Of a DNA stretch of 64,000 bases, positions 1 to 64,000 are shown in pieces; positions within the stretch are counted from its first letter, which is position 1, and each line of letters starts with the position of its first letter. A program made the translations under genes and the position numbers. Source of the stretch: Nitrososphaerota archaeon (lineage in GTDB: Archaea > Thermoproteota > Nitrososphaeria_A > Caldarchaeales > Calditenuaceae); the NCBI GenBank assembly GCA_041641295.1, contig JBEPYO010000001.1, positions 352,001 to 416,000 of the forward strand, in the 5' to 3' direction. The notes below the pieces were generated by a model. That model made no database searches, was not told the origin of the DNA, and saw only the letters and a program-made list of their open reading frames with translations.

Positions 1-2
1 AG

Positions 3-101
3 AGACTCTACATTTATTTGGGCGTGACCGCGGCTCTGATCTCAACCATCCCCCTATTCCTGTCAGCCATTCTGGGTGGTTCTAAAACTGCCCAGACTTA
101 A
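3..101 (+). CDS. C-terminal fragment of a membrane protein (truncated by window start)
   Basis: Frame from position 3 reads RLYIYLGVTAALISTIPLFLSAILGGSKTAQT-stop, a hydrophobic helix; overlaps the stop of the next gene tail-to-tail. Confidence 0.5.
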   Translation, partial: RLYIYLGVTAALISTIPLFLSAILGGSKTAQT

Positions 102-357
102 TAGTCTCTAGGAGAGAAATGGCCAGCCATAGCTGAGTCCTGGCGAAGCTTGGGATATTACTGTCCGAGATGATCTCCTCTATCTTCTCTATCGCGTTCG
201 CCGCCCTAACTGCGGGAGAATACTTCTCATTAAAGAGCTCCTGAGAGACCTCCTTAACCGTCCTCCTCACATTACGAGGCATCGTCATGTCATTGGCAAC
301 CGCCTCTAAAATCTGGACAATCCTCTGGCGCTTCTCCTCCCAGGACGAGCCAGACAT
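82..357 (-). CDS. UPF0147 family protein
   Basis: Family motifs DxTxPRNVRR, AVRAANAI, DxNIPSFARTxLWxAISxLE. Confidence 0.85.
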   Translation of the reverse strand: MSGSSWEEKRQRIVQILEAVANDMTMPRNVRRTVKEVSQELFNEKYSPAVRAANAIEKIEEIISDSNIPSFARTQLWLAISLLETIKSGQF

Positions 358-480
358 GCCCCAACACTATCAGGCATCAGACTAACCCATTATATAAGCA
401 TAGACTGGTCATCAAGAGCACGTTAAGAAAGTTGTTATCAGTTAATGGCTTTATAGTCGATTGACGAATCTAGCACCAGA

Positions 481-963
481 GTGAACACAATAGTCGATGA
501 GGTGGAGAATGCCCAAGACTTCGACTCCATCCTCCGCTTAGTCAAACGCGTGGTTGAAGAGAAACTGGGTATGCGGAGGGCTGGGCTCATGCTGGTAATT
601 GCGGATGCACCGCCGGGCGTATTGGCCTTTCATGAGGTGGGCTCTAACGCCATTGTTGTGAATAGGAGGCATTTGGAGGGGTGGATGTTCGGCAAGTCAA
701 GGGCTGAGAAAAATTCATACATCTTTGTTGTTCTCCTCCACGAGTATCTCCACAGCCTAGGAATCTTGGACGAAGTGGAGGTTAGGAGGCTGGTCAGGGC
801 CCTCGTACAGGAATACTTTGGGCCGGGCCACATAGCCACTAGGCTGGCAAGCGGCGAGCCTGAGATGGGGAGAGAGTTTATCCAAGGAGTCTATCTCGGG
901 AGGCCTAGGGAGCCGGTCCTAGTTAGGGATTTTGACACGGAGAACCTGAGCTATATAGGCTGA
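481..963 (+). CDS. Conserved hypothetical protein with HExxH (zincin-like) motif
   Basis: LLHEYLHSLG followed by E; GTG start; AT-rich TATA-like element upstream. Confidence 0.65.
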   Translation: MNTIVDEVENAQDFDSILRLVKRVVEEKLGMRRAGLMLVIADAPPGVLAFHEVGSNAIVVNRRHLEGWMFGKSRAEKNSYIFVVLLHEYLHSLGILDEVEVRRLVRALVQEYFGPGHIATRLASGEPEMGREFIQGVYLGRPREPVLVRDFDTENLSYIG

Positions 964-2261
964 TCAAGCACCCTCTTTATCTCTCCTATCAGGCAATGCC
1001 TCCGCGCATCAACCACTTCTGTCTCCACAAACCTCCCCAAAAGCTCAGCTCCACTCGCCCTAGGGAAGGCGATGGGCCTGTAAGCATAGTTCCGGCCTAT
1101 AGCCTCTCCCTTGGAACCTATCTCGTCAACTAAGACCTCGCCCCTCCATCCCACCCACTCCTCATTCTTGGCGCGAGATATTTCGTTACAAAGCCTCGTC
1201 AGGATTCTGCTCCTTTTGTTCAGCTCCTCGGGGGGAAGGGGCTTCAGTTTAGCGGCCTCCGTATGCGGCCTCGGGTAGAAGCGGGAGATGTTAACAAAGT
1301 CGGGCCTAACCTTCTCGACAAGGCTGAGCGTCTCCTCAAAGTCTTCCCAGCTCTCCGTAGGATAGCCCACTATGATGTCGGTCATCAGCGTAAGATCGCG
1401 GTGGACCTCCCTGAACATCTCAACAAACCTTATGAAATCTTTGACTGAATACCCCCTCTTCATGTCCCTGAGGACCTTATCGCTCCCGCTCTGCACGCAG
1501 AGGTGTAGAAACTTGAAGACCCGATGGTCTCTGTAGGCGTCGACCAAGCGTTTCAATTCGAGCCTCTTAAAGTGGAGGGGATTCATCATCCCCACCCTTA
1601 TGAAATACTTTCCTGGTATGTGGTCGAGGATCGAGCGTAGGAGCAGGGAGATGTCCACGCCTATGTCTCTACCATATGCTGAGCAGTCTTGGGATGTGAG
1701 CCAGACCTCCCGGCATCCCTCCCTAACAGCCCTAGCCACAGCCTCCCGAACCAGGTCAGGCCTGTAGCTAAGCAGGTTGCCCCTAGCCAGCTTTGTTTGG
1801 CAGAAGGTGCAGCCTGAAAGACATCCAGAGCTTATCTCCACGATCTCAACCGCTTTGTTCAGCCGTATGTGTGGGAGGAGAGGCTTCTCAACACCGTCAT
1901 CCGACAGATAGACTCCTCTTCCACCTCCCAACGCAACACCTACGGCCTCTACTATCTTGGAGAGGGAGCGCGGCGAGACGAGCGTAGCTCTGGGCGCGAC
2001 TCGCCCCACCACCTCCGGCTCAGCCTTAGCCATACACCCGGCCACCACTAGCGGTTTACCAAAAGATTGTAGCAGCTTAATCCTGTGAATCATCCGCTGC
2101 TCTGTCGGCGTCTTCACCACACAGGTGTTGATTATGCTAATGTCTGCCTCGCGGGGATTGTCTACAAAGACGTAGCCAGCATTCTGCAGTAGACCCATGA
2201 TTATCTGTGCGTCTTGGAGGTTAGAGGCGCATCCGTAGGTCTCGATGTATACTTTCTGCAA
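951..2261 (-). CDS. mtaB: tRNA threonylcarbamoyladenosine methylthiotransferase (MiaB-like, e-MtaB/CDKAL1 type)
   Basis: UPF0004 domain (ETYGC, INTC, VAGCM), radical SAM CxxxCxxC (GCLSGCTFC), RVGMMNP, C-terminal TRAM-like region. Confidence 0.9.
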   Translation of the reverse strand: MQKVYIETYGCASNLQDAQIIMGLLQNAGYVFVDNPREADISIINTCVVKTPTEQRMIHRIKLLQSFGKPLVVAGCMAKAEPEVVGRVAPRATLVSPRSLSKIVEAVGVALGGGRGVYLSDDGVEKPLLPHIRLNKAVEIVEISSGCLSGCTFCQTKLARGNLLSYRPDLVREAVARAVREGCREVWLTSQDCSAYGRDIGVDISLLLRSILDHIPGKYFIRVGMMNPLHFKRLELKRLVDAYRDHRVFKFLHLCVQSGSDKVLRDMKRGYSVKDFIRFVEMFREVHRDLTLMTDIIVGYPTESWEDFEETLSLVEKVRPDFVNISRFYPRPHTEAAKLKPLPPEELNKRSRILTRLCNEISRAKNEEWVGWRGEVLVDEIGSKGEAIGRNYAYRPIAFPRASGAELLGRFVETEVVDARRHCLIGEIKRVLDQPI

Positions 2262-2313
2262 ACCTCTATGCTAAAAATCAAGGAGCAGGATATTTACCTT
2301 CAACACAAACCCG

Positions 2314-2922
2314 CTAACCCACAGAATTATCAGATCCCTTCAAGAGCCTCAAGGCCCTCTCCCTAGATATCCCAAGCAGGGAGATCAGCCCCTGAGCCTC
2401 CTTGTCCGAGACGTCAGCAAGCCCTTTAGATAGCTGCCTCCAGCTCTCATACCTACTCCACGGATACAGGATCCAGCTACTGGTCTTTACAACGTAGTAA
2501 TCCGGATGGAAGGCCGTCCAAGGCTTAATGTGCAGAACAGCCGTCCTCACATCTTTGGGGGAGAGGGGGGCTAGTATCTTATTCAAGGCTGTCCAAAGCG
2601 TTTTCCCCTCATCAGAGACATCATCTACTAGCAGGACGGTGTGGTTGTCGAGGGGTGGAAGCTTGGGCCAATGATATATATGGACCTCGTCTCTATCGCC
2701 TATTCCCCTGTAACTCTTCAGGCCAAGGGGGTAGACCTCATCTATGGCGAGGATATCTGAGAGGAGGTTGGCCACGAAAAGACCACCCCTTAAAATACCT
2801 ATGATCATGTCCGGCCGATAACTACTCTCTATCCGGGATGCCAGTTCTTCAACCTCCTGCATAATATCTTCCCAAGCAAGGAGCAGGAAACTCCTTCCAC
2901 CTATCTGAACCTCTCTACCCAT
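2314..2922 (-). CDS. Purine phosphoribosyltransferase (HGPRT/XGPRT-like)
   Basis: GILRGG, PRPP-binding VLLVDDVSDEGKTL, WILYPW. Confidence 0.85.
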   Translation of the reverse strand: MGREVQIGGRSFLLLAWEDIMQEVEELASRIESSYRPDMIIGILRGGLFVANLLSDILAIDEVYPLGLKSYRGIGDRDEVHIYHWPKLPPLDNHTVLLVDDVSDEGKTLWTALNKILAPLSPKDVRTAVLHIKPWTAFHPDYYVVKTSSWILYPWSRYESWRQLSKGLADVSDKEAQGLISLLGISRERALRLLKGSDNSVG

Positions 2923-3002
2923 TTTGCGATGCTACCTCACCCTACATAGTGTGTTAGACACGTATTTTAAATGGTGCCTATGGTAGAGAACCGGCGAGAG
3001 GG

Positions 3003-4088
3003 TTGTATGATTTAGCGGTTCTGGGGGGCGGGATTGTTGGTTGTTTCTCCGCCCTAAGAGCCGCCGAGCTGGGGTTAAGAGCCGTCCTAATCGACGAGAG
3101 GGGTGTCTTCGGAGGGGCCTCGGCAAGGTCTGCAGGGGTCTTCACAGTCCAGCTAGACTCCCCACTCGACGTAGAGCTCACAGCTAAGAGCATAGAACTG
3201 GTCAAACAATACACTTCCGAGAAGGCTTGGAAGGAGACTGGGTTCCTCCAGATCGGAAAGGAGCACGCCTTAAGGGAGAGTATTGAGTCGCTTGAAAAAT
3301 GCGGGATAAGATACGAAGTTCTCAACAACCAAGAGATTATGGAAAGGTGGCCCGAGTTTACGGTCGAGCCTGAACTCATCGGAGTGTACACACACCCCGA
3401 CCTCTCTGTCGAGCCGAGGATATTAGGTCGCGAATTGAGGGAGCGGCTGATTGAGAAAGGAGTCAAGATTATTGAAGGTGTTGGGGCTAGGAGGCTAAAC
3501 GTTGTTTCTAATGAGGTCAAGGAAGTGGAACTATCAGACGGCTCGCGCATCTCTGCAAACTACTTCATTCTCGCTACAGGCCCGTGGACAAGGGAGATCC
3601 TACACAATAGCCAAATAGAGGTCCAGACATTCCTCCTCACCTGTTTTGCATACAGGCTTAACCTCGGCAGAGAATTGAACATACCGAGCTTCTCTGACGA
3701 ATACCTCCACACATACTGGCGTCCCTGGGGAGCTACGCTGGTTGGGGGAAGATATGATGCAGAATTTGCTGAAAGCCCTGACCTCTCTAATGCCCAGCCA
3801 CCGAGCAGGTCTTTAAAAATGTCTCTAAAGCTCCTGCTCAAACGGCTAAAAACCCCATCACCTCCAGAGTTGGTCGAATACATGCGCGGTCCCTGCTCCT
3901 TTACAAATGATGGGATGCCAATTTTCGGCCCCATTCCCCGTCTAATTAACGCCTACATCGTAGATGGTCTCGGCGGATATGGACTGATGAGGGGCCCTGC
4001 ACTAGGATATCTAACGGTCGATGCAATTGTCCTGAACCGCGAACTAGACAGATTTAGTGCGTATTCGCCTCTCAGGGCTTTCAGATAG
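3003..4088 (+). CDS. FAD-dependent oxidoreductase (DAO/sarcosine oxidase family)
   Basis: GGGIVG Rossmann motif, GASARSAG, FTNDGMPIFG, GLGGYG. Confidence 0.85.
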   Translation: MYDLAVLGGGIVGCFSALRAAELGLRAVLIDERGVFGGASARSAGVFTVQLDSPLDVELTAKSIELVKQYTSEKAWKETGFLQIGKEHALRESIESLEKCGIRYEVLNNQEIMERWPEFTVEPELIGVYTHPDLSVEPRILGRELRERLIEKGVKIIEGVGARRLNVVSNEVKEVELSDGSRISANYFILATGPWTREILHNSQIEVQTFLLTCFAYRLNLGRELNIPSFSDEYLHTYWRPWGATLVGGRYDAEFAESPDLSNAQPPSRSLKMSLKLLLKRLKTPSPPELVEYMRGPCSFTNDGMPIFGPIPRLINAYIVDGLGGYGLMRGPALGYLTVDAIVLNRELDRFSAYSPLRAFR

Positions 4089-4141
4089 AGCGGGGACAAA
4101 TACTTTTATAGAGAGAAGAGAAAATAACAGTTAGCACGGAT

Positions 4142-5413
4142 ATGAATGCTAGCACTTCAGGCGTGACGAGTGGAAAACTTTTCCTAGAAACAGTTTTACA
4201 AAATGTTAAGAGAGCAACAGAGCTCGCCAACATTCCATCCGACATATACGAGTTTCTCAAAATACCTAAACGCGTGGTCATCGTATCTATACCCATAAGG
4301 GACCAGAATGGGAAAGTGACAAACTACATCGGCTATCGCGTCCAACACAATAACGCACTCGGCCCATACAAAGGTGGAATAAGATACTACCCGACTGTAG
4401 ACTTGGACGAGGTAACAGCACTAGCTATGCTGATGACTTACAAGTGTGCTGCTGTATCTCTACCCTTCGGAGGGGCAAAGGGAGGTGTTGCCTGTGATCC
4501 TAAGAAACTCTCTCTCGAGGAAATCGAGAAAATAACTCGGAGATATACCTACATGATCAGCGAAGTAATTGGCCCCTACGTCGATATCCCCGCGCCAGAC
4601 GTATACACAGATGCGAGGGTAATGGCTTGGATCATGGATACTTACAGCCAGTTGAAGGGGAGACAGGTTCCAGAGGTCGTCACGGGGAAGCCAGTCTACT
4701 TGGGCGGGTGTGAGGGGCGTGAAGAAGCCACAGGGTTCGGTGTATGCGTAACAACTAGAGAGGCTTGTAGAGTTCTCGGCATACCTGTGAAGGGGGCGCG
4801 GATAGCCATCCAAGGATTCGGAAACGTTGGCACATACGCCGCCCTCCACCTGGCAAATCTAGGTGCTAAGATAGTGGCCGTAAGCGATTCGAAGGGAGCC
4901 ATATACAACAAGGATGGATTCAACGTCGAGAAGCTCATAGCCCATAAGAAAAACACTGGCACTGTTCTAGGATTCCCAAGTGCTACACAGATCGGTGAGA
5001 AAGAATTATTGCAGCTTGACGTGGACGTCCTTATACCGGCCGCCATCGAGGGTGTGTTAACAAAGGAGGTTGCCGAAAAGGTCCAAGCTAGGATTGTCGC
5101 GGAGGGGGCTAACGGTCCGACCACAACCGAAGGCTCTCAAGTGCTTCAGGAAAAGGGGATTTTCGTCGTGCCGGATATTCTAGCGAACGCTGGAGGCGTG
5201 ACAGCTAGCTACTTTGAGTGGATTCAGAACCTTCAGAGGGAGCACTGGCCTAGAGAGAAAGTCCTGAACATGCTCGAGGAGAAGATGGTCAAGGCGTTCA
5301 ATGACGTGGTTGAGACCGCTAATAAGATGGAGATAGGAATGAGGGATGCGGTAATGGTGCTTTCAGTCTCTAGAGTGGCATTAGCCGTCCAGACACTGGG
5401 GATTTGGCCATAA
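4142..5413 (+). CDS. gdhA: Glutamate dehydrogenase
   Basis: GPYKGGIRY, GGAKGG, DIPAPDV, QGFGNVG, EGANGP, PDILANAGGV. Confidence 0.97.
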   Translation: MNASTSGVTSGKLFLETVLQNVKRATELANIPSDIYEFLKIPKRVVIVSIPIRDQNGKVTNYIGYRVQHNNALGPYKGGIRYYPTVDLDEVTALAMLMTYKCAAVSLPFGGAKGGVACDPKKLSLEEIEKITRRYTYMISEVIGPYVDIPAPDVYTDARVMAWIMDTYSQLKGRQVPEVVTGKPVYLGGCEGREEATGFGVCVTTREACRVLGIPVKGARIAIQGFGNVGTYAALHLANLGAKIVAVSDSKGAIYNKDGFNVEKLIAHKKNTGTVLGFPSATQIGEKELLQLDVDVLIPAAIEGVLTKEVAEKVQARIVAEGANGPTTTEGSQVLQEKGIFVVPDILANAGGVTASYFEWIQNLQREHWPREKVLNMLEEKMVKAFNDVVETANKMEIGMRDAVMVLSVSRVALAVQTLGIWP

Positions 5414-6135
5414 CCACCACAGACTATCTGTCTTTTTTTAACTCGGCAACACTACTCCTAACCCTCTTTTATGCCTCCTACCGAGACCTTAACGAGAGGC
5501 TTGTCGACGACTGGGTCTGGCTCACCTGCGCATCGATAACAACGCCCATCACAGCCTATTCCTTATTACTAGGAAGCCTGAACCCGCTGCTAGCCATTGT
5601 CTCCATAGCCTTAACGATCGTGCTCTCCGTTCTATTCTACATGGCCGGACTCTACGGCGGCGCTGATGCAAAGGCGTTGATAGTTATAGGCCTCGCATCC
5701 CCCCTCAGTACAGGTGGAGAAAGATACCACCCATTCACCCCATTAAGTGTCCTCCTTAACGGACTAATAATCTCGCTCGCTATACCAGCAACCCTCGCAC
5801 TAATCAACACCTACAGGGTCCTCATAAGGAGGGAGGACATTTTCCGAGAATTCAAACATGAGAAAACCCACCGGAAAATATTGGCAATCTTTCTGGGAAC
5901 AGTTCTAAAAAACCCTGAGAAACGAAAATACTGGGCTCCTATGGAGGAGTTTAGCGGGGAGTGGCGGTTTAGATTCACGGTCGGTATCGAAGAGTTCTGG
6001 CGGCCGCTAAGGCCCGGCGGGTGGGCAACACCGTCGATACCACTTCTTGTGCCAATGCTCGGAGGCTTACTGCTAAACTATGCGATCGGAGACTTATCGG
6101 CGCTACTTGTTAAACTACTGACCCTTCGTGGCTAG
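5404..6135 (+). CDS. pibD: Prepilin/prearchaellin peptidase (A24, PibD/FlaK-like)
   Basis: ASYRDLNER and GGADAK catalytic aspartates, multiple TM helices, C-terminal TPSIPLLVP. Confidence 0.85.
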   Translation: MAITTTDYLSFFNSATLLLTLFYASYRDLNERLVDDWVWLTCASITTPITAYSLLLGSLNPLLAIVSIALTIVLSVLFYMAGLYGGADAKALIVIGLASPLSTGGERYHPFTPLSVLLNGLIISLAIPATLALINTYRVLIRREDIFREFKHEKTHRKILAIFLGTVLKNPEKRKYWAPMEEFSGEWRFRFTVGIEEFWRPLRPGGWATPSIPLLVPMLGGLLLNYAIGDLSALLVKLLTLRG

Positions 6136-6447
6136 CCTCTCAATCTCCCTGAACGAGATACCCAGACTCAAGACCTTCCTCAGCGGCTTAACAACAGTCT
6201 TTAAAATCTTCTCAGCAGCTATTCTCCTAGCTACAACAGTTTTACCTTTCCTAGTGAGCGCCCACTTCCTCGACCTCCTAGTACCCAGAGGCTTGATCAG
6301 CCCCTTCCTCTTCATCTTATTCAGTGAAAGATATAATGTCGGCTTCTTCAGTTTTGTGACCCGCTCGATGTCTCGTATCGACTTCTCACCTTTGATTAAA
6401 GCCTTCATGATTATAGGCTCTGACGAGCCTTTGGGAAGCCTCTTCAT
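6115..6447 (-). CDS. Basic winged-helix DNA-binding protein
   Basis: wHTH pattern SIRDIERVT-KKPTLYLSLNKMKRKGLI-WALTRKG. Confidence 0.7.
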   Translation of the reverse strand: MKRLPKGSSEPIIMKALIKGEKSIRDIERVTKLKKPTLYLSLNKMKRKGLIKPLGTRRSRKWALTRKGKTVVARRIAAEKILKTVVKPLRKVLSLGISFREIERLATKGQ

Positions 6448-6499
6448 GCCGTAGAATTATTAAAGCACGTTCTATATAAAATTTATTTTCCCACCATAA

Positions 6500-7045
6500 T
6501 CAAACAATATTTTGAATTCCCCCTATAAAGTTTTGTACAGCCACTATTATATAGTATTCAATAAAGGCCGCAGCTAAAATGACCAATGAGAACAGAAGCA
6601 GTGTCAAGAGATAGTATTTTATTTCAACCCTAGCCTGCTTCTTCAATATTTTGTAGCTCATTATAATGGAGCCTGTTACCATCCCGCCGTACCCTATGAA
6701 TTCCAGCAGACCATAGACGAGGAATATTGGTAGAACGACTAGGAGTGCTGGATTGGAATCTGTTAACATGGCCATGGCCGCGAAATATCGTCCCGTCTCG
6801 TATATGATCCATCCAGCAATGAGAGGCCCTGCAAAGGGTAATGCCATCAATAAAGAGAGGCCGAAGTTGTTGATGAATATGAAGTAGGGTGAGTCGACAC
6901 GTTTTGCAAGTTCTTCAAGCTGCTCTGAAAGCTGCTCCGCCTCTGAGGGGCTTAACGAGGCCTGCGACCCTAGAATCAGCACGCCGTATAGAGCGACAGA
7001 GACTATTAACGTCATGATGAGCCGTTTCTTAAAGTTTGGCCTCAT
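6500..7045 (-). CDS. SpoIIM-like (DUF95) membrane protein
   Basis: IFINN, YGLLE and LAAFIE motifs; several TM helices. Confidence 0.75.
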   Translation of the reverse strand: MRPNFKKRLIMTLIVSVALYGVLILGSQASLSPSEAEQLSEQLEELAKRVDSPYFIFINNFGLSLLMALPFAGPLIAGWIIYETGRYFAAMAMLTDSNPALLVVLPIFLVYGLLEFIGYGGMVTGSIIMSYKILKKQARVEIKYYLLTLLLFSLVILAAAFIEYYIIVAVQNFIGGIQNIV

Positions 7046-7065
7046 GCCATTATAGTCTAATACAC

Positions 7066-8106
7066 CTATGTTTTTAGCCTTGCTAGTTCACGCCTTAGCG
7101 CCGATATTTTGCTTACTGGGAGTGGATCGATGTTTTGCAGGGCTGCGTGATAGACGCTGACGTAGTCGGACCACATTATAGCTGAGAGAACCACCTCTGA
7201 TAGGGTTCCATCGAACCTCGCCTCAAACACTTTTTCCCCGAGAAGTTCCTTCAAAAACTCTAGCTGGATCCTAATCGACTCGTCCTCCCCGCTCCACCGA
7301 TACATTATGTACCTGTCCCGCCTAGTATCTGGTAGTGCCTCGAGGGTGTTGTGCATCGCTTCGGGAACATCGATAACCACGCACGGCCTCTTCGCGTTTT
7401 CGTTCAACTGGTTCTTTAGGCGCAGTGCTACAGGGTGTAGAGTGCTTTCCGATACTGCGTGGGGTAGGTGGTCCAGCAGGAAGATGGCTGCCTGCTTGGC
7501 CGAGTTCTCAGGTAAATCTGCATGTGCTGAGAAGGACTTTTTCGCCTTCTCAAGAGACTTGATGGAGGTTGTTAGCTCTTTCTCCGCCCCTGCCACTATG
7601 CCTGCAGCGTCAAGTATGGAGACTGCCGCACCAACCATCTCTGGAACTGCCATCCGCGGGGCCATGCCTCCCGTAACTTTTACTGTTGGGATTCCCCCAT
7701 CTAACGCCAATCTCTCTAATGAGCCTCCTGAACATATCGCCACCGCCTTGGCACCACTATGCAACACTCTTCGAGCAGCTCTCAGAACTTCTAGTGTCTC
7801 GCCAGAGTAGCTTAATAGAATCACTAGGGTGCTAGGTCCGACCCATGAGGGAATTGAAGCGGTCGTATAGGTTATCAATGGGGTCTTTGACCTCTGTTCG
7901 AAGAGTGTGGAGACTATGTGCCCCACTATTCCTGAGCCGCCCAGACCATAGAAAACAACAAACCCCACATCTGTGGCGGGAACATGTACTCTCTTTGCAG
8001 CCTCTATGCCGCGCATGTAGAGCTCTCCCTGCCTATCGATCAGCTGCAGCATAGTGTCTATCGCGGTCCTACTCTTCAGCGACTCCGCTGAGACGAGAAA
8101 GTTCAT
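7066..8106 (-). CDS. Bifunctional phosphoglucose/phosphomannose isomerase
   Basis: GLGGSG, SYSGETLE, QLNENAK, PEAMHN. Confidence 0.9.
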   Translation of the reverse strand: MNFLVSAESLKSRTAIDTMLQLIDRQGELYMRGIEAAKRVHVPATDVGFVVFYGLGGSGIVGHIVSTLFEQRSKTPLITYTTASIPSWVGPSTLVILLSYSGETLEVLRAARRVLHSGAKAVAICSGGSLERLALDGGIPTVKVTGGMAPRMAVPEMVGAAVSILDAAGIVAGAEKELTTSIKSLEKAKKSFSAHADLPENSAKQAAIFLLDHLPHAVSESTLHPVALRLKNQLNENAKRPCVVIDVPEAMHNTLEALPDTRRDRYIMYRWSGEDESIRIQLEFLKELLGEKVFEARFDGTLSEVVLSAIMWSDYVSVYHAALQNIDPLPVSKISALRRELARLKT

Positions 8107-8110
8107 GCCG

Positions 8111-8947
8111 TCACCTCTCCACTCTAACCTCTAGGGCGCCAAGCCTTTCAAGCATCGCCCTCACCATCTGTTCCGCTTTAATTAGATTTGCTTCTGCCTT
8201 TTCCTTTGTTAACTCCTCACTCACAAGTTCTATCCTAGTAACCGAAACTCCATCTACGATGCCACTGGGATGAGACTTTAGATACACTTTTCTTTTGAGC
8301 GACCGATATATTTTTTCTAATTCCTGCGCATAAACAGATTCAGGCACACCCTTCACATCGAGCCAAATCCTAACGCGGTGTAGTCTCTTGGCCTCTTTCT
8401 CCATCCTCGGCTTGACTTCGTTTTCGAATATGTCCATCAGTTCTCTAGGTACACCCGGTAGAGAAACTATGTTCACACCTTTTATCTTTACTAGGCAGCC
8501 GGGTGCAGAGCCTGCGTTGTTTCTGAGAGCCGTGGCGCCTTTAGGCATGATAGCCATCTTTAGTCTTGCTCTTGTTAGCTCTGGGTCCTTGATGATTCCT
8601 TGGGCGTGGAGCTTCTCGTACCTCTCCTTCAGCATTTTGAGCGCCTCTTGGTTCACAACCAGTTTCCTCCCAACAGCCTTGGCGACGGCCTCCAACGTAA
8701 TATCATCGAACGTTGGCCCTAGCCCTCCACTGGTTATTATCCACTTCGCACCCCTCCTCATGGCTTCCTTAATGGCCCTGCTTATCTCGGAGATATCATC
8801 CCTCACCGTCGTGATCCTTCTCAGAGTTAGGCCGAGCTCGTGTAATTTTGAGGCGAGCCAGCCGCTGTTAGTGTCTTTTATGGAGCCGTTAAGAATCTCA
8901 TTCCCGATGATTATTATCTCGCAGATTGTGCCTTTCAGTCCTGCCAT
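8111..8947 (-). CDS. CinA-like molybdopterin-binding-fold protein (COG1058)
   Basis: IGNEILNG, DTNS, GGLGPTFDDIT, GSAPG, LPGVPRE. Confidence 0.9.
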   Translation of the reverse strand: MAGLKGTICEIIIIGNEILNGSIKDTNSGWLASKLHELGLTLRRITTVRDDISEISRAIKEAMRRGAKWIITSGGLGPTFDDITLEAVAKAVGRKLVVNQEALKMLKERYEKLHAQGIIKDPELTRARLKMAIMPKGATALRNNAGSAPGCLVKIKGVNIVSLPGVPRELMDIFENEVKPRMEKEAKRLHRVRIWLDVKGVPESVYAQELEKIYRSLKRKVYLKSHPSGIVDGVSVTRIELVSEELTKEKAEANLIKAEQMVRAMLERLGALEVRVER

Positions 8948-9054
8948 TTCAAATGTGTAGACTGCTCGCTAATCAATTAAGATTTAGTGGAGCCTTGAGA
9001 CTGCCCCCGCCTGTTCGCCGCATATAACCTTTTTATCCATTCCCGTATGGATGG

Positions 9055-10551
9055 TTGTTGGATTTGGTTGATTGGGAGAGGCTTGAGTTGGAGCAGATAG
9101 GCATCGTGGCTAGCCCTAGCCGTGAGACTGACGCCGACTGCATCCTCCAAGAGGGCAAGGAGAAGGAGGTGACATCTGAGACCCTAGTCCTCATTGACAA
9201 CAGGAATGGGAACAAGGTTCTTGCAGTGTGCAGGGGAGGGGTAGGCCTCAATGACAATCTTAAGATAAACTACTATAACCCCGGTGTTGCCTACGCCCGA
9301 AGCGGTAAGAGCGCTAGTGTTGCGAAAGAGTTCTTCAGCTTTAAACTCGTGGTCATCGGGGATGTCACTGATGGGGAGATTAAGCAGAATAAGACGATCA
9401 TAGCCCCGGCCTCGCCTGTCTACAAGTTCAAGGAGGGGACAAACCCTATGGAGCTTCTCGGCTCAGCCAAGCACACTCTTGGCTACTATGCGATGGGGTC
9501 TCCTCATTGGAAGGTTCCAATCCTAGCCGAATATATTCCACACCACATAGGCGTCTTTGGTGTTACTGGCTCGGGGAAATCATTCCTCTGTAGGTATGAG
9601 CTAATCCCTCTCTTGCAGAGGGCGGGATACGATATACTGGTCTTTGACTGGAAGGGGAACGACTATGCACCCTACTATCCAGACTCAGTCATAAGCATGG
9701 GAGACATCGAGCTTGATGAGACTTCCATCTACGAGTATTTACTGGAGCGGCTGGATGGATTCGGAGGTGGGAAGATCGCCGAGCATCTGCAGAGATATCT
9801 CGAGGAAGTAATCTTAGGGGGAGATTGGCGAGGCTCAGACCCCATCGAGACTATTAGCCGGCTCAAAGAGGCTATGATAAAGACAATCACGGAAGATAAC
9901 TTGGAGAAGAGTGGAAACTTATCGAAGTGGGGGGAGATATATGTTAGGAGGGCTGTGAAGTATCTCAATAGACTAAGGCCAGAGGATATTAGGCCGGTAA
10001 TGGGTAGGCTAAATGCCTCGGAGATAATCAAGCTGCTCAGGGAGAAGAAGATACTCGTCATCGACTTGAGCTATGGTTCGAAGGAGCAGAAGCTCAGCAT
10101 TTTCCTTTCCATAACCCGCCGGCTAAAGGAGCTCATGGAGGAGAAGAACAGGCTCAATATCGCCGTGCTCATCGACGAGGCACCACAATACTGCCCATGG
10201 AATCCTAGAGGAATCGAGGAGGAGACGACAAAGCACATAATAGGGCTCGCAGCCCTCGGTAGGTCATATGGGCTCTCTTTAATCCTCGTTTCACAGGGAA
10301 TCGCTGGCGAGATAGGAATCAACGCAGCAGTGAGGCGAAACCTCAACACACTCTTCATCGGCAAGATCCACCCGCTCGACGCCATGGAGGCTGAAAAATT
10401 CTTCACAACATCTTGGATCAGTGCAGATAGCCTGCTGAGACTACCCGAAGGCCAGTTCTACATGGTAGGAAAGATGAATCCCTCACCAATACCACTGCTG
10501 ATAACCTTCCAGATAGAGGAGGGAGAGAAGATCAGGCATGGAAAGCGGTGA
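9055..10551 (+). CDS. HerA/FtsK-like ATPase (DUF87), copy 1
   Basis: HAS-barrel-like N-terminus, Walker A GVTGSGKS, FDWKGNDY, Walker B LIDEA, GRSYG..SQ. Confidence 0.85.
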   Translation: MLDLVDWERLELEQIGIVASPSRETDADCILQEGKEKEVTSETLVLIDNRNGNKVLAVCRGGVGLNDNLKINYYNPGVAYARSGKSASVAKEFFSFKLVVIGDVTDGEIKQNKTIIAPASPVYKFKEGTNPMELLGSAKHTLGYYAMGSPHWKVPILAEYIPHHIGVFGVTGSGKSFLCRYELIPLLQRAGYDILVFDWKGNDYAPYYPDSVISMGDIELDETSIYEYLLERLDGFGGGKIAEHLQRYLEEVILGGDWRGSDPIETISRLKEAMIKTITEDNLEKSGNLSKWGEIYVRRAVKYLNRLRPEDIRPVMGRLNASEIIKLLREKKILVIDLSYGSKEQKLSIFLSITRRLKELMEEKNRLNIAVLIDEAPQYCPWNPRGIEEETTKHIIGLAALGRSYGLSLILVSQGIAGEIGINAAVRRNLNTLFIGKIHPLDAMEAEKFFTTSWISADSLLRLPEGQFYMVGKMNPSPIPLLITFQIEEGEKIRHGKR

Positions 10552-11821
10552 AATCCCCGAGATCTTAAAGATTCCACGCCCCCTCCAAGAGAAATTCTTT
10601 AACGCAGCAGAGGAGGAGGCTGACCGGCTCCTAAAAAGGGTTGGAGAGATTGAGAAGCTGATTGATCATCTCAGCAAGGAGGTTTCCAGAGGCATTTCGC
10701 GCATCCGGTTGAGAAGTGATTGGCGGGACATGACTATAGCCGTTGTCGACGGGTCAGATACGCCTGCCATCGATGAGAGAATCGGGGTCAGGTTTGGACT
10801 CTACGCGGCCGCCTACAAGCTCTTCAGGGGAGAGGACCCTCTGGAAAACGGTGAAGGGTATCTCGGTGACCGTCTAAATGAGCAGATACGCGTGAGTAGG
10901 GAGACCTTCCTCAAAGTGTTAGACCTCGTGACTACTTATCTGGAGAGGGTGCTTGCAGAATATCTCCTCACGCAGAGTGACCCGTATGTAGACTTGCTTA
11001 TATTGGATGGAAGTTTCCTAGGCTATAGAGCTGGCTGCAGCCTAGTAAAGCGCGAACAAATTGAGCTCACAGAGCCCGTGACTGGAAAACACTTCAGAAC
11101 CGTTTACGACCTGATCTCGGAGATTAATGCCCTCACGGAGAGGATAGCAGGTTCCGGGAGGGCTGTAGGCATCATCAAGCGCGTCCCAACAGAGGCTATT
11201 GACGGCTACATAAGGTATAGGTACGGTGAGAAGGAGGGTGTGAACCTGAGCGACAGAGCGTTGCTGAGTCTAACGATGAGCCCAGGCGAGGTCTTCAGCT
11301 ATGAGAAGTATTTCGGAGCCAGGCTTAGGATTGATGCACTCTCATGGTATAGAACTGTTGCGAGAGACCCGAAGGTTAGGGATAAGAGCCCAGAAGTGAT
11401 TTTAAGGGAGGCGGAGAGGCGTGTAAAGGTCCAGCTCATGGCAGACCTCACCGCGCCAACTTCTAGGAAGAGTCGTGGAAAAGAGTCGCAAGATAGCATT
11501 CTGAAGGTTGCAGACAGGTTGTCGAGATTTTTTGTAATGACTAGGGAAGGCCTGCCGCCAATCTGTGTCGAGGTTCCTGACACAGTTTTAGAGCGCGAGA
11601 ACCTATTGGATAACGTTTTATCCTATTGTCTTGAAACCTCTTCCCCCGTCACAGGTCTTCCGAAGAGTTTAGACCTTGTCGATGATCTTGTTTCTCTTCC
11701 ACGGGGGTTGGGCAGGGATTTTGTGACTGAGGTGGAGGCGAGGCTGCTGATGCGTGGTGTGGATAGCAGGCGGCTTGTCGCCCTTTTCAGCCGGTTCAAC
11801 CCCCAGAAAGACGAGTATTAG
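10538..11821 (+). CDS. NurA-family nuclease, copy 1
   Basis: AVVDGS, LILDGS, GIIKR, GLPKSLDLVD; overlaps upstream HerA by 14 bp. Confidence 0.8.
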   Translation: MESGEIPEILKIPRPLQEKFFNAAEEEADRLLKRVGEIEKLIDHLSKEVSRGISRIRLRSDWRDMTIAVVDGSDTPAIDERIGVRFGLYAAAYKLFRGEDPLENGEGYLGDRLNEQIRVSRETFLKVLDLVTTYLERVLAEYLLTQSDPYVDLLILDGSFLGYRAGCSLVKREQIELTEPVTGKHFRTVYDLISEINALTERIAGSGRAVGIIKRVPTEAIDGYIRYRYGEKEGVNLSDRALLSLTMSPGEVFSYEKYFGARLRIDALSWYRTVARDPKVRDKSPEVILREAERRVKVQLMADLTAPTSRKSRGKESQDSILKVADRLSRFFVMTREGLPPICVEVPDTVLERENLLDNVLSYCLETSSPVTGLPKSLDLVDDLVSLPRGLGRDFVTEVEARLLMRGVDSRRLVALFSRFNPQKDEY

Positions 11822-13536
11822 AGTGGGGCGTTTTTAGCAGCCTTCAACGAGTCGTCTATCTCGCCCACGTTGTTTGCACGCCTGTTGATGAGGTCTAGAA
11901 TCCAGTGGGTCAGCTGCTGCAGTGTCAGCCCCTTCGCCAACCTCCCCTTATAGTCTCTGAGAGTCAAGGTCTCATTTTCCTCCTCCTCATCACCAACTAT
12001 AGCCATGAAGGAAGCCCTTAACTGGTGGGCTGCCCTTATCCTTTTCTCCAAAGTCCCCTCAACCCAGAGCTCAGCCCTAATACCAGCGTCGCAAAGGGCG
12101 TTCTTCACCTTCGAGGCGTAAGCGACATTCTTCTCACTCACAGGAAGGACTACCAGCTGTGTGGGCGATAGCCAGAGTGGCAGCCTCCAGTTATAGTGCT
12201 CCAAGAGGATGCCCATGAATCTCTCAATGGAACCTAGGATTGCACGATGTATCATAACCGGCCTTCTATACGACCCGTCCTTATCGACGTATTTCAAGTC
12301 AAGCCTCTCGGGAAGGAAGAAGTCCAGCTGGATCGTGGAGCACTGCCACCGCCTACCCAGCGAGTCAACAACGTCAACATCGATCTTCGGCCCATAGAAT
12401 GCGCCTTCTCCCTCTTTCACCTCATAGCTCAAGCCAGAGTCTAACAAGGCCTTCTTCAGTGCCTCGGTCGCCTCATCCCACTTGGCCGGGTCGCCTATGA
12501 ATGACTCCGGCCTCGTCGAAAGCGTGGCATATATCTCTCCATTCAAGGTTAACTCGAAAACGTGGATCACCTCTCCGAGAATCTTAGCGATTGTCTGCTC
12601 AACTTGGTCGGGTCTGACAAAGGCGTGTCCATCGTCCTGGGTTATGCTTCTAACCCTGAAGAGGCCTGTGAGCTCACCTGGCTGCTCGTTTCTATACACT
12701 GTGCCGAACTCTGAAAGCATTATTGGTAGATCGCGATAACTTCTTGGCCTGCTTGCGTATATCATTGCGTGTCCCGGACAGTTCATTGGCTTTACAACAT
12801 ACTCCTCTCCACGCGCAGTTAGAATAAACATTCTTTCACGATAGTGCTCGTAGTGGCCGGTCTGATACCATATATCTGACTTGAACAGGTGTGGCGTCCA
12901 GACCTCCTCGAAGCCCAGCCGCGAGTTTACCTCCCTTATCAGCTTTATCAACTCATCCCTGATTATCCTTCCACGCGCGTGGAATATGGGGAAGCCTGAG
13001 CCGAGTATTGGGTGTATGCTGAAGAGGTCTAGTTCCCTCCCCATCTCGACGTGGCGCGTCTCCCTCTCCTCCGATACAGCGGCTACGACTGGCTGGCCCT
13101 CCTCCACCCTCCTCAACCTGAGCGTCTCGTGAGAGACAGACCTAAACTGCTCGGCCAAGGGATGACCCTTTACCGAGATGCTGAAGCGTTTGTTCCAGCC
13201 GAATGGGGCCCTATGGACTTTAAGCCCCATCCCGGCTGCTTTCTTCTCCAAGTATCTGACCATGTGTAGCGCTTTCATGGGTGGGGCTAGAGCGTTGCTG
13301 AGGTGGGCGTATGGGTATATGACCAGCGTGTCCGCCCCAAGCTTCTCCATCGACTCCGCAACATCCTTTAAAAGGGCGTCCGCAACCTCCTCGTCATCCT
13401 TCTCCTCTATAGTCGTGAATAAGACAACGGCGTCCCTGACGCTAGTTGTGCTGGGTTGGATGTCTTCAAAGACAGCACCCTCACGCCTGATAGGTTCATA
13501 CTCAATGTAGTCGACATGTAGTTGTAGTGCTTTCAT
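11818..13536 (-). CDS. thrS: Threonyl-tRNA synthetase with archaeal N-terminal editing domain
   Basis: YPYAHLS and GHPLAE editing domain, KPMNCP, QDDGH, FYGPKID, HRAILGSIERF. Confidence 0.97.
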   Translation of the reverse strand: MKALQLHVDYIEYEPIRREGAVFEDIQPSTTSVRDAVVLFTTIEEKDDEEVADALLKDVAESMEKLGADTLVIYPYAHLSNALAPPMKALHMVRYLEKKAAGMGLKVHRAPFGWNKRFSISVKGHPLAEQFRSVSHETLRLRRVEEGQPVVAAVSEERETRHVEMGRELDLFSIHPILGSGFPIFHARGRIIRDELIKLIREVNSRLGFEEVWTPHLFKSDIWYQTGHYEHYRERMFILTARGEEYVVKPMNCPGHAMIYASRPRSYRDLPIMLSEFGTVYRNEQPGELTGLFRVRSITQDDGHAFVRPDQVEQTIAKILGEVIHVFELTLNGEIYATLSTRPESFIGDPAKWDEATEALKKALLDSGLSYEVKEGEGAFYGPKIDVDVVDSLGRRWQCSTIQLDFFLPERLDLKYVDKDGSYRRPVMIHRAILGSIERFMGILLEHYNWRLPLWLSPTQLVVLPVSEKNVAYASKVKNALCDAGIRAELWVEGTLEKRIRAAHQLRASFMAIVGDEEEENETLTLRDYKGRLAKGLTLQQLTHWILDLINRRANNVGEIDDSLKAAKNAPL

Positions 13537-13614
13537 CCCATCGCTAAACAACGGACAGAGAATACCTATAATTAAAAATATCTCGCCGCTGATTATTCGG
13601 GGCTGGGGAGTTTA

Positions 13615-14244
13615 TTGCAGCAGCGGAGCAGGAAAGAGCTGCAGAGGGGGCTTGTAAACCGGCTGGCTGGTGGATTGATTAGATTTTTTGTGGAGCGAGG
13701 AATCTCGCCCTTCCACCTCACCTACGCGTCTTTCACTCTGTCAGTAATCTCCGCGGTCTTCTACGCTTTGACAGGAGCCTCAATACTGTTTACAGCCTTT
13801 GGAGGAGTATCATGGCTTATTTCAGGATTCTTCGACGCCATAGACGGAGAGGTCGCACGCCTCTCATCAAAAACCACTAAGCTAGGCGCGTATCTAGACT
13901 CCATGTTTGACAAGGCTGGGGAAGCTCTCGTGTGCATCGGGATACTGCTCTCCGGCATAGTCGACGGTATAGCAGTACTGCTATTCTGCGCCACATCCCT
14001 TCTCGTAAGCTATGCTAGGGCTAGGGCGGAGGGGGTGGGGGTCTCGCTGAAGGGCGTCGGGATAGCCGAGAGGGCTGAGAGGATAATCCTCATAGCAGCG
14101 GCCTCCCTAATAGTCCCCCTCTACCCAGCCTCCCTAAACATAGCCCTATACCTAGGGGCGGCTCTGGCATCAATAACCGTCGCCTGGAGGACACTCCACG
14201 TTATAGGATCTCTAAGGGGAGAGAGGCCCGGCGCCGAGGCATAG
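13615..14244 (+). CDS. CDP-alcohol phosphatidyltransferase (archaetidylinositol phosphate synthase-like)
   Basis: DAIDGEVAR..GAYLDSMFD signature, SYARARAE, ERAER. Confidence 0.9.
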   Translation: MQQRSRKELQRGLVNRLAGGLIRFFVERGISPFHLTYASFTLSVISAVFYALTGASILFTAFGGVSWLISGFFDAIDGEVARLSSKTTKLGAYLDSMFDKAGEALVCIGILLSGIVDGIAVLLFCATSLLVSYARARAEGVGVSLKGVGIAERAERIILIAAASLIVPLYPASLNIALYLGAALASITVAWRTLHVIGSLRGERPGAEA

Positions 14245-14277
14245 TTAAAATTCTCGAGGCCACCCACCAGATGGTAG

Positions 14278-14835
14278 ATGCGCATACCGGAGGAGTGGAG
14301 CACTGAAAACATCGTCATAAACGACCCGGGTCTAAAGGCATACATATGTCTCAGACCCACACTGGTACCTCACTCTGGAGGGAGGCACGAGCACAGAAGG
14401 TTCGGGAAGGCTGAAGTCCACATAGTCGAGAGGCTGGCAAACATGTTCATGAGACCGGGAAAAAACGGTGGGAAGAAGTATAGAGGGCTACAGATTGTGT
14501 TAAACGCCCTCAGAATAGTCCAGCTGAGGACTCGGGAAAACCCCCTGCAAGTCCTTATCAGGGCAATAGAGAACTCGGCCCCGCGGGAAGACGTGACAAG
14601 AGTAACCTATGGTGGGATAACCTACTTCAAGGCCGTGGACATCTCGCCCCAGAGGCGCCTAGACTTGGCTCTTAGGTGGCTAGCCGAGGCGGCCAGGACC
14701 GCCTCCTTCAGGAGCCCCCTAACCACGGAGGAGGCTTTGGCGAATGAGCTAATTCTGGCGGCAAGCAATGATGTAAGGAGCTACGCCATAAAAAAGAAGA
14801 ACGAGCAGGAAAGAGTAGCCCTAGCCTCTAGGTAG
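14278..14835 (+). CDS. rps7: 30S ribosomal protein S7
   Basis: HIVERLAN, AIENSAPRED, AVDISPQRRLD, ERVALASR. Confidence 0.97.
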   Translation: MRIPEEWSTENIVINDPGLKAYICLRPTLVPHSGGRHEHRRFGKAEVHIVERLANMFMRPGKNGGKKYRGLQIVLNALRIVQLRTRENPLQVLIRAIENSAPREDVTRVTYGGITYFKAVDISPQRRLDLALRWLAEAARTASFRSPLTTEEALANELILAASNDVRSYAIKKKNEQERVALASR

Positions 14836-14902
14836 TTTTCTGGCGTTGCTGGGGCCAGAGTGGGCTTAAATAGGAGCAGTAATAATTTTAATCGAGTCTG
14901 AA

Positions 14903-16201
14903 TTGTCTCAGAAGCCACACCTAAACCTCATAGTGATTGGGCATGTAGACCATGGAAAATCGACGACTATGGGGCACTTCCTAGTGCTGAACAAGACAAT
15001 CGACGAGAGACAGCTAAAACAGCTGGAAGAGGAGGCTAAAAGACTGGGTAAAGACACCTTCGTCTACGCCTTCATCATGGACTCGATAAAAGAGGAGAGG
15101 GAGAGGGGCCTGACGATCCAGCTGAGCTTCCAGAAATTCGAGACAAAGAAGTACTTCTTCACAATCATAGACGCTCCAGGACATAGAGACTTCGTCAAAA
15201 ACATGATCACGGGCGCATCACAGGCAGATGCAGCTATACTTGTCGTCTCAGCCAAGAAAGGTGAGTATGAGGTAGGAATATCTACAGGCGGCCAAACCAG
15301 GGAGCACCTATTCCTGTCATTCATGCTCGGTATAAGACAGTTCATCGTCTTAGTAAATAAGATGGACGACGCATCGGTCAACTGGTCGAAAGAAAGGTAC
15401 GAAGAAGTCAAGCAGGGAGTCTCCGCACTCATGAAACAGATAGGCATCGACCCGTCAAAGATCCCATTCATACCAATATCGGGATGGACTGGGGACAACT
15501 TGGTCAGCAAGAGCGACAAGATGCCCTGGTACACAGGCCCCACGCTCTTGGAGGCTCTTGACCTGTTCCAAGAACCACCCAAGCCGATAGACAAGCCTTT
15601 GAGGCTGCCTATCCAGGCGGTCTACTCGATTAAGGGTGTCGGCACGGTACCAGTTGGGCGTGTAGAGACAGGAGTCCTGAAGCCTGGAGACCAGGTAGTT
15701 ATAATGCCGGGCAACATTAGGGCTGAGGTAAAGAGCATTGAGATGCATCACACACCGCTGCAGCAGGCAGTGCCGGGGGACAACATAGGGTTTAACCTTA
15801 AGGGTGTAGACAAGTCGCAGCTCTCAAGAGGTATGGTGGTGAGCCATGTGGATAATCCGTGTAAAGTTGCTGAGGAGTTTGAGGCTCAGATAATTGTGAT
15901 AAACCATCCGACAGCGGTGGCAGTGGGTTACACCCCAGTGATGCACATCCACACCGCGCAGGTTGCCGTCAAGTTTAAGGAGCTTAAGGCTAAGATCGAC
16001 CCGAGAACAGGCCAGGTAGTTGAGCAGAACCCACAGTTCCTCAAGACGGGTGATGCGGCTCTAGTTGTACTACAGCCATTGAGGCCGGTAGCCCTAGAGG
16101 CCTACAGCGACTTCCCACAGCTCGGGAGATTCGCTATTAGAGACATGGGAATGACTGTTGCCGCAGGCGTAGTTAGAAGGATAACGAAGCTGGCCGCCTA
16201 A
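14903..16201 (+). CDS. tuf: Elongation factor 1-alpha
   Basis: GHVDHGKST, DAPGHRDFVKNMITG, NKMD, GRFAIRDMG; TTG start. Confidence 0.99.
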   Translation: MSQKPHLNLIVIGHVDHGKSTTMGHFLVLNKTIDERQLKQLEEEAKRLGKDTFVYAFIMDSIKEERERGLTIQLSFQKFETKKYFFTIIDAPGHRDFVKNMITGASQADAAILVVSAKKGEYEVGISTGGQTREHLFLSFMLGIRQFIVLVNKMDDASVNWSKERYEEVKQGVSALMKQIGIDPSKIPFIPISGWTGDNLVSKSDKMPWYTGPTLLEALDLFQEPPKPIDKPLRLPIQAVYSIKGVGTVPVGRVETGVLKPGDQVVIMPGNIRAEVKSIEMHHTPLQQAVPGDNIGFNLKGVDKSQLSRGMVVSHVDNPCKVAEEFEAQIIVINHPTAVAVGYTPVMHIHTAQVAVKFKELKAKIDPRTGQVVEQNPQFLKTGDAALVVLQPLRPVALEAYSDFPQLGRFAIRDMGMTVAAGVVRRITKLAA

Positions 16202-16516
16202 CTAGGTGCTTAGCCTCATCTCAACCGAGACTTCCTCAGGTATTTGTATCCTCATAAGTTCTCTCATAACCCTAGGGTCATTGATAACAAGGTCTATCAC
16301 CCTCCTATGCATTCTCAACTCCCACTTCCTCCAAGTCTTAGTCCCCTCCCCGCATGGAGATTTTCTCACCGGCAGAACTAGCCGCCGCGTCGGTAGGGGC
16401 GTGGGGCCCCGCATCTTGGCCCCAGTCCTCTCTACGATCCCCTTAATCTCCCTACATATCGACTCGAGCTTCTCTAAGTCCGTTGACGTCAGCTTTATCC
16501 TCACGACCTGCTGCAT
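16202..16516 (-). CDS. rps10: 30S ribosomal protein S10
   Basis: GPTPLPT, RKSPCGEGTKTW, ELRMHRR. Confidence 0.97.
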   Translation of the reverse strand: MQQVVRIKLTSTDLEKLESICREIKGIVERTGAKMRGPTPLPTRRLVLPVRKSPCGEGTKTWRKWELRMHRRVIDLVINDPRVMRELMRIQIPEEVSVEMRLST

Positions 16517-16557
16517 GGGAAACCGCACATGAGATAGCTAAGAGGACTATATTAGCT

Positions 16558-17520
16558 TCAGCCTTGGGGTGTGAGAGCCCCCAGAATGACGTATTGTAGG
16601 ACGATTGACAGGTATATTAGAGAGAGGCAAATGAGTGCTGCGATATGCCATCTTAAACTTCTGAGGTGTGAGAGGGAGCTTGTTAAAAGTAAGAAGCTGA
16701 TGAACTGTGAGGACACGAGAGCGACATTGGCTGCAAGCGAGGTGGGGACTATGCTGCTTGGTGAGTGGAACCACGCCCACCCCACAACCTTCGCTATGAA
16801 GAGCAGGAACGGATATAACGACATGGGCAGGATGCCTATAGATACTGCCGCCAGCCCCTTCAGAGCCGACCTGTTAAATGTTACAACGCTCAATATGAAA
16901 TCCCTAACACGTTTTAGTGTATTGTCTTCCTGCTTTCCCAGTATCCTTCTTTTTCTTAACTCGTCGTAGAGAGCTGTAAGGGCTGACAGGTAGATGTAGA
17001 TGAAGGCGATCGTCCCAAGCATGGTTAGTATGGAGCCCATCAAGTCAAAGTTACGCCAGTGATAGACGTGGAGCCCAATTAGGGATATCTTCCCGTTGAG
17101 GTATAGGGCCATGTTCAAAAGGGCGCTTAGAGATCCTAGAATGACGGCGATTACGGTCCTGTCTAGCGCGGGTCCTAGTATCCAGCTTGGATGGATAACA
17201 GTGGTGAACAGGCGGTCAAGAAAGCTTTGCGGGTTCTTAACATTCTCGAGAAGGAGTGGGTCGCCTGCTTTCAGCATCTTGTAAACTTCCAGCCCTTTCT
17301 CTGTGAGATAGTAGTTGCGTTTACTATCTTGAGCCACGAATGGTTCAAGCTGTTTAAGATTATAGTATAGGCTCCCAGTGCTTATCTGTAGGCTCGCCCT
17401 GAGAGCAGATGCACTGACCCTTCCTGCGTCGCCGATAGCCAGTATAATTCGGCGCCTAGTCCTGTGGTTGAGAAGCCAGACTGGGTTATCTTCAGAAGTG
17501 TCATTGACAGACGCTGCCAA
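16558..17520 (-). CDS. ArsR-like wHTH domain fused to a multi-pass membrane domain
   Basis: LNHRTRRRII..ISTGSLYYNLKQL..YYLTEKG followed by about 5 hydrophobic helices. Confidence 0.75.
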   Translation of the reverse strand: MAASVNDTSEDNPVWLLNHRTRRRIILAIGDAGRVSASALRASLQISTGSLYYNLKQLEPFVAQDSKRNYYLTEKGLEVYKMLKAGDPLLLENVKNPQSFLDRLFTTVIHPSWILGPALDRTVIAVILGSLSALLNMALYLNGKISLIGLHVYHWRNFDLMGSILTMLGTIAFIYIYLSALTALYDELRKRRILGKQEDNTLKRVRDFILSVVTFNRSALKGLAAVSIGILPMSLYPFLLFIAKVVGWAWFHSPSSIVPTSLAANVALVSSQFISFLLLTSSLSHLRSLRWHIAALICLSLIYLSIVLQYVILGALTPQG

Positions 17521-17565
17521 GGCTGACCTTACTTAAATGATTTCATGCATTTAAACATTGCAGGG

Positions 17566-17630
17566 GGCGGCTCAGATAAATGCCTTGAATACATCAAGAT
17601 TCCTCGTAACTCTGAGTCTTCATCGCCGCC
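17566..17630 (-). ncRNA. Box C/D guide sRNA, predicted to target 23S rRNA H69/H71
   Basis: Minus strand: GGCGGC-G-ATGAAGA(C)-CTCAGAGTTACG-AGGA(D')-ATCT-TGATGTA(C')-TTCAAGGCATTTAT-CTGA(D)-GCCGCC; 6-bp terminal stem; TATA-like CTTATATG about 25 bp upstream; guides complementary to conserved archaeal 23S GUAACUCUGA and AAAUGCCUUG. Confidence 0.85.
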
Positions 17631-17724
17631 TAATCATTGTTGTAGGGCATCTGCATATAAGGCTTGCAGCCGCCTACACCTAGTAAGTTTTAAAGTGGGG
17701 GGGAGTAATTATCATCCTCAGCGC

Positions 17725-18555
17725 ATGTCAGAGTCTTCTGAGTCGCGAATCAAACACGGCGACAGGGTCTTGATAGTTACTGAGACGGGGCATAGATATT
17801 TCCTGACCCTGAGGAAGGGTCAGCTCTTCCACACGGCTGACGGCTATTTCGAGACGGACAAGATAACATCTCTGTCCGAGGGTGGTGAAGTTCGGAGCAA
17901 CATAGGGAGACGAGGAGTTGTATTCAGGCCGCTACTACTAGAACACTTATTATCTCTCCCGAGGAGGACACAGATCATCTACCCCAAGGATTTTGGATTC
18001 ATTCTAGTTGTCTCAGGCGTTAGACCGGGCTCTCGGGTGGTTGAAGGCGGGACTGGAAGCGGTGTACTGGCACTCCTACTCGCAGCCTACGTAGCCCCGA
18101 ACGGCAAGATATACAGCTACGACATCGATGGAGAGAACTTCCCCACAATTATGAAGATGGCTGAAAGGCTAGGTCTCTCGGACGTACTAGAGTTGAAGAA
18201 GGGAGATATTTACAGTGGTGTGGAGGAGGTGGACGTTGACGCCTTCATCGCCGACGTTCCCCAGCCTTGGGATGCCGTAGACCAGGCTAAGAAGGCCCTC
18301 AGGGGTGGAGGAATGTTCGTCTCGATAGTGCCAACAGTGGAGCAGTTGGTTAAGACGAGTGAGAAGCTTAGGGAGCGGGGATTCCTAGAGTACTTCAGTG
18401 GAGAGTTAATGATAAGGCCTTGGAGGGTTAGGCAGGGGATGACCCGTCCACACCACATATCGAGGGCACACACCGTTTTCATAGTTGTGGCGAGAAAAAC
18501 CGAGTGTGAGAACCTCTCCGACTGGACTCTTAAACTACCCGACGGCCTCAGGTGA
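17725..18555 (+). CDS. trmI: tRNA (adenine-N1)-methyltransferase TrmI
   Basis: RRTQIIYPKD, VVEGGTGSG, DVPQPW; ATG at 17725 preferred over the ORF-track start. Confidence 0.92.
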   Translation: MSESSESRIKHGDRVLIVTETGHRYFLTLRKGQLFHTADGYFETDKITSLSEGGEVRSNIGRRGVVFRPLLLEHLLSLPRRTQIIYPKDFGFILVVSGVRPGSRVVEGGTGSGVLALLLAAYVAPNGKIYSYDIDGENFPTIMKMAERLGLSDVLELKKGDIYSGVEEVDVDAFIADVPQPWDAVDQAKKALRGGGMFVSIVPTVEQLVKTSEKLRERGFLEYFSGELMIRPWRVRQGMTRPHHISRAHTVFIVVARKTECENLSDWTLKLPDGLR

Positions 18556-19161
18556 TTGGGCTTTATCTTCCTCCTCAAGCGAGGACAGGTAGCGTATAAG
18601 CTTCGACGCGGCATCATCTACGTGCTGGAACGGGTATGCTTCGGGGTATCTGAAGGAGAATTTTACGAAGTAGCTTGAAGAATAGGTGGAAGATGCGATC
18701 GCGTAGGCTATGCTGATCTTCTGGTGTTCCTCGATCTCTTCTATTGTCTCGCCCTCCCTTTTCCTTATGCCGGCCACGTTGTCCTTAAGTCTTCTCGCCA
18801 AAATGTCTTCAGGTCTAAACTCTAAGAATATTATAGCGCGCGGTCTTATCCTCTGCGTCACATTGGGGGGTAGCCCCGGGTAATATCCCTTCGGAGTCTT
18901 GACAGCCGCATGGGTATCTACGATAACTCTACCACTAATTCCCCCTATCCTCTCTGCTGCCTTCTCCTGTAGCCTAATGTAGGACTCAGAGTCCATGAGC
19001 TTCCTCATGTCGTCTCTACTAGTTATCCCGAGTTTGCGCGCCTCCTCAAACATGACGTCTCCAAAATTCACAACTGATAAGTTCTCAACATTCTCGGAGA
19101 CCCTCTTCAATATTGTGGACTTCCCTGCACCCGGAACTGCAATCAAAACGACCCTATACAT
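18535..19161 (-). CDS. adkA: Archaeal adenylate kinase
   Basis: VPGAGKST, NFGDVM, DTHAAVKTPKGYYPGLP. Confidence 0.92.
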   Translation of the reverse strand: MYRVVLIAVPGAGKSTILKRVSENVENLSVVNFGDVMFEEARKLGITSRDDMRKLMDSESYIRLQEKAAERIGGISGRVIVDTHAAVKTPKGYYPGLPPNVTQRIRPRAIIFLEFRPEDILARRLKDNVAGIRKREGETIEEIEEHQKISIAYAIASSTYSSSYFVKFSFRYPEAYPFQHVDDAASKLIRYLSSLEEEDKAQSPEAVG

Positions 19162-19198
19162 ATCATCACATTTTAACAGGTGTTCTTGGATAATTTAT

Positions 19199-19420
19199 CT
19201 ATAGTGCCGATTTGAGGACAATCTTCGCAGCCTTCTCCACATCCTCCTTCTTCACCGTACGCCGCCCAGCGTGCTGTGCAAGCTCGATGGCCTGGGATGC
19301 AACCCTCATGCCTATCTCCTCCAATATCTTCCGAAGCTCCTCGACAGCCTCCTCGCTGACCCGCGCTGCACCAGCCTTCCTTAAAATCCTGTGTAATGGC
19401 GCGTTCGAGAGCTCAGACAT
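19199..19420 (-). CDS. Archaeal histone (HMf family)
   Basis: APLHRILRKAGAARVS..AQHAGRRTVKKED. Confidence 0.95.
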   Translation of the reverse strand: MSELSNAPLHRILRKAGAARVSEEAVEELRKILEEIGMRVASQAIELAQHAGRRTVKKEDVEKAAKIVLKSAL

Positions 19421-19570
19421 CAAATCGTTGATATGTGTGGCAGGATATATATGCCCGCTGGGAGGGATACGGGGAGATACTTTAAAAAATACACTCGTAT
19501 GTCTCCGAGTGGGGCTTTTTTGAACCGTGATGAAACTTTATAAGAGCGTGATAAAAAGGTGTAAACGGCA

Positions 19571-20431
19571 TTGGCGTTATTGAATAGGGTCGTATGCCCG
19601 CATTGTAAGAGGCTGACCCTGAGGGGAAAATACTGTATGAACTGCGGTAAGGAGCTTCCAGCCGAGTTGGCTCTTGAGACGCCCATCCAGCAGCCCTCTC
19701 CACCACAGCCGGCCGAAGAGCTGACGCCCGCGACTCCTCCCGCCACCCACCAGGCGGCGCAGCCCCTGACACAGCAGGTTCCAGAGGCTCCAGCTGCCGA
19801 GGACGTAGCCGAGGAGCGGAAGCTTGTCGAGCAGCTCTCAAAGCTACACACATGGTCCCTAAAGCTTATTGACCTGTTGCTAGCCGGCGAGGTTCCGATA
19901 ACAGTGTTTAAAGAGCTATACGATGAGTACCGCTCCAGGATCAGCACCTTAGACCAGAAGCGTGTCGACACTATGAACAGGATTAGTGAGAGGATAAAGG
20001 AGTTGACGCAGAAGTCGGAGTCCCTTAAGATTAGGCACGAGGTCAATGAGATAAGCGACCGCGACTATATCAGGCAGAAGATTGAGTTGGACAAGGAGCT
20101 TACCAGGCTGAGGCCTAAGCTCTCGATACTCCAGAACCCTCTGGAGATAAGGCTTGCTGATATCCCAGCCTTCACCGAGAGCCTCGCCAACAAGATCCAG
20201 AACGTGAAGAATAATGGTGAGCAGGTAGGCCTCGACAAGGACACGATATCAACGATAGTATCTGACCTACAGTCGCTGCTGGATGCCTGTCAGGGCCTCG
20301 TCAAGCAGCATGAGAAGATTCAGCACGAGATCAAGAAGCTAGAGACAAGGTATAAGATTGGAGAACTCAAGCAGGATGAGTATCTCGCCCAGCGGCAGAG
20401 GCTTGAGCGTCAGCTAGAACTGACGTTCTAG
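19571..20431 (+). CDS. Zn-ribbon + Pro/Gln/Ala linker + CdvA-like coiled-coil protein (possible arcadin-4 equivalent)
   Basis: CPHC..CMNC, low-complexity linker, heptad helices with three GEI/SHOCT-like hairpins; directly upstream of crenactin. Confidence 0.65.
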   Translation: MALLNRVVCPHCKRLTLRGKYCMNCGKELPAELALETPIQQPSPPQPAEELTPATPPATHQAAQPLTQQVPEAPAAEDVAEERKLVEQLSKLHTWSLKLIDLLLAGEVPITVFKELYDEYRSRISTLDQKRVDTMNRISERIKELTQKSESLKIRHEVNEISDRDYIRQKIELDKELTRLRPKLSILQNPLEIRLADIPAFTESLANKIQNVKNNGEQVGLDKDTISTIVSDLQSLLDACQGLVKQHEKIQHEIKKLETRYKIGELKQDEYLAQRQRLERQLELTF

Positions 20432-20506
20432 AGCTTGGACAGTTTCCCCGCTTTTCAGCCCCTCTGTTAAACTTTAACAATTCCCCCTTCACAACTTTTC
20501 TTCGGA

Positions 20507-21775
20507 TTGTTCGAAGAGGATTATAAGCGTCGATTCGTCTTTGGCTGCGATTTTGGTACAAGCGACTACAAGTATGGGCCGATAAGTCTGGGTGAGAGGC
20601 CGCGCGTAATGGAGAATCGCGGGTATTTCCCTGAGAAGAGCATGGTTGCCGAGATGTTGGGCGGGGGTAGGGAGGTTGTTGTGGGAGATGAGGTTACCCA
20701 CTTTCTCGGGAGTGGTCAAGACCTGACGAGTAGGCTGGTGTACCCGATGCGCGACGGGATTATAGGCGCTGGAGATGAGAAGAGCTGGAAGGTTATTAGA
20801 GAGCTACTGCTGAAGTCGCTGAGCGAGTTTAAGCCCGGCGGGATTGGCTTTAAGGGCTACTATGTCGTCGCATCGCTTTCTGCTGTAGCACCCCTCTACA
20901 TGTATGAGAAGTTTTTCAGCTTTCTTGATGAGATGGCGGGGGAGGGGCTTGTCCACTCATCGACGCTTATTCCACAGCCACTGGCCGTCGCCATCGCGCA
21001 TAAGCAGACCTCCTGCGTAGTAGTCGAGAGTGGGCATGGAAATACTCAGGTAGCACCCATTTCCAAAGCCCCGATCAGGGGTGCGGTCGTCGCCTTGAAC
21101 AGGGGTGGGAGTGAGGCGAATATGATAACGGCTGAGATCCTTAAGGATACGGGCTACGGCGACCTCGCCAAGGAGGAGAAGGTGGTTAGACGCGTTAAGG
21201 AGAGGCTCGGCCTCCTGCCACTCGACTTGGACAGGGCCATTAGTTTTGCGCGGAGTAATAAGGAGGCTGTCCGCGGGATCTATCACATCGAAGGAACCAG
21301 AATTAGGATAGACTTGGGCGACTATTCATGGGCTAGATTCCTCATCGGCGAGATTGTCTTTAACCCAGCCCACGAGGTGTTCCAGAGCTACTATAGGCGC
21401 GGGATGCCCCGGCCCTCTGACATTAGGGTTGGTGATACGGTCTTCTATGGGATGATGGACATGGCTGAAACCGTAATCAGCTCGGTGGAGAAGTGCCCGG
21501 TTGAACTCCAGCCCCTCCTCTACAGCCACATCATTCTCTCGGGCGGGAACTTCTGCTGGACAGCTCCTGCCAACCTTAAGGGCGTGGCATGCGACTCTCA
21601 GGCAAAGCTAAACCACATGCTGCGGGAGAAGGGAATTGAGAACGCATCGGTCGTCCTGAGCCCCGAGCCCCAGTTCGCTGTCTGGAGGGGGTGTATCGTG
21701 TATGGCTATGCTCTACCCCACAGTTATGAGTGGAGCTGGGAACGGATGGAGGGGTGGCTACACCACAAAGGCTAA
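20507..21775 (+). CDS. Crenactin (archaeal actin)
   Basis: FGCDFGTSDYKYGPI, PQPLAVAIA, ESGHGNTQVAPIS, NRGGSEAN, WARFLIGEIVF, ILSGG, VWRGCIVYGYALP closely match Pyrobaculum crenactin as recalled. Confidence 0.95.
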   Translation: MFEEDYKRRFVFGCDFGTSDYKYGPISLGERPRVMENRGYFPEKSMVAEMLGGGREVVVGDEVTHFLGSGQDLTSRLVYPMRDGIIGAGDEKSWKVIRELLLKSLSEFKPGGIGFKGYYVVASLSAVAPLYMYEKFFSFLDEMAGEGLVHSSTLIPQPLAVAIAHKQTSCVVVESGHGNTQVAPISKAPIRGAVVALNRGGSEANMITAEILKDTGYGDLAKEEKVVRRVKERLGLLPLDLDRAISFARSNKEAVRGIYHIEGTRIRIDLGDYSWARFLIGEIVFNPAHEVFQSYYRRGMPRPSDIRVGDTVFYGMMDMAETVISSVEKCPVELQPLLYSHIILSGGNFCWTAPANLKGVACDSQAKLNHMLREKGIENASVVLSPEPQFAVWRGCIVYGYALPHSYEWSWERMEGWLHHKG

Positions 21776-22533
21776 TCGGAGACGTCGTAGACTACCTTGA
21801 AGCCATTCTCAACCGCTTCCACTTCTCTAATCAATATTCCTCCAACCTCGGCTGTGTTTGCAACATGAGTCCCTCCACATGGTATAGCGTTCACTCCGTC
21901 AATCACAATGACTCGGTACGTCTCAAGTTCGGGAAGCCTCCCAAGGTTAGGCGCTCCTCGTACAGTCTTCAGCAACTCCTCCTTGGGAACCCAGACAGGA
22001 TACACTCTCTTGGAGGCTTTTACGACCTCGTTTGAGATACGCTCTATGGAGGCGGGATCGATTCCGCCGGCCCTCCCAATGTATTCTACAAAACTCTCAG
22101 GGGGTCCGTGGAATGCTCTCGAGGAGAGCAGGTCCTTCCCCAGTATCTGCACCACTGCGTAGTCTACTATGTGGCCTGCTGTGTGGAGCCTCATGACCCT
22201 ATATCTGCTATCCCACTCTATAGTCATGGAGACCCTGTCCCCCTCCCTCGGCACCCCCTCTAAGATGTCGCCATAATGTATCACAACGCCTGAGTGTTCT
22301 AACACTTTCTTCACTATCGCTTTAAAGTTCACGGACTCTATGGTGCCTGTGTCCGAGGGCTGTGCTCCGCCCTTAGGATGCATTATTGTGTCTGTGGTTA
22401 CGAAATATCCGCTCTTTCTCGTCTCGGGGACATAACGGAGAAGTGTTGTCTCAGTGGTCTTGAGGTAGGAGTCGTTTAGATAGAGCTTGTTGGTTGGCTT
22501 AAGTCCTGCGGATATTGACGTCAGACTCACCAT
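21772..22533 (-). CDS. alaX: AlaX-M trans-editing protein
   Basis: LYLNDSY, HPKGGAQPSD, MRLHTAGH, PCGGTHV. Confidence 0.9.
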   Translation of the reverse strand: MVSLTSISAGLKPTNKLYLNDSYLKTTETTLLRYVPETRKSGYFVTTDTIMHPKGGAQPSDTGTIESVNFKAIVKKVLEHSGVVIHYGDILEGVPREGDRVSMTIEWDSRYRVMRLHTAGHIVDYAVVQILGKDLLSSRAFHGPPESFVEYIGRAGGIDPASIERISNEVVKASKRVYPVWVPKEELLKTVRGAPNLGRLPELETYRVIVIDGVNAIPCGGTHVANTAEVGGILIREVEAVENGFKVVYDVSD

Positions 22534-22593
22534 TTTTGGCAGCTATAGTATTGTGGCGGGCTTTAAACCATTCTAAGCCACTCAAGCACCACC

Positions 22594-23709
22594 TCACGTC
22601 CCCATGACCTCCGTGTAAACACTGCTAGGCGAGGTCTTCAGAGCCCGTAGTAGCCAGTCAGCCCTCAAAACAGCCCCACCCGAAGCCTTTCTCAGCCTAT
22701 TCTTTAGAGCCAACCCAATCCCCTTCTCTTCCTCCCACCCCTCGGCAACTATGACCTCAACACCCTCCTCATCCATCTCTCTCAGGGACACGAAGAGACG
22801 CCTCGCAGCCTCGAGTGGATTAGACCTACTACCCAAGTCCCGAACAATATCCGCCCTGTAACTATATCCGTCGCTGCCAAGGACGCCGACCCTGATTCCG
22901 CGGGACATCAACAGGTCAGCCAAGCTTGCAACAGCGTTGCGAACCTCTTCCAACTCACCCTCCACCACTATTAGCTTGGCTGCTGGGGCATAGTGTCTAT
23001 ATTTCATACCTGGTGAGCGGGGCGACTCCCCACTGTGGAAAAGCAGCCCCAAGGCTGAGGGGTGCACCTCAACCTCCCCAATCACAGCCTCTATCTCCTC
23101 CCTAGAGACGCCGCCAGGCCGGAGTATAACCGGCCTCTCGGAGGTTAGGTCGAGAACGGTGGATTCGACGCCTATGTCGGTCGGCCCCGCGTCGAGTATG
23201 AGGTCGATCTCATCGCCCAGGTCTTGGAGGACGTGAGCTGCTAATGTGGGGCTCGGCTTACCCGACTTGTTCGCGCTGGGCGCGGCTATAGGTCTCTCGG
23301 ATGTCTCGATGAGTTTGAGAGCGACATTGTGGCGGGGCATCCTGACTGCTGCCGTGTCGAGACCGGCTACTGTGACATCGGGGACGCGGGGTGACCTCTT
23401 TACGATCAGAGTGAGTGGGCCTGGCCAGAACCGCCTTGCCAGCTTCTCAGCCCTCCAGTCAACTTCCTCAGCCACTGAGTAGAGGTCCTCGAAACTTGCA
23501 ATGTGTATTATGAGCGGGTTATCGGGGGGTCTCCCCTTAACCCTGAAGACCTTCTCAACCGCTCTCGGGTTAAGGGCGTCGGCACCTAGACCATATACCG
23601 TCTCTGTTGGAAAAGCGACGAGCCCACCCGCCCTAATGACCTCAGCCGCCCGGCTAATCACTTCAGGGTCTGGCGCCTCCCTGTCAACGCGGTATACCCG
23701 AGCCCTCAC
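22594..23709 (-). CDS. sua5: Threonylcarbamoyl-AMP synthase Sua5
   Basis: FPTETVYGLG, KGRPPDNPLI, APSANKSG, SPGMKYRHYAP. Confidence 0.96.
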   Translation of the reverse strand: MRARVYRVDREAPDPEVISRAAEVIRAGGLVAFPTETVYGLGADALNPRAVEKVFRVKGRPPDNPLIIHIASFEDLYSVAEEVDWRAEKLARRFWPGPLTLIVKRSPRVPDVTVAGLDTAAVRMPRHNVALKLIETSERPIAAPSANKSGKPSPTLAAHVLQDLGDEIDLILDAGPTDIGVESTVLDLTSERPVILRPGGVSREEIEAVIGEVEVHPSALGLLFHSGESPRSPGMKYRHYAPAAKLIVVEGELEEVRNAVASLADLLMSRGIRVGVLGSDGYSYRADIVRDLGSRSNPLEAARRLFVSLREMDEEGVEVIVAEGWEEEKGIGLALKNRLRKASGGAVLRADWLLRALKTSPSSVYTEVMGT

Positions 23710-23743
23710 CGGCCATCTAATGGATAGCGGTCGGTAAAAAGTG

Positions 23744-24316
23744 TCACATGTGGATCTTGATAAACTTGGGAGTTTTGGACACTAGCAAAGACTGGATCTC
23801 ATCCTTCAGCTCCGCGATATTGACGCGATAATACTGATCGAGATCCCACCGGTTTAGATGTTTTAGGGCGGCCTCAAGGAGTCTGAAGTAAGCCGCTGTC
23901 TCGCCCTTCTGCGCGTGCACAAAGGCTGCGGCGGTTTTAATTAAGCTGTACAAGACCTCCCTCTCAGCACCCTTCTTTCCCCGCCAGACCTGTTCAAGGG
24001 CCTCATGAGCCTCCCAGAACCTCTCATCATTAAACAGCTTAACCGCATACTCCACCAGCTTCTCGTCTGAGGCTTCACGGGTCTCAGCTATCTCCCTGAA
24101 ATACTCGATGGGGGCCCACTCTGCCAGAGCTGAGACAGCCGCGTCTACATCACTGGCTAGCACGTCGATTTCAACGCGCCTCTTGCCTATCCGCACATCT
24201 ACTAGGCGGCTCCCCGTATTGGATAGGATTCTTTTAGCCTTGTCTAGGAGTTCCTTGTGAAGTTCGGGCGACGCCTCCAACCCTTGCAGCTTCAGCGCTA
24301 CTATCACTCTAGCCAC
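23744..24316 (-). CDS. DUF309 domain protein
   Basis: FNDERFWEAHEALEQVW and AAAFVH; GTG at 24316 preferred. Confidence 0.8.
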   Translation of the reverse strand: MARVIVALKLQGLEASPELHKELLDKAKRILSNTGSRLVDVRIGKRRVEIDVLASDVDAAVSALAEWAPIEYFREIAETREASDEKLVEYAVKLFNDERFWEAHEALEQVWRGKKGAEREVLYSLIKTAAAFVHAQKGETAAYFRLLEAALKHLNRWDLDQYYRVNIAELKDEIQSLLVSKTPKFIKIHM

Positions 24317-24368
24317 GGTGTAGATAACCTCTTTAAGTCGGTATATAAGAAGTCTTAGGAGACGCGAC

Positions 24369-25973
24369 ATGAAGAGTAGTCTGCTCGCGATGATTCTCAC
24401 GCTGGCTGCCCTCCTATCCCTTGTCCCGCCGATTACATGGGGGCAAAGTGATGGCGTCTTAGCGGAGCGGTATGTCTCGGTCTCCCCCTATGGACTCGTA
24501 TATGTATGGGACCGCCTCACAAAAGTCTCCCCCGGCAGTAGCTTCGAGCTGGGAATACCAGGCTCGATATACCCTAATCTAAAAAACCTCGATGCTAGTG
24601 GCGCAAGACTCTCGGGCCCAGAATCGAGAGACGACCAGACCTACTACAAACTGGTCGCAGAATCGGACCAAGTAGTCATAAGACATGTTTACAGCGGCTT
24701 AGTCGCCGGCCGGGGTGGGGACTCATACACAATCACTACTCCCTCCACACCATTCTTCACAGGGATTGACTATTCTTCAAACGTATTCATCCAGCTACCC
24801 AGTGGAGCACAGGTCCAAAACATCCCCAATGGATTCACCCTCAACGGGACAACACTGACTCAGAAGGGTGTCAAGCCGGCTACATCGGCGCCCCAGACGG
24901 TTTCCTTCAGCTTCACCTCGACGGCTGTCCAGCTAATAGTTGCGGAAAAGCTCACACTACTCTACGACTTAGAATCCATGATGATTACAGTATGGTTGAA
25001 GGTGCGTAACGAGGATTACAAGAGCATAACCACGCTAACCCTCAACCTCGCACCTGGGCTTCAAGCCATAGAGGCTGGAGACTATTCAGGCAGAATAGAC
25101 CATAGGGCGCGTGGAGATACCGTCACGGTCGAGATATATCCCAGCAGGTTTGAGGTCCAGAGGGGGTGGCGGTACGAGTTTTATGTTAAGGCAAAGATTA
25201 GCGGTGCCGCCGGCATAGCTACGCTATCTGAGGGGAAGGTTTCTTTAGAGACATTCTTACCACTAAACGCGACGGTAGAGAGCTATATCGTCGAGGTTAT
25301 TCTTCCAAAGACTCATTCCCCAGCCTCGCCAGACTATTTCGCAGAGATTTATAGGGACAACGCAGGACGCCTAGTTGCACGGTTCAAAGGCTCGATGACC
25401 AACCCATATAAGCCTGAAAAACTCGTGTTTGAGACAACCGTCCAAGGAACACCGCCAATCATACCCCAGGCACTTATTCTAGCAATTCTATTCTTGGGCG
25501 TCTTCGGCTTCATAGCCTACAGCAGCACAGCACGAGTCAAGAAGCAAAAACCCGGCCCGTCCTTAGACCAAGCCACGGCTCAGAGACTGATACGCGAGTT
25601 CACGGAGCTTAGGGATGTCCTAGAAGAGCTAGACAACGTGGCGAGCCTAGGGAGAAAAGACATAAAACATGTCCAGCTACAGCCGATTATCTCTAGGCTT
25701 AAGTCACGCTATGACTCGCTCATTGAATCTCTAGGAGGGGTGAAGGGGGAGGAGTGGGCGGCACGCGTTACTCGGAGTCTTCAGCAAGGCATGGGCCGCT
25801 TGAACGAGACGTTGAAATTGTTGAGTAGGAGTTTCAGCGAGTTCCAGAGAGGGGAGATCAGTAGGGAGAGCTATATGAAAATCTACAGGGCCTTGAGGGG
25901 CGATATAAGGGAGTTTATATCCAGTATCTCCGAGTCTGAGGACGAGGTAAGAAGACTATTGGAGAAGAGATAG
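24369..25973 (+). CDS. Single-pass membrane protein with ribophorin-I-like architecture
   Basis: Signal peptide, two similar beta-rich extracellular domains, TM helix near aa 370-390, cytoplasmic helical bundle. Confidence 0.55.
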   Translation: MKSSLLAMILTLAALLSLVPPITWGQSDGVLAERYVSVSPYGLVYVWDRLTKVSPGSSFELGIPGSIYPNLKNLDASGARLSGPESRDDQTYYKLVAESDQVVIRHVYSGLVAGRGGDSYTITTPSTPFFTGIDYSSNVFIQLPSGAQVQNIPNGFTLNGTTLTQKGVKPATSAPQTVSFSFTSTAVQLIVAEKLTLLYDLESMMITVWLKVRNEDYKSITTLTLNLAPGLQAIEAGDYSGRIDHRARGDTVTVEIYPSRFEVQRGWRYEFYVKAKISGAAGIATLSEGKVSLETFLPLNATVESYIVEVILPKTHSPASPDYFAEIYRDNAGRLVARFKGSMTNPYKPEKLVFETTVQGTPPIIPQALILAILFLGVFGFIAYSSTARVKKQKPGPSLDQATAQRLIREFTELRDVLEELDNVASLGRKDIKHVQLQPIISRLKSRYDSLIESLGGVKGEEWAARVTRSLQQGMGRLNETLKLLSRSFSEFQRGEISRESYMKIYRALRGDIREFISSISESEDEVRRLLEKR

Positions 25974-27020
25974 TATAGTCTTCTCGATAAACGCTGTTGG
26001 GTCTTCCATCATTCTATACAGCTTTTCTGCCCTCTGCTTAATCTCCCTCCTAACCCTACTGCTTGTCAGGTGCTCGGAGATCTTCCCAATCTTCACATAG
26101 TCCTTCGGTCTCACGACGGTGAGCAACCCTTTAGACTGTAGGAATCTATGGACTGCGGGCGTTTCACCGGGGTAGAAGAGGACTGTAGGCTTCCCGAGCA
26201 GCGCTGCCTCTTGGGCTATGGTCCCTCCGCCCGAGTACACGATAGCTGCATTCCTTACGTATGGCAGCGCGAGCACGGGCCTAGATAGAAGCACAACATT
26301 CCTAGGGACTCTGCCCCTAAGCAGGTGGGCCTCGCCCCTATACCTGCACAAAACCACGACACGTCTATAAAGCTCAGAAATACGCCTCACAAGCTCCAAC
26401 GCCTCTGTAAGTCCGCGGCCCAGAATGTATGACGCCTTATACTCTGGAACCCTCACGAGTGCGTATTCATCTTCAGGCGGCTCCGGGGCTTTACCTTGGA
26501 GACGTCTGTACCTTCTAATCCAGGCAACAGGGTCTAATGCTCTATACCTGAGTATGCTGTTGCGTCTAGCACCCCACACGGCCCAGTCGCGGTATCCTAT
26601 GACGAAGGGTGTAAGTATCTGTGTGGAGACTGGTACGCACATCCTATTAACTGGAGAGTGGGGAGAGTCTGATGCGAGGAGGTGTGGGATCTGGAGGCCG
26701 AAGCATATCCGCGCCATCTCCACCGAGCCGCTCGAGATCGCTATATCCGGCCTCTTGTTTTTTAAATGTCTCAGAAGCAGTGCTTGACGCTCTGTGCTGG
26801 ACTCCAACTTCTCCATCAGGCTCTCACCGCCGAAGCGTCCCAGGACCAGTGTGTCGAGTTCTAGGAGTTGTATAATCCAGTCAAGCTGCTCATATCTCCT
26901 CGCGGTGACGAGTGTGTTGATGCCGCGTCTCTCCAGTGACTCGGCAAGTGGCCAGAAGAAGAGGGCCTGCTTTGGAGTCAACACCTCAATCCAGACCGTC
27001 GTCAATATCCGACACCACAC
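25956..27020 (-). CDS. DUF354 family GT-B fold protein
   Basis: VWIEVLTPKQALFF, FGLQIP, GGGTIAQEAALLGKP. Confidence 0.8.
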   Translation of the reverse strand: MWCRILTTVWIEVLTPKQALFFWPLAESLERRGINTLVTARRYEQLDWIIQLLELDTLVLGRFGGESLMEKLESSTERQALLLRHLKNKRPDIAISSGSVEMARICFGLQIPHLLASDSPHSPVNRMCVPVSTQILTPFVIGYRDWAVWGARRNSILRYRALDPVAWIRRYRRLQGKAPEPPEDEYALVRVPEYKASYILGRGLTEALELVRRISELYRRVVVLCRYRGEAHLLRGRVPRNVVLLSRPVLALPYVRNAAIVYSGGGTIAQEAALLGKPTVLFYPGETPAVHRFLQSKGLLTVVRPKDYVKIGKISEHLTSSRVRREIKQRAEKLYRMMEDPTAFIEKTILSLLQ

Positions 27021-27070
27021 TTCCTTACAAGATACTGGTTATATAGTTAGCCACCATCACTACAAACGGC

Positions 27071-28057
27071 ATGTATGTGAGTGGGCAAGTATTCTTGATC
27101 CTTTTAGCCTTTTTAGTCTCATGGGCATTGACTGGGGTCATTACTAAGCATGTGCGCTCAGCGAGGCTGATGGGTGTTGATGTGCATAAACCTGATAGGC
27201 CGCGTATCCCCAAGATAGGTGGCCTCGCCTTCACGGCAAGCTACTCAGCAGCCATGCTTTTGAACTGGCTGATGGGTGGAGGGGTTGTAGAGCTTGTCCT
27301 AGTCGTCTCCCCGCTAATTGCTGCGGCTATTGGATTCTTAGAGGATGTGAGGGAGCTTAACCCCGTGGTCAAGCCCCTCCTCCTACTTCTCCCAGGAATC
27401 CCTGTCCTGCTCCTCTCGGCCTATAACCCCTACCCAGTCATTCCGCTAGTTGGAGGCATAAGAATCACCCTCCTCTACCCTCTCCTAGTGCTGGCGGCCT
27501 ATACGGTGGTCGCCAACGCTGTAAACAGCGTGGACGTACTTAATGGCTCGCTGGTACTCTCAACTCTACCAGTTCTCCTACTCCTCGCAGCTGTCTCATG
27601 GCTTATGGGCGGAGAGACTCCTGCCCTCGCATCACTAGCTCTGGGAGCCTCTCTACTGGGATTCTTAAGATATAACTGGTATCCTGCACGGGTTTTCAGC
27701 GGAAACGTCGGAAGCAATCTAGTAGCCGCGGTGATAACTACAGTCGCTATTACGGCTCGAATAGAAGTAATTACACTCGTCGCACTTCTTCCCCACATAT
27801 TGAATGAGTTTTTCATAATCGTCTCGATGGGTGGGCTAAAGTCTGGGAAGGCATTCGCCGCCAGACCCATCCGCGTCGTGAGAGGAATGATAGTGTCTAG
27901 TCCGAGGCTAGGCGATCCCATCACGCTTGTGAGGCTCATAACATTGCAGAACCCCATGGGGGAGGCCTCGGTATCAAAAAGAATGGCCCTGCTTAGCACC
28001 TATTCCTCAATACTAGCTCTGATAACATACCTCCTCGGCGGAGTCAGACTCAGGTGA
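27071..28057 (+). CDS. UDP-GlcNAc:polyprenol-phosphate GlcNAc-1-P transferase (AglH/Alg7/MraY family)
   Basis: GVDVHK..IPKIGG, ANAVNSVDVLNG, YNWYPARVFSGNVG. Confidence 0.85.
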   Translation: MYVSGQVFLILLAFLVSWALTGVITKHVRSARLMGVDVHKPDRPRIPKIGGLAFTASYSAAMLLNWLMGGGVVELVLVVSPLIAAAIGFLEDVRELNPVVKPLLLLLPGIPVLLLSAYNPYPVIPLVGGIRITLLYPLLVLAAYTVVANAVNSVDVLNGSLVLSTLPVLLLLAAVSWLMGGETPALASLALGASLLGFLRYNWYPARVFSGNVGSNLVAAVITTVAITARIEVITLVALLPHILNEFFIIVSMGGLKSGKAFAARPIRVVRGMIVSSPRLGDPITLVRLITLQNPMGEASVSKRMALLSTYSSILALITYLLGGVRLR

Positions 28058-28296
28058 GACCGATGAAAACCCTTATAGCACTAATCACCATTGCTTGGGT
28101 CTCGCTAATCGGAGTTCTCATCGCCATTTCAACTATTATCCTGCCCTTGGCGCAGGGGATTGAGTCAAGCCTTGCCGCGGGCCTCTTACGCGTGGCTCTC
28201 TCACTCGCCCTGTTCGCCGTGTGGCTTGTCTGGCTGTTCGAACTCGCCTTCTATGCCTCTCTCATGTCTAGGCGGGGGAGGGGTGAGCAGAAATGA
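28054..28296 (+). CDS. Small two-TM membrane protein
   Basis: Two hydrophobic helices; 4-bp overlaps with both neighbours. Confidence 0.6.
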   Translation: MRPMKTLIALITIAWVSLIGVLIAISTIILPLAQGIESSLAAGLLRVALSLALFAVWLVWLFELAFYASLMSRRGRGEQK

Positions 28297-29387
28297 CCCG
28301 GCCGGTCTCACTCATAGACATGGATGGCTCCGGCCTGTCCCTACTCTTCAGGCTGCTGAAGAATGGGCTACAAGTGCATTATTCCCCGTTCGTAGCTGGC
28401 AGGCGGCTCAAGACTTTGAAAGTCGGTGAGGCGGCGCGTAAACTTGTAGCCAATGCGATAAATAAGGGGCAGCTGAAGGAGGTGAAGACCAGCGAGGCAA
28501 TCTCGAGCTGCGACATACTAGTTATATCGTATATCCACTGGCTTAACTCGGATATTGACAAGAGGGACCTAGCCCACATCTATAGAGAGATATGCGACCA
28601 CGCGGGGAGCAAGACACTACGCATTGTCCAAACCGGGTTACATGAGTTAGGGTTGATGGACTGGCTTGGGACCATTCTGCAGCGCCAAACTAGGGATTGT
28701 AGGCTATTTTACCTACCTTTTACAAGAATATTCAAGGCGAGAGTCCCTGTAGGCGGGCCGCCCATAGACGACCATGTAAGGCCGGTAGTCTCTGCATTGT
28801 GTGGGCGTAAACAGCTGATACCGGGTCTGAGCTATCTCGAAGCTGAAGCTGCGGCTCTTACACAGCTGCTCAGCGAGGCGGCTGCATATGCGGCGGCTGT
28901 GGAGGTTGGCTTGATCCTCTACCGAAGGTATGGTGTCATACAGCCCGAGAACCTGCCCAAGTTCCTGGGGGAGAAGAGGGGAATTCACTGGAGGCGTAGG
29001 CTCGGCGACTCTCTGCTCTTGCTTCTGGAGGAGCTGGAGGGGTCGGAGCTTCAGAGATCCCTAGCCGCTGGAGCAATCTCCAGACTCATTAGAGAGGGTG
29101 ATAAAGTCGTGGTAGACCTCCTCACCAAGTACTTCAAGTCTAAAAAAATGGCGAGGATACTTCTGCTAGGCACGAGCCCTCAGCTGGCAGACAAGATCGG
29201 ACGAAAGTTCAAAGTAGCATACCTACCCCGCTCTGAGCTGGGGTCCAGAAAGACTCCCCAGAAGGTAGATGCAGCTATAGTAGCCGGGGTCGACGCGGGG
29301 ACAATCAGTCTATTGAAAGGGTTATTAAGTGAGGGCGGAGTAATAATTGACTTGAGCCACTTCCGCCTGATTAGGAGCGAGAAGTGA
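28293..29387 (+). CDS. Degenerate UDP-sugar dehydrogenase-like protein
   Basis: Eroded Rossmann start, EAEAAAL where AExxK..N is expected, C-terminal VDAAIV..GGVIIDL. Confidence 0.55.
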   Translation: MTRPVSLIDMDGSGLSLLFRLLKNGLQVHYSPFVAGRRLKTLKVGEAARKLVANAINKGQLKEVKTSEAISSCDILVISYIHWLNSDIDKRDLAHIYREICDHAGSKTLRIVQTGLHELGLMDWLGTILQRQTRDCRLFYLPFTRIFKARVPVGGPPIDDHVRPVVSALCGRKQLIPGLSYLEAEAAALTQLLSEAAAYAAAVEVGLILYRRYGVIQPENLPKFLGEKRGIHWRRRLGDSLLLLLEELEGSELQRSLAAGAISRLIREGDKVVVDLLTKYFKSKKMARILLLGTSPQLADKIGRKFKVAYLPRSELGSRKTPQKVDAAIVAGVDAGTISLLKGLLSEGGVIIDLSHFRLIRSEK

Positions 29388-29394
29388 TTGGGTC

Positions 29395-30393
29395 TTGGGG
29401 CAAGATCGGGTAAGGGTTGCTGTGATTGGGGCCGGGTTTTGGGGTAGAAACCACGCCAGAGTTCTCTCAGAGATTCCTAGCGTCGAGCTCTGCGCAGTTG
29501 TGGACGTAGAGGCTCAGAGGGCTGAACAGGTTGCTAGGAGGTACAACATTCCCAACGTATACACGGACTACAGGAAGATTCTACAAGGAGGGGAGGTTGA
29601 CGCGGTCAGCATCTGCACACCGACAATAACTCACGCCGAGATTGCCTTGGATTGTATTAGAGATGGGGTGGCGGTACTTGTCGAGAAACCTATGGCCGCC
29701 AACCTTAAGGAGGCTATAGAGATCTACGACACGGTTAAATCCTGTGGAGGAAAATTGATGGTCGGCTTTATCGAGAGGTTTAACGCCGCGGTACAGTATA
29801 TGCTCTCCGCTTTATCGGACGGGGTCATAGGCACCCCGCTCACAATAGCTGCCAGAAGGATAGGGCCGTGGCCCGAGAGGATTGGGGATGTCGGCGTAGT
29901 AAAGGACGTCGCCATACACGACATAGACCTGACACACTATTTCTTTGGGAGTACACCCCTGCAAATCTATGCGACGGGAGGAGCGCTCAGGCACAGCTAC
30001 GAGGACTATGTACAGGCGCTGATGTACTTTGACGAGGTGAGGTCGGCCTCGGTGGAGGCTAACTGGCTCTCCTCAAAGAAGAAGAGGGACATGCGGATAA
30101 CCGGGACAGAGGGAGTAGCCCACATAGAGTTTCTCACAGGCGAGGTTATAATCGAGAAGCCCGACTACTCCATAAGCCCCACTATAAACTATGTTGAGCC
30201 TCTGAAGAGCGAGCTCACATACTTTGTCGAGCAGCTCCGCGCCTCTCGGGAGCTTGTGCCGGGGCCGCGGGAGGGCCTGCTCTCCCTGGCAGTCGCCGAG
30301 GCCATACTCAACTCTATGAAGAGTCGCAGAACAGTCTCGCTTGAGCAGGTTCTCGCGGAGTGGGGAATCAGCGGCAAGGAGGCCAAGCTATAG
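29395..30393 (+). CDS. Gfo/Idh/MocA oxidoreductase (WbpB/WlbA-like sugar dehydrogenase)
   Basis: GAGFWG, VEKP, GFIERFN, DVAIHDID. Confidence 0.9.
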   Translation: MGQDRVRVAVIGAGFWGRNHARVLSEIPSVELCAVVDVEAQRAEQVARRYNIPNVYTDYRKILQGGEVDAVSICTPTITHAEIALDCIRDGVAVLVEKPMAANLKEAIEIYDTVKSCGGKLMVGFIERFNAAVQYMLSALSDGVIGTPLTIAARRIGPWPERIGDVGVVKDVAIHDIDLTHYFFGSTPLQIYATGGALRHSYEDYVQALMYFDEVRSASVEANWLSSKKKRDMRITGTEGVAHIEFLTGEVIIEKPDYSISPTINYVEPLKSELTYFVEQLRASRELVPGPREGLLSLAVAEAILNSMKSRRTVSLEQVLAEWGISGKEAKL

Positions 30394-30423
30394 GTATAAT
30401 TCACCCCTCGCCTCCAGTATTCA

Positions 30424-31473
30424 TTGTTGCGGGAGCTGAGGACTCTCTACTGGAAGGGCGGCTCTCTATATCTGCTCGACCAGCGCCTCCTACCGCACAG
30501 GGAGAGGTATGTGAGGTGTAGAGGCTACAGAGACGTGGCCCGCGCTATTAGGGAGATGATTGTCAGAGGTGCTCCGGCTATTGGTGTGGCCGCTGCATAT
30601 GGAATCGTCCTAGCCTGTAAGACTGCGGGCGGCAAGAAGGCCATGCTTGAGGCTCGGATTATGGAGGCTGCTGAGGCAATAAAGTCAACACGGCCCACTG
30701 CAGTGAACCTGTTTTGGGCTGTTGACCGAATGGTAAGACTGGCTAAGGAGGCGATAGAGTCTGGATTAGACGTCTACGAGACTCTTTTACAGGAGGCGAA
30801 CAGGATGGCTGAGGCGGATATCGAGGCCAATAGGCGGATAGGGGAGTATGGGAAGGGGCTTATCCCGGACGGTGCAACTGTCATGACCTACTGTAATGCC
30901 GGCGGGTTGGCTACCGTTGGTTATGGAACGGCGATTGGGGTTATAAGAGCTGCCTTCGAGGGGGGCAAAAAGATCTCCGTGCTTGTCCCCGAGACAAGGC
31001 CGAAGCTTCAAGGAGCCAGGCTCACAGCATATGAGCTGAAGAGACTGGGCATCCCCTACAAGATAATCACAGACAATATGGCCTCCATGTTGATGAGTAT
31101 GGGGAAAGTAGGCTGCATAGTTGTGGGAGCGGACAGGGTACTAGCTAGGACGGGACACGTGGTCAACAAGATCGGCACCCTAGGTCTGGCGATCTCAGCA
31201 AGATATTTCGGAGTACCATTCTATGTAGCGGCGCCCCTCTCCAGCTTCGACTTCGAGAGAAAGCCGGATGAGGTCAAGATCGAGGAGAGAGACGAGCAAG
31301 AGGTTCTTACCATAGCTGGCAAAAGCATCGCCCCACGCGGCTCCAAAGCGGTGAACCTAGCCTTCGACATAACGCCGCCAGAATTGGTCTCCGCCATTAT
31401 CACTGAATACGGCGTCTACGAGCCTAGCGGGCTCATGTTGCTTGAGAAATATGCTCGGCCCCATACTGGGTAG
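30424..31473 (+). CDS. mtnA: Methylthioribose-1-phosphate isomerase
   Basis: VRGAPAIG, RPTAVNL, CNAGGLAT, ETRPKLQGARLTA, NKIGT. Confidence 0.93.
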   Translation: MLRELRTLYWKGGSLYLLDQRLLPHRERYVRCRGYRDVARAIREMIVRGAPAIGVAAAYGIVLACKTAGGKKAMLEARIMEAAEAIKSTRPTAVNLFWAVDRMVRLAKEAIESGLDVYETLLQEANRMAEADIEANRRIGEYGKGLIPDGATVMTYCNAGGLATVGYGTAIGVIRAAFEGGKKISVLVPETRPKLQGARLTAYELKRLGIPYKIITDNMASMLMSMGKVGCIVVGADRVLARTGHVVNKIGTLGLAISARYFGVPFYVAAPLSSFDFERKPDEVKIEERDEQEVLTIAGKSIAPRGSKAVNLAFDITPPELVSAIITEYGVYEPSGLMLLEKYARPHTG

Positions 31474-32719
31474 CGGCCATTCTCACCCAGTTGTATAGGG
31501 CTTCGTGGGGTAGTTGGACGGTCATGCTACCTTTCGTGAGCGATATGATCTGCTGGACGCAGGTCTCGCTATAGGACAAGACGGTCCCACTAGATCCGAG
31601 CCTTCTCAACAATTTGCCACCGATCTCTATGGAGAGTTCCCTATTCTTTCTGAAGAGGCCCCAGAGGCCACCTGATCCGCAGCACTCTGACACCACTCCT
31701 CCTACATGGGCCCCGAGTTTCTGGAAGGAGCTGGAGATTTGGCTGGTTAGGCGGAGGTATTGGGAGAGGCACGTAGAGTGTAGGACGAAGCTAAGGCCGC
31801 TGAGGTTGGCGGAAAGCCTCCCAGATTCCACTAGGCTGTTGATGAGCTCGTTTATGTCTACCACTGCATCTGAGACGGCCCTACTCTTCTCGCTGTCCAA
31901 GAGTTTTGGGTATACCTCCCTCAGCATGAGGGTGGAGGCGGGGGATGTGCAGAGAATCCTTCTCCCCTTTTCAACCTCCTCTGATAAACTCTCAACATTC
32001 CGTACCGCGAGTTTCTCCACCTTGTCCCATAGGCCGAGCTCCCAGAATATCACTCCCGAATCATATTGCCGAGGATATACTAGCTCGATTTCAGCGGTTC
32101 TGAGCAGCATCCTTGCGGAGACACCGATACTCGGTTTGACGAACCTCGCATAGGTGTCAGAGAAATACGCGAGAGTTTGATACCCAGGCCTTGGCGTGCT
32201 ATTCTTAAAATGCTTGTCGAGCGTTCCACCCTCAGGTATAGGGAGTGGAGCGTCGTCTGCGAAATCCCCCACGCGTTTAAACAACCACAGAAGAGGCTTT
32301 CCAAGCAGTATTCTCCTGAGGGGGGCTGGAGTCCTTGATAGGTATTTCACAACCGGCTCATAGTTCGCCACCACCCACTCACCCCTGCTCAACGATTTTC
32401 CTCCAACGGCAACCGTGTAGGCGCGCCTATAGCTTGACATGACGGTTGGAATCGGGATACGGGCCGGGCAGACGCTTACACATCTCTGACAACCTATGCA
32501 CAGGTCGATCAGCTCCTTGAAGCGCGGAGTAAATGGATATGGTGTCCCATTCTCAAGACTTGACTGGAGCAACACAAGCCTGCCCCTACTAGTCCTTGAG
32601 GGGATGTGCCCGATACTGCTCAGAGTTGTAGGGCAGACCGAGTTGCAGAATCCACACCTTATGCATCTCTCAGCCTCATCGGCATAAACCCCCATCAGCT
32701 CTCTAAGCCTGCTCGACAA
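31433..32719 (-). CDS. GlpC/GlcF-like Fe-S oxidoreductase subunit
   Basis: Two CxxCxxCxxxCP ferredoxin motifs and CCG domains (ECCGSGG). Confidence 0.8.
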   Translation of the reverse strand: MSSRLRELMGVYADEAERCIRCGFCNSVCPTTLSSIGHIPSRTSRGRLVLLQSSLENGTPYPFTPRFKELIDLCIGCQRCVSVCPARIPIPTVMSSYRRAYTVAVGGKSLSRGEWVVANYEPVVKYLSRTPAPLRRILLGKPLLWLFKRVGDFADDAPLPIPEGGTLDKHFKNSTPRPGYQTLAYFSDTYARFVKPSIGVSARMLLRTAEIELVYPRQYDSGVIFWELGLWDKVEKLAVRNVESLSEEVEKGRRILCTSPASTLMLREVYPKLLDSEKSRAVSDAVVDINELINSLVESGRLSANLSGLSFVLHSTCLSQYLRLTSQISSSFQKLGAHVGGVVSECCGSGGLWGLFRKNRELSIEIGGKLLRRLGSSGTVLSYSETCVQQIISLTKGSMTVQLPHEALYNWVRMAATQYGAEHISQAT

Positions 32720-32779
32720 TCCGAGAGACCAACTGATGACGGGCTTAATCGTCCTAAAAACCGTTCCATAGCAACACTT

Positions 32780-32818
32780 GCCGGGATAATCTCGAGGGGG
32801 CGCGGATTATCTCCCGGC
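32780..32818. repeat. Inverted repeat between divergent glpC-like and rpl3 promoters
   Basis: GCCGGGATAATC-N13-GATTATCTCCCGGC; core GATAATC/GATTATC is perfect. Confidence 0.6.
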
Positions 32819-32871
32819 TTCAGGTTTATAACTCCGGCAGATATAAACAGTCTCAGCCAAGTGAGCGAAGA

Positions 32872-33873
32872 ATGGGGCATAGGAAATACTCCGCTCCGAG
32901 GAGAGGGTCTCTGGCATACTCGCCAAGGCGGAGAGCCAAGTCTCCACTCCCCCGCGTCAACTTCTGGCCAGAGAGGAAAGACGGGATAGGCCTCACAGGA
33001 TTCATAGCCTACAAGTTGGGGATGGTCACGACCTTCATGGTTGATGATATTCCCGGTTCACCGACACAGGGGACTGAGGTTGCTACGGGGTGTACTGTAC
33101 TTGCCGCCCCACCGCTTCACATCATCGGCGTCGTACTTCTTAAGAGGGAGAATGGTTATCTGGTGGAGATCGGCCGGCACATAATCAGCGACCTGCCTCC
33201 TGAGGTTAGAGAACGTGTAAGAGGCGTCTCACCCACCTCAGTCGGTGTTGATGAGCTGAGATCTCTCCTTGGCAAGGCCGCACAGGTCAGGGCCCTCGCT
33301 GCATCCTATCCGAGAGAGGCTGGCCTCTCCCAAAAGAAGGCCATCATCCTTTCAATACCTGTTTCGGGAGGCGTCGAAGAGGCCTTCAACTATGTTGTAG
33401 AGAGGCTGGGTAAGCGTCTGCCGGTCGAGGAGGTCTTCAGGGAGGGCGAGTTTATCGATGTTGTAGGCGTTACTAAGGGTCATGGATTCCAAGGGGTTGT
33501 GAGGAGGTTTGGCGTCAAGATTCTTCCGCGTAAGCAGAGGAAGACTAGGAGGGCGGTCGGAGCTATTGGCGGAAGGAGCCCCAAGTATGTCACTAGGTTT
33601 GTCCCCCGCGCTGGGCAGATGGGGTTCCACTACAGGACAGAGTTCAATAAGAGAGTTGTTAAGATCTGGCCCGATGGCCAGGCCCCTGTTCCAAAGGGTG
33701 GATACATACGGGCTCCTCCACCCAAGTGCCCTGCGATCGCTCTGCTGGGTTCCGTGATGGGGACGCCCAAGAGGCCTGTGGTTCTCAGGACTCCCGCGCG
33801 GCATCCCCGCTACAGCCTCGGAGCACCAAAGCTCTCAGCCATAATGTATGCAGGCGAGGTGTTGGCGTCTTGA
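32872..33873 (+). CDS. rpl3: 50S ribosomal protein L3
   Basis: APRRGSLAYSPRRR, TKGHGFQG, GQMGFHYRTE. Confidence 0.97.
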   Translation: MGHRKYSAPRRGSLAYSPRRRAKSPLPRVNFWPERKDGIGLTGFIAYKLGMVTTFMVDDIPGSPTQGTEVATGCTVLAAPPLHIIGVVLLKRENGYLVEIGRHIISDLPPEVRERVRGVSPTSVGVDELRSLLGKAAQVRALAASYPREAGLSQKKAIILSIPVSGGVEEAFNYVVERLGKRLPVEEVFREGEFIDVVGVTKGHGFQGVVRRFGVKILPRKQRKTRRAVGAIGGRSPKYVTRFVPRAGQMGFHYRTEFNKRVVKIWPDGQAPVPKGGYIRAPPPKCPAIALLGSVMGTPKRPVVLRTPARHPRYSLGAPKLSAIMYAGEVLAS

Positions 33874-34706
33874 CGCTCTTAGGCCAGCTTTTGAAGTCTG
33901 AGCAGGTCGTTGTCTCAGTGAAGGGGCTTGACGGCTCAAGCCGAGGCGAGGTCACCCTCCCCCGCATATTCTCTGCGAAGCTGAGGGCAGATCTGGTTCG
34001 GAGGGTGTATATTCACCTACTTTCTCACAGGTTCCAGCCTAAGGGCGCGTGGAAGGGTTCTGGCCACAAGTACTCGGTGGAGTCGCTCGGGCCGGGCTAT
34101 GGAATGGCGAGGATAGCTCGGCTCAAGGTGGAGGGGACTGGAAAGGCGAGGGGTGGAGGGTTTGTTCCGACGGCTGTAGGTGGAAGGCCGACCCACCCGC
34201 CAACGCCTGAGAAGAAGATACACAAGAATATCAACGAGAAGGAGAAGAGGGCAGCCTTAGCCTCAGCCATCGCATTCACCGCAAGCATCCAGCACGTGAG
34301 GGCGAGGGGGCATCGAATCCCTGACGGGATACAGCTACCCATCGTCATAGAGGACTCCCTCGCATCTGTAAAGAAGACCGCAGATTTGCTGAAGGTTCTT
34401 AATGCATTAGGGTTGGGCGAGGAGCTTGAGAGGTGTCGCGAAGTCAAGATTAGAGCGGGCAAAGGTAAGAGGAGAGGGAGGCGCTACAAGAGGAGGAGGG
34501 GGCCACTCCTGGTGGTCCACGCTGATGAGGGTGTTTCTAAGGCGGCCGAGAACATTCCGGGGCTGGATGTTGTCTTGGCTAAGGACTTGAGCGTACTAGA
34601 CCTCGCGCCAGGCGGCCACCCAGGCAGACTAACCATATACACTCTAAATTCTCTCCCCGTGCTCGAGAGGAGGTTGTTGGGTGATGGATCCACAGGCGGT
34701 GATTAA
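33870..34706 (+). CDS. rpl4: 50S ribosomal protein L4
   Basis: [32 protein letters not shown]; TTG start overlapping the rpl3 stop. Confidence 0.96.
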
Positions 34707-34944
34707 GAGGCTCGTAGTAACACAGGATGCTGTCTCGTTGATAGAGAGGGAGAATAAGCTGACATTTATTGTGGATAATAATGCGACTAAGAGGGATATC
34801 AAGATGGCTGTGGAGAGGATTTATGAGGTCAAGGTTGAGAAGGTTAACACGCTCATCACTCCGCGGGGTGAGAAGAAGGCGTTTGTCAAGCTGGCGCCTG
34901 ACTACAAGGCCTCCGACATCGCTACGAGGCTGGGGGTCTTTTAG
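34681..34944 (+). CDS. rpl23: 50S ribosomal protein L23
   Basis: [22 protein letters not shown]. Confidence 0.96.
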
Positions 34945-34955
34945 GGTGATTCTCC

Positions 34956-35672
34956 ATGCCTAGGCGTATCAGGGCCCAGAGGATTGGGCGCGGCTCTCCG
35001 ACCTATGTGGCTAGTATTCAGAGGCACTTCGAGGTGGGGATACCTCCAGAGCTGCCCAGGAATGGTGAGCTGATAACTGGGTATGTTAGGGATATACTTC
35101 ACGATCCGGGTAGGGGTGCACCAGTAGCTGAGGTTGAGGTGGACAACAAGGTCTTCTACATCCCCGCTGTCCAAGGAATGTATGTGGGCCAGAGGATAGA
35201 GATTGGGAGCAGGGCAACCCCCTCCGTGGGAAACATTCTGCCGGTGGGTGCTCTGCCTGAGGGTGCGATAGTCTCTACTGTTGAGCTCAGGCCGGGGGAT
35301 GGGGGAGTGCTGGCCAGGTCGTCGGGGGCATACGCATCGGTCATCTCTCAACTGGGCGACAAGACGATCATCCGGCTGCCCTCGAGAAAGCTGGTTGAGT
35401 TGAGCGGAAAGTGTCTCGCCGTAGTCGGGGTAGTCGCCGGAGGCGGTAGGGTGGATAAGCCTATGCTCAAGGCTGGGAAGAAGTACTGGTTGATGAAGGC
35501 GAAGCACAGGCCCTATCCGAGGGTTAGGGGTGTGGCGATGGTTCCGGCCAGACACCCATTCGGCGGAGGAAGTCACAAGAAGATTGGACGGCCTGAGACC
35601 GTTAAGAGGACTGCTCCACCCGGGAGGAAGGTCGGCCTAATCGCTGCGAGGCGTACGGGGAGGAAGAAGTAG
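34956..35672 (+). CDS. rpl2: 50S ribosomal protein L2
   Basis: HDPGRGAP, VRGVAM..HPFGGG, PGRKVGLIAARRTG. Confidence 0.97.
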   Translation: MPRRIRAQRIGRGSPTYVASIQRHFEVGIPPELPRNGELITGYVRDILHDPGRGAPVAEVEVDNKVFYIPAVQGMYVGQRIEIGSRATPSVGNILPVGALPEGAIVSTVELRPGDGGVLARSSGAYASVISQLGDKTIIRLPSRKLVELSGKCLAVVGVVAGGGRVDKPMLKAGKKYWLMKAKHRPYPRVRGVAMVPARHPFGGGSHKKIGRPETVKRTAPPGRKVGLIAARRTGRKK

Positions 35673-35678
35673 CCAGCC

Positions 35679-36998
35679 CTAGGTTGTCCCCAGCTGCCAC
35701 TCTCTGAGATACTTTAACTGCTCATCGGTCAGAGACTCGAGTTTCACGCCCATGGATGCAAGCTTCTCCCGCGCAACCATGTCATCTATCTCCTGTGGAA
35801 GGAGGTAGACCCGCCTCTCAAGCCTCCCGCGATTCTCTACCAAATGCTTGACAGCGAGAGCTTGGAGGGAGAAGCTTAGATCCATCACCTCTGGGGGATG
35901 ACCCTCGGCAGCCACAAGGTTCACAAGCCTTCCATCAGCCAGCAGATAAATCTCACGACCATCACGGAGAGAGTACTTTGTTATGAGGTCGGATACTCTC
36001 TCTACTCGGATGGAGAGCTTGGCGAGGTCCCGCTTAGAAATCTCGACGTCGTAGTGTCCCGCGTTAGCCAGTATGGCCCCGCTCTTCATCTTCAGGAAGT
36101 GTTCTTCACGAATCACGTTGATGTCTCCTGTCGCTGTGATGAATATGTCGCCTATTGCCGCCGCCTCGCTCATGTCCGTGACTCTGAAGCCGTTCATGGC
36201 CGCCATCAGGGCCCTGACGGGTGAGGGCTCGACGACTATGACCTCACAGCCCATCCCCCTAGCCCTCATCGCTATTCCGGAGCCCACCTGCCCATAACCC
36301 GCAACCACAACCCTCTTTCCCGCTAGCAGGATTCCTGTAGCCCTCATGATACCGTCCAAGACGGACTGTCCGGTCCCGATCGGGTTGTCGAAGAGCCTCT
36401 TTGTGGGCGAGTCGTTCACGGCTATGATGGGGTATAGTAGCAGGCCTTGTGCCTCAAGCGACCTGAGCCTAGTTACGCCCGTAGTCGTCTCCTCAGTCCC
36501 ACCGTAGATGTGGGAGCAAGACCCCACTGGGTCGTCTAAGACCTTAGTAGCCCAAGACACACTCTCATCCCTCATACCGTGCAAGATCTTGTGTACAGTC
36601 GAGGTCAGGTCAGCACCGTCGTCGATCGTGATGGAGGGCTTCAGCTTGAGCGTCCACCCTATACACTCATAATATTCCTGAGGGCTCATACCACGGATGG
36701 CGTAGACCTTCACACCCTTGGAAGCGAGGGCTGCTGCAACATCATCCTGCGTGCTAAGGGGGTTAGAGGCGCAGAGAGCCACCTCAGCCCCTCCAGCCCT
36801 AAGCGTCTCAACCAAGACAGCAGTCTCCTTAGTAACATGAAGACAAGCCGCAATCCTCACACCCTCAAGAGGCCTCTCCTCAGCAAACCTCCTCCTAATC
36901 GAGAGACAAACAGGCATCAGCCTCTCAGCCCAAGCAATCCTCCTCAACCCCTGATCCGCAATCCCCAAATCCCTAACCCAAAAATCCCCCACAGCCAT
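35679..36998 (-). CDS. ahcY: S-adenosylhomocysteine hydrolase
   Basis: [36 protein letters not shown]. Confidence 0.96.
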
Positions 36999-37042
36999 CT
37001 CCCACCAAACACAACTCACAACCTAATAAAGAAGACAACGTA

Positions 37043-37106
37043 TAAGCGCTCAGTCATGAGTAGAACCGCATCAGAGCCCACACCAAACCTCTTCAACATC
37101 CGCCTA
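37043..37106 (-). ncRNA. Possible box C/D sRNA with degenerate boxes
   Basis: TAGGCG-G-ATGTTGA...CTGATGC...CTGA-G-CGCTTA; 6-bp terminal stem with one G-U; target not identified. Confidence 0.3.
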
Positions 37107-37237
37107 GCATGGCGAGTTAAGTCCCTATTATTATTGGATGGCGCTACTATAGAACAGCTGGAGACTGAGAGTGGAGATGCGTCTCTTGGGCTGGTTGTGG
37201 AGACTTATTAACTGGGGTGTGGCTCAGTCATGGTGGC

Positions 37238-37663
37238 ATGGAGCTGGCTTCGAGGGAGGCATATGAGAAGATGCTTGACAGGGTCTTGTCTAGGGTGCAG
37301 TCCAGCAGGGCTGATCGAGGGGAGCGGACCATCTCGCTCACACCGGAGATAATCCACGAGCATAGGCAGACAATCATTGCAAACTTCAAGCAGCTTGCGG
37401 ATGCTCTGGGTCGGGAGCCCCAGCACCTGGCCCGCTTCATATTCAAGGAGACGGGTAGGCCTGGAACGCTGGATGGTGAGAGAGCAATCTTGAGCGGACG
37501 GGTTGGTGATGAGGAGCTGGGGAAGCTCCTCCAGCTCTACTTTAAGGAGTTTGTCAAGTGCCCAGTCTGTGGGGGTATCGACACGAAGATAGTCTCGGAG
37601 AAGAGGTTCAGGTTCTTAGTCTGTGAAATATGCGGCGCTAAGACTCCTATCAGGAAGATATAG
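37238..37663 (+). CDS. eif2b: Translation initiation factor 2 beta subunit
   Basis: YEKMLDR, TIIANF, CPVC..DT..CEICGA Zn ribbon. Confidence 0.93.
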   Translation: MELASREAYEKMLDRVLSRVQSSRADRGERTISLTPEIIHEHRQTIIANFKQLADALGREPQHLARFIFKETGRPGTLDGERAILSGRVGDEELGKLLQLYFKEFVKCPVCGGIDTKIVSEKRFRFLVCEICGAKTPIRKI

Positions 37664-37674
37664 CACGTCGGCTG

Positions 37675-37842
37675 CTAGTCAGGCCAGCCTCCACAGGCAC
37701 AGAAGCCGAACACATCTATTCTGCATCCACAGACCTCGCAGTAGCCCAGACCATATGAAACCTCATCCACTGGAACACCGAAGATATAGTCATGCTCATC
37801 TGAAAGCTCACGGCATATTTCATACACCATATCATCACCCAT
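37675..37842 (-). CDS. Small acidic Cys-rich protein (55 aa), not in ORF track
   Basis: MGDDMVYEICRELSDEHDYIFGVPVDEVSYGLGYCEVCGCRIDVFGFCACGGWPD; ATG to TAG; CxxC..CxC; TTTTAT upstream. Confidence 0.7.
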   Translation of the reverse strand: MGDDMVYEICRELSDEHDYIFGVPVDEVSYGLGYCEVCGCRIDVFGFCACGGWPD

Positions 37843-38010
37843 GAACAATGACCATCCCCATAAAAGTACACGCGTACATGGTTATCTGTTTTATACGCCC
37901 CTCCCCCCTCTTTAAACCCGCCTGACATACTCGGATACGGCTCTTTGGTTTGGCTGAGTGCCCCTTTTTAAAGCCTTAAATACCCCTGCCAAGCTTTATA
38001 AAGCTCAGGG

Positions 38011-38595
38011 TTGGAACAGAAATATCCCGAACCTACAATCGAGATACAAAACGTTGTCGCCTCCGTCACCCTGAACCAGAGGCTGGACTTGAATGCTATT
38101 CAAAACGCGTTTCCTGAGGCCGAGTACAAGCCCGCCCAGTTCCCAGGCCTCGTCTTCAGGCTTGCCAAGCCTAAGACAGCGACACTGATCTTCAGTAGTG
38201 GGAAGATGGTCTGTACAGGTGCTAAGAGTGAGGAGGAGGCTGTCAAGGCCGTCAAGATTGTAGTGAAGCTTCTGAAGAGGGAGAACTTCCTGATTAAGGA
38301 GGAGCCGATAATCGAGATCCAGAACATCGTGGCCTCGATAGACCTCCACGGGAGGATAAACCTCATCCAAGCCGCCCAATCCCTTGAGAATGTAATGTAT
38401 GAGCCGGAGCAGTTCCCCGGATTGATCTACAGGATGTCGAGTCCTAAGGTTGTGATACTCATGTTTGCGAGCGGCAAGCTGGTCTGTACCGGTGCTAAGT
38501 ATGAGAAGGAGGTCTATGAAGCGATACGTATCCTGAGGAACGAGCTTATCGAGAAGGGGCTTATCACCTATATGGTCCAGTCGCAGGGAGTCTGA
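38011..38595 (+). CDS. tbp: TATA-box binding protein
   Basis: Two TBP repeats (IQNVVAS/IQNIVAS, QFPGL, FSSGKMVCTGAK); TTG start. Confidence 0.98.
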   Translation: MEQKYPEPTIEIQNVVASVTLNQRLDLNAIQNAFPEAEYKPAQFPGLVFRLAKPKTATLIFSSGKMVCTGAKSEEEAVKAVKIVVKLLKRENFLIKEEPIIEIQNIVASIDLHGRINLIQAAQSLENVMYEPEQFPGLIYRMSSPKVVILMFASGKLVCTGAKYEKEVYEAIRILRNELIEKGLITYMVQSQGV

Positions 38596-38649
38596 TGCCT
38601 CGCGATATCGCGCCACGCATCTCTGAGTTGACTGGAGGTTGATGAATCG

Positions 38650-39150
38650 TTGAGTGGGGAGAGGTTGAGGGTCCTCATCGAGATGGGTGAGCTGAAGGCC
38701 GAGGCCGAGGGTACGGCAGAGGAAGTCCTAAGATTCGTCTCCAACTTTATTGGGCAACACCTGCCCGCGTACAGTCTAGCACGCCGCCTCGCTTCAGGCC
38801 CAGACCTCACCAAGCTGGTTGACGCCCTCCAAGACTACATCGCCTACAGCGAGGGGGAGGGACTCTACATCAAGCCCACAGCCCGCATCCTCTCCAACCC
38901 GCAGCGAATTCTACTCTACCTCGCGAAGAAGCGCATCGAGAGTCTCATGGGTCTCTCAGAGAGGGGAAGTGCAGGTGTACCTGAGCTAGTGGCGGCCCTA
39001 GGCGTGGGCGGTAAGACGGTTACGGCTAGACTTACGGAGCTTGCCCGTGATGGATTGGTTCAAAGGGTTGAGAGGGGAGAGTACCAGATCACGATGGCAG
39101 GCCTAGAAGAGCTTCTTAACCGCCTCAAGACGCCTGGCCAAGAGGGGTAG
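38650..39150 (+). CDS. Hypothetical protein with C-terminal wHTH
   Basis: VPELVAALGVGGKTVTARLTELARDGLV..GEYQIT. Confidence 0.7.
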   Translation: MSGERLRVLIEMGELKAEAEGTAEEVLRFVSNFIGQHLPAYSLARRLASGPDLTKLVDALQDYIAYSEGEGLYIKPTARILSNPQRILLYLAKKRIESLMGLSERGSAGVPELVAALGVGGKTVTARLTELARDGLVQRVERGEYQITMAGLEELLNRLKTPGQEG

Positions 39151-39604
39151 CCTCCCCTTCAACCTCTCCAGACTTTTCAGCAGCCTCCTCGGCTGTCCTC
39201 TCAGAGGGTTTGGATGCCCGGTAGACGTATCTCTTAGGCTTCCCCTCGCGGATTAGGGCCTCCCGCCTGACAAGGTCGAGGAGGCCGTGGGCCACAGCTG
39301 TGGGGTCGTAGTGATATCCTCTCCGCGCCAGCTCGGCGACAACTTCGGATAGGCTCCGGGGGGTTGAGAACCACCCCTCCTCGACAAGCCTCTCTAATAG
39401 GTCGAGGCAGGTTGTTGTGCGGCGCTCCAGCCTCTTGGCCTGTACGGGCTGTGTAGCCTTGGCCTGCTGAATCCCTAGGACTGAGCGTCTTACCGCCTCT
39501 TCGACGTTTTCGAGGGTTGTCTCTATCTCGACGGTCATGTCTCCTACGGTCAGCCTTACTTTTACTTGTTCTTTATTGTTGGACATGTTGCTCATCTTGC
39601 GCAA
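39125..39604 (-). CDS. Hypothetical protein with C-terminal wHTH
   Basis: EGWFSTPRSLSEVVAEL..GYHY..AVAHGL..LIREGKPKRYVY; exact start uncertain. Confidence 0.7.
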   Translation of the reverse strand: MRKMSNMSNNKEQVKVRLTVGDMTVEIETTLENVEEAVRRSVLGIQQAKATQPVQAKRLERRTTTCLDLLERLVEEGWFSTPRSLSEVVAELARRGYHYDPTAVAHGLLDLVRREALIREGKPKRYVYRASKPSERTAEEAAEKSGEVEGEATPLGQAS

Positions 39605-39639
39605 AATTAATAAGCAAGCACCACAGTTGGATTAGACGG

Positions 39640-40659
39640 GTGCCGGTGGACGTGGACAACATCTTGAGCAAGCTGAACACCATGAATAAACCCGTCGAGG
39701 AGGTATTTATGAGTTATATCGAGGACATAAACACCATCCCCCTCGCAGAACTAAACGGTGGGCTTAGGCCCTTCCAACAGACGCCAGAGTCGGTGGCTGA
39801 GCTGTGGGAGGAGAAGGATTGGGTTCCGCTCCACCTCGTAGAGCTGGATGGCCCGGTCATTACACTGGAGCCTGCGCCCCCCAAAGACATCGTGGCGGTT
39901 GACGCATCTGTGGTGCGGGTGGCGGAGTCTAGACAGGGACCGGTAATCGGGCTGAGGGCCGCCATCGTCTATAGGTCTCGCGAGGGTGTCTCTGTGAAGG
40001 TGATAGGCCCGGTCCTGAGGCTGGTGAAGCCCGCGTCGCCGCTTAGTGTAGGACACGAGGTGAGAGATGAGCTCAGATACTTTGAGAGACTTGTACAGCT
40101 TTGGGCCATCACTAACATTAGGGGAGGCCTCTACCTCTTCGACGGGACGCTTGTAGCTGGATACGACAGGTCCAGCAGCCTATTAGAAACTATCCTCGAG
40201 ACGGCTGACTACACAGGCCGCGCCATACTCGCCTTCTCCAAGGAGAGCCTGCTGGTAAAGGGAGGACCGGAGACGATGCTTAAAGACAGCAGCATATCAC
40301 CTCCCTATGTCCGGGATCTGACAGGACCCGTGAGATCTATTTGGGGTGGTATCAGGCCTCTGGGAAGTGTCTTTTTGGCGAAGCTCGCACCATCGCTCTA
40401 CCCATTCAGGGTTGATGCCTATCCTGCAGAGAGGGGGGTTAATGCCCTCTCATCCCTGCTCTCATCGGACGCCCTGATACATGGCTATCCAGAGACACTG
40501 GTACTTGCACACAGCCACGCAACATTCAGCTGGATGGATGTTGTGGCTATGCGAAGCACCCTCTTGGGGCAGACAAGCACCGCCGTCTCAAGCATCTTCA
40601 ATCAACGCCTGATGGTATTAACACCCTTCGAGCCGAGGAGCCATGAAGATCCTACGTAA
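39640..40659 (+). CDS. NurA-family nuclease, copy 2
   Basis: VAVDAS, LFDGTL, AFSKES, GYPETLVLAH; GTG start inferred. Confidence 0.75.
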   Translation: MPVDVDNILSKLNTMNKPVEEVFMSYIEDINTIPLAELNGGLRPFQQTPESVAELWEEKDWVPLHLVELDGPVITLEPAPPKDIVAVDASVVRVAESRQGPVIGLRAAIVYRSREGVSVKVIGPVLRLVKPASPLSVGHEVRDELRYFERLVQLWAITNIRGGLYLFDGTLVAGYDRSSSLLETILETADYTGRAILAFSKESLLVKGGPETMLKDSSISPPYVRDLTGPVRSIWGGIRPLGSVFLAKLAPSLYPFRVDAYPAERGVNALSSLLSSDALIHGYPETLVLAHSHATFSWMDVVAMRSTLLGQTSTAVSSIFNQRLMVLTPFEPRSHEDPT

Positions 40660-42091
40660 GAGTAACGGCACATTTGAGATACTCGCGCTTCCAGGCGACA
40701 CTGAGATAGAGCGAGGCGAGTACATAGCCGCTGTCGAGGGAGACAAGGCCCTCATACTCGAGGTTATAGATGTGGAGTATGCCGACATTCCAGGCCTCCT
40801 CGAAGACCTCCTCAGAGAGCTAACACTCCAGAAAGCCTCCATGACCATATATGACCCGCATGGCGTCAACTCTATCACCCTCTCAATCCGTGAGTCGAAG
40901 GTCATAGTTGCGAAGCTCCGTACAGTAGTATGGCGTGATGGTGTCAGGTTTAACTCTCTCTGGATTCCCTCAAGATTCTCATCCAAAATCCAGCGAATCC
41001 CTACAAGCGAGGTGTTAAAACACGTTAGGGGAGAGCCCAAGATACCTATCGAGATTGGAGAATCATTCGGCGAGCCAATAACAATAGATGCCGCAGACCT
41101 CGACAACTCATTAACAATTGTCACAGGTAGGAAGGGGACGGGAAAATCGCACTCTGTAAAAGTCCTGCTATACGAGCTTATTAGGCACGGGTGCTATGCA
41201 CTTGTATTCGATATTAACGGGGAATACTGCGGGCTCGGCCAAGCGAAGAAAGGAGAGTCTAACGATGTCGCCGACAAGGTGGTAGTGGCGAGACCTTGCA
41301 TAGACTTCAGAGTTGGTCTGGAGACCATAGGTATGGACGTGATTATGGACATCCTTGAGCACGTGTTCGCAACCCCGCAAAACAGCATAAGAGAGTTTGC
41401 GAGACTCTGGGAATACTTGGAGAAAAATGGCAAGCTCACCATCGAGGACCTTCTCGGCGAGGTACGTAGAGCCCACATGAACGAGGCGGTGAGAGACGCA
41501 TTGATGAGCAGGCTGCACGTCATACTTGGCTCAGGATTCATCATAGATGGAGACTACGACCCAATATACCAGCTATTTAACAGCAGGGAAGATGGGCTCC
41601 TAGTAGTTGTCGACCTGTCAAGGCTGAGGCCCATGGTGAGGAGGATGGTCGTCGAATACGTCCTCAGCGGGATTACAAAACACCTCTCAGAAAACTCTAT
41701 CCCACCACTCTTCCTAGTCTCCGAGGAGGCACACCTCTACGTAGGCGAGACATATTGGGAGGATATAGTCACGAGGATGCGCCACCTCGGAATCTCACCC
41801 ATCTTCGTGACCAATCAGCCCGACTCAATCCCAGAACTCATCTACAGACAGGCAGACAACCTGTTTCTCTTCAACTTTGTAAACGAGAACGACCTTGAAG
41901 CCCTCTCCAGATTCAGCCACGTGGACTCGGAGACGGTTAAGAGGATTGCTCCCTCGCTCGAGCTCGGCCAGGCCCTCATAGTCGGTAGCGTCGTGGGCAA
42001 CATACCGGTCCTCGTCAAGATTAAGGACATAAATGCAAGGGTTCTGGGGCGTACGAAGAGATTTTTTAAATCGGTGGAACAAAAGGTTTAG
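40643..42091 (+). CDS. HerA/FtsK-like ATPase, copy 2
   Basis: Walker A GRKGTGKS, FDINGEY, Walker B EEAH, RMRHLG..TNQP. Confidence 0.85.
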   Translation: MKILRKSNGTFEILALPGDTEIERGEYIAAVEGDKALILEVIDVEYADIPGLLEDLLRELTLQKASMTIYDPHGVNSITLSIRESKVIVAKLRTVVWRDGVRFNSLWIPSRFSSKIQRIPTSEVLKHVRGEPKIPIEIGESFGEPITIDAADLDNSLTIVTGRKGTGKSHSVKVLLYELIRHGCYALVFDINGEYCGLGQAKKGESNDVADKVVVARPCIDFRVGLETIGMDVIMDILEHVFATPQNSIREFARLWEYLEKNGKLTIEDLLGEVRRAHMNEAVRDALMSRLHVILGSGFIIDGDYDPIYQLFNSREDGLLVVVDLSRLRPMVRRMVVEYVLSGITKHLSENSIPPLFLVSEEAHLYVGETYWEDIVTRMRHLGISPIFVTNQPDSIPELIYRQADNLFLFNFVNENDLEALSRFSHVDSETVKRIAPSLELGQALIVGSVVGNIPVLVKIKDINARVLGRTKRFFKSVEQKV

Positions 42092-42119
42092 AGACGCCCA
42101 ACACTCCTCTACACTTGGA

Positions 42120-42770
42120 GTGACGCCAGCTATCAACGACGCTTATGTGGGCAGGCTGAGGGAGGAGTATTCGAGACTGAAAGATGTGATTGAGCAGAGG
42201 CTTGAAGAGTTCAGGAGGGTGGATAAGAGCGATGGTTATAGGCTCTTCGAGGAGCTTGTCTTCTGCATCCTCACCCCGCAGACTAGCGCGAGAAGAGCTG
42301 ACTCGGCGGTTAGAGAGCTCTCAGAAAGGGGGCTCCTAAAGGCAGGCCGCAGCCGCGAGATATACACCGTGCTTAGGCGTTGGGGTGTTAGGTTTCCAAG
42401 CAATAAAGCCCGATACATAGTGCAGAACCGGAGAAAGTTGGAGGGTGGCTTGGCCCTTCCGCGAATTCTCGGGGCAGATGCCCACGCCACGAGGGAGGTC
42501 TTGGTGAGGGAGGTATGGGGGATGGGCTATAAGGAGGCCTCCCACTTTTTGAGAAACATAGGGTATGAGGGTCTGGCTATAATTGATAGGCACATTCTGA
42601 GAGGCCTGCTTAGAATTGGTGTGCTGGAAAGCGAGGTGGACGTCTCAAGTAGGAGTAGGTATTTGTTTGTTGAAGAGAGGTTTATGGAGGCTGCGCGGAT
42701 TGTAGGTGTACCACCAGAAGCCCTTGACCTCCTTCTATGGTATCAGGGGACTGGGGAGATTTTCAAATGA
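42120..42770 (+). CDS. ogg: 8-oxoguanine DNA glycosylase/AP lyase
   Basis: FEELVFCILT, RFPSNKARYI, GMGYKEASHFLRNIG, IIDRH, LDLLLWY; start approximate. Confidence 0.92.
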   Translation: MTPAINDAYVGRLREEYSRLKDVIEQRLEEFRRVDKSDGYRLFEELVFCILTPQTSARRADSAVRELSERGLLKAGRSREIYTVLRRWGVRFPSNKARYIVQNRRKLEGGLALPRILGADAHATREVLVREVWGMGYKEASHFLRNIGYEGLAIIDRHILRGLLRIGVLESEVDVSSRSRYLFVEERFMEAARIVGVPPEALDLLLWYQGTGEIFK

Positions 42771-43699
42771 TAGCTCTCTCGGAGGATTTCAAGATGCTTG
42801 TATCACAGCTCCCGGACCTCGACCTCGAGGCCTATTTGAAGGCGGTGGAGGAGCCTTTACCCGAGTGCGTGAGGCTGAACACGTTAAAGTTCCGCGAAGA
42901 GGACGTTAAAGAGTTCATGAGTCGTAGAGGGTGGAGGCTTGAGCCACTGGCATGGGTTAGACACGGTTACAGGGTTCTCGAAGCCCCGGTGACTAATCTT
43001 GGAGACTCTATCGAACACATGCTCGGCCTAATCTATATTCAGGGTCCTGTGTCGATGCTTCCAGTAGAGGTTCTAGACGTAAGGGCTGGTGATAGGTGCC
43101 TCGACCTCTGCGCCGCGCCCGGCAGCAAGTCTACCCAGATGGCCCAGCTCGTGGGGCTCGACGGCGTTGTTGTAGCTAACGATGTCTCGAGTAAGAGGGT
43201 GAAGGCCCTCTCATTCAACCTACAGCGCTGGGGAGCGGTCAACTCAATCGTAACACTTACAGATGGTAGGCTCTTCAGCAGGTGGGCTGCAGGCTTGTTT
43301 GATAGGGTGCTCGTCGACGCGCCCTGCAGCTCTCTAGGAGTAGTGAGCAAGGACTGGTCAGTCCTCAAGAGATATAGGTACAACCATAGCAGGCGACTCC
43401 AACCACTCCAAGCAGCCCTCCTAGAATCTGGGTACAGGTGCTTAAAGCCGGGCGGAGTAATAGTCTACTCGACCTGCACAATACACCCTCTCGAGAATGA
43501 GGCAGTAATATCGCGGTTCCTTGAGAGGCATCCGGAGGCGAGGCTAGAGGAGGTCAGGCCCGCGGGTCTTAGGTGGCGCAGACCCTTGGAAGAGTTTGGT
43601 GGTGAGAGGTTCAGCCCGGAGGTGGAGAAGTGTTTCAAATGCTACCCCTACGATAACGGTGGTGAGGGGTTCTTCATCGCCAAGATTAGGAGGGAGTGA
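42767..43699 (+). CDS. NOP2/Sun/RsmF RNA m5C methyltransferase
   Basis: LDLCAAPGSK, DAPCS, YSTCT, ENE, GFFIAK. Confidence 0.93.
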   Translation: MIALSEDFKMLVSQLPDLDLEAYLKAVEEPLPECVRLNTLKFREEDVKEFMSRRGWRLEPLAWVRHGYRVLEAPVTNLGDSIEHMLGLIYIQGPVSMLPVEVLDVRAGDRCLDLCAAPGSKSTQMAQLVGLDGVVVANDVSSKRVKALSFNLQRWGAVNSIVTLTDGRLFSRWAAGLFDRVLVDAPCSSLGVVSKDWSVLKRYRYNHSRRLQPLQAALLESGYRCLKPGGVIVYSTCTIHPLENEAVISRFLERHPEARLEEVRPAGLRWRRPLEEFGGERFSPEVEKCFKCYPYDNGGEGFFIAKIRRE

Positions 43700-43702
43700 G
43701 TC

Positions 43703-44152
43703 ATGGCCCGCATCATGGGTAGAGACAGCTTCTCCACCCTCTCACGCTTCCTAAGAGTCAACGACCTCCCATCCCAGCTCGTCTTCACGGAGAAGGGTAA
43801 GAAGGTCAGGTGTGTGACACACACAGCACTGGAGACTGCTACACGCTTGAAGGGCGTTGTCACCATGGGGGTTTACGCGGCCAAGAAAATGGGCGAAGAC
43901 TACTATCTCTCAATCGAGGGTAGTCAGCTCCTCGGACCCTACCTAGAGGGGGGCGTAGTAGAGGTCTCGATGAATGAGGCGGAGAACTGGATGAGGGGGG
44001 CGCCAATCGAGAGGAGTGGCCTTGAATCGGGGATAGCCGTTGTCAAGATGGGGTGGCTCTTTCTCGGATCAGGCCGCGTCTCGCGGGATGGGCGAATCTA
44101 CCCTCTGATTCCCAAGGAAAGGATGATAAGCCATCGGAACGGTAAAGGCTAG
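43703..44152 (+). CDS. PUA-domain partner of the m5C methyltransferase (NIP7/RsmF C-terminal-like)
   Basis: YLSIEGSQLLGP, WMRG, LGSG, IPKER. Confidence 0.7.
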   Translation: MARIMGRDSFSTLSRFLRVNDLPSQLVFTEKGKKVRCVTHTALETATRLKGVVTMGVYAAKKMGEDYYLSIEGSQLLGPYLEGGVVEVSMNEAENWMRGAPIERSGLESGIAVVKMGWLFLGSGRVSRDGRIYPLIPKERMISHRNGKG

Positions 44153-44171
44153 CTGGTGGAGTAGAGCAGCT

Positions 44172-45482
44172 TTGAGGGACTATTACGACGTGGTTGTTGT
44201 TGGTGGAGGGATTGTGGGCGTCTTCGCAACACTCGACCTTGCACTCAGGGGAGCCTCAGTCTTACTATTGGAGAGGCGGAGGATCTGCTCGGGGACTTCT
44301 GGGAGGAGTCATGGAATGCTGCACAGCGGTGCGAGATACGCGACCACAGACCCGAAGGCTGCAGAGGAGTGTATCAAGGAGAATAGGATTCTCACGGAGA
44401 TCGCGCCCCACTGTATTCGAGATGTTGGAGGCTTCTTCGTCTCTGTAAGCCCCGAGGAGGAGGAATACCACCACCAGCTTGTAAGCTCCTGTAAAAGGGC
44501 TGGGATACCTTCAACCGACGTCGACGTAGACCTGCTCAGGACCCTAGAGCCGAACATAACGCCCAAGGCCCGCTCCGCCATCCTAGTCCCAGATAAAGTG
44601 GTTTACGCGAGGGACCTAGCCTATTCTGCCTTACTTGTAGCCCTGTCAAAGGGGGCCAGCGTAGTTGAGGGGGCTTCTGTGGAGAGGATACGGGTCGAGG
44701 GCGGCCAAGTAACTGGTGTCGAGGCGTTCTCCTCCAGCGGCTTCTTCAAGCTTCGGTGTAGGGGCGTTGTTAATGCGGCTGGACCCTGGTGTGGTGAGGT
44801 TGCAAAGAAGGCTGGTCTCTCAGTAGAGGTCATACCTGCCGCAGGAGTTATGGGGGTGGCCAGCGCCAGCCTGACACGCCACATAATAAACAGGATGAGG
44901 CCGCCGAGCGACGGCGACATAATAGTCCCATACGCAGCAGGCGCAACCATCGCGGGAACAACCGCAAAGCTCACCGAAGACCTCGAAAGAATCGAAGTAG
45001 GAGAAGAAGACGCTGAAATAATCCTCCAAGAGTGCGGGGAAGTGGTACCAGCCCTCAGGGAGGTGGGGTTTTCACGCCTCTACGCCTCCGTCAGACCGCT
45101 CATAGCGAAAAATGGGGGTGAGACAGACCTACGCGAAATGACGAGAAGTTTTGAGATTATTGACCACTCCGAGGAGGGTGTAGAAGGGTTCGTCACAGCG
45201 GTGGGGGGTAAGCTGACCACCGGTAGGCTAATAGCTGAAAACGCGGTGAACACCATAGCACGGCACCTAGGCATCCCGACGGGCAGCTTCACGGATAAGA
45301 CCAGACTCAACCATCCGAGCAAAGAGGAGGCAAAGGATATTAGGGCTGCACTAGAGGCCGGCGAGGTGGTGGGACAGCTGAGAACCATGATAGACGAGTC
45401 GCTCGAGACGATAGATGGTGAGAGGTACTGGAGCCTACTACTCCCCCTAGTCTTCGCAAAGAGAATAGGTGAGAGAGGCTGA
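44172..45482 (+). CDS. glpA: FAD-dependent glycerol-3-phosphate dehydrogenase (GlpA-like, no C-terminal Fe-S domain)
   Basis: GTSGRSHGMLHSGARYA, ECIKEN, NAAGPW, PPSDGDI, GGKLTT. Confidence 0.88.
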   Translation: MRDYYDVVVVGGGIVGVFATLDLALRGASVLLLERRRICSGTSGRSHGMLHSGARYATTDPKAAEECIKENRILTEIAPHCIRDVGGFFVSVSPEEEEYHHQLVSSCKRAGIPSTDVDVDLLRTLEPNITPKARSAILVPDKVVYARDLAYSALLVALSKGASVVEGASVERIRVEGGQVTGVEAFSSSGFFKLRCRGVVNAAGPWCGEVAKKAGLSVEVIPAAGVMGVASASLTRHIINRMRPPSDGDIIVPYAAGATIAGTTAKLTEDLERIEVGEEDAEIILQECGEVVPALREVGFSRLYASVRPLIAKNGGETDLREMTRSFEIIDHSEEGVEGFVTAVGGKLTTGRLIAENAVNTIARHLGIPTGSFTDKTRLNHPSKEEAKDIRAALEAGEVVGQLRTMIDESLETIDGERYWSLLLPLVFAKRIGERG

Positions 45483-45946
45483 GGCTAGAGGGTACGATAG
45501 AGGTTACAGCAAGCCCCTCTGAGACACTGCAGAGACTCAGAGACCCTAAATGGCTGGGCAAATGCCTACCCAACCTAGCCTCACTAGAGCTCTTGAGTGA
45601 GAGGGAATTCAAGGCAACCTTCTACTTGGACCTAGAAGAGATAGCGAAGGTAACTGGATACCTCTCACGACTCAGAGCAGATATGAGGTTCAGATACGAA
45701 GACGAGGGAGGCAATGATGTGAAGGTGTTGGGAACGGGCAGGGTTGTGGGCGCAAAGATAGGCCTCACGATAGATGTAAAAGTCACACCGTCAGAGAGGG
45801 GGACGCTAATCAACTGGTCTGCAGAAGCGGACCTAGGCATAATTCAGAGAGTCCTCGGAGAGGACACTACCCGCAAGGTAGCCAAAAGGCAGATTGAACT
45901 CCTAACAGCCAGGCTCAGGGAGGCACTCAATACCGGTATAAATTAA
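45479..45946 (+). CDS. CoxG/SRPBCC family protein, probable CTG start
   Basis: Frame extends upstream of the ORF-track start to CTG-AGG-CTA-GAG-GGT (MRLEGTIEV..DPKWLGKCLP), overlapping the glpA stop (CTGA). Confidence 0.75.
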   Translation: MRLEGTIEVTASPSETLQRLRDPKWLGKCLPNLASLELLSEREFKATFYLDLEEIAKVTGYLSRLRADMRFRYEDEGGNDVKVLGTGRVVGAKIGLTIDVKVTPSERGTLINWSAEADLGIIQRVLGEDTTRKVAKRQIELLTARLREALNTGIN

Positions 45947-45971
45947 GCCACTACACATCAACAAACAGACT

Positions 45972-46745
45972 TTGCCCAGAATCAAGGCCGTGCTCATGGA
46001 CCTCGACGGAACACTCTTCCTAGGCGAATCCACCATACCCGGAGCTCCCGAGTCGGTGCGGAGGATTAGAGAGTTGGGGTTGAGCATCGCCTTCCTTACG
46101 AACAACTCCTTCTACTCACGTAGGATGATCCTTGACAAGCTGGTTGAAGCGGGTATCGAGGCGCGGCCAGAGGAGATTGTGAACTCCGGTTTAGCCGCCT
46201 CGGAGTATTTGAAGGAGCATAGAGGGGTTTGCAGGGTGTTTCCAGTAGGAGATGTTGGGCTGGTGGAGGAGATTGTTTTGGGTGGTCATACCCTTGTGGC
46301 GCGGGGGGATGAGGCTGACGCCGTCGTGGCGGGCGGGACAAGGGACATAAGTTATTGGAGGCTGGTTGAGGGGCATCGCGCCATAATGAATGGTGCACTC
46401 TTCATAGCCACGAACAAGGACCACGTATACATGACTGAGAGGGGACCGATGCCTGGCGCCGGTGCACTGGTTAGCTTCCTCGAGACATCGACTAGACGTA
46501 GGGCGATACTTGTGGGCAAGCCTGAAAGATACATTGCCGACCTTGCACTCAAGAAGCTGTCCCTGAGGCCTGAGGAGGTGGTGGTAGTCGGCGACAACGA
46601 GGAGGTGGATATGGCGCTGGCTGAGGCGATAGGCTCTAAGGGGATTCTAGTCTTGACAGGTATAAGCAAGAATCCGTCGTCGAAGAAGTGGTTGGTGGCG
46701 AAGACACCAGCCGAAGTCCCCGAGAAGCTTTCTCTACTCCTCTGA
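45972..46745 (+). CDS. HAD-IIA (NagD-like) phosphatase
   Basis: DLDGT, TNN, GKP, VGDNEEVD, LVLTG. Confidence 0.9.
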   Translation: MPRIKAVLMDLDGTLFLGESTIPGAPESVRRIRELGLSIAFLTNNSFYSRRMILDKLVEAGIEARPEEIVNSGLAASEYLKEHRGVCRVFPVGDVGLVEEIVLGGHTLVARGDEADAVVAGGTRDISYWRLVEGHRAIMNGALFIATNKDHVYMTERGPMPGAGALVSFLETSTRRRAILVGKPERYIADLALKKLSLRPEEVVVVGDNEEVDMALAEAIGSKGILVLTGISKNPSSKKWLVAKTPAEVPEKLSLLL

Positions 46746-46750
46746 GGACT

Positions 46751-48634
46751 CTACATTTCTCGGAGTACTGGGATGCCTGTAAGATTCATTGCGCTGGTCT
46801 GGGCGATGATGTATGCTTGAACTAGGGCCAGCCTGAATGGCGCAGCCTCCCCACCCTCTATCACTGGGCACTTTTCGTAAAACTCGTTAAAGTTGACGGC
46901 CATCTCCCTAGAGTGTGTTATCAGCTGCCTCAACCTCAGCGTCCTAGCCGACGTCTCTATGACTAGAGGTAGGAATGATATTGAGCGTATTAGGAGCTTC
47001 TCCTCTTTGGCTAGCTCGCCGTAGGGTTTGGGGTTGGCTTCTATCCCCCGGTCCCGTGCCTTCTCGAGAATCCTGTAAGATCTGGCCACGCTGTACTGTA
47101 TGTAGGGGCCTGTGTCGCCCTCGAGTCTGGTGGCCTCCCTTAGGTCGAATACCACTGCCTTCTCAGCCTCCGACCTCAGTATCGAGTATCTGAGGGCCCC
47201 CTGTGCAATGGCCTCGGCCACCTCATCGACCTTCTCTCGAGGCCAGTCTCCATGCCTCTTCCTGACCTCTTCAGCCGCCAGCCTCTTCAACTCGTCTAGA
47301 ACCTCATCCACTTTAAAGTAAATCCCCCTTCTACCACTCATCTGTACTGCCCGCCCCTCGACGGCCTCAACACCCAGCCTCCTTGCCGAGTCCGGGCTAA
47401 GGGCTACGCGCTCATAGGAGTAGTGTATGTACCGCCCACCATCCACGCCGAGCCTTGATAACACGTATCGCACCACCTCCTGCGGCCTCCTCTGCTCAGA
47501 ACCCACGACAGTCACAACCAGGCTTGGCTTAGGGATAACAATTGGAGTGCCCGAGTCCATCTCTGTAATTGTTATTGGGGTGCCGTCTGGGTTTTGCCCC
47601 CACAGCCTGCCGTTTATCTTCACGTCAGATTCGCCCAGCTTCCATAGGGCGAAGGCGATATCCCTCGCGACATAAGTGGTGGAGCCGTCGCTCTTTACCA
47701 ATATCTCGTCACCCTCCTTGGAGAGGACTGGGTGGTCGCTGAGGTTGACGCACCAGCAGCCCCTGTTCTCTCCCTCCTCCGCCTTATAGATGATGCCCTT
47801 CTCGAGTAGTAGGTTGAAGGTCTTGGCCCAGAGGCCTGAGGCTACCACGTCGCTCTCCCTGAAGAGCAGATCGTATCTCGCTCCGAGCCTCCAGCATGTT
47901 GTGAGCTGATTGGAAAGCACCCTGTCGGCTACGAGACGTGCCTGTCTGAATTCCTCGCTGCCCTTCTCCTCTATTCTCTTGGCTAGGGACCTCAGCCTCT
48001 CCTCGAGAGACCTGTCCTCCTCCAGCCGCCGCGTGACCATGACATATACGTGGTCTCCACAATACTCGTCGAAACGTATGCCCTGGGGCGGTTCCATGGG
48101 CATCCCCAGCCCGAGGAATCCCAGAAGGACACTGGCCATCTGGGCGCCACTATCGTCCACATAGTTCAGCACATAGACCTTGTACCCCACCTTCGCGAGA
48201 ACCCGCGCAACCGTGTCCCCCAAATACACATTCCTCGCATGACCTATGTGCAAAGCCTTGTTAGGATTCACGCTCGTATGCTCAACCAATACGACGCGCC
48301 CCTCACCTTCCTGGGATCTGCCGTATCCTTCAGCCCCAAGCCTGACAACCTCGCTCAAGGTAAACTCTGAGAAGCGATGCCAATCGGCGTAGAAGTTTAT
48401 GTATCCAGGCGGGGCAGCCTCCACGCGTTCAATAAGCTCTCCACGCCCCAGCTTGGCGGCTATATCCCTCGCAAGCTCCAGAGGGCTTCCGCCACTACGC
48501 CTAGCCTCCTCGAGTGGGTATGGCGTAAAGGCCTCCCCAAACTCTGGAGACTTTGGAGGACTGATCCTCACACCCTCCAATCCAGCTCCTGACAGCAGCC
48601 GCTCCGCCTCCTCGAAGAGCTTCTTAATCGTCAA
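46751..48634 (-). CDS. argS: Arginyl-tRNA synthetase
   Basis: EHTSVNPNKALHIGH, MSGRRG, GPYIQY, FYEKCPV, C-terminal REM. Confidence 0.96.
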   Translation of the reverse strand: MTIKKLFEEAERLLSGAGLEGVRISPPKSPEFGEAFTPYPLEEARRSGGSPLELARDIAAKLGRGELIERVEAAPPGYINFYADWHRFSEFTLSEVVRLGAEGYGRSQEGEGRVVLVEHTSVNPNKALHIGHARNVYLGDTVARVLAKVGYKVYVLNYVDDSGAQMASVLLGFLGLGMPMEPPQGIRFDEYCGDHVYVMVTRRLEEDRSLEERLRSLAKRIEEKGSEEFRQARLVADRVLSNQLTTCWRLGARYDLLFRESDVVASGLWAKTFNLLLEKGIIYKAEEGENRGCWCVNLSDHPVLSKEGDEILVKSDGSTTYVARDIAFALWKLGESDVKINGRLWGQNPDGTPITITEMDSGTPIVIPKPSLVVTVVGSEQRRPQEVVRYVLSRLGVDGGRYIHYSYERVALSPDSARRLGVEAVEGRAVQMSGRRGIYFKVDEVLDELKRLAAEEVRKRHGDWPREKVDEVAEAIAQGALRYSILRSEAEKAVVFDLREATRLEGDTGPYIQYSVARSYRILEKARDRGIEANPKPYGELAKEEKLLIRSISFLPLVIETSARTLRLRQLITHSREMAVNFNEFYEKCPVIEGGEAAPFRLALVQAYIIAQTSAMNLTGIPVLREM

Positions 48635-48740
48635 TCACTCTTTCCATCCATCACTCACCAATCCTCCGGATATAAACTAAAACCCTGCATGTCCGTGAAA
48701 ACCTAAAAACGCCTCATCCGTAAACCACGATAGAGAGGCG

Positions 48741-49892
48741 ATGCCGACAAACCTCCCCGCCGAGGCTAGGCACAAGCTAGCCGAGTATCAATCGGCTAAG
48801 ACCCTCGAGGAGAAGATCGAGGTATTGAGGCAGGCTCTCTCACTGATACCAGACCATAAGGGAACCGAGAAGCTGAGGAGGCAGTTGAGGAAGCGCCTAG
48901 CCGAGCTGAGGGACGAGCTTGAGGAGAAGAAGGCTGCGAAGACAGGCGGGGTATCTGTCTTCAGCGTGAAGAAGGAGGGCTGGGCTCAGGTCGCCCTGCT
49001 AGGCGTGGCTAACTCGGGTAAATCAAGCCTCTTCAAAGCATTAACAGGGGCACCCTCACCCGTCGCAGACTATCCCCTCACAACACAGAAGCCCTACCCC
49101 GGGATGATGATCTACTCGGGCTGTGAAATACAGGTCGTAGACCTTCCAGCCCTTATGACAGAGGGCTTCGAAGAGACAAACCTAGCATCAAAGAACGTCG
49201 GAATAGCGAGAAACAGTGACCTGCTGGCCATAGTGCTGGATGGCTCCAGAGAACCGATTGCAGAGTTTAACGCCATCGAGTCTCTCTTAGAGGAGTATGG
49301 GATTACTCTGAAGAAGAGGCAGTTTGAAGTAGAGGTTGAAAGGACAGACAGCGGAGGAGTCAGGGTTGTTGTGATGGGCCAGGTTGAGGGTGGACAAGAG
49401 GCTGTCAAGACCCTCGCCCAACAGCTCGGAATAAGGTCAGCCATAATCAAGATCGTGGGGAATGTAACGCTTGACGAGCTTGAAGAGGAGCTGATCAGGA
49501 GGCCCGAGTACAAAAAATGCCTAGTGATCGTGAATAAAGCAGACATAGACGACGCCAAGGCGGATGCGGCAGTCAGAGAGCTAGAAGCCCGCGGATTCAC
49601 TGCGGTCAAAGCCTCAGCAAACTCCGCAGACCTCGAAGACGTGAAGCACAAGATCTTCAAGTCTCTCGACATGATAAGAGTCTACACTAGGAAGGATGGA
49701 GTGGTCTCGGAGAGGCCTATTCTGTTGAAGAGGGGGGCGACCGTCTCTCAGCTCGCGGAGAAGATACATAGGGATTTCTCGGAGGCGTTGAAGTACGCCA
49801 GGGTCTGGGGCCCCTCCGCCAAGGTGCAGGGTGAGAAGGTTGGCAGAGAACACGTCCTCGAGGATGGCGACATAGTAGAGATAAGAGTCTGA
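48741..49892 (+). CDS. DRG/OBG-family GTPase with TGS domain
   Basis: MPTNLP, PDHKGTE, GVANSGKS, DLP, NKAD, YARVWG..LEDGD. Confidence 0.92.
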   Translation: MPTNLPAEARHKLAEYQSAKTLEEKIEVLRQALSLIPDHKGTEKLRRQLRKRLAELRDELEEKKAAKTGGVSVFSVKKEGWAQVALLGVANSGKSSLFKALTGAPSPVADYPLTTQKPYPGMMIYSGCEIQVVDLPALMTEGFEETNLASKNVGIARNSDLLAIVLDGSREPIAEFNAIESLLEEYGITLKKRQFEVEVERTDSGGVRVVVMGQVEGGQEAVKTLAQQLGIRSAIIKIVGNVTLDELEEELIRRPEYKKCLVIVNKADIDDAKADAAVRELEARGFTAVKASANSADLEDVKHKIFKSLDMIRVYTRKDGVVSERPILLKRGATVSQLAEKIHRDFSEALKYARVWGPSAKVQGEKVGREHVLEDGDIVEIRV

Positions 49893-49937
49893 GGATTGGG
49901 TGCGATGGTTAAATAGTCTGTAGAGCCTTGCTGAGTC

Positions 49938-50975
49938 ATGCCAATAGAGTTTAAGCGGTACACTGTTGTGTCGCGGTTTTCACCCCCAGGCGCCGATGGT
50001 GCTGAGAGGGTTCAAGAGATAGAGTTTCGGCGCGACCCGTTGACTGGTAGATGGAGTAGGATCAACATCGAGAGGGCTAGGCGACCCAAGCAGACACCAA
50101 GTGTAGTAACGGCCCTGCGGGAACTGGCTGAGAAGGCGCGTGATACCTGCCCGTTCTGCCCCGAGAGGGTAGAGACCAGTACACCCACCTTCACACTGCT
50201 ACCCTACAGGCGCCTCCACCGAGGCGACTGCTGGGTCTTCCCAAACCTATACCCCTTCTCTAAACACCACGCAGTCACCGTCTTCACCCCGCAACACTAC
50301 AAGCCACTGGGCACGATCACTCCTGAGGAGTTCAAGGCCGGCATAAACGCCTCGATAGAATATCTAAACACCCTTAAGACAATAGATAGGGCCGCATGCT
50401 ATCCAGTACTCGCTTGGAACCACCTGCCACCGGCCGGAGCCAGCATTATTCACCCTCATTTCCAAATCCTAGCCGACGAGAGGCCGCCAAGCATAGTCTC
50501 ACAAGAGATCGAGGCGAGCGAAAAATATGCGGAGAGTGGTGGCTGTTTCTGGGAGGAGCTGCTAGTGTCTGAGGAGGAGAGGGGGGAGAGGTTTGTGAAG
50601 TCGGGCAACTCTGTCTCTTGGATTACCAGTTTTTCGCCAATCGGTAACAGGGAGGTCATGGCGATCTTCAAGGGTAAGTCCTCACTGGATGGTCTAGGCC
50701 CCTATGAGGTGGAGGAGTTTGTAGAGGGGCTAGCATCCCTGCTGAAATATTACTCCGAGTCCGGGTTGGAGAGTCTGAACATGCTCTTCTACTCCGGCCC
50801 ACTGGGAGACGACATAAGCAGATACTTCTACCTACACGCAAGGATAATAGCGAGGCCATCTCCTTCAACACTCTACGTGAACGATGACGGCTTCTTAGAG
50901 AAGCTATGCGCCGAGCCCGTCATAGATATGACGCCAGAAGACCTCGCAAATGCTCTAAAAAGATACATGAAGTAG
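49938..50975 (+). CDS. galT: Galactose-1-phosphate uridylyltransferase
   Basis: RRDPLTG, CPFC, FPNLYP, GASIIHPHFQ. Confidence 0.85.
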   Translation: MPIEFKRYTVVSRFSPPGADGAERVQEIEFRRDPLTGRWSRINIERARRPKQTPSVVTALRELAEKARDTCPFCPERVETSTPTFTLLPYRRLHRGDCWVFPNLYPFSKHHAVTVFTPQHYKPLGTITPEEFKAGINASIEYLNTLKTIDRAACYPVLAWNHLPPAGASIIHPHFQILADERPPSIVSQEIEASEKYAESGGCFWEELLVSEEERGERFVKSGNSVSWITSFSPIGNREVMAIFKGKSSLDGLGPYEVEEFVEGLASLLKYYSESGLESLNMLFYSGPLGDDISRYFYLHARIIARPSPSTLYVNDDGFLEKLCAEPVIDMTPEDLANALKRYMK

Positions 50976-51038
50976 CCATCACTACAAGTAGGAGAGATAG
51001 GAATTTTATTCTCCACCCCATATGGGCTTGGTGAGGGC

Positions 51039-51332
51039 TTGATTACCGTCAAGACAAGGTACTATGCATATCTACGCGAGCTAACAGGCATCCGGGAGGA
51101 GGAGATAGTCCTAAATGATGGAGCGACAGTGGGCACCCTCATTGAACACCTCATCCAGAAATATGGGGACAGGTTCAAGAGCTACATACTTGCCGACAAC
51201 ATGGAGCTGAAGCCGAGCATCGCCATTGCTATTAATGGTGTCAAGGTCTCTGATGAGCCGCTCAAAAGAATACTGAGGGATGGAGACACACTGGTTATCC
51301 TACCCCCAATATCAGGGGGGGTTATCGTCTAA
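51039..51332 (+). CDS. MoaD/ThiS/SAMP ubiquitin-like protein
   Basis: Beta-grasp pattern YAYLRE, ING, LRDGD..ILPPISGG followed by VIV. Confidence 0.88.
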   Translation: MITVKTRYYAYLRELTGIREEEIVLNDGATVGTLIEHLIQKYGDRFKSYILADNMELKPSIAIAINGVKVSDEPLKRILRDGDTLVILPPISGGVIV

Positions 51333-51648
51333 GCCTCCTCAACGCATCCAAGTCCATCGTCCCGTACGTCCTATACACATTTACCACGAGCATGACCCCG
51401 ACCGTTATGACCGCGGCTCCTGCAGCCATGGAGAGGACGACTATTGCTAGGGCGTAGGGGTCTATTCCGCCTGGACTGTTCATCGCAAAGACAACGAAGT
51501 TTAGATGGGCTGCGTTGATCATCAGCTCGACCCCTATCAACTGTTTGATGATGTTCCTCTTGGTGGCGAGGGTGTATATCCCGATTACGAAGATTAGGCC
51601 GGCGAAGATTGTGTAGATTGTTGGGCTAAGGGCCAATCTTCTACTCAC
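51322..51648 (-). CDS. nuoK: NADH-quinone oxidoreductase subunit K
   Basis: KRNIIK..GVELMINAA, YRTYGT, LRRLRR. Confidence 0.85.
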   Translation of the reverse strand: MSRRLALSPTIYTIFAGLIFVIGIYTLATKRNIIKQLIGVELMINAAHLNFVVFAMNSPGGIDPYALAIVVLSMAAGAAVITVGVMLVVNVYRTYGTMDLDALRRLRR

Positions 51649-51901
51649 CCTCCCTCAAGAGTGAGACGAGGCCGACAACTATTGCCAGAAGCATCACTAT
51701 GACCCCTGTTAGTACTGGGAAGAATCCGCCCCATACATAGTCGCTCAAGACTCGGCCGACATCCTCAAGCCCGCCACTTATCACCCTCCGCAGGTTCTCA
51801 CCCCAATACTCGTAGAGCAGGGGCCGCGTAGCTAGGCTTGTCAGGAATAGTGCCGAGAAGAGGGCTGTGGCGAGTATTCCCAACACCTCGTTCAGCCTCA
51901 A
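51641..51901 (-). CDS. Probable NuoJ C-terminal half
   Basis: Two TM helices, VGRVL..Y, LLAIVVG; sits between NuoJ N-half and NuoK. Confidence 0.6.
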   Translation of the reverse strand: MRLNEVLGILATALFSALFLTSLATRPLLYEYWGENLRRVISGGLEDVGRVLSDYVWGGFFPVLTGVIVMLLAIVVGLVSLLREGE

Positions 51902-52152
51902 GTCTCATCCCTCCTAGTTGTTACCATTATCATCAGAAGGAATAGGGCCATCACGCCTCCGGCGTATACTATCATCTGGAGCGCTCCTATGTGGACCGCG
52001 CCCAAAGCCAGGAAGACCAAGCCCACAGTCACGGTGAAGAGGAGCAGCCCGAAGACTGAGCGGGTTAGGCTACGAGTCTCCACAGCAAATGCGGAAAACA
52101 CCACGGCGAGGACCAGTAGAAGCAGCTCGAGACCCTCAATCACCAAGGCCAT
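51898..52152 (-). CDS. nuoJ: NADH-quinone oxidoreductase subunit J, N-terminal half
   Basis: LGA..IGALQMIVYAGGV motif. Confidence 0.8.
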   Translation of the reverse strand: MALVIEGLELLLLVLAVVFSAFAVETRSLTRSVFGLLLFTVTVGLVFLALGAVHIGALQMIVYAGGVMALFLLMIMVTTRRDET

Positions 52153-52209
52153 GAGGAAAATCTTCAAGCCTCTACAAATATGTGTCCCGGCAGCTACCTC
52201 GGATGCAGG

Positions 52210-52563
52210 CTATTTGTTTCTCCGAAACATGCGGGGCAGGGAGGCTGAGAAAAGCAGCCATGCGAGAGCTATCGTGAAGCCGTGGCCCAGCCTAAACTCG
52301 ATACTCCTCGCCGCATCTGTCGCGGGGCCCCACATCCTGTAAGTGACGAAGGCTGCGACCACTGAGGTGTAGGCTGCGATAATTTCTGGGCGTTTATTGA
52401 TGAGGGAGAGTGCGAGGGCCACGGCGAACAGGGCTGTAAATAGGAGGTTGGAGAGGACTAGGGGTGTGAATCCAGCCTCAACTGCCAATCTAGCACCCTG
52501 TACGGCATAGAGGAGCATGTTTGCTACGCTTATAGCAACTAATGCCTTACTTGTCCGCTCCAT
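52210..52563 (-). CDS. Hypothetical four-TM membrane protein
   Basis: Hydrophobic helices; co-oriented between rpl18 and nuoJ. Confidence 0.6.
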   Translation of the reverse strand: MERTSKALVAISVANMLLYAVQGARLAVEAGFTPLVLSNLLFTALFAVALALSLINKRPEIIAAYTSVVAAFVTYRMWGPATDAARSIEFRLGHGFTIALAWLLFSASLPRMFRRNK

Positions 52564-52581
52564 CAGCTCATCTCAGTCGGT

Positions 52582-53163
52582 TCAAGCGGGGCTTCCCTGC
52601 GCTATTTTCTGCTTCACGTCCTCGAAGTGTCGGGGAAGGTTCTCGATATACTCTTGGTCTAGGGCGTGGAATTGGGTTGTGTTTCCCGACTCCTTAACTA
52701 TTTGGAGGTAGTCTACTATGTGCTGGCCCCTCACCCTCTCCTCTGGGGGGAGAACACCCTCGCCCACAGGTATTGACAGCCCAGCGTCCAGCGCACCCTT
52801 GACAGCGGCATAGAGCCTCGAGCCGGGATGGGAGGGGTGTAGTCCCAGGTCTACTATCGCCTCGGAATATCCTTTCTGGAGGGCCAGCTTCCCAGCCATG
52901 AACCCCGCCAGATAGGCTGCCGGTATGGATTTTGTCCCGCCCTTCCAGCCATACCGTCTAAGGGCCCTTGTGGAGACGGTGAGTGCAGTGTAGTCTCCGC
53001 CCTTCCTAGACTCGACTATCTGCACAATCACATACTTGTTTGTCCTCCTCACGACGAGCCTCGGCTTGCCCGACTTCACCAGCTTCAGTCTTTTCCTATA
53101 GTTTGTCTTCCCGTTCAGAGCCCTTCGCGGCGGCCTTCTTTGCAGAATATTTCTAGGCGACAA
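52582..53163 (-). CDS. rpl18: 50S ribosomal protein L18
   Basis: GKTNYRKRL, RLVVRRTN, PAAYLAG, KGALDAGL. Confidence 0.95.
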   Translation of the reverse strand: MSPRNILQRRPPRRALNGKTNYRKRLKLVKSGKPRLVVRRTNKYVIVQIVESRKGGDYTALTVSTRALRRYGWKGGTKSIPAAYLAGFMAGKLALQKGYSEAIVDLGLHPSHPGSRLYAAVKGALDAGLSIPVGEGVLPPEERVRGQHIVDYLQIVKESGNTTQFHALDQEYIENLPRHFEDVKQKIAQGSPA

Positions 53164-53165
53164 TC

Positions 53166-53594
53166 CTATGCACCTGCCAGTAGTAGGCCATTCTCCTTAA
53201 GGTAGTTTTTGAGTTCTGCGACCGATTTGAAGCGGCCGGCTTTAATCTGGAGGTAGACGTGCCGATAGGAGCCCTCCTTAAGCAATTTCGCGGCCTTTAA
53301 TCGTCTCAGGTACTTTCTCTGGGCCCTCACCTTCATCAGCCACCTCTCCTTTCTCGAGAGTATGGAGTATTTCCCTCCCTTCCTCCTGCCCGGCCCCCTC
53401 TTACCGTCCTCCCTCCTCCGCGTATTTCCCCGCTTAGGTGCAGCATAGATAGCGCCCTCTGAAATCAGCTGTCTGATATCGGCCCTCGTTATTGCGTCCT
53501 CTATGTCCTCAAGCCTCTCAGGATCAAACCTAACCCTACTCTCACCGCACTTCAGTATCTCAGCCGCCAGCCTCCGCTGTATTGTCAGGCTCAC
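53166..53594 (-). CDS. rpl19e: 50S ribosomal protein L19e
   Basis: QRRLAAEILKCG, AITRADI, GPGRRKG. Confidence 0.95.
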   Translation of the reverse strand: MSLTIQRRLAAEILKCGESRVRFDPERLEDIEDAITRADIRQLISEGAIYAAPKRGNTRRREDGKRGPGRRKGGKYSILSRKERWLMKVRAQRKYLRRLKAAKLLKEGSYRHVYLQIKAGRFKSVAELKNYLKENGLLLAGA

Positions 53595-54010
53595 TCCGCC
53601 ACACCCCGCGGCGGGTTGAGAACCCTAAGGCCCATAGACGTTGCCTTTTCATAAATTCTGAGCTTGCTCCTCGCGCCCAGGGAGCCCGCAAGTCTAACGG
53701 CGTGAATCTTAGGGTCAAGACCCTCTAACTCTGAGACACTGTGCACCAATACTTCGCGGAAGCCTGATGGATGCAGGCCCCTGTATTTGCGGGGCGACCT
53801 GTAGCCGACTTTCACAAGCGGCGGCCACCCCCTCTTCTGAAGCCTCATCTTACTATCCTTCCCCCGCGGCCTCCTCCACTTCTCCCCAAGACGCTTATAC
53901 CTCCAAGCCTCCTGCCTCACAAACTCAGGCCTCTCTTTCCTCAGCCTGAGTACGGCTCGCGGTATCTTGACGGCCGCCTTCTCCTTAGCCTCCCCGCTTT
54001 CCTCAGACAT
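53591..54010 (-). CDS. rpl32e: 50S ribosomal protein L32e
   Basis: WRRPRGKDSKMR, GYRSP, GLHPSG, LRVLNP. Confidence 0.95.
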   Translation of the reverse strand: MSEESGEAKEKAAVKIPRAVLRLRKERPEFVRQEAWRYKRLGEKWRRPRGKDSKMRLQKRGWPPLVKVGYRSPRKYRGLHPSGFREVLVHSVSELEGLDPKIHAVRLAGSLGARSKLRIYEKATSMGLRVLNPPRGVAE

Positions 54011-54468
54011 CTATTCTTCTCAATCGCCCCGTCTATAAAAACCCGACACGAGGAGGAGCGTGTCCAACAATTAGTGCTTATATGCCCGTTATTGAGCCTG
54101 TCCCCACGCCTTTCCGTGTATTTTGGTGGCTTGCAAAGCCTATGGCCGCCATGTCGTGGCGTTATTCGCTACTGATTTAATGAACCCGGTAAAGCAGTTC
54201 GCCCTCCGTCTCGAATACACCGCCACGTAGGAAGGATTGTCATCCCCTTCGTGCTAAACCCCATTCGGCTCCCTCGCAAGTCTCCTCCACCTCGCCGGAT
54301 TGGGAGATGATTCAGAAAGCCAATAGACAGCAGACAATGAAGAACAGAGAAGATATAGTTGCTGGAAAAGCACTAATACTCGAGAAAACGTCTTAGCTCT
54401 CGGAGAAAGACCTAGTAAAAGTTTTTTTACAGTATGACATACGGACGTTTTCATGCAAAAACTTTTAT

Positions 54469-55818
54469 ATGAAATACAGGAAAGTGATGCCTATGAATAC
54501 AAAATCTGATGCTAAGGATAGCAGATTTGCACTAATCACCACCACGTTAATGGTGGTGGCACTATTGCTAACCACCACAGCGCCGGTTTTAGCACAGGGT
54601 GTATGGGTTAGTAAAGCTTCAATCCCAACATCACGAGAAGGCTACGGCGCCGCAGAAGTTGGGGGTATTTTCTATTATGTTGCCGGATATCAATCTGGCG
54701 AAACGAGGGTTAACGAGGCTTATGATCCAACAACAGACATCTGGACCACCAAGGCACCAATACCAGGTCCGGGCAGGTCTGAAACGGTAGCAGTTTCCGA
54801 TGGACGTTATCTCTATCTTATAGGAGGAAGAATTTTTAGCGCAAATATCGTCTTAAATGAGCTTTTACGTTACGATCCAGCAACTGATACATGGATAAGC
54901 CTAGCCCCCATGCCTACACCTAGGGTAACCGAGCATATGGCTGTCTATTATAACGGAAAAATCTATGTTATCGGCGGGCGATCGAAGGTAGGTCTAGGTT
55001 TTGGGGCTCTTGCAGTCGTCGAAATCTACGATATTGCAACAAACAATTGGAGTGTGGGAAGATCTTTGCCAGAAGCACGCTCAGACGCCGTTGCGATTGA
55101 GCACGACGGCAAAATCTACGTGTTCGGCGGGTTCGATAAGAATAGACAAATAAGAAATACCACCTTCATTTACGACATTGCAACTGACAGCTGGACTGTA
55201 GGGGCTCCCCTCCCTGAGCCTCGGGCCAATCCTGTAGGTGGGAAGTGTGGAAACAGGATTCATGTGATTGGCGGCTTAAATCAAAGTGAGAAATTGACGA
55301 CAACGAACTATGTATATGACCCAGCAGCGAATAGCTGGACAATATCAACCCCTATTCCGAGCCCGACTGCTGAGGTTCAAGGCATATCGTATAGAGGAAA
55401 AATCCATGTCGTAGGTGGAGGAATACAAGGCAGTGGCTCAAATAACGATCGCCATTACGTCTTTTCATGTAATACTATCATACAAGTTGAAATCGACATC
55501 AAGCCCGGTAGCTATCCCAACGCGATTAATCCAAATTCAAGAAGCGTAATCCCAGTGGCCATCCTCACAACGAACACCTTTGACGCATCAGACGTAAATC
55601 CCGGCACAGTTAAGTTCGGACAGATGGGGACTGAGGCATCCCCGATCCGCTGGGCGATGGAGGATGTTGATGGGGATTCGGACTTGGACATGATCCTTCA
55701 CTTCAGGACGCAAGATACGGAGATTACAATGGGGGATACAGAAGCTAAACTAACGGGTAAAACATGGGAGGATATTCCTATCGAAGGGGCTGACAGCATT
55801 ATCACCGTGCCAAGGTAG
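54469..55818 (+). CDS. Secreted Kelch-repeat beta-propeller protein with C-terminal IDIKPG domain
   Basis: Signal peptide, about six Kelch repeats (GG..YD...W), C-terminal IDIKPG..INP and DVDGDSDLD; visibly AT-richer than flanks. Confidence 0.85.
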   Translation: MKYRKVMPMNTKSDAKDSRFALITTTLMVVALLLTTTAPVLAQGVWVSKASIPTSREGYGAAEVGGIFYYVAGYQSGETRVNEAYDPTTDIWTTKAPIPGPGRSETVAVSDGRYLYLIGGRIFSANIVLNELLRYDPATDTWISLAPMPTPRVTEHMAVYYNGKIYVIGGRSKVGLGFGALAVVEIYDIATNNWSVGRSLPEARSDAVAIEHDGKIYVFGGFDKNRQIRNTTFIYDIATDSWTVGAPLPEPRANPVGGKCGNRIHVIGGLNQSEKLTTTNYVYDPAANSWTISTPIPSPTAEVQGISYRGKIHVVGGGIQGSGSNNDRHYVFSCNTIIQVEIDIKPGSYPNAINPNSRSVIPVAILTTNTFDASDVNPGTVKFGQMGTEASPIRWAMEDVDGDSDLDMILHFRTQDTEITMGDTEAKLTGKTWEDIPIEGADSIITVPR

Positions 55819-55931
55819 TCAAGACATACTTTCATTAAATTCAGTCTACGGTAGTTGATCTTGTGCTGCCGTTGATGCCCACCCCACCCGACACGGATAT
55901 AGCCTCCCCAGCCCACCATTCTATCTGGCGG

Positions 55932-57476
55932 TTGCCGAGCATCTGCCTAGCATTCGAGGTACACCAGCCCTACAGGCTAAACACTAGGCTGAGCGGTGAG
56001 GACTTCTCCAAGATCAGGGTTGGAGACCTTCCCGAAGCATTCTTCGACAACACACTCAACAGGGAGGTTTTCCTCCGGGTTGCCAAGAAGTGCTACTTAC
56101 CTGCTAACGAGATTATCCTGAGGTCGATAGAAGAGGCTAAGTCCTGGGGGAGGGAGTTTAAGGTCAACTTTAGCATGTCGGGGGTCTTCTTGGAGCAGGC
56201 TGAGAGGTGGGCGCCTGAGGTCATAGACCAGTTCCGGATGATGGTGGATAGTGGGAGTGTTGAGATACTTGAGCAGACGTATTATCACTCCCTCGCCAGC
56301 CTGTTCGGGGGTGATAGCGACGAGTTCAGGGAGCAGGTGAGGATGCATCGTGAGGCGGCCAAATCCCTTTTCGGATACGAGCCGAGGGTCTTTGAGAATA
56401 CGGAGCTACTCTATAATAACTCTGTGGCTAGGGCTGTCTGGGAGATGGGCTATAAGGGGATCATGATTGAGGGTGTGGAAAGGGTTTTACAGGGACGCTC
56501 GCCTAATCGCCTCTACCTCGCCGCCGGAACAGGGCTCAAGGTCATGACAAGGAACTACAGGCTCTCAGACGACATAGCCTTCAGATTCTCGGAGAGGTCT
56601 TGGCCCGGCTACCCCCTCACCGCAGATAAATACGCTTCTTGGCTAGCCGCCACCCCCGGAGACTACATACTCATCTTCATAGACTATGAGACCTTCGGCG
56701 AGCACCACTGGCCCGAGTCTGGGATACAGGAATTCCTAAGACACCTACCCCGCGAGGTTTTGAAACATGAGAACCTATCCTTCAGCACAGCGTCGGAGGT
56801 CTTGGAGAGGTTTGAGGCCTCAGACGTAATATCGGTGGGGGAGCTCGAGACAATATCTTGGGCCGACGTTGAGAAGAGTACAGATGCTTGGCTCGGCAAC
56901 GACATGCAGATGACATGTTTCAATGCTTTGAAGAGAATGGAGAGGCCTGTTAAGAGTGCTGGGTCTCAGCAATTACTCCGGGCGTGGAGGGCATTGCAGA
57001 TAAGCGACCACCTATACTACATGTACACCAAGCGTGGTCCCTCCGGCGTGGTCCATGCATACTTCGGCTACACAGACCAGATGAACATGTACTATACCAT
57101 GTTGAGGGCTCTCTCACACCTTCAACTCCTAGTCTCTGAGGAGATTGGAGGTTTGGAGGGCGAGGCTGTCAGGCTCCTCAGACCTGTCCCGCCTGACAGG
57201 GCATTCCACTATCACGAAGACGGCAGATACATCGGGCTCTCCGCCCACTCTCTCTACGAGCTCCTACAGACAATCCCTCTGGCGACAAGAGGCTCTATAC
57301 TCTTTCACATGGCCTGCAGACATCTAGAGAGGTGGGTGAGGTGGACAATCGGAGACCAAGTCCTAGCCGATAGGATTAGAGAGGTTGAGGCCGATACGAG
57401 CGAGGAGCTGGTCGAGAAGCTGGTAAGTGTTGTGCAGGAAAGGATTAGGGAGTTGGAGTCCCGCATAAAAAACTAG
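55932..57476 (+). CDS. GH57 alpha-amylase with C-terminal DUF5752-like domain
   Basis: FEVHQP, ENTEL, DYETFGEH, LQISDH, FHYH..HLERWV. Confidence 0.9.
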   Translation: MPSICLAFEVHQPYRLNTRLSGEDFSKIRVGDLPEAFFDNTLNREVFLRVAKKCYLPANEIILRSIEEAKSWGREFKVNFSMSGVFLEQAERWAPEVIDQFRMMVDSGSVEILEQTYYHSLASLFGGDSDEFREQVRMHREAAKSLFGYEPRVFENTELLYNNSVARAVWEMGYKGIMIEGVERVLQGRSPNRLYLAAGTGLKVMTRNYRLSDDIAFRFSERSWPGYPLTADKYASWLAATPGDYILIFIDYETFGEHHWPESGIQEFLRHLPREVLKHENLSFSTASEVLERFEASDVISVGELETISWADVEKSTDAWLGNDMQMTCFNALKRMERPVKSAGSQQLLRAWRALQISDHLYYMYTKRGPSGVVHAYFGYTDQMNMYYTMLRALSHLQLLVSEEIGGLEGEAVRLLRPVPPDRAFHYHEDGRYIGLSAHSLYELLQTIPLATRGSILFHMACRHLERWVRWTIGDQVLADRIREVEADTSEELVEKLVSVVQERIRELESRIKN

Positions 57477-59026
57477 GATTCGATGTCTCTGAGCCAGTTC
57501 CTCGAGCGGGCCACCGCCGCCCTCCAAGCCCTCAGCCCACTCAGCCTCCGCTCATCCGACCAGCGTGGACGGAATATGGCTGATGCACGCCACATCCCCC
57601 TCAGCTCGTCTAAATCACGCCAAACACCGGCGGCGAGCCCCGCTGCATAGGCAGCCCCAAGCGAGGTTGTCTCTGTAAACTCCGGCCTAACTACCTCGCA
57701 CCCCAAGACGTCCGCCTGTAATTGCATCAACATGTCGTTCATTGACGCACCTCCATCGACGCGAAGCGTAGACAACTCCACCCCAGTATCCCTGCTGATC
57801 GCCTCTACGACGTCATAGGTCTGCCAGCAGATGCTCTCGAGGGCGGCATAGACTATGTGCTCCTTCCGCGTATATGCCGAGAGACCGATTAAGAGGCCGC
57901 GGGCTGATGGGTCCCAGTAGGGTGCGAAGAGGCCGCTGAATGCCGGAACGAAATACACGCCTGCGGAGCCCTCTTCACCAGCCCTAGCGGCGATCTCACC
58001 ACTCTCCCGCGGCGAGCCTATGAGCCCAATATTCTCCGCCAGCCACTTGAGGAGAGAGCCGGCGATAGCTATCGACCCCTCCATGGCGTAGACCGCCCTG
58101 CCGCGCTCCATGCTATAGGCCACGGTTGTGAGGAGCCCATGCCTTGAAAGAACTGGCCTCTCACCTATGTTCTGTAGGAGGAAGCAGCCTGTCCCATACG
58201 TGTTTTTAGCGTCACCCGGGGAGTAGCATGTCTGGCCGAATAGTGCTGCCTGCTGGTCGCCGAGGTCTCCACACACTGGGACACTATCATCAACCAGCCC
58301 CCACAGATCCGTATAGCCGTAATAGTCTCTGTATATGCTTGGTAGGGGTTGGGGCATTATCTCGGCCGGTATCCCGAAGAGCTCCAGTAGCTCTTCAGAC
58401 CATTCCAGCTTTTCGATGTCAAATAGCATGGTTCGAGAGGCGTTGGAGTAGTCGGTGACATGGGCCCCGCCGCTATTTTCTCTGACATCCTTAGTGAGAT
58501 TCCAGATTAGCCAAGTATCTATCGTACCGAAGGCTAGCTCGCCTCTCCTAGCTAGCTCCTCGGCCCCTGGAACGTTCTTGAGTATCCACTCTATCTTCGT
58601 GGCTGAGAAGTAGGTTGATGCATAGAGGCCCGTGAGCCTGTGGATAGGGTCATTCTCCAGCCCCTCTGCCCTGAGTTGGTCGCACTGCTCCCTCGTCCTA
58701 GTGTCCTGCCACACGATGGCGTTATAGACCGGAATCCCCGTCCTTCTATTCCAAATCACCGTCGTCTCACGCTGGTTCGTCACGCCTACGGCAGCGACAC
58801 GCCCCTCCCGAGAGGGCAGACCTCTAAGCGCCTCCCCCACCACGTATTTCGCCGCATCAAGTATCTCTAAGGGGTCATGCTCAACCCAGCCCGGCCTTGG
58901 ATAGATGTTCTTGTGCTCCTTGTATGCCCAAGAGAGTGGCCGCCCCATCTCATCGACGACTAGACACCTTGTACCGGTCGTCCCCTGATCTATGGAGACA
59001 ATGTATCTCAAATCCAAACCCCCCAT
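57473..59026 (-). CDS. glpK: Glycerol kinase
   Basis: DQGTTGTR, TNQRETT, WQDTR, YFSATK, GDQQAALFG, KNTYGTG, LRVDGG. Confidence 0.96.
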   Translation of the reverse strand: MGGLDLRYIVSIDQGTTGTRCLVVDEMGRPLSWAYKEHKNIYPRPGWVEHDPLEILDAAKYVVGEALRGLPSREGRVAAVGVTNQRETTVIWNRRTGIPVYNAIVWQDTRTREQCDQLRAEGLENDPIHRLTGLYASTYFSATKIEWILKNVPGAEELARRGELAFGTIDTWLIWNLTKDVRENSGGAHVTDYSNASRTMLFDIEKLEWSEELLELFGIPAEIMPQPLPSIYRDYYGYTDLWGLVDDSVPVCGDLGDQQAALFGQTCYSPGDAKNTYGTGCFLLQNIGERPVLSRHGLLTTVAYSMERGRAVYAMEGSIAIAGSLLKWLAENIGLIGSPRESGEIAARAGEEGSAGVYFVPAFSGLFAPYWDPSARGLLIGLSAYTRKEHIVYAALESICWQTYDVVEAISRDTGVELSTLRVDGGASMNDMLMQLQADVLGCEVVRPEFTETTSLGAAYAAGLAAGVWRDLDELRGMWRASAIFRPRWSDERRLSGLRAWRAAVARSRNWLRDIES

Positions 59027-59166
59027 GTGAGGAGTGCAGTAATATGCTTTACCCATAACACGCCTTCGCTCCCCCAAGAGTAAATATCCGTAGAAGGTCT
59101 GCCAAAATGCCTTAATCACGGCTGGGATGTGAGTGAACGATTTTTATCCACGTCTCAAATTAATGG

Positions 59167-59745
59167 GTGGGCTTGAAGTTTAGATGCAAGTACTGCGGTA
59201 GAGAGTTCGCCACAGAGGTAGCTCTTAAGAGGCATACCAAGGACCTCCACAAATCGCGCTATTATGCGCCGAGGATAGTCTTAACACTGGCTATCGCCCT
59301 ATTGCTGGTGGCCGCTGGAGCCTTTCTCCTCACGAGGCAGGGGCTTGGCTCCCCCATCTCAGGGGTTGAGTGCCAGAGCAGTGAACAGGTGTCCTACCAC
59401 GTCCACACACTGCTGGAGATATATGTGAGGGGGGAGAAGGTTAAGATCCCCGCCAGTATCGGGATTATTCCGGGCCACTGCATGTACTGGCTCCACACCC
59501 ACGATGAGACAGGGCTAATACATATCGAGGCTCCCCGTCAGATGCGGTTCACGCTCGGTCAATTCTTCGACGTATGGGGGCAGCGGCTGTCAAGCAATAA
59601 TGTACTTGGAATAGACCTATCGTCCTCCAATCTCGAGTCAAGAGTATATGTTGATGGTGTGAGATATTCGGGAGACCCGCGGGAGATCGAGTTGGTAGAC
59701 AATAGGACTGTAGTACTGGACATCGGCCCACCATTCGCGAAGTAG
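59167..59745 (+). CDS. C2H2 zinc finger + TM + His-motif extracytoplasmic domain protein
   Basis: CKYC-x12-H-x4-H, TM helix, YHVH..WLHTHD..IHIE..FTLGQFFDVWG. Confidence 0.75.
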   Translation: MGLKFRCKYCGREFATEVALKRHTKDLHKSRYYAPRIVLTLAIALLLVAAGAFLLTRQGLGSPISGVECQSSEQVSYHVHTLLEIYVRGEKVKIPASIGIIPGHCMYWLHTHDETGLIHIEAPRQMRFTLGQFFDVWGQRLSSNNVLGIDLSSSNLESRVYVDGVRYSGDPREIELVDNRTVVLDIGPPFAK

Positions 59746-59808
59746 ATCTGAGTGGATGCTCCTATGCATCCGTGGCCACAGGGAGGGTGGCATCGTTAAA
59801 GAGGTAGT

Positions 59809-60345
59809 TTGTGGAGCATGTTGACGATGCTGAACCTGCTGGTGGCTGTAATCTATGTGCTCCCCGCATATATCGCTAATGGGACACCGGTGGTGGTCCT
59901 TCGATTCGCTAGGCGCGGCCACCCCCTCGATATGGGGATGGTAATGCGGGATGGTAGGAGGCTATTGGGCGACGGCAAGACGGTAGAGGGGCTGATCTCG
60001 GGCGTGTCTGCAGGCCTAGCGGCGGCTGTTCTTCTCCACACCCTTTTGCCCGGAGTTTACAGGAGCTTCCTCGAAGGTGGGCTCATGCCAATTGGCGCTA
60101 TGGCAGGCGACATACTTGGGTCCTTCCTAAAGAGGAGGCTTGGGGTGGAGCGGGGAGGGAGCGCACCTGTCCTAGACCAGCTCGGCTTTCTGCTGCTGGC
60201 ATTACTACTCGCGTGGCTACCCTACGGGCCACCCGTCTGGGCAGACCCACTAACAATCATCCTACTACTCATAGTCACCGCCATACTCCACATCTCGACC
60301 AACGCCCTAGCCTATCTTGTTGGACTTAAAGAGAAATGGTACTGA
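59809..60345 (+). CDS. carS: CDP-archaeol synthase (DUF46)
   Basis: PAYIANG, DGRRLLGDGKT, GDILGSFLKRR, LDQL. Confidence 0.92.
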   Translation: MWSMLTMLNLLVAVIYVLPAYIANGTPVVVLRFARRGHPLDMGMVMRDGRRLLGDGKTVEGLISGVSAGLAAAVLLHTLLPGVYRSFLEGGLMPIGAMAGDILGSFLKRRLGVERGGSAPVLDQLGFLLLALLLAWLPYGPPVWADPLTIILLLIVTAILHISTNALAYLVGLKEKWY

Positions 60346-60391
60346 GAGTCATAACCAGTATATAGAACCAGGCGCCCAGATACTAGATTAG

Positions 60392-60757
60392 ATGAGAAGA
60401 TATAGAGTCAAGGTGAGGGCGATATGTGGACCTACTGAGTCAGAGTCGAAAGTGAAGAAGGCGATACTAAACATACTCTCGCTGGAGCGTGAGCCACAAT
60501 TCCAAGTACACCGGCTAACAGGGATATTCGGTGAGCCGCTCACCATCCTAGAGACAGGCGTCTCAGAGGATGAGGCTGAACGCGCCGCACGCCACCTCAT
60601 AGAAAGCCTCTCAAGGGACTATATCTCGGAGAGGGTTGAGAGCAGCGGATCTGTGGAGACAATCCACCTCAGGTTGAACAAGCAGCTAGCATATCTCGGA
60701 ATAATCCAGCCCTCCGAGGCTGACGCCATCAAGGTAGAGATAATCTCGCAGGGTTGA
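60392..60757 (+). CDS. DUF54/RNA-binding protein
   Basis: PTESESKVKKAILN, GIFGEPL, LRLNKQLAYLG. Confidence 0.8.
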   Translation: MRRYRVKVRAICGPTESESKVKKAILNILSLEREPQFQVHRLTGIFGEPLTILETGVSEDEAERAARHLIESLSRDYISERVESSGSVETIHLRLNKQLAYLGIIQPSEADAIKVEIISQG

Positions 60758-60778
60758 GAGAATCGGCGGTGCTGGCTC

Positions 60779-61480
60779 TTGGCTAGGAAGTTCGTGGACG
60801 CTTGGCTTAGGCCGGAAAGCCGCGGGAGTCTAGAAGACATGTTGAAGTCTTGCCACGAGCTCGGTTACTGGGGCGTAGCCCTTGAAGTGGATGACAATTC
60901 TTGGAGCGAGGCCCGGAGGCTGGCAAACGCTTATGGTCTTGAGATTTATCGCCGAATCACGATTGAGGCTGGTTCAAGGGAGGAGCTGTATAGGAGGCTA
61001 AGGGCCGTCCGCTGGAGATACGACCTAGTTGCTGTTAAGACCAGCGACAGGGATGTTTTGATGGCTGCGGTTAGGGATATGAGGGTTGACACGGTCGTCG
61101 TTGGCAATACCAGCTCGCCGCCTATTGACAGGCATATTGTCGAGGTAGCTGGCAACTCTCTGGAGCTGGCTCTCCTCGACCTTCTTGAGGGTGGTTACGA
61201 GGCATTTCGCGCTGCAGCCAGGGTTGTGAGGGTCGCATATAAGAAGGGTCTTAAACTCGTGATCTCGTCAGGAGCTAGAGACGTGTATGGGCTCAGGTCT
61301 CCGAGGCAGCTTGCCTCGATAGCTTGGTCTCTGGGAGCCGCACCCGACTATGCTCTCAACACAGTCTCAACTCGCCCCTCAGAAATTTTGCTGGAGAACC
61401 GTGGACGGCTTGAGGGGCGTATTAGTGTGGAAGGTGTGTGGAGGGTTGCTGAGGGCGAAGAAGAGGTATCTAATGGTTAG
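60779..61480 (+). CDS. rnp3: RNase P protein Rpp30
   Basis: AVRDMRVD, LVISSGA..YGLRSPR. Confidence 0.85.
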   Translation: MARKFVDAWLRPESRGSLEDMLKSCHELGYWGVALEVDDNSWSEARRLANAYGLEIYRRITIEAGSREELYRRLRAVRWRYDLVAVKTSDRDVLMAAVRDMRVDTVVVGNTSSPPIDRHIVEVAGNSLELALLDLLEGGYEAFRAAARVVRVAYKKGLKLVISSGARDVYGLRSPRQLASIAWSLGAAPDYALNTVSTRPSEILLENRGRLEGRISVEGVWRVAEGEEEVSNG

Positions 61481-61754
61481 GATTTCTCCACAAAGCCTCC
61501 AAGTGACGCCCGATGAGCTTAGAGAGGCGGTTGCAGGCGAGCTCAGCAAGCTTGGTGGATGGCTCGCACTTGCTGAGGCGGGCATCTCTGTTAGAAGGAC
61601 TGGTAGGGATGGAGGCAAGTTTATACTTAGATGCAGTTTAAAGTCGATCCCGCTGGTCCTCCTCGCCCTCACAACGGTTCAGAGCCTAAAAGGGGAGCGT
61701 GTAAGGCTGGACGTCACGGGGATTAGCGGAACGATAAAGGGTCTAAGGAGATAG
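61446..61754 (+). CDS. rnp2: RNase P protein Pop5/Rpp14
   Basis: KKRYL, ILRC, GISGTIKGL; TTG start inferred. Confidence 0.85.
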   Translation: MLRAKKRYLMVRISPQSLQVTPDELREAVAGELSKLGGWLALAEAGISVRRTGRDGGKFILRCSLKSIPLVLLALTTVQSLKGERVRLDVTGISGTIKGLRR

Positions 61755-61771
61755 TCTGAGAGCGTCAAGGC

Positions 61772-62671
61772 CTATTCCTGACTCTTACCACACTTCGGAC
61801 AGAATATGGTACCTTCAGGTATTGCTGCGCCGCAGAACTTGCATTGAGGGCTAGAGTAGACCCCAGCCTCACGCTTCTTCTCAATCCTCTTAGCTATCTG
61901 CAGAGAGACCTCCATCATCACGACCAATGGGAGGAAGAGAACCGTGTTACCGACAAGCCAGCCGTCAGGCGTTATAAATGCGATGATTAAATAGAGTATA
62001 CCGTAAAAGTAGACTCTGTTCCTCGAGAGTATGCTTGAGCTGAGTATGCCGAGTCTTACTAGTAGTACGAAGATTGCAGGGGCCGTGAATAAAAGCCCCA
62101 TGGAACCAACCGTAGAGAAGACGAACATGTAGTAGTCCCCGGCCTCTATCAGCCGCAGCTCGGGTGAGATGCCGATAATGTCGGCGAATATTGCCATGAA
62201 CCTGATGATTAGTGGGACGACGATGAAGTAGCTGAAGAGCGCGCCCATCGCGAAGAGGCCGATAAAAGCTGTGAGAAACGGCCATATGAGACGTCTCTCT
62301 TGAGGGTATAGCGCGGGGTTGACGTAGGCGTAAATCTCGTAGCCTATCACCGGGATAACTGTGATAAATGCGACTAGTGCCGCAGCTATGAAGTATATCT
62401 CGAGGGGTGAGACGAGGCGGCCCGGAATTATCCTAAAATATCCACCAGCCAGTGATACCGTGAACTCTAAGACGAAACTGATTGCAGGCTTGTACTCACC
62501 CGTCAAAAGTGTACTGATCCCTGAGAGCGAGAGGTTTGAAGGAAAGGCAAGCCAGAAGATTAGAGCGACCACGTAACTTATCGCGACCATCTTTAGCCTA
62601 TCCCTAAGCTCTAGTAGGTGCTCCGTGAATGTCATCTCGTTCGGGTTCTTCCTCTCCCTCTTCCTCCCCAT
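61772..62671 (-). CDS. tatC: TatC with C-terminal zinc ribbon
   Basis: EHLLELRDRL, YVNPALYPQE, ITPD; C-terminal CKFC..CPKC. Confidence 0.92.
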   Translation of the reverse strand: MGRKRERKNPNEMTFTEHLLELRDRLKMVAISYVVALIFWLAFPSNLSLSGISTLLTGEYKPAISFVLEFTVSLAGGYFRIIPGRLVSPLEIYFIAAALVAFITVIPVIGYEIYAYVNPALYPQERRLIWPFLTAFIGLFAMGALFSYFIVVPLIIRFMAIFADIIGISPELRLIEAGDYYMFVFSTVGSMGLLFTAPAIFVLLVRLGILSSSILSRNRVYFYGILYLIIAFITPDGWLVGNTVLFLPLVVMMEVSLQIAKRIEKKREAGVYSSPQCKFCGAAIPEGTIFCPKCGKSQE

Positions 62672-62735
62672 TCCAATAGCCGAATGCTAGCTGGGACACG
62701 ATGGATATAAATTAGTCGCGGCCTTCGAATATATA

Positions 62736-63209
62736 TTGATGGACGCTGCACGACAGCTCTTCCAATCCAACATAATGGCCGCCTCAGCGGTCATCATAAT
62801 GAACGTTATCGGTAGCTACGTCTCTTCAATAGGCGCTGGGATGGCATGTCCAGACTGGCCTCTCTGCCCACCCCCAGACAGTTTCCACGTGTTGATGGAG
62901 TTTCTCCACCGTGTTTGGGGGCTTGTCGTAATCGCCACCATCACCCTATCAGTCCTGCGGGCTAGACGCGTCAACGCCGTAAGGGAGCTGAGGGTCGCCA
63001 AGATCCTGGTCTACACAAGCCTCGTAGTAGTGATGGTACAAGTAGGCCTAGGGGCGATTGTTATCTTCACAGCCCTGCTCCCCGAGCTGGTGGCTCTACA
63101 CCAGCTACTAGCGCAGACAATCCTATCACTACAGGTGGCTGCGGCTGGGATTAGCTGGGCTGCGACCACCAAGCGTGTTGAGAAGGAGCAGATAACAGCG
63201 AAAGGCTGA
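62736..63209 (+). CDS. ctaA: Half-size heme A synthase (CtaA/Cox15, Aeropyrum type)
   Basis: GAGMACPDWPLC, EFLHR, QVGLG, ALHQ. Confidence 0.85.
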   Translation: MMDAARQLFQSNIMAASAVIIMNVIGSYVSSIGAGMACPDWPLCPPPDSFHVLMEFLHRVWGLVVIATITLSVLRARRVNAVRELRVAKILVYTSLVVVMVQVGLGAIVIFTALLPELVALHQLLAQTILSLQVAAAGISWAATTKRVEKEQITAKG

Positions 63210-63217
63210 AGCCTACA

Positions 63218-63373
63218 CTATTCTTTCTCTTCAGCCTCTTTCTCGCCCTTCTTCATCTCTTTGCGGAGCTCTCCAAGACTCCGGGCAAATTTTAGGATAG
63301 TATCAGGCTTGAAGAAGATTATCAGTAGGAAAATGACGACAATTATCAGGAAGGCCTCGAGCGGTGATATCAT
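63218..63373 (-). CDS. tatA: Short TatA/E protein (51 aa), not in ORF track
   Basis: MISPLEAFLIIVVIFLLIIFFKPDTILKFARSLGELRKEMKKGEKEAEEKE; TM plus amphipathic helix. Confidence 0.8.
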   Translation of the reverse strand: MISPLEAFLIIVVIFLLIIFFKPDTILKFARSLGELRKEMKKGEKEAEEKE

Positions 63374-63375
63374 AT

Positions 63376-63678
63376 CTAGGTGGACGCTAGCCTAGCTTTT
63401 ATCTCTTGGACTAGGGCTTCTCGGCTCTTACCCTCGGTAGAGATTCCCAGAGTCTTAGCCACCTCTAGCAGCTTCTCGTCGGGAAGGGATCCCACCTCAC
63501 TAGACTGTACTGTCTTTCCATGCTCCTCCAAGGATGTCGCCTCTTTACTGGCCTTCTCGAACTCCTTTTTGGCTTGTCCGAAAGCCTTCGCTATCTTAGG
63601 AAGCCTTTCAGGGCCCCAAAGGAATAGGATTAGAAGCACCGCGACGACTATTAACCACTCAAAACCCTGAAATGCCAA
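63376..63678 (-). CDS. tatA: TatA/E protein
   Basis: EWLIV..LFLWGPERLPKIAKAFGQAKKEF; C-terminal LGISTEGKS. Confidence 0.9.
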   Translation of the reverse strand: MAFQGFEWLIVVAVLLILFLWGPERLPKIAKAFGQAKKEFEKASKEATSLEEHGKTVQSSEVGSLPDEKLLEVAKTLGISTEGKSREALVQEIKARLAST

Positions 63679-63727
63679 CCCTACTTCACCCCTAGTCTTC
63701 AAACCCCCTATTTAAGTGTTCGTGAAA

Positions 63728-64000
63728 TTACTCAGTTATCCATGCGTGAGAACCGTCGACGTAGACCTCTTTCTTGAAGAGTGCGGGCTCCTTCTTGTAT
63801 CTCTCGACGGCTTCGCGGAGGGCGTTGAAGACTGAGGCCCTATGCCTTCCGGCGACGGCTACTAGCACTACGGGCTCGCCCGCTTTGAATCTACCATAGA
63901 GGTGCCAGATTCCGACGTATGATACGCCATGTTTCTCTGAGACCTCGCGGCATATCCTGTAGATTTCCAGGTTTGCGTTCTCCTCATATGCCTCGATCTC
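63728..64000 (-). CDS. moaE: Molybdopterin synthase catalytic subunit MoaE (partial)
   Basis: Translates EIEAYEE..IWHLYG..GEPVVLVAVAGRHR..ERYKKEPALFKKE..W-stop. Confidence 0.85.
   Translation of the reverse strand, partial: EIEAYEENANLEIYRICREVSEKHGVSYVGIWHLYGRFKAGEPVVLVAVAGRHRASVFNALREAVERYKKEPALFKKEVYVDGSHAWITE

Follow-up and report, generated by a model that had tools for sequence, protein, structure and literature searches.

A predicted double-guide box C/D sRNA for helices 69 and 71 of 23S rRNA, conserved throughout an archaeal order

What is encoded, in a hot-spring archaeon, by the 65 nt on the strand opposite to the beginning of a 336-aa open reading frame (ORF) that runs into trmI, the gene for a tRNA m1A58 methyltransferase? 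This stretch belongs to a window of 64,000 nucleotides (contig JBEPYO010000001.1 of assembly GCA_041641295.1, positions 352,001 to 416,000, the basis of all coordinates below unless a contig is named), and a preliminary description of the window had proposed that it holds a dual-guide box C/D sRNA for the H69–H71 region of 23S rRNA. Our own assessment is that the locus very probably is an independently transcribed archaeal box C/D sRNA, predicted to act as a double guide for H69 and H71. The terminal stem GGCGGC/GCCGCC and the C, D', C' and D boxes of that description are all found at 17566–17630 on the minus strand, arranged as follows.

17566..17630, minus strand: whole box C/D sRNA, 65 nt, with its 5' end at 17630; 81.4 bits with covariance model R1
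17625..17630, minus strand: 5' arm of the terminal stem, GGCGGC; all 78 cells paired
17617..17623, minus strand: C box, ATGAAGA, agreeing with RUGAUGA at 6/7 positions
17605..17616, minus strand: D' guide, CTCAGAGTTACG, 12 nt; pairs with 23S 2043–2052 in the H69 loop
17601..17604, minus strand: D' box, AGGA; terminal GA invariant in 16/16 sequences
17597..17600, minus strand: loop ATCT between the D' and C' boxes
17590..17596, minus strand: candidate C' box, TGATGTA, degenerate
17588..17594, minus strand: alternative C' reading, ATGTATT, 12 nt from the D box and without GA
17576..17589, minus strand: D guide, TTCAAGGCATTTAT, 14 nt; pairs with 23S 2069–2078 in H71
17572..17575, minus strand: D box, CTGA
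17566..17571, minus strand: 3' arm of the terminal stem, GCCGCC; pairs with the GGCGGC arm

The architecture can be followed in relatives. BLAST of 121 nt against 40 related genomes returned clear homologues in 15 and a partial match in one more, and an alignment of 16 sequences, the present copy included, was used both for stem statistics and for building model R1. A single G separates the 5' stem arm from the C box, in which position 5 is A instead of the consensus U; its T9, G10, A11 and G13 are invariant in all 16 aligned sequences. The C and D boxes show the marks of a k-turn, with GA in both boxes, U in the D box, and G6 of the C box paired with C1 of the D box, according to the description of this motif quoted from section 10 of PMC7994747. 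The terminal stem comprises six base pairs and co-varies: across the alignment, pair 3/63 is CG in six cases, UA in six and AU in one, eight cells have changed on both sides, and the changes are compensatory at two pairs, a level reached in none of 500 shuffles. The stem is also retained in the minimum-free-energy fold (−20.8 kcal/mol, z = −2.3).

The internal motif is less regular. Canonical spacing had been claimed for the whole RNA, and this holds for the 12 nt between C and D'; between C' and D, the spacer measures 14 nt if TGATGTA is taken as the C' box, and 12 nt is obtained with ATGTATT, a reading that lacks GA. Homologues in other genera carry canonical C' boxes (GTGACGA, ATGATGA) with both spacers at 12 nt, and in the compact homologues GTGACGA stands exactly 12 nt ahead of the D box. 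Genome G007 has no TGA at the C' position. The C'/D' motif of the present copy is therefore weak, so that one of the guides might methylate poorly or not at all. Because the predicted target of the D guide is counted from the D box, it is unmoved by the degeneracy of C'. The degenerate C' box, the antisense position relative to the ORF extension, and the fact that H68–H71 is an already published hotspot are additions to the preliminary description.

The genome, 1.56 Mb in five contigs, has its 23S rRNA gene at G000:C1:529899–532964. The D' guide forms 10 contiguous Watson–Crick pairs with positions 2043–2052 of this rRNA (GTAACTCTGA), and the D guide forms 10 with positions 2069–2078 (AAATGCCTTG), 26 nt beyond the D' target. 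The complementarity to the H69 loop and to H71 that had been proposed for conserved archaeal sequences is thus perfect in the cognate rRNA, at 10 of 10 pairs each. The runs compare with a floor of 9–10 nt named beforehand for the guides, and with the 9-bp complementarity criterion used in PMC4644070.

The partners of the fifth guide position (N+5) are A2046 for the D' guide and A2071 for the D guide, 25 nt apart. By alignment to an Escherichia coli 23S sequence (NZ_CP028742.1, which lacks 2 nt relative to the reference ahead of H69), A2046 corresponds to E. coli A1913 in the H69 loop and A2071 to A1938 at the start of H71. Both equivalents are those foretold by the D+5 rule in the preliminary description, an agreement that depends on this alignment and on the offset to E. 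coli numbering, which was set by landmarks that we take to be the H69 loop U1911–A1919, m5U1939 and the sarcin–ricin loop.

When the guides were shuffled, a run of at least 10 pairs covering N+5 arose in 853 of 200,000 trials for the D' guide and in 512 of 200,000 for the D guide, and both matched together in only 6 of 200,000. Elsewhere in the genome, outside the sRNA gene, the guide 10-mers occur at six places (D') and one place (D), with one of each on contig C4; in this genome, 23S rRNA sequence alone contains both 10-mers, 26 nt apart. Contig C4, 2585 nt long, carries a second, partial 23S rRNA gene (G000:C4:923–2521) that is 88% identical over H69–H71 and contains both sRNA targets. Because its H69–H71 matches other families of the phylum and not the organism's own genus, C4 probably entered the bin from a foreign genome. 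The 16S (C1:443156–444647) and 23S genes lie approximately 85 kb apart and are unlinked.

At gathering thresholds, Rfam yielded no match in the 64-kb window. Searched in E-value mode, positions 17300–17900 gave ten weak matches, nine of which fall on the sRNA on the minus strand, eight of these being to C/D families; the best reached 21.5 bits against a gathering score of 43. The plant family snoZ266 (21.5 bits) was considered and set aside, as its guide is out of register and the match is taken to be generic. Pyrococcus sR11, sR15, sR49 and sR17 (RF01150, RF01146, RF01303 and RF01144) align weakly over the full length, at 11.9–19.2 bits and with the boxes in register; the sRNA belongs to none of the four, because these scores lie below the gathering scores (36–50 bits) and the guides differ.

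A C/D motif scan of our own over the genome returned 11 candidates when a stem was required, against 6 in a reversed-sequence control; when a 9-mer rRNA match was demanded, it returned 210 single-guide candidates against 156, and 8 double-guide candidates against 6. As these figures are similar to those of the reversed control, motifs alone would not prove an sRNA, and the scan was given no weight as evidence. Two other loci, C1:756717–756769 (plus strand) and C1:262584–262633 (minus strand), have good C and D boxes (GATGATGA ... CTGA) and two 9-mer matches each to 16S rRNA; they look like candidate C/D sRNAs and are offered as leads only, the scan being no better than its control.

Model R1 found the sRNA in 74 of the 76 genomes of the order, which we take to be Caldarchaeales (Aigarchaeota), nearly always in a single copy, and the two genomes without a match are assemblies that are 84% and 74% complete. 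The class is represented by the same 76 genomes. In an even sample of the phylum, R1 matched 89 of 151 genomes; the 132 from outside the order account for 70 of these, and 47 of the 70 scored at least 42 bits. With the stricter filters of the Infernal search, R1 matches were absent in families f10 (0/13), f14 (0/13), f15 (0/5), f19 (0/5) and f21 (0/5). All 11 matches inspected outside the order retain both guide cores. Among 20 further matches there (26–56 bits, mostly weaker), the H71 guide core is present in every one, and the H69 guide is retained in 11, doubtful in 2 and replaced by a different D' guide in 7. The D guide core GGC[AG]TT occurs in all 50 aligned homologues. Moreover, R1 matched all 19 genomes of family f5, and each of the five tested in that family was AmoA-positive; the sRNA family therefore extends to ammonia-oxidising archaea.

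These counts bear on the suspicion that the locus is a functionless constellation of short motifs thrown up by chance, as the similar candidate numbers in reversed sequence and the recurrence of guide 10-mers elsewhere in the genome might suggest. Chance would not account for an sRNA carried by 74 of 76 genomes, for compensatory changes in the stem and between guide and target, or for the rarity with which two shuffled guides match together. Given the conservation data in particular, this explanation is effectively refuted, and we accord it almost no credence.

Two variants of the D' guide were seen along the way. Seven loci of families f7, f16 and f20 (L129, L130, L132, L133, L140, L145 and L147) keep the H71 guide and have a different D' guide, with the core TACTCCCG in five of the seven; its best 23S match is a 9-mer approximately 1.46 kb upstream of H71 (in two genomes), and an 8-mer match lies in H69. 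Judging from the sequences, one guide seems to have been exchanged for another within a single sRNA family. In AmoA-positive members of f5 (L105–L108 and L111–L114), the D' spacer is 1 nt longer, and N+5 would consequently fall on the equivalent of A1912, the first A of the H69 loop, instead of A1913.

Guide and target can be compared directly in the 28 genomes of the order for which both the sRNA and a 23S sequence were available. In all 28, both guides lie in the same register and place a Watson–Crick A–U pair at N+5 for both sites. The H71 target is invariant in the 30 23S loci of the order. Genus g2 differs in its H69 target, the sequence being GTAATCCTGA in G008, G011, G013 and G018. In G008 and G018, the D' guide, TCAGGATTAC, fully compensates for this change; in G011 and G013, the D' guide, TCAGGGTTAC, pairs with the changed H69 through one G–U. 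In three genomes of other families (G089, G108 and G136), G has become A in the D' guide at a position where H69 has stayed the same, leaving one A–C mismatch, and some guide changes are therefore not compensatory. The G-to-A change in the D' guide of families f17 and f22 had been a candidate for a compensatory change and was ruled out on this ground, H69 being unchanged and the resulting pair an A–C mismatch.

Constant register also bears on whether the RNA directs two methylations at all. It might serve as a folding chaperone only, or one guide alone might be catalytic, if degeneracy of the C'/D' motif keeps fibrillarin from being placed properly. PMC4644070 and PMC7994747 propose that double guides can act as chaperones, and the C' box is indeed degenerate in this sub-clade, where the choice lies between ATGTATT at 12 nt and TGATGTA at 14 nt and where G007 lacks the TGA. 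Published guides that do not methylate are, however, marked by a mismatch at N+5 (PMC4644070, PMC6009581), whereas here the N+5 pair is Watson–Crick A–U at both sites in 28 of 28 genomes. The GA of the D' box is likewise invariant in all 16 aligned sequences, and in more distant homologues the C' box is canonical and the spacers measure 12 nt. We consider a chaperone-only or one-guide function distinctly unlikely and favour a guide active at both sites.

Three neighbouring features are relevant to whether the sRNA is a gene of its own.

17655..17660, minus strand: TATA-like element TTATAT, at −30 to −25 from the stem
17725..18555, plus strand: trmI (tRNA m1A58 methyltransferase), the divergent neighbour, with its real start at ATG 17725
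16558..17520, minus strand: gene for an HTH-plus-membrane protein, the downstream neighbour, 320 aa, with a TTG start

The sRNA had been credited with a TATA-like element of its own. TTATAT is present at 17660–17655, and across 50 homologues the A+T fraction rises to 0.74–0.94 at −29 to −24, compared with 0.32–0.36 at −19/−18. To judge from base composition, this peak fits an archaeal TATA box that would set the transcription start at or just before the stem. On the opposite side, a TTTTAAAG element at approximately 17688–17695 would serve as the trmI promoter, divergent from that of the sRNA.

It could be argued that no separate RNA gene exists here, and that the region is the N-terminal coding part of TrmI or else a 5' leader or k-turn regulatory element of the HTH–membrane gene. 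An ATG at 17545 (plus strand) does open a 336-aa frame through the sRNA region, the sRNA ends 45 nt upstream of the TTG start of the HTH–membrane gene, and in 9 of 36 loci the HTH gene comes after the sRNA, an adjacency conserved in genera g1 and g3 only. Yet the Pfam domain TrmI-like_N begins at residue 70 of the 336-aa ORF, and the frame upstream of ATG 17725 is closed by stops within 1–25 codons in five of the seven genomes of the genus; the 60-codon extension of TrmI (17545–17724) is therefore spurious, as had been surmised. Moreover, the conserved letters are those of the boxes, the guides and the co-varying stem, not of codons, and a second TATA-like element, TTTAAAT, stands between the sRNA and the HTH–membrane gene. 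The neighbours themselves vary. Divergent trmI lies within 1.5 kb of the sRNA in 18 of 36 loci (genera g1, g3, g7, g11 and g15) and is missing within that distance in the other 18, which include g6, locus L071 of g14 and each of the 10 loci from outside the order; in 27 of the 36 loci the HTH gene does not come after the sRNA. The sRNA is thus tied to no single neighbour, and a coding or leader origin for the region is very improbable. The product of the downstream gene has a weak winged-helix match at its N-terminus; it scores below the cut-off with HTH_20 (22.9 bits, cut-off 27) and with DUF7347 (21.1 bits, also below cut-off) ahead of hydrophobic segments, a composition from which it may be a membrane-anchored transcription regulator.

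As regards the double-guide reading, the proteins that such an RNA would need are encoded in the same genome: fibrillarin (302 bits) and Nop5 (226 bits) by adjacent genes, and L7Ae (109 bits). The genes for the three proteins lie at C1:73310–73576 and C1:1409395–1410827. Among the 21 sequencing runs listed for this DNA, none carries an RNA label. We infer that the sRNA is transcribed and would assemble with L7Ae, Nop5 and fibrillarin, and that its two antisense elements would pair simultaneously with domain IV of nascent 23S rRNA, one with the H69 loop and the other with the 5' strand of H71. Fibrillarin would then 2'-O-methylate A2046 and A2071, which pair with the fifth guide nucleotide ahead of the D' box and of the D box, respectively. 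The double interaction probably also aids local folding of the subunit-interface region.

An RNA of this design has close counterparts in other archaea. Double guides whose two sites are separated by less than 100 nt have been described (Dennis et al., 2015, PMC4644070), and the same paper names H68, H69 and H71 as hotspots of 2'-O-methylation in archaea, with predicted sites crowding around E. coli A1912. The H68–H71 double guides catalogued in PMC4644070 and PMC6009581 (Lui et al., 2018) share with the present sRNA the architecture, the L7Ae/Nop5/fibrillarin machinery and the rRNA region. The catalogues cover Sulfolobus, Pyrobaculum, Ignicoccus, Methanopyrus, Nanoarchaeum and others, and not the Caldarchaeales lineage; an sRNA with the same guide pair may already be catalogued for another archaeon. 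A literature search on C/D sRNAs in Aigarchaeota or Thaumarchaeota brought up reviews and nothing else. Exact methylation sites in archaea are generally not conserved between groups, and no position is common to all seven species studied, according to PMC6009581 and PMC7994747 (Breuer et al., 2021). Because both of its sites are kept over the whole class, the present family is an exception to this rarity.

A further likeness is to eukaryotes. As the preliminary description had stated, yeast 25S rRNA is methylated at Am2256 and Am2281; the former is guided by snR63 and Am2280/Am2281 by snR13 (PMC5199042), and the two lie 25 nt apart, like both sites here. In Table 2 of PMC11542601, the corresponding rows list human Am3760/Am3785 and Arabidopsis Am2257/Am2282, and no equivalent of Pyrococcus abyssi appears on these rows of that table. 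The 25-nt spacing is common to yeast, human, Arabidopsis and the targets of the present sRNA. Human SNORD15A has a D guide predicted for LSU-3764, and G3771 lies at the base of H71 (PMC5027482). This G stands seven nt past A3764, just as a G stands seven nt past A2071 in the 23S rRNA of this organism. The Rfam SNORD15 model gives a weak match to the D-guide part of the sRNA (12.8 bits). We take E. coli 1913 and 1938 to be equivalent to yeast 2256 and 2281 and to the human sites, an equation made from position numbers and equal spacing and not by alignment. On these terms, both sites are predicted to be the same as those methylated in yeast, plants and humans. The organisation differs, as eukaryotes employ separate, longer snoRNAs for each site, and one 65-nt RNA would serve both predicted sites here.

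The rRNA between the two targets has a feature of its own. In 16 of the 30 23S loci of the order, H69–H71 is interrupted exactly between both sRNA target sites. Twelve of the inserts are 755–1137 nt long and follow directly after ...CCCTC (for example, L037:1584–2415 in G003 and L047:1584–2716 in G024). We refer to them as LAGLIDADG-type introns; both insert ORFs that were tested contain LAGLIDADG (43.9 and 71.1 bits). The other four are mini-inserts of 59–563 nt positioned 3 nt past the site of the long ones. Thirteen of the 30 loci, that of the present genome included, have no insert, and for the last one a contig end prevents a decision. In G108, of another family, the 23S rRNA is split at the same place. 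A literature search for 23S introns of Caldiarchaeum brought up only a paper on 16S introns. We regard the placement of introns between the target sites as coincidental, since guide targets and introns alike favour highly conserved rRNA.

A more ambitious interpretation would join the eukaryotic likeness to the introns: the sRNA would be an ancient double guide that shares its descent with the eukaryotic guides of the snR63/SNORD46 and snR13/SNORD15 types, and would hold exons together at the introns. The eukaryotic guides could go back to a common ancestor with the sRNA and have separated later, and in the intron-bearing relatives the two arms of the sRNA could hold both exons together during or after splicing. 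Taken jointly, we regard these two proposals as unlikely, and we retain the simpler account of a double guide for two sites.

On that account, the sRNA is an unannotated, clean but ordinary member of a well-known class of RNA, aimed at a known hotspot. It rises slightly above the routine through the unusually deep conservation of both guides and the coincidence of its sites with conserved eukaryotic ones, and through the introns that lie between both target sites in 16 of 30 relatives. For annotation, this means that an RNA gene has been overlooked here and that the TrmI start was set 60 codons too early, across that gene; at least 74 genomes of the order need the same correction, and model R1 is suited to annotating the family. 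Both sites are kept across the class, and the D guide is found in much of the phylum sample. The predicted sites coincide with Am sites that are conserved universally among eukaryotes, one at intersubunit bridge B2a (H69), the other at H71, and the sRNA family lends itself to the question of why these two riboses are important.
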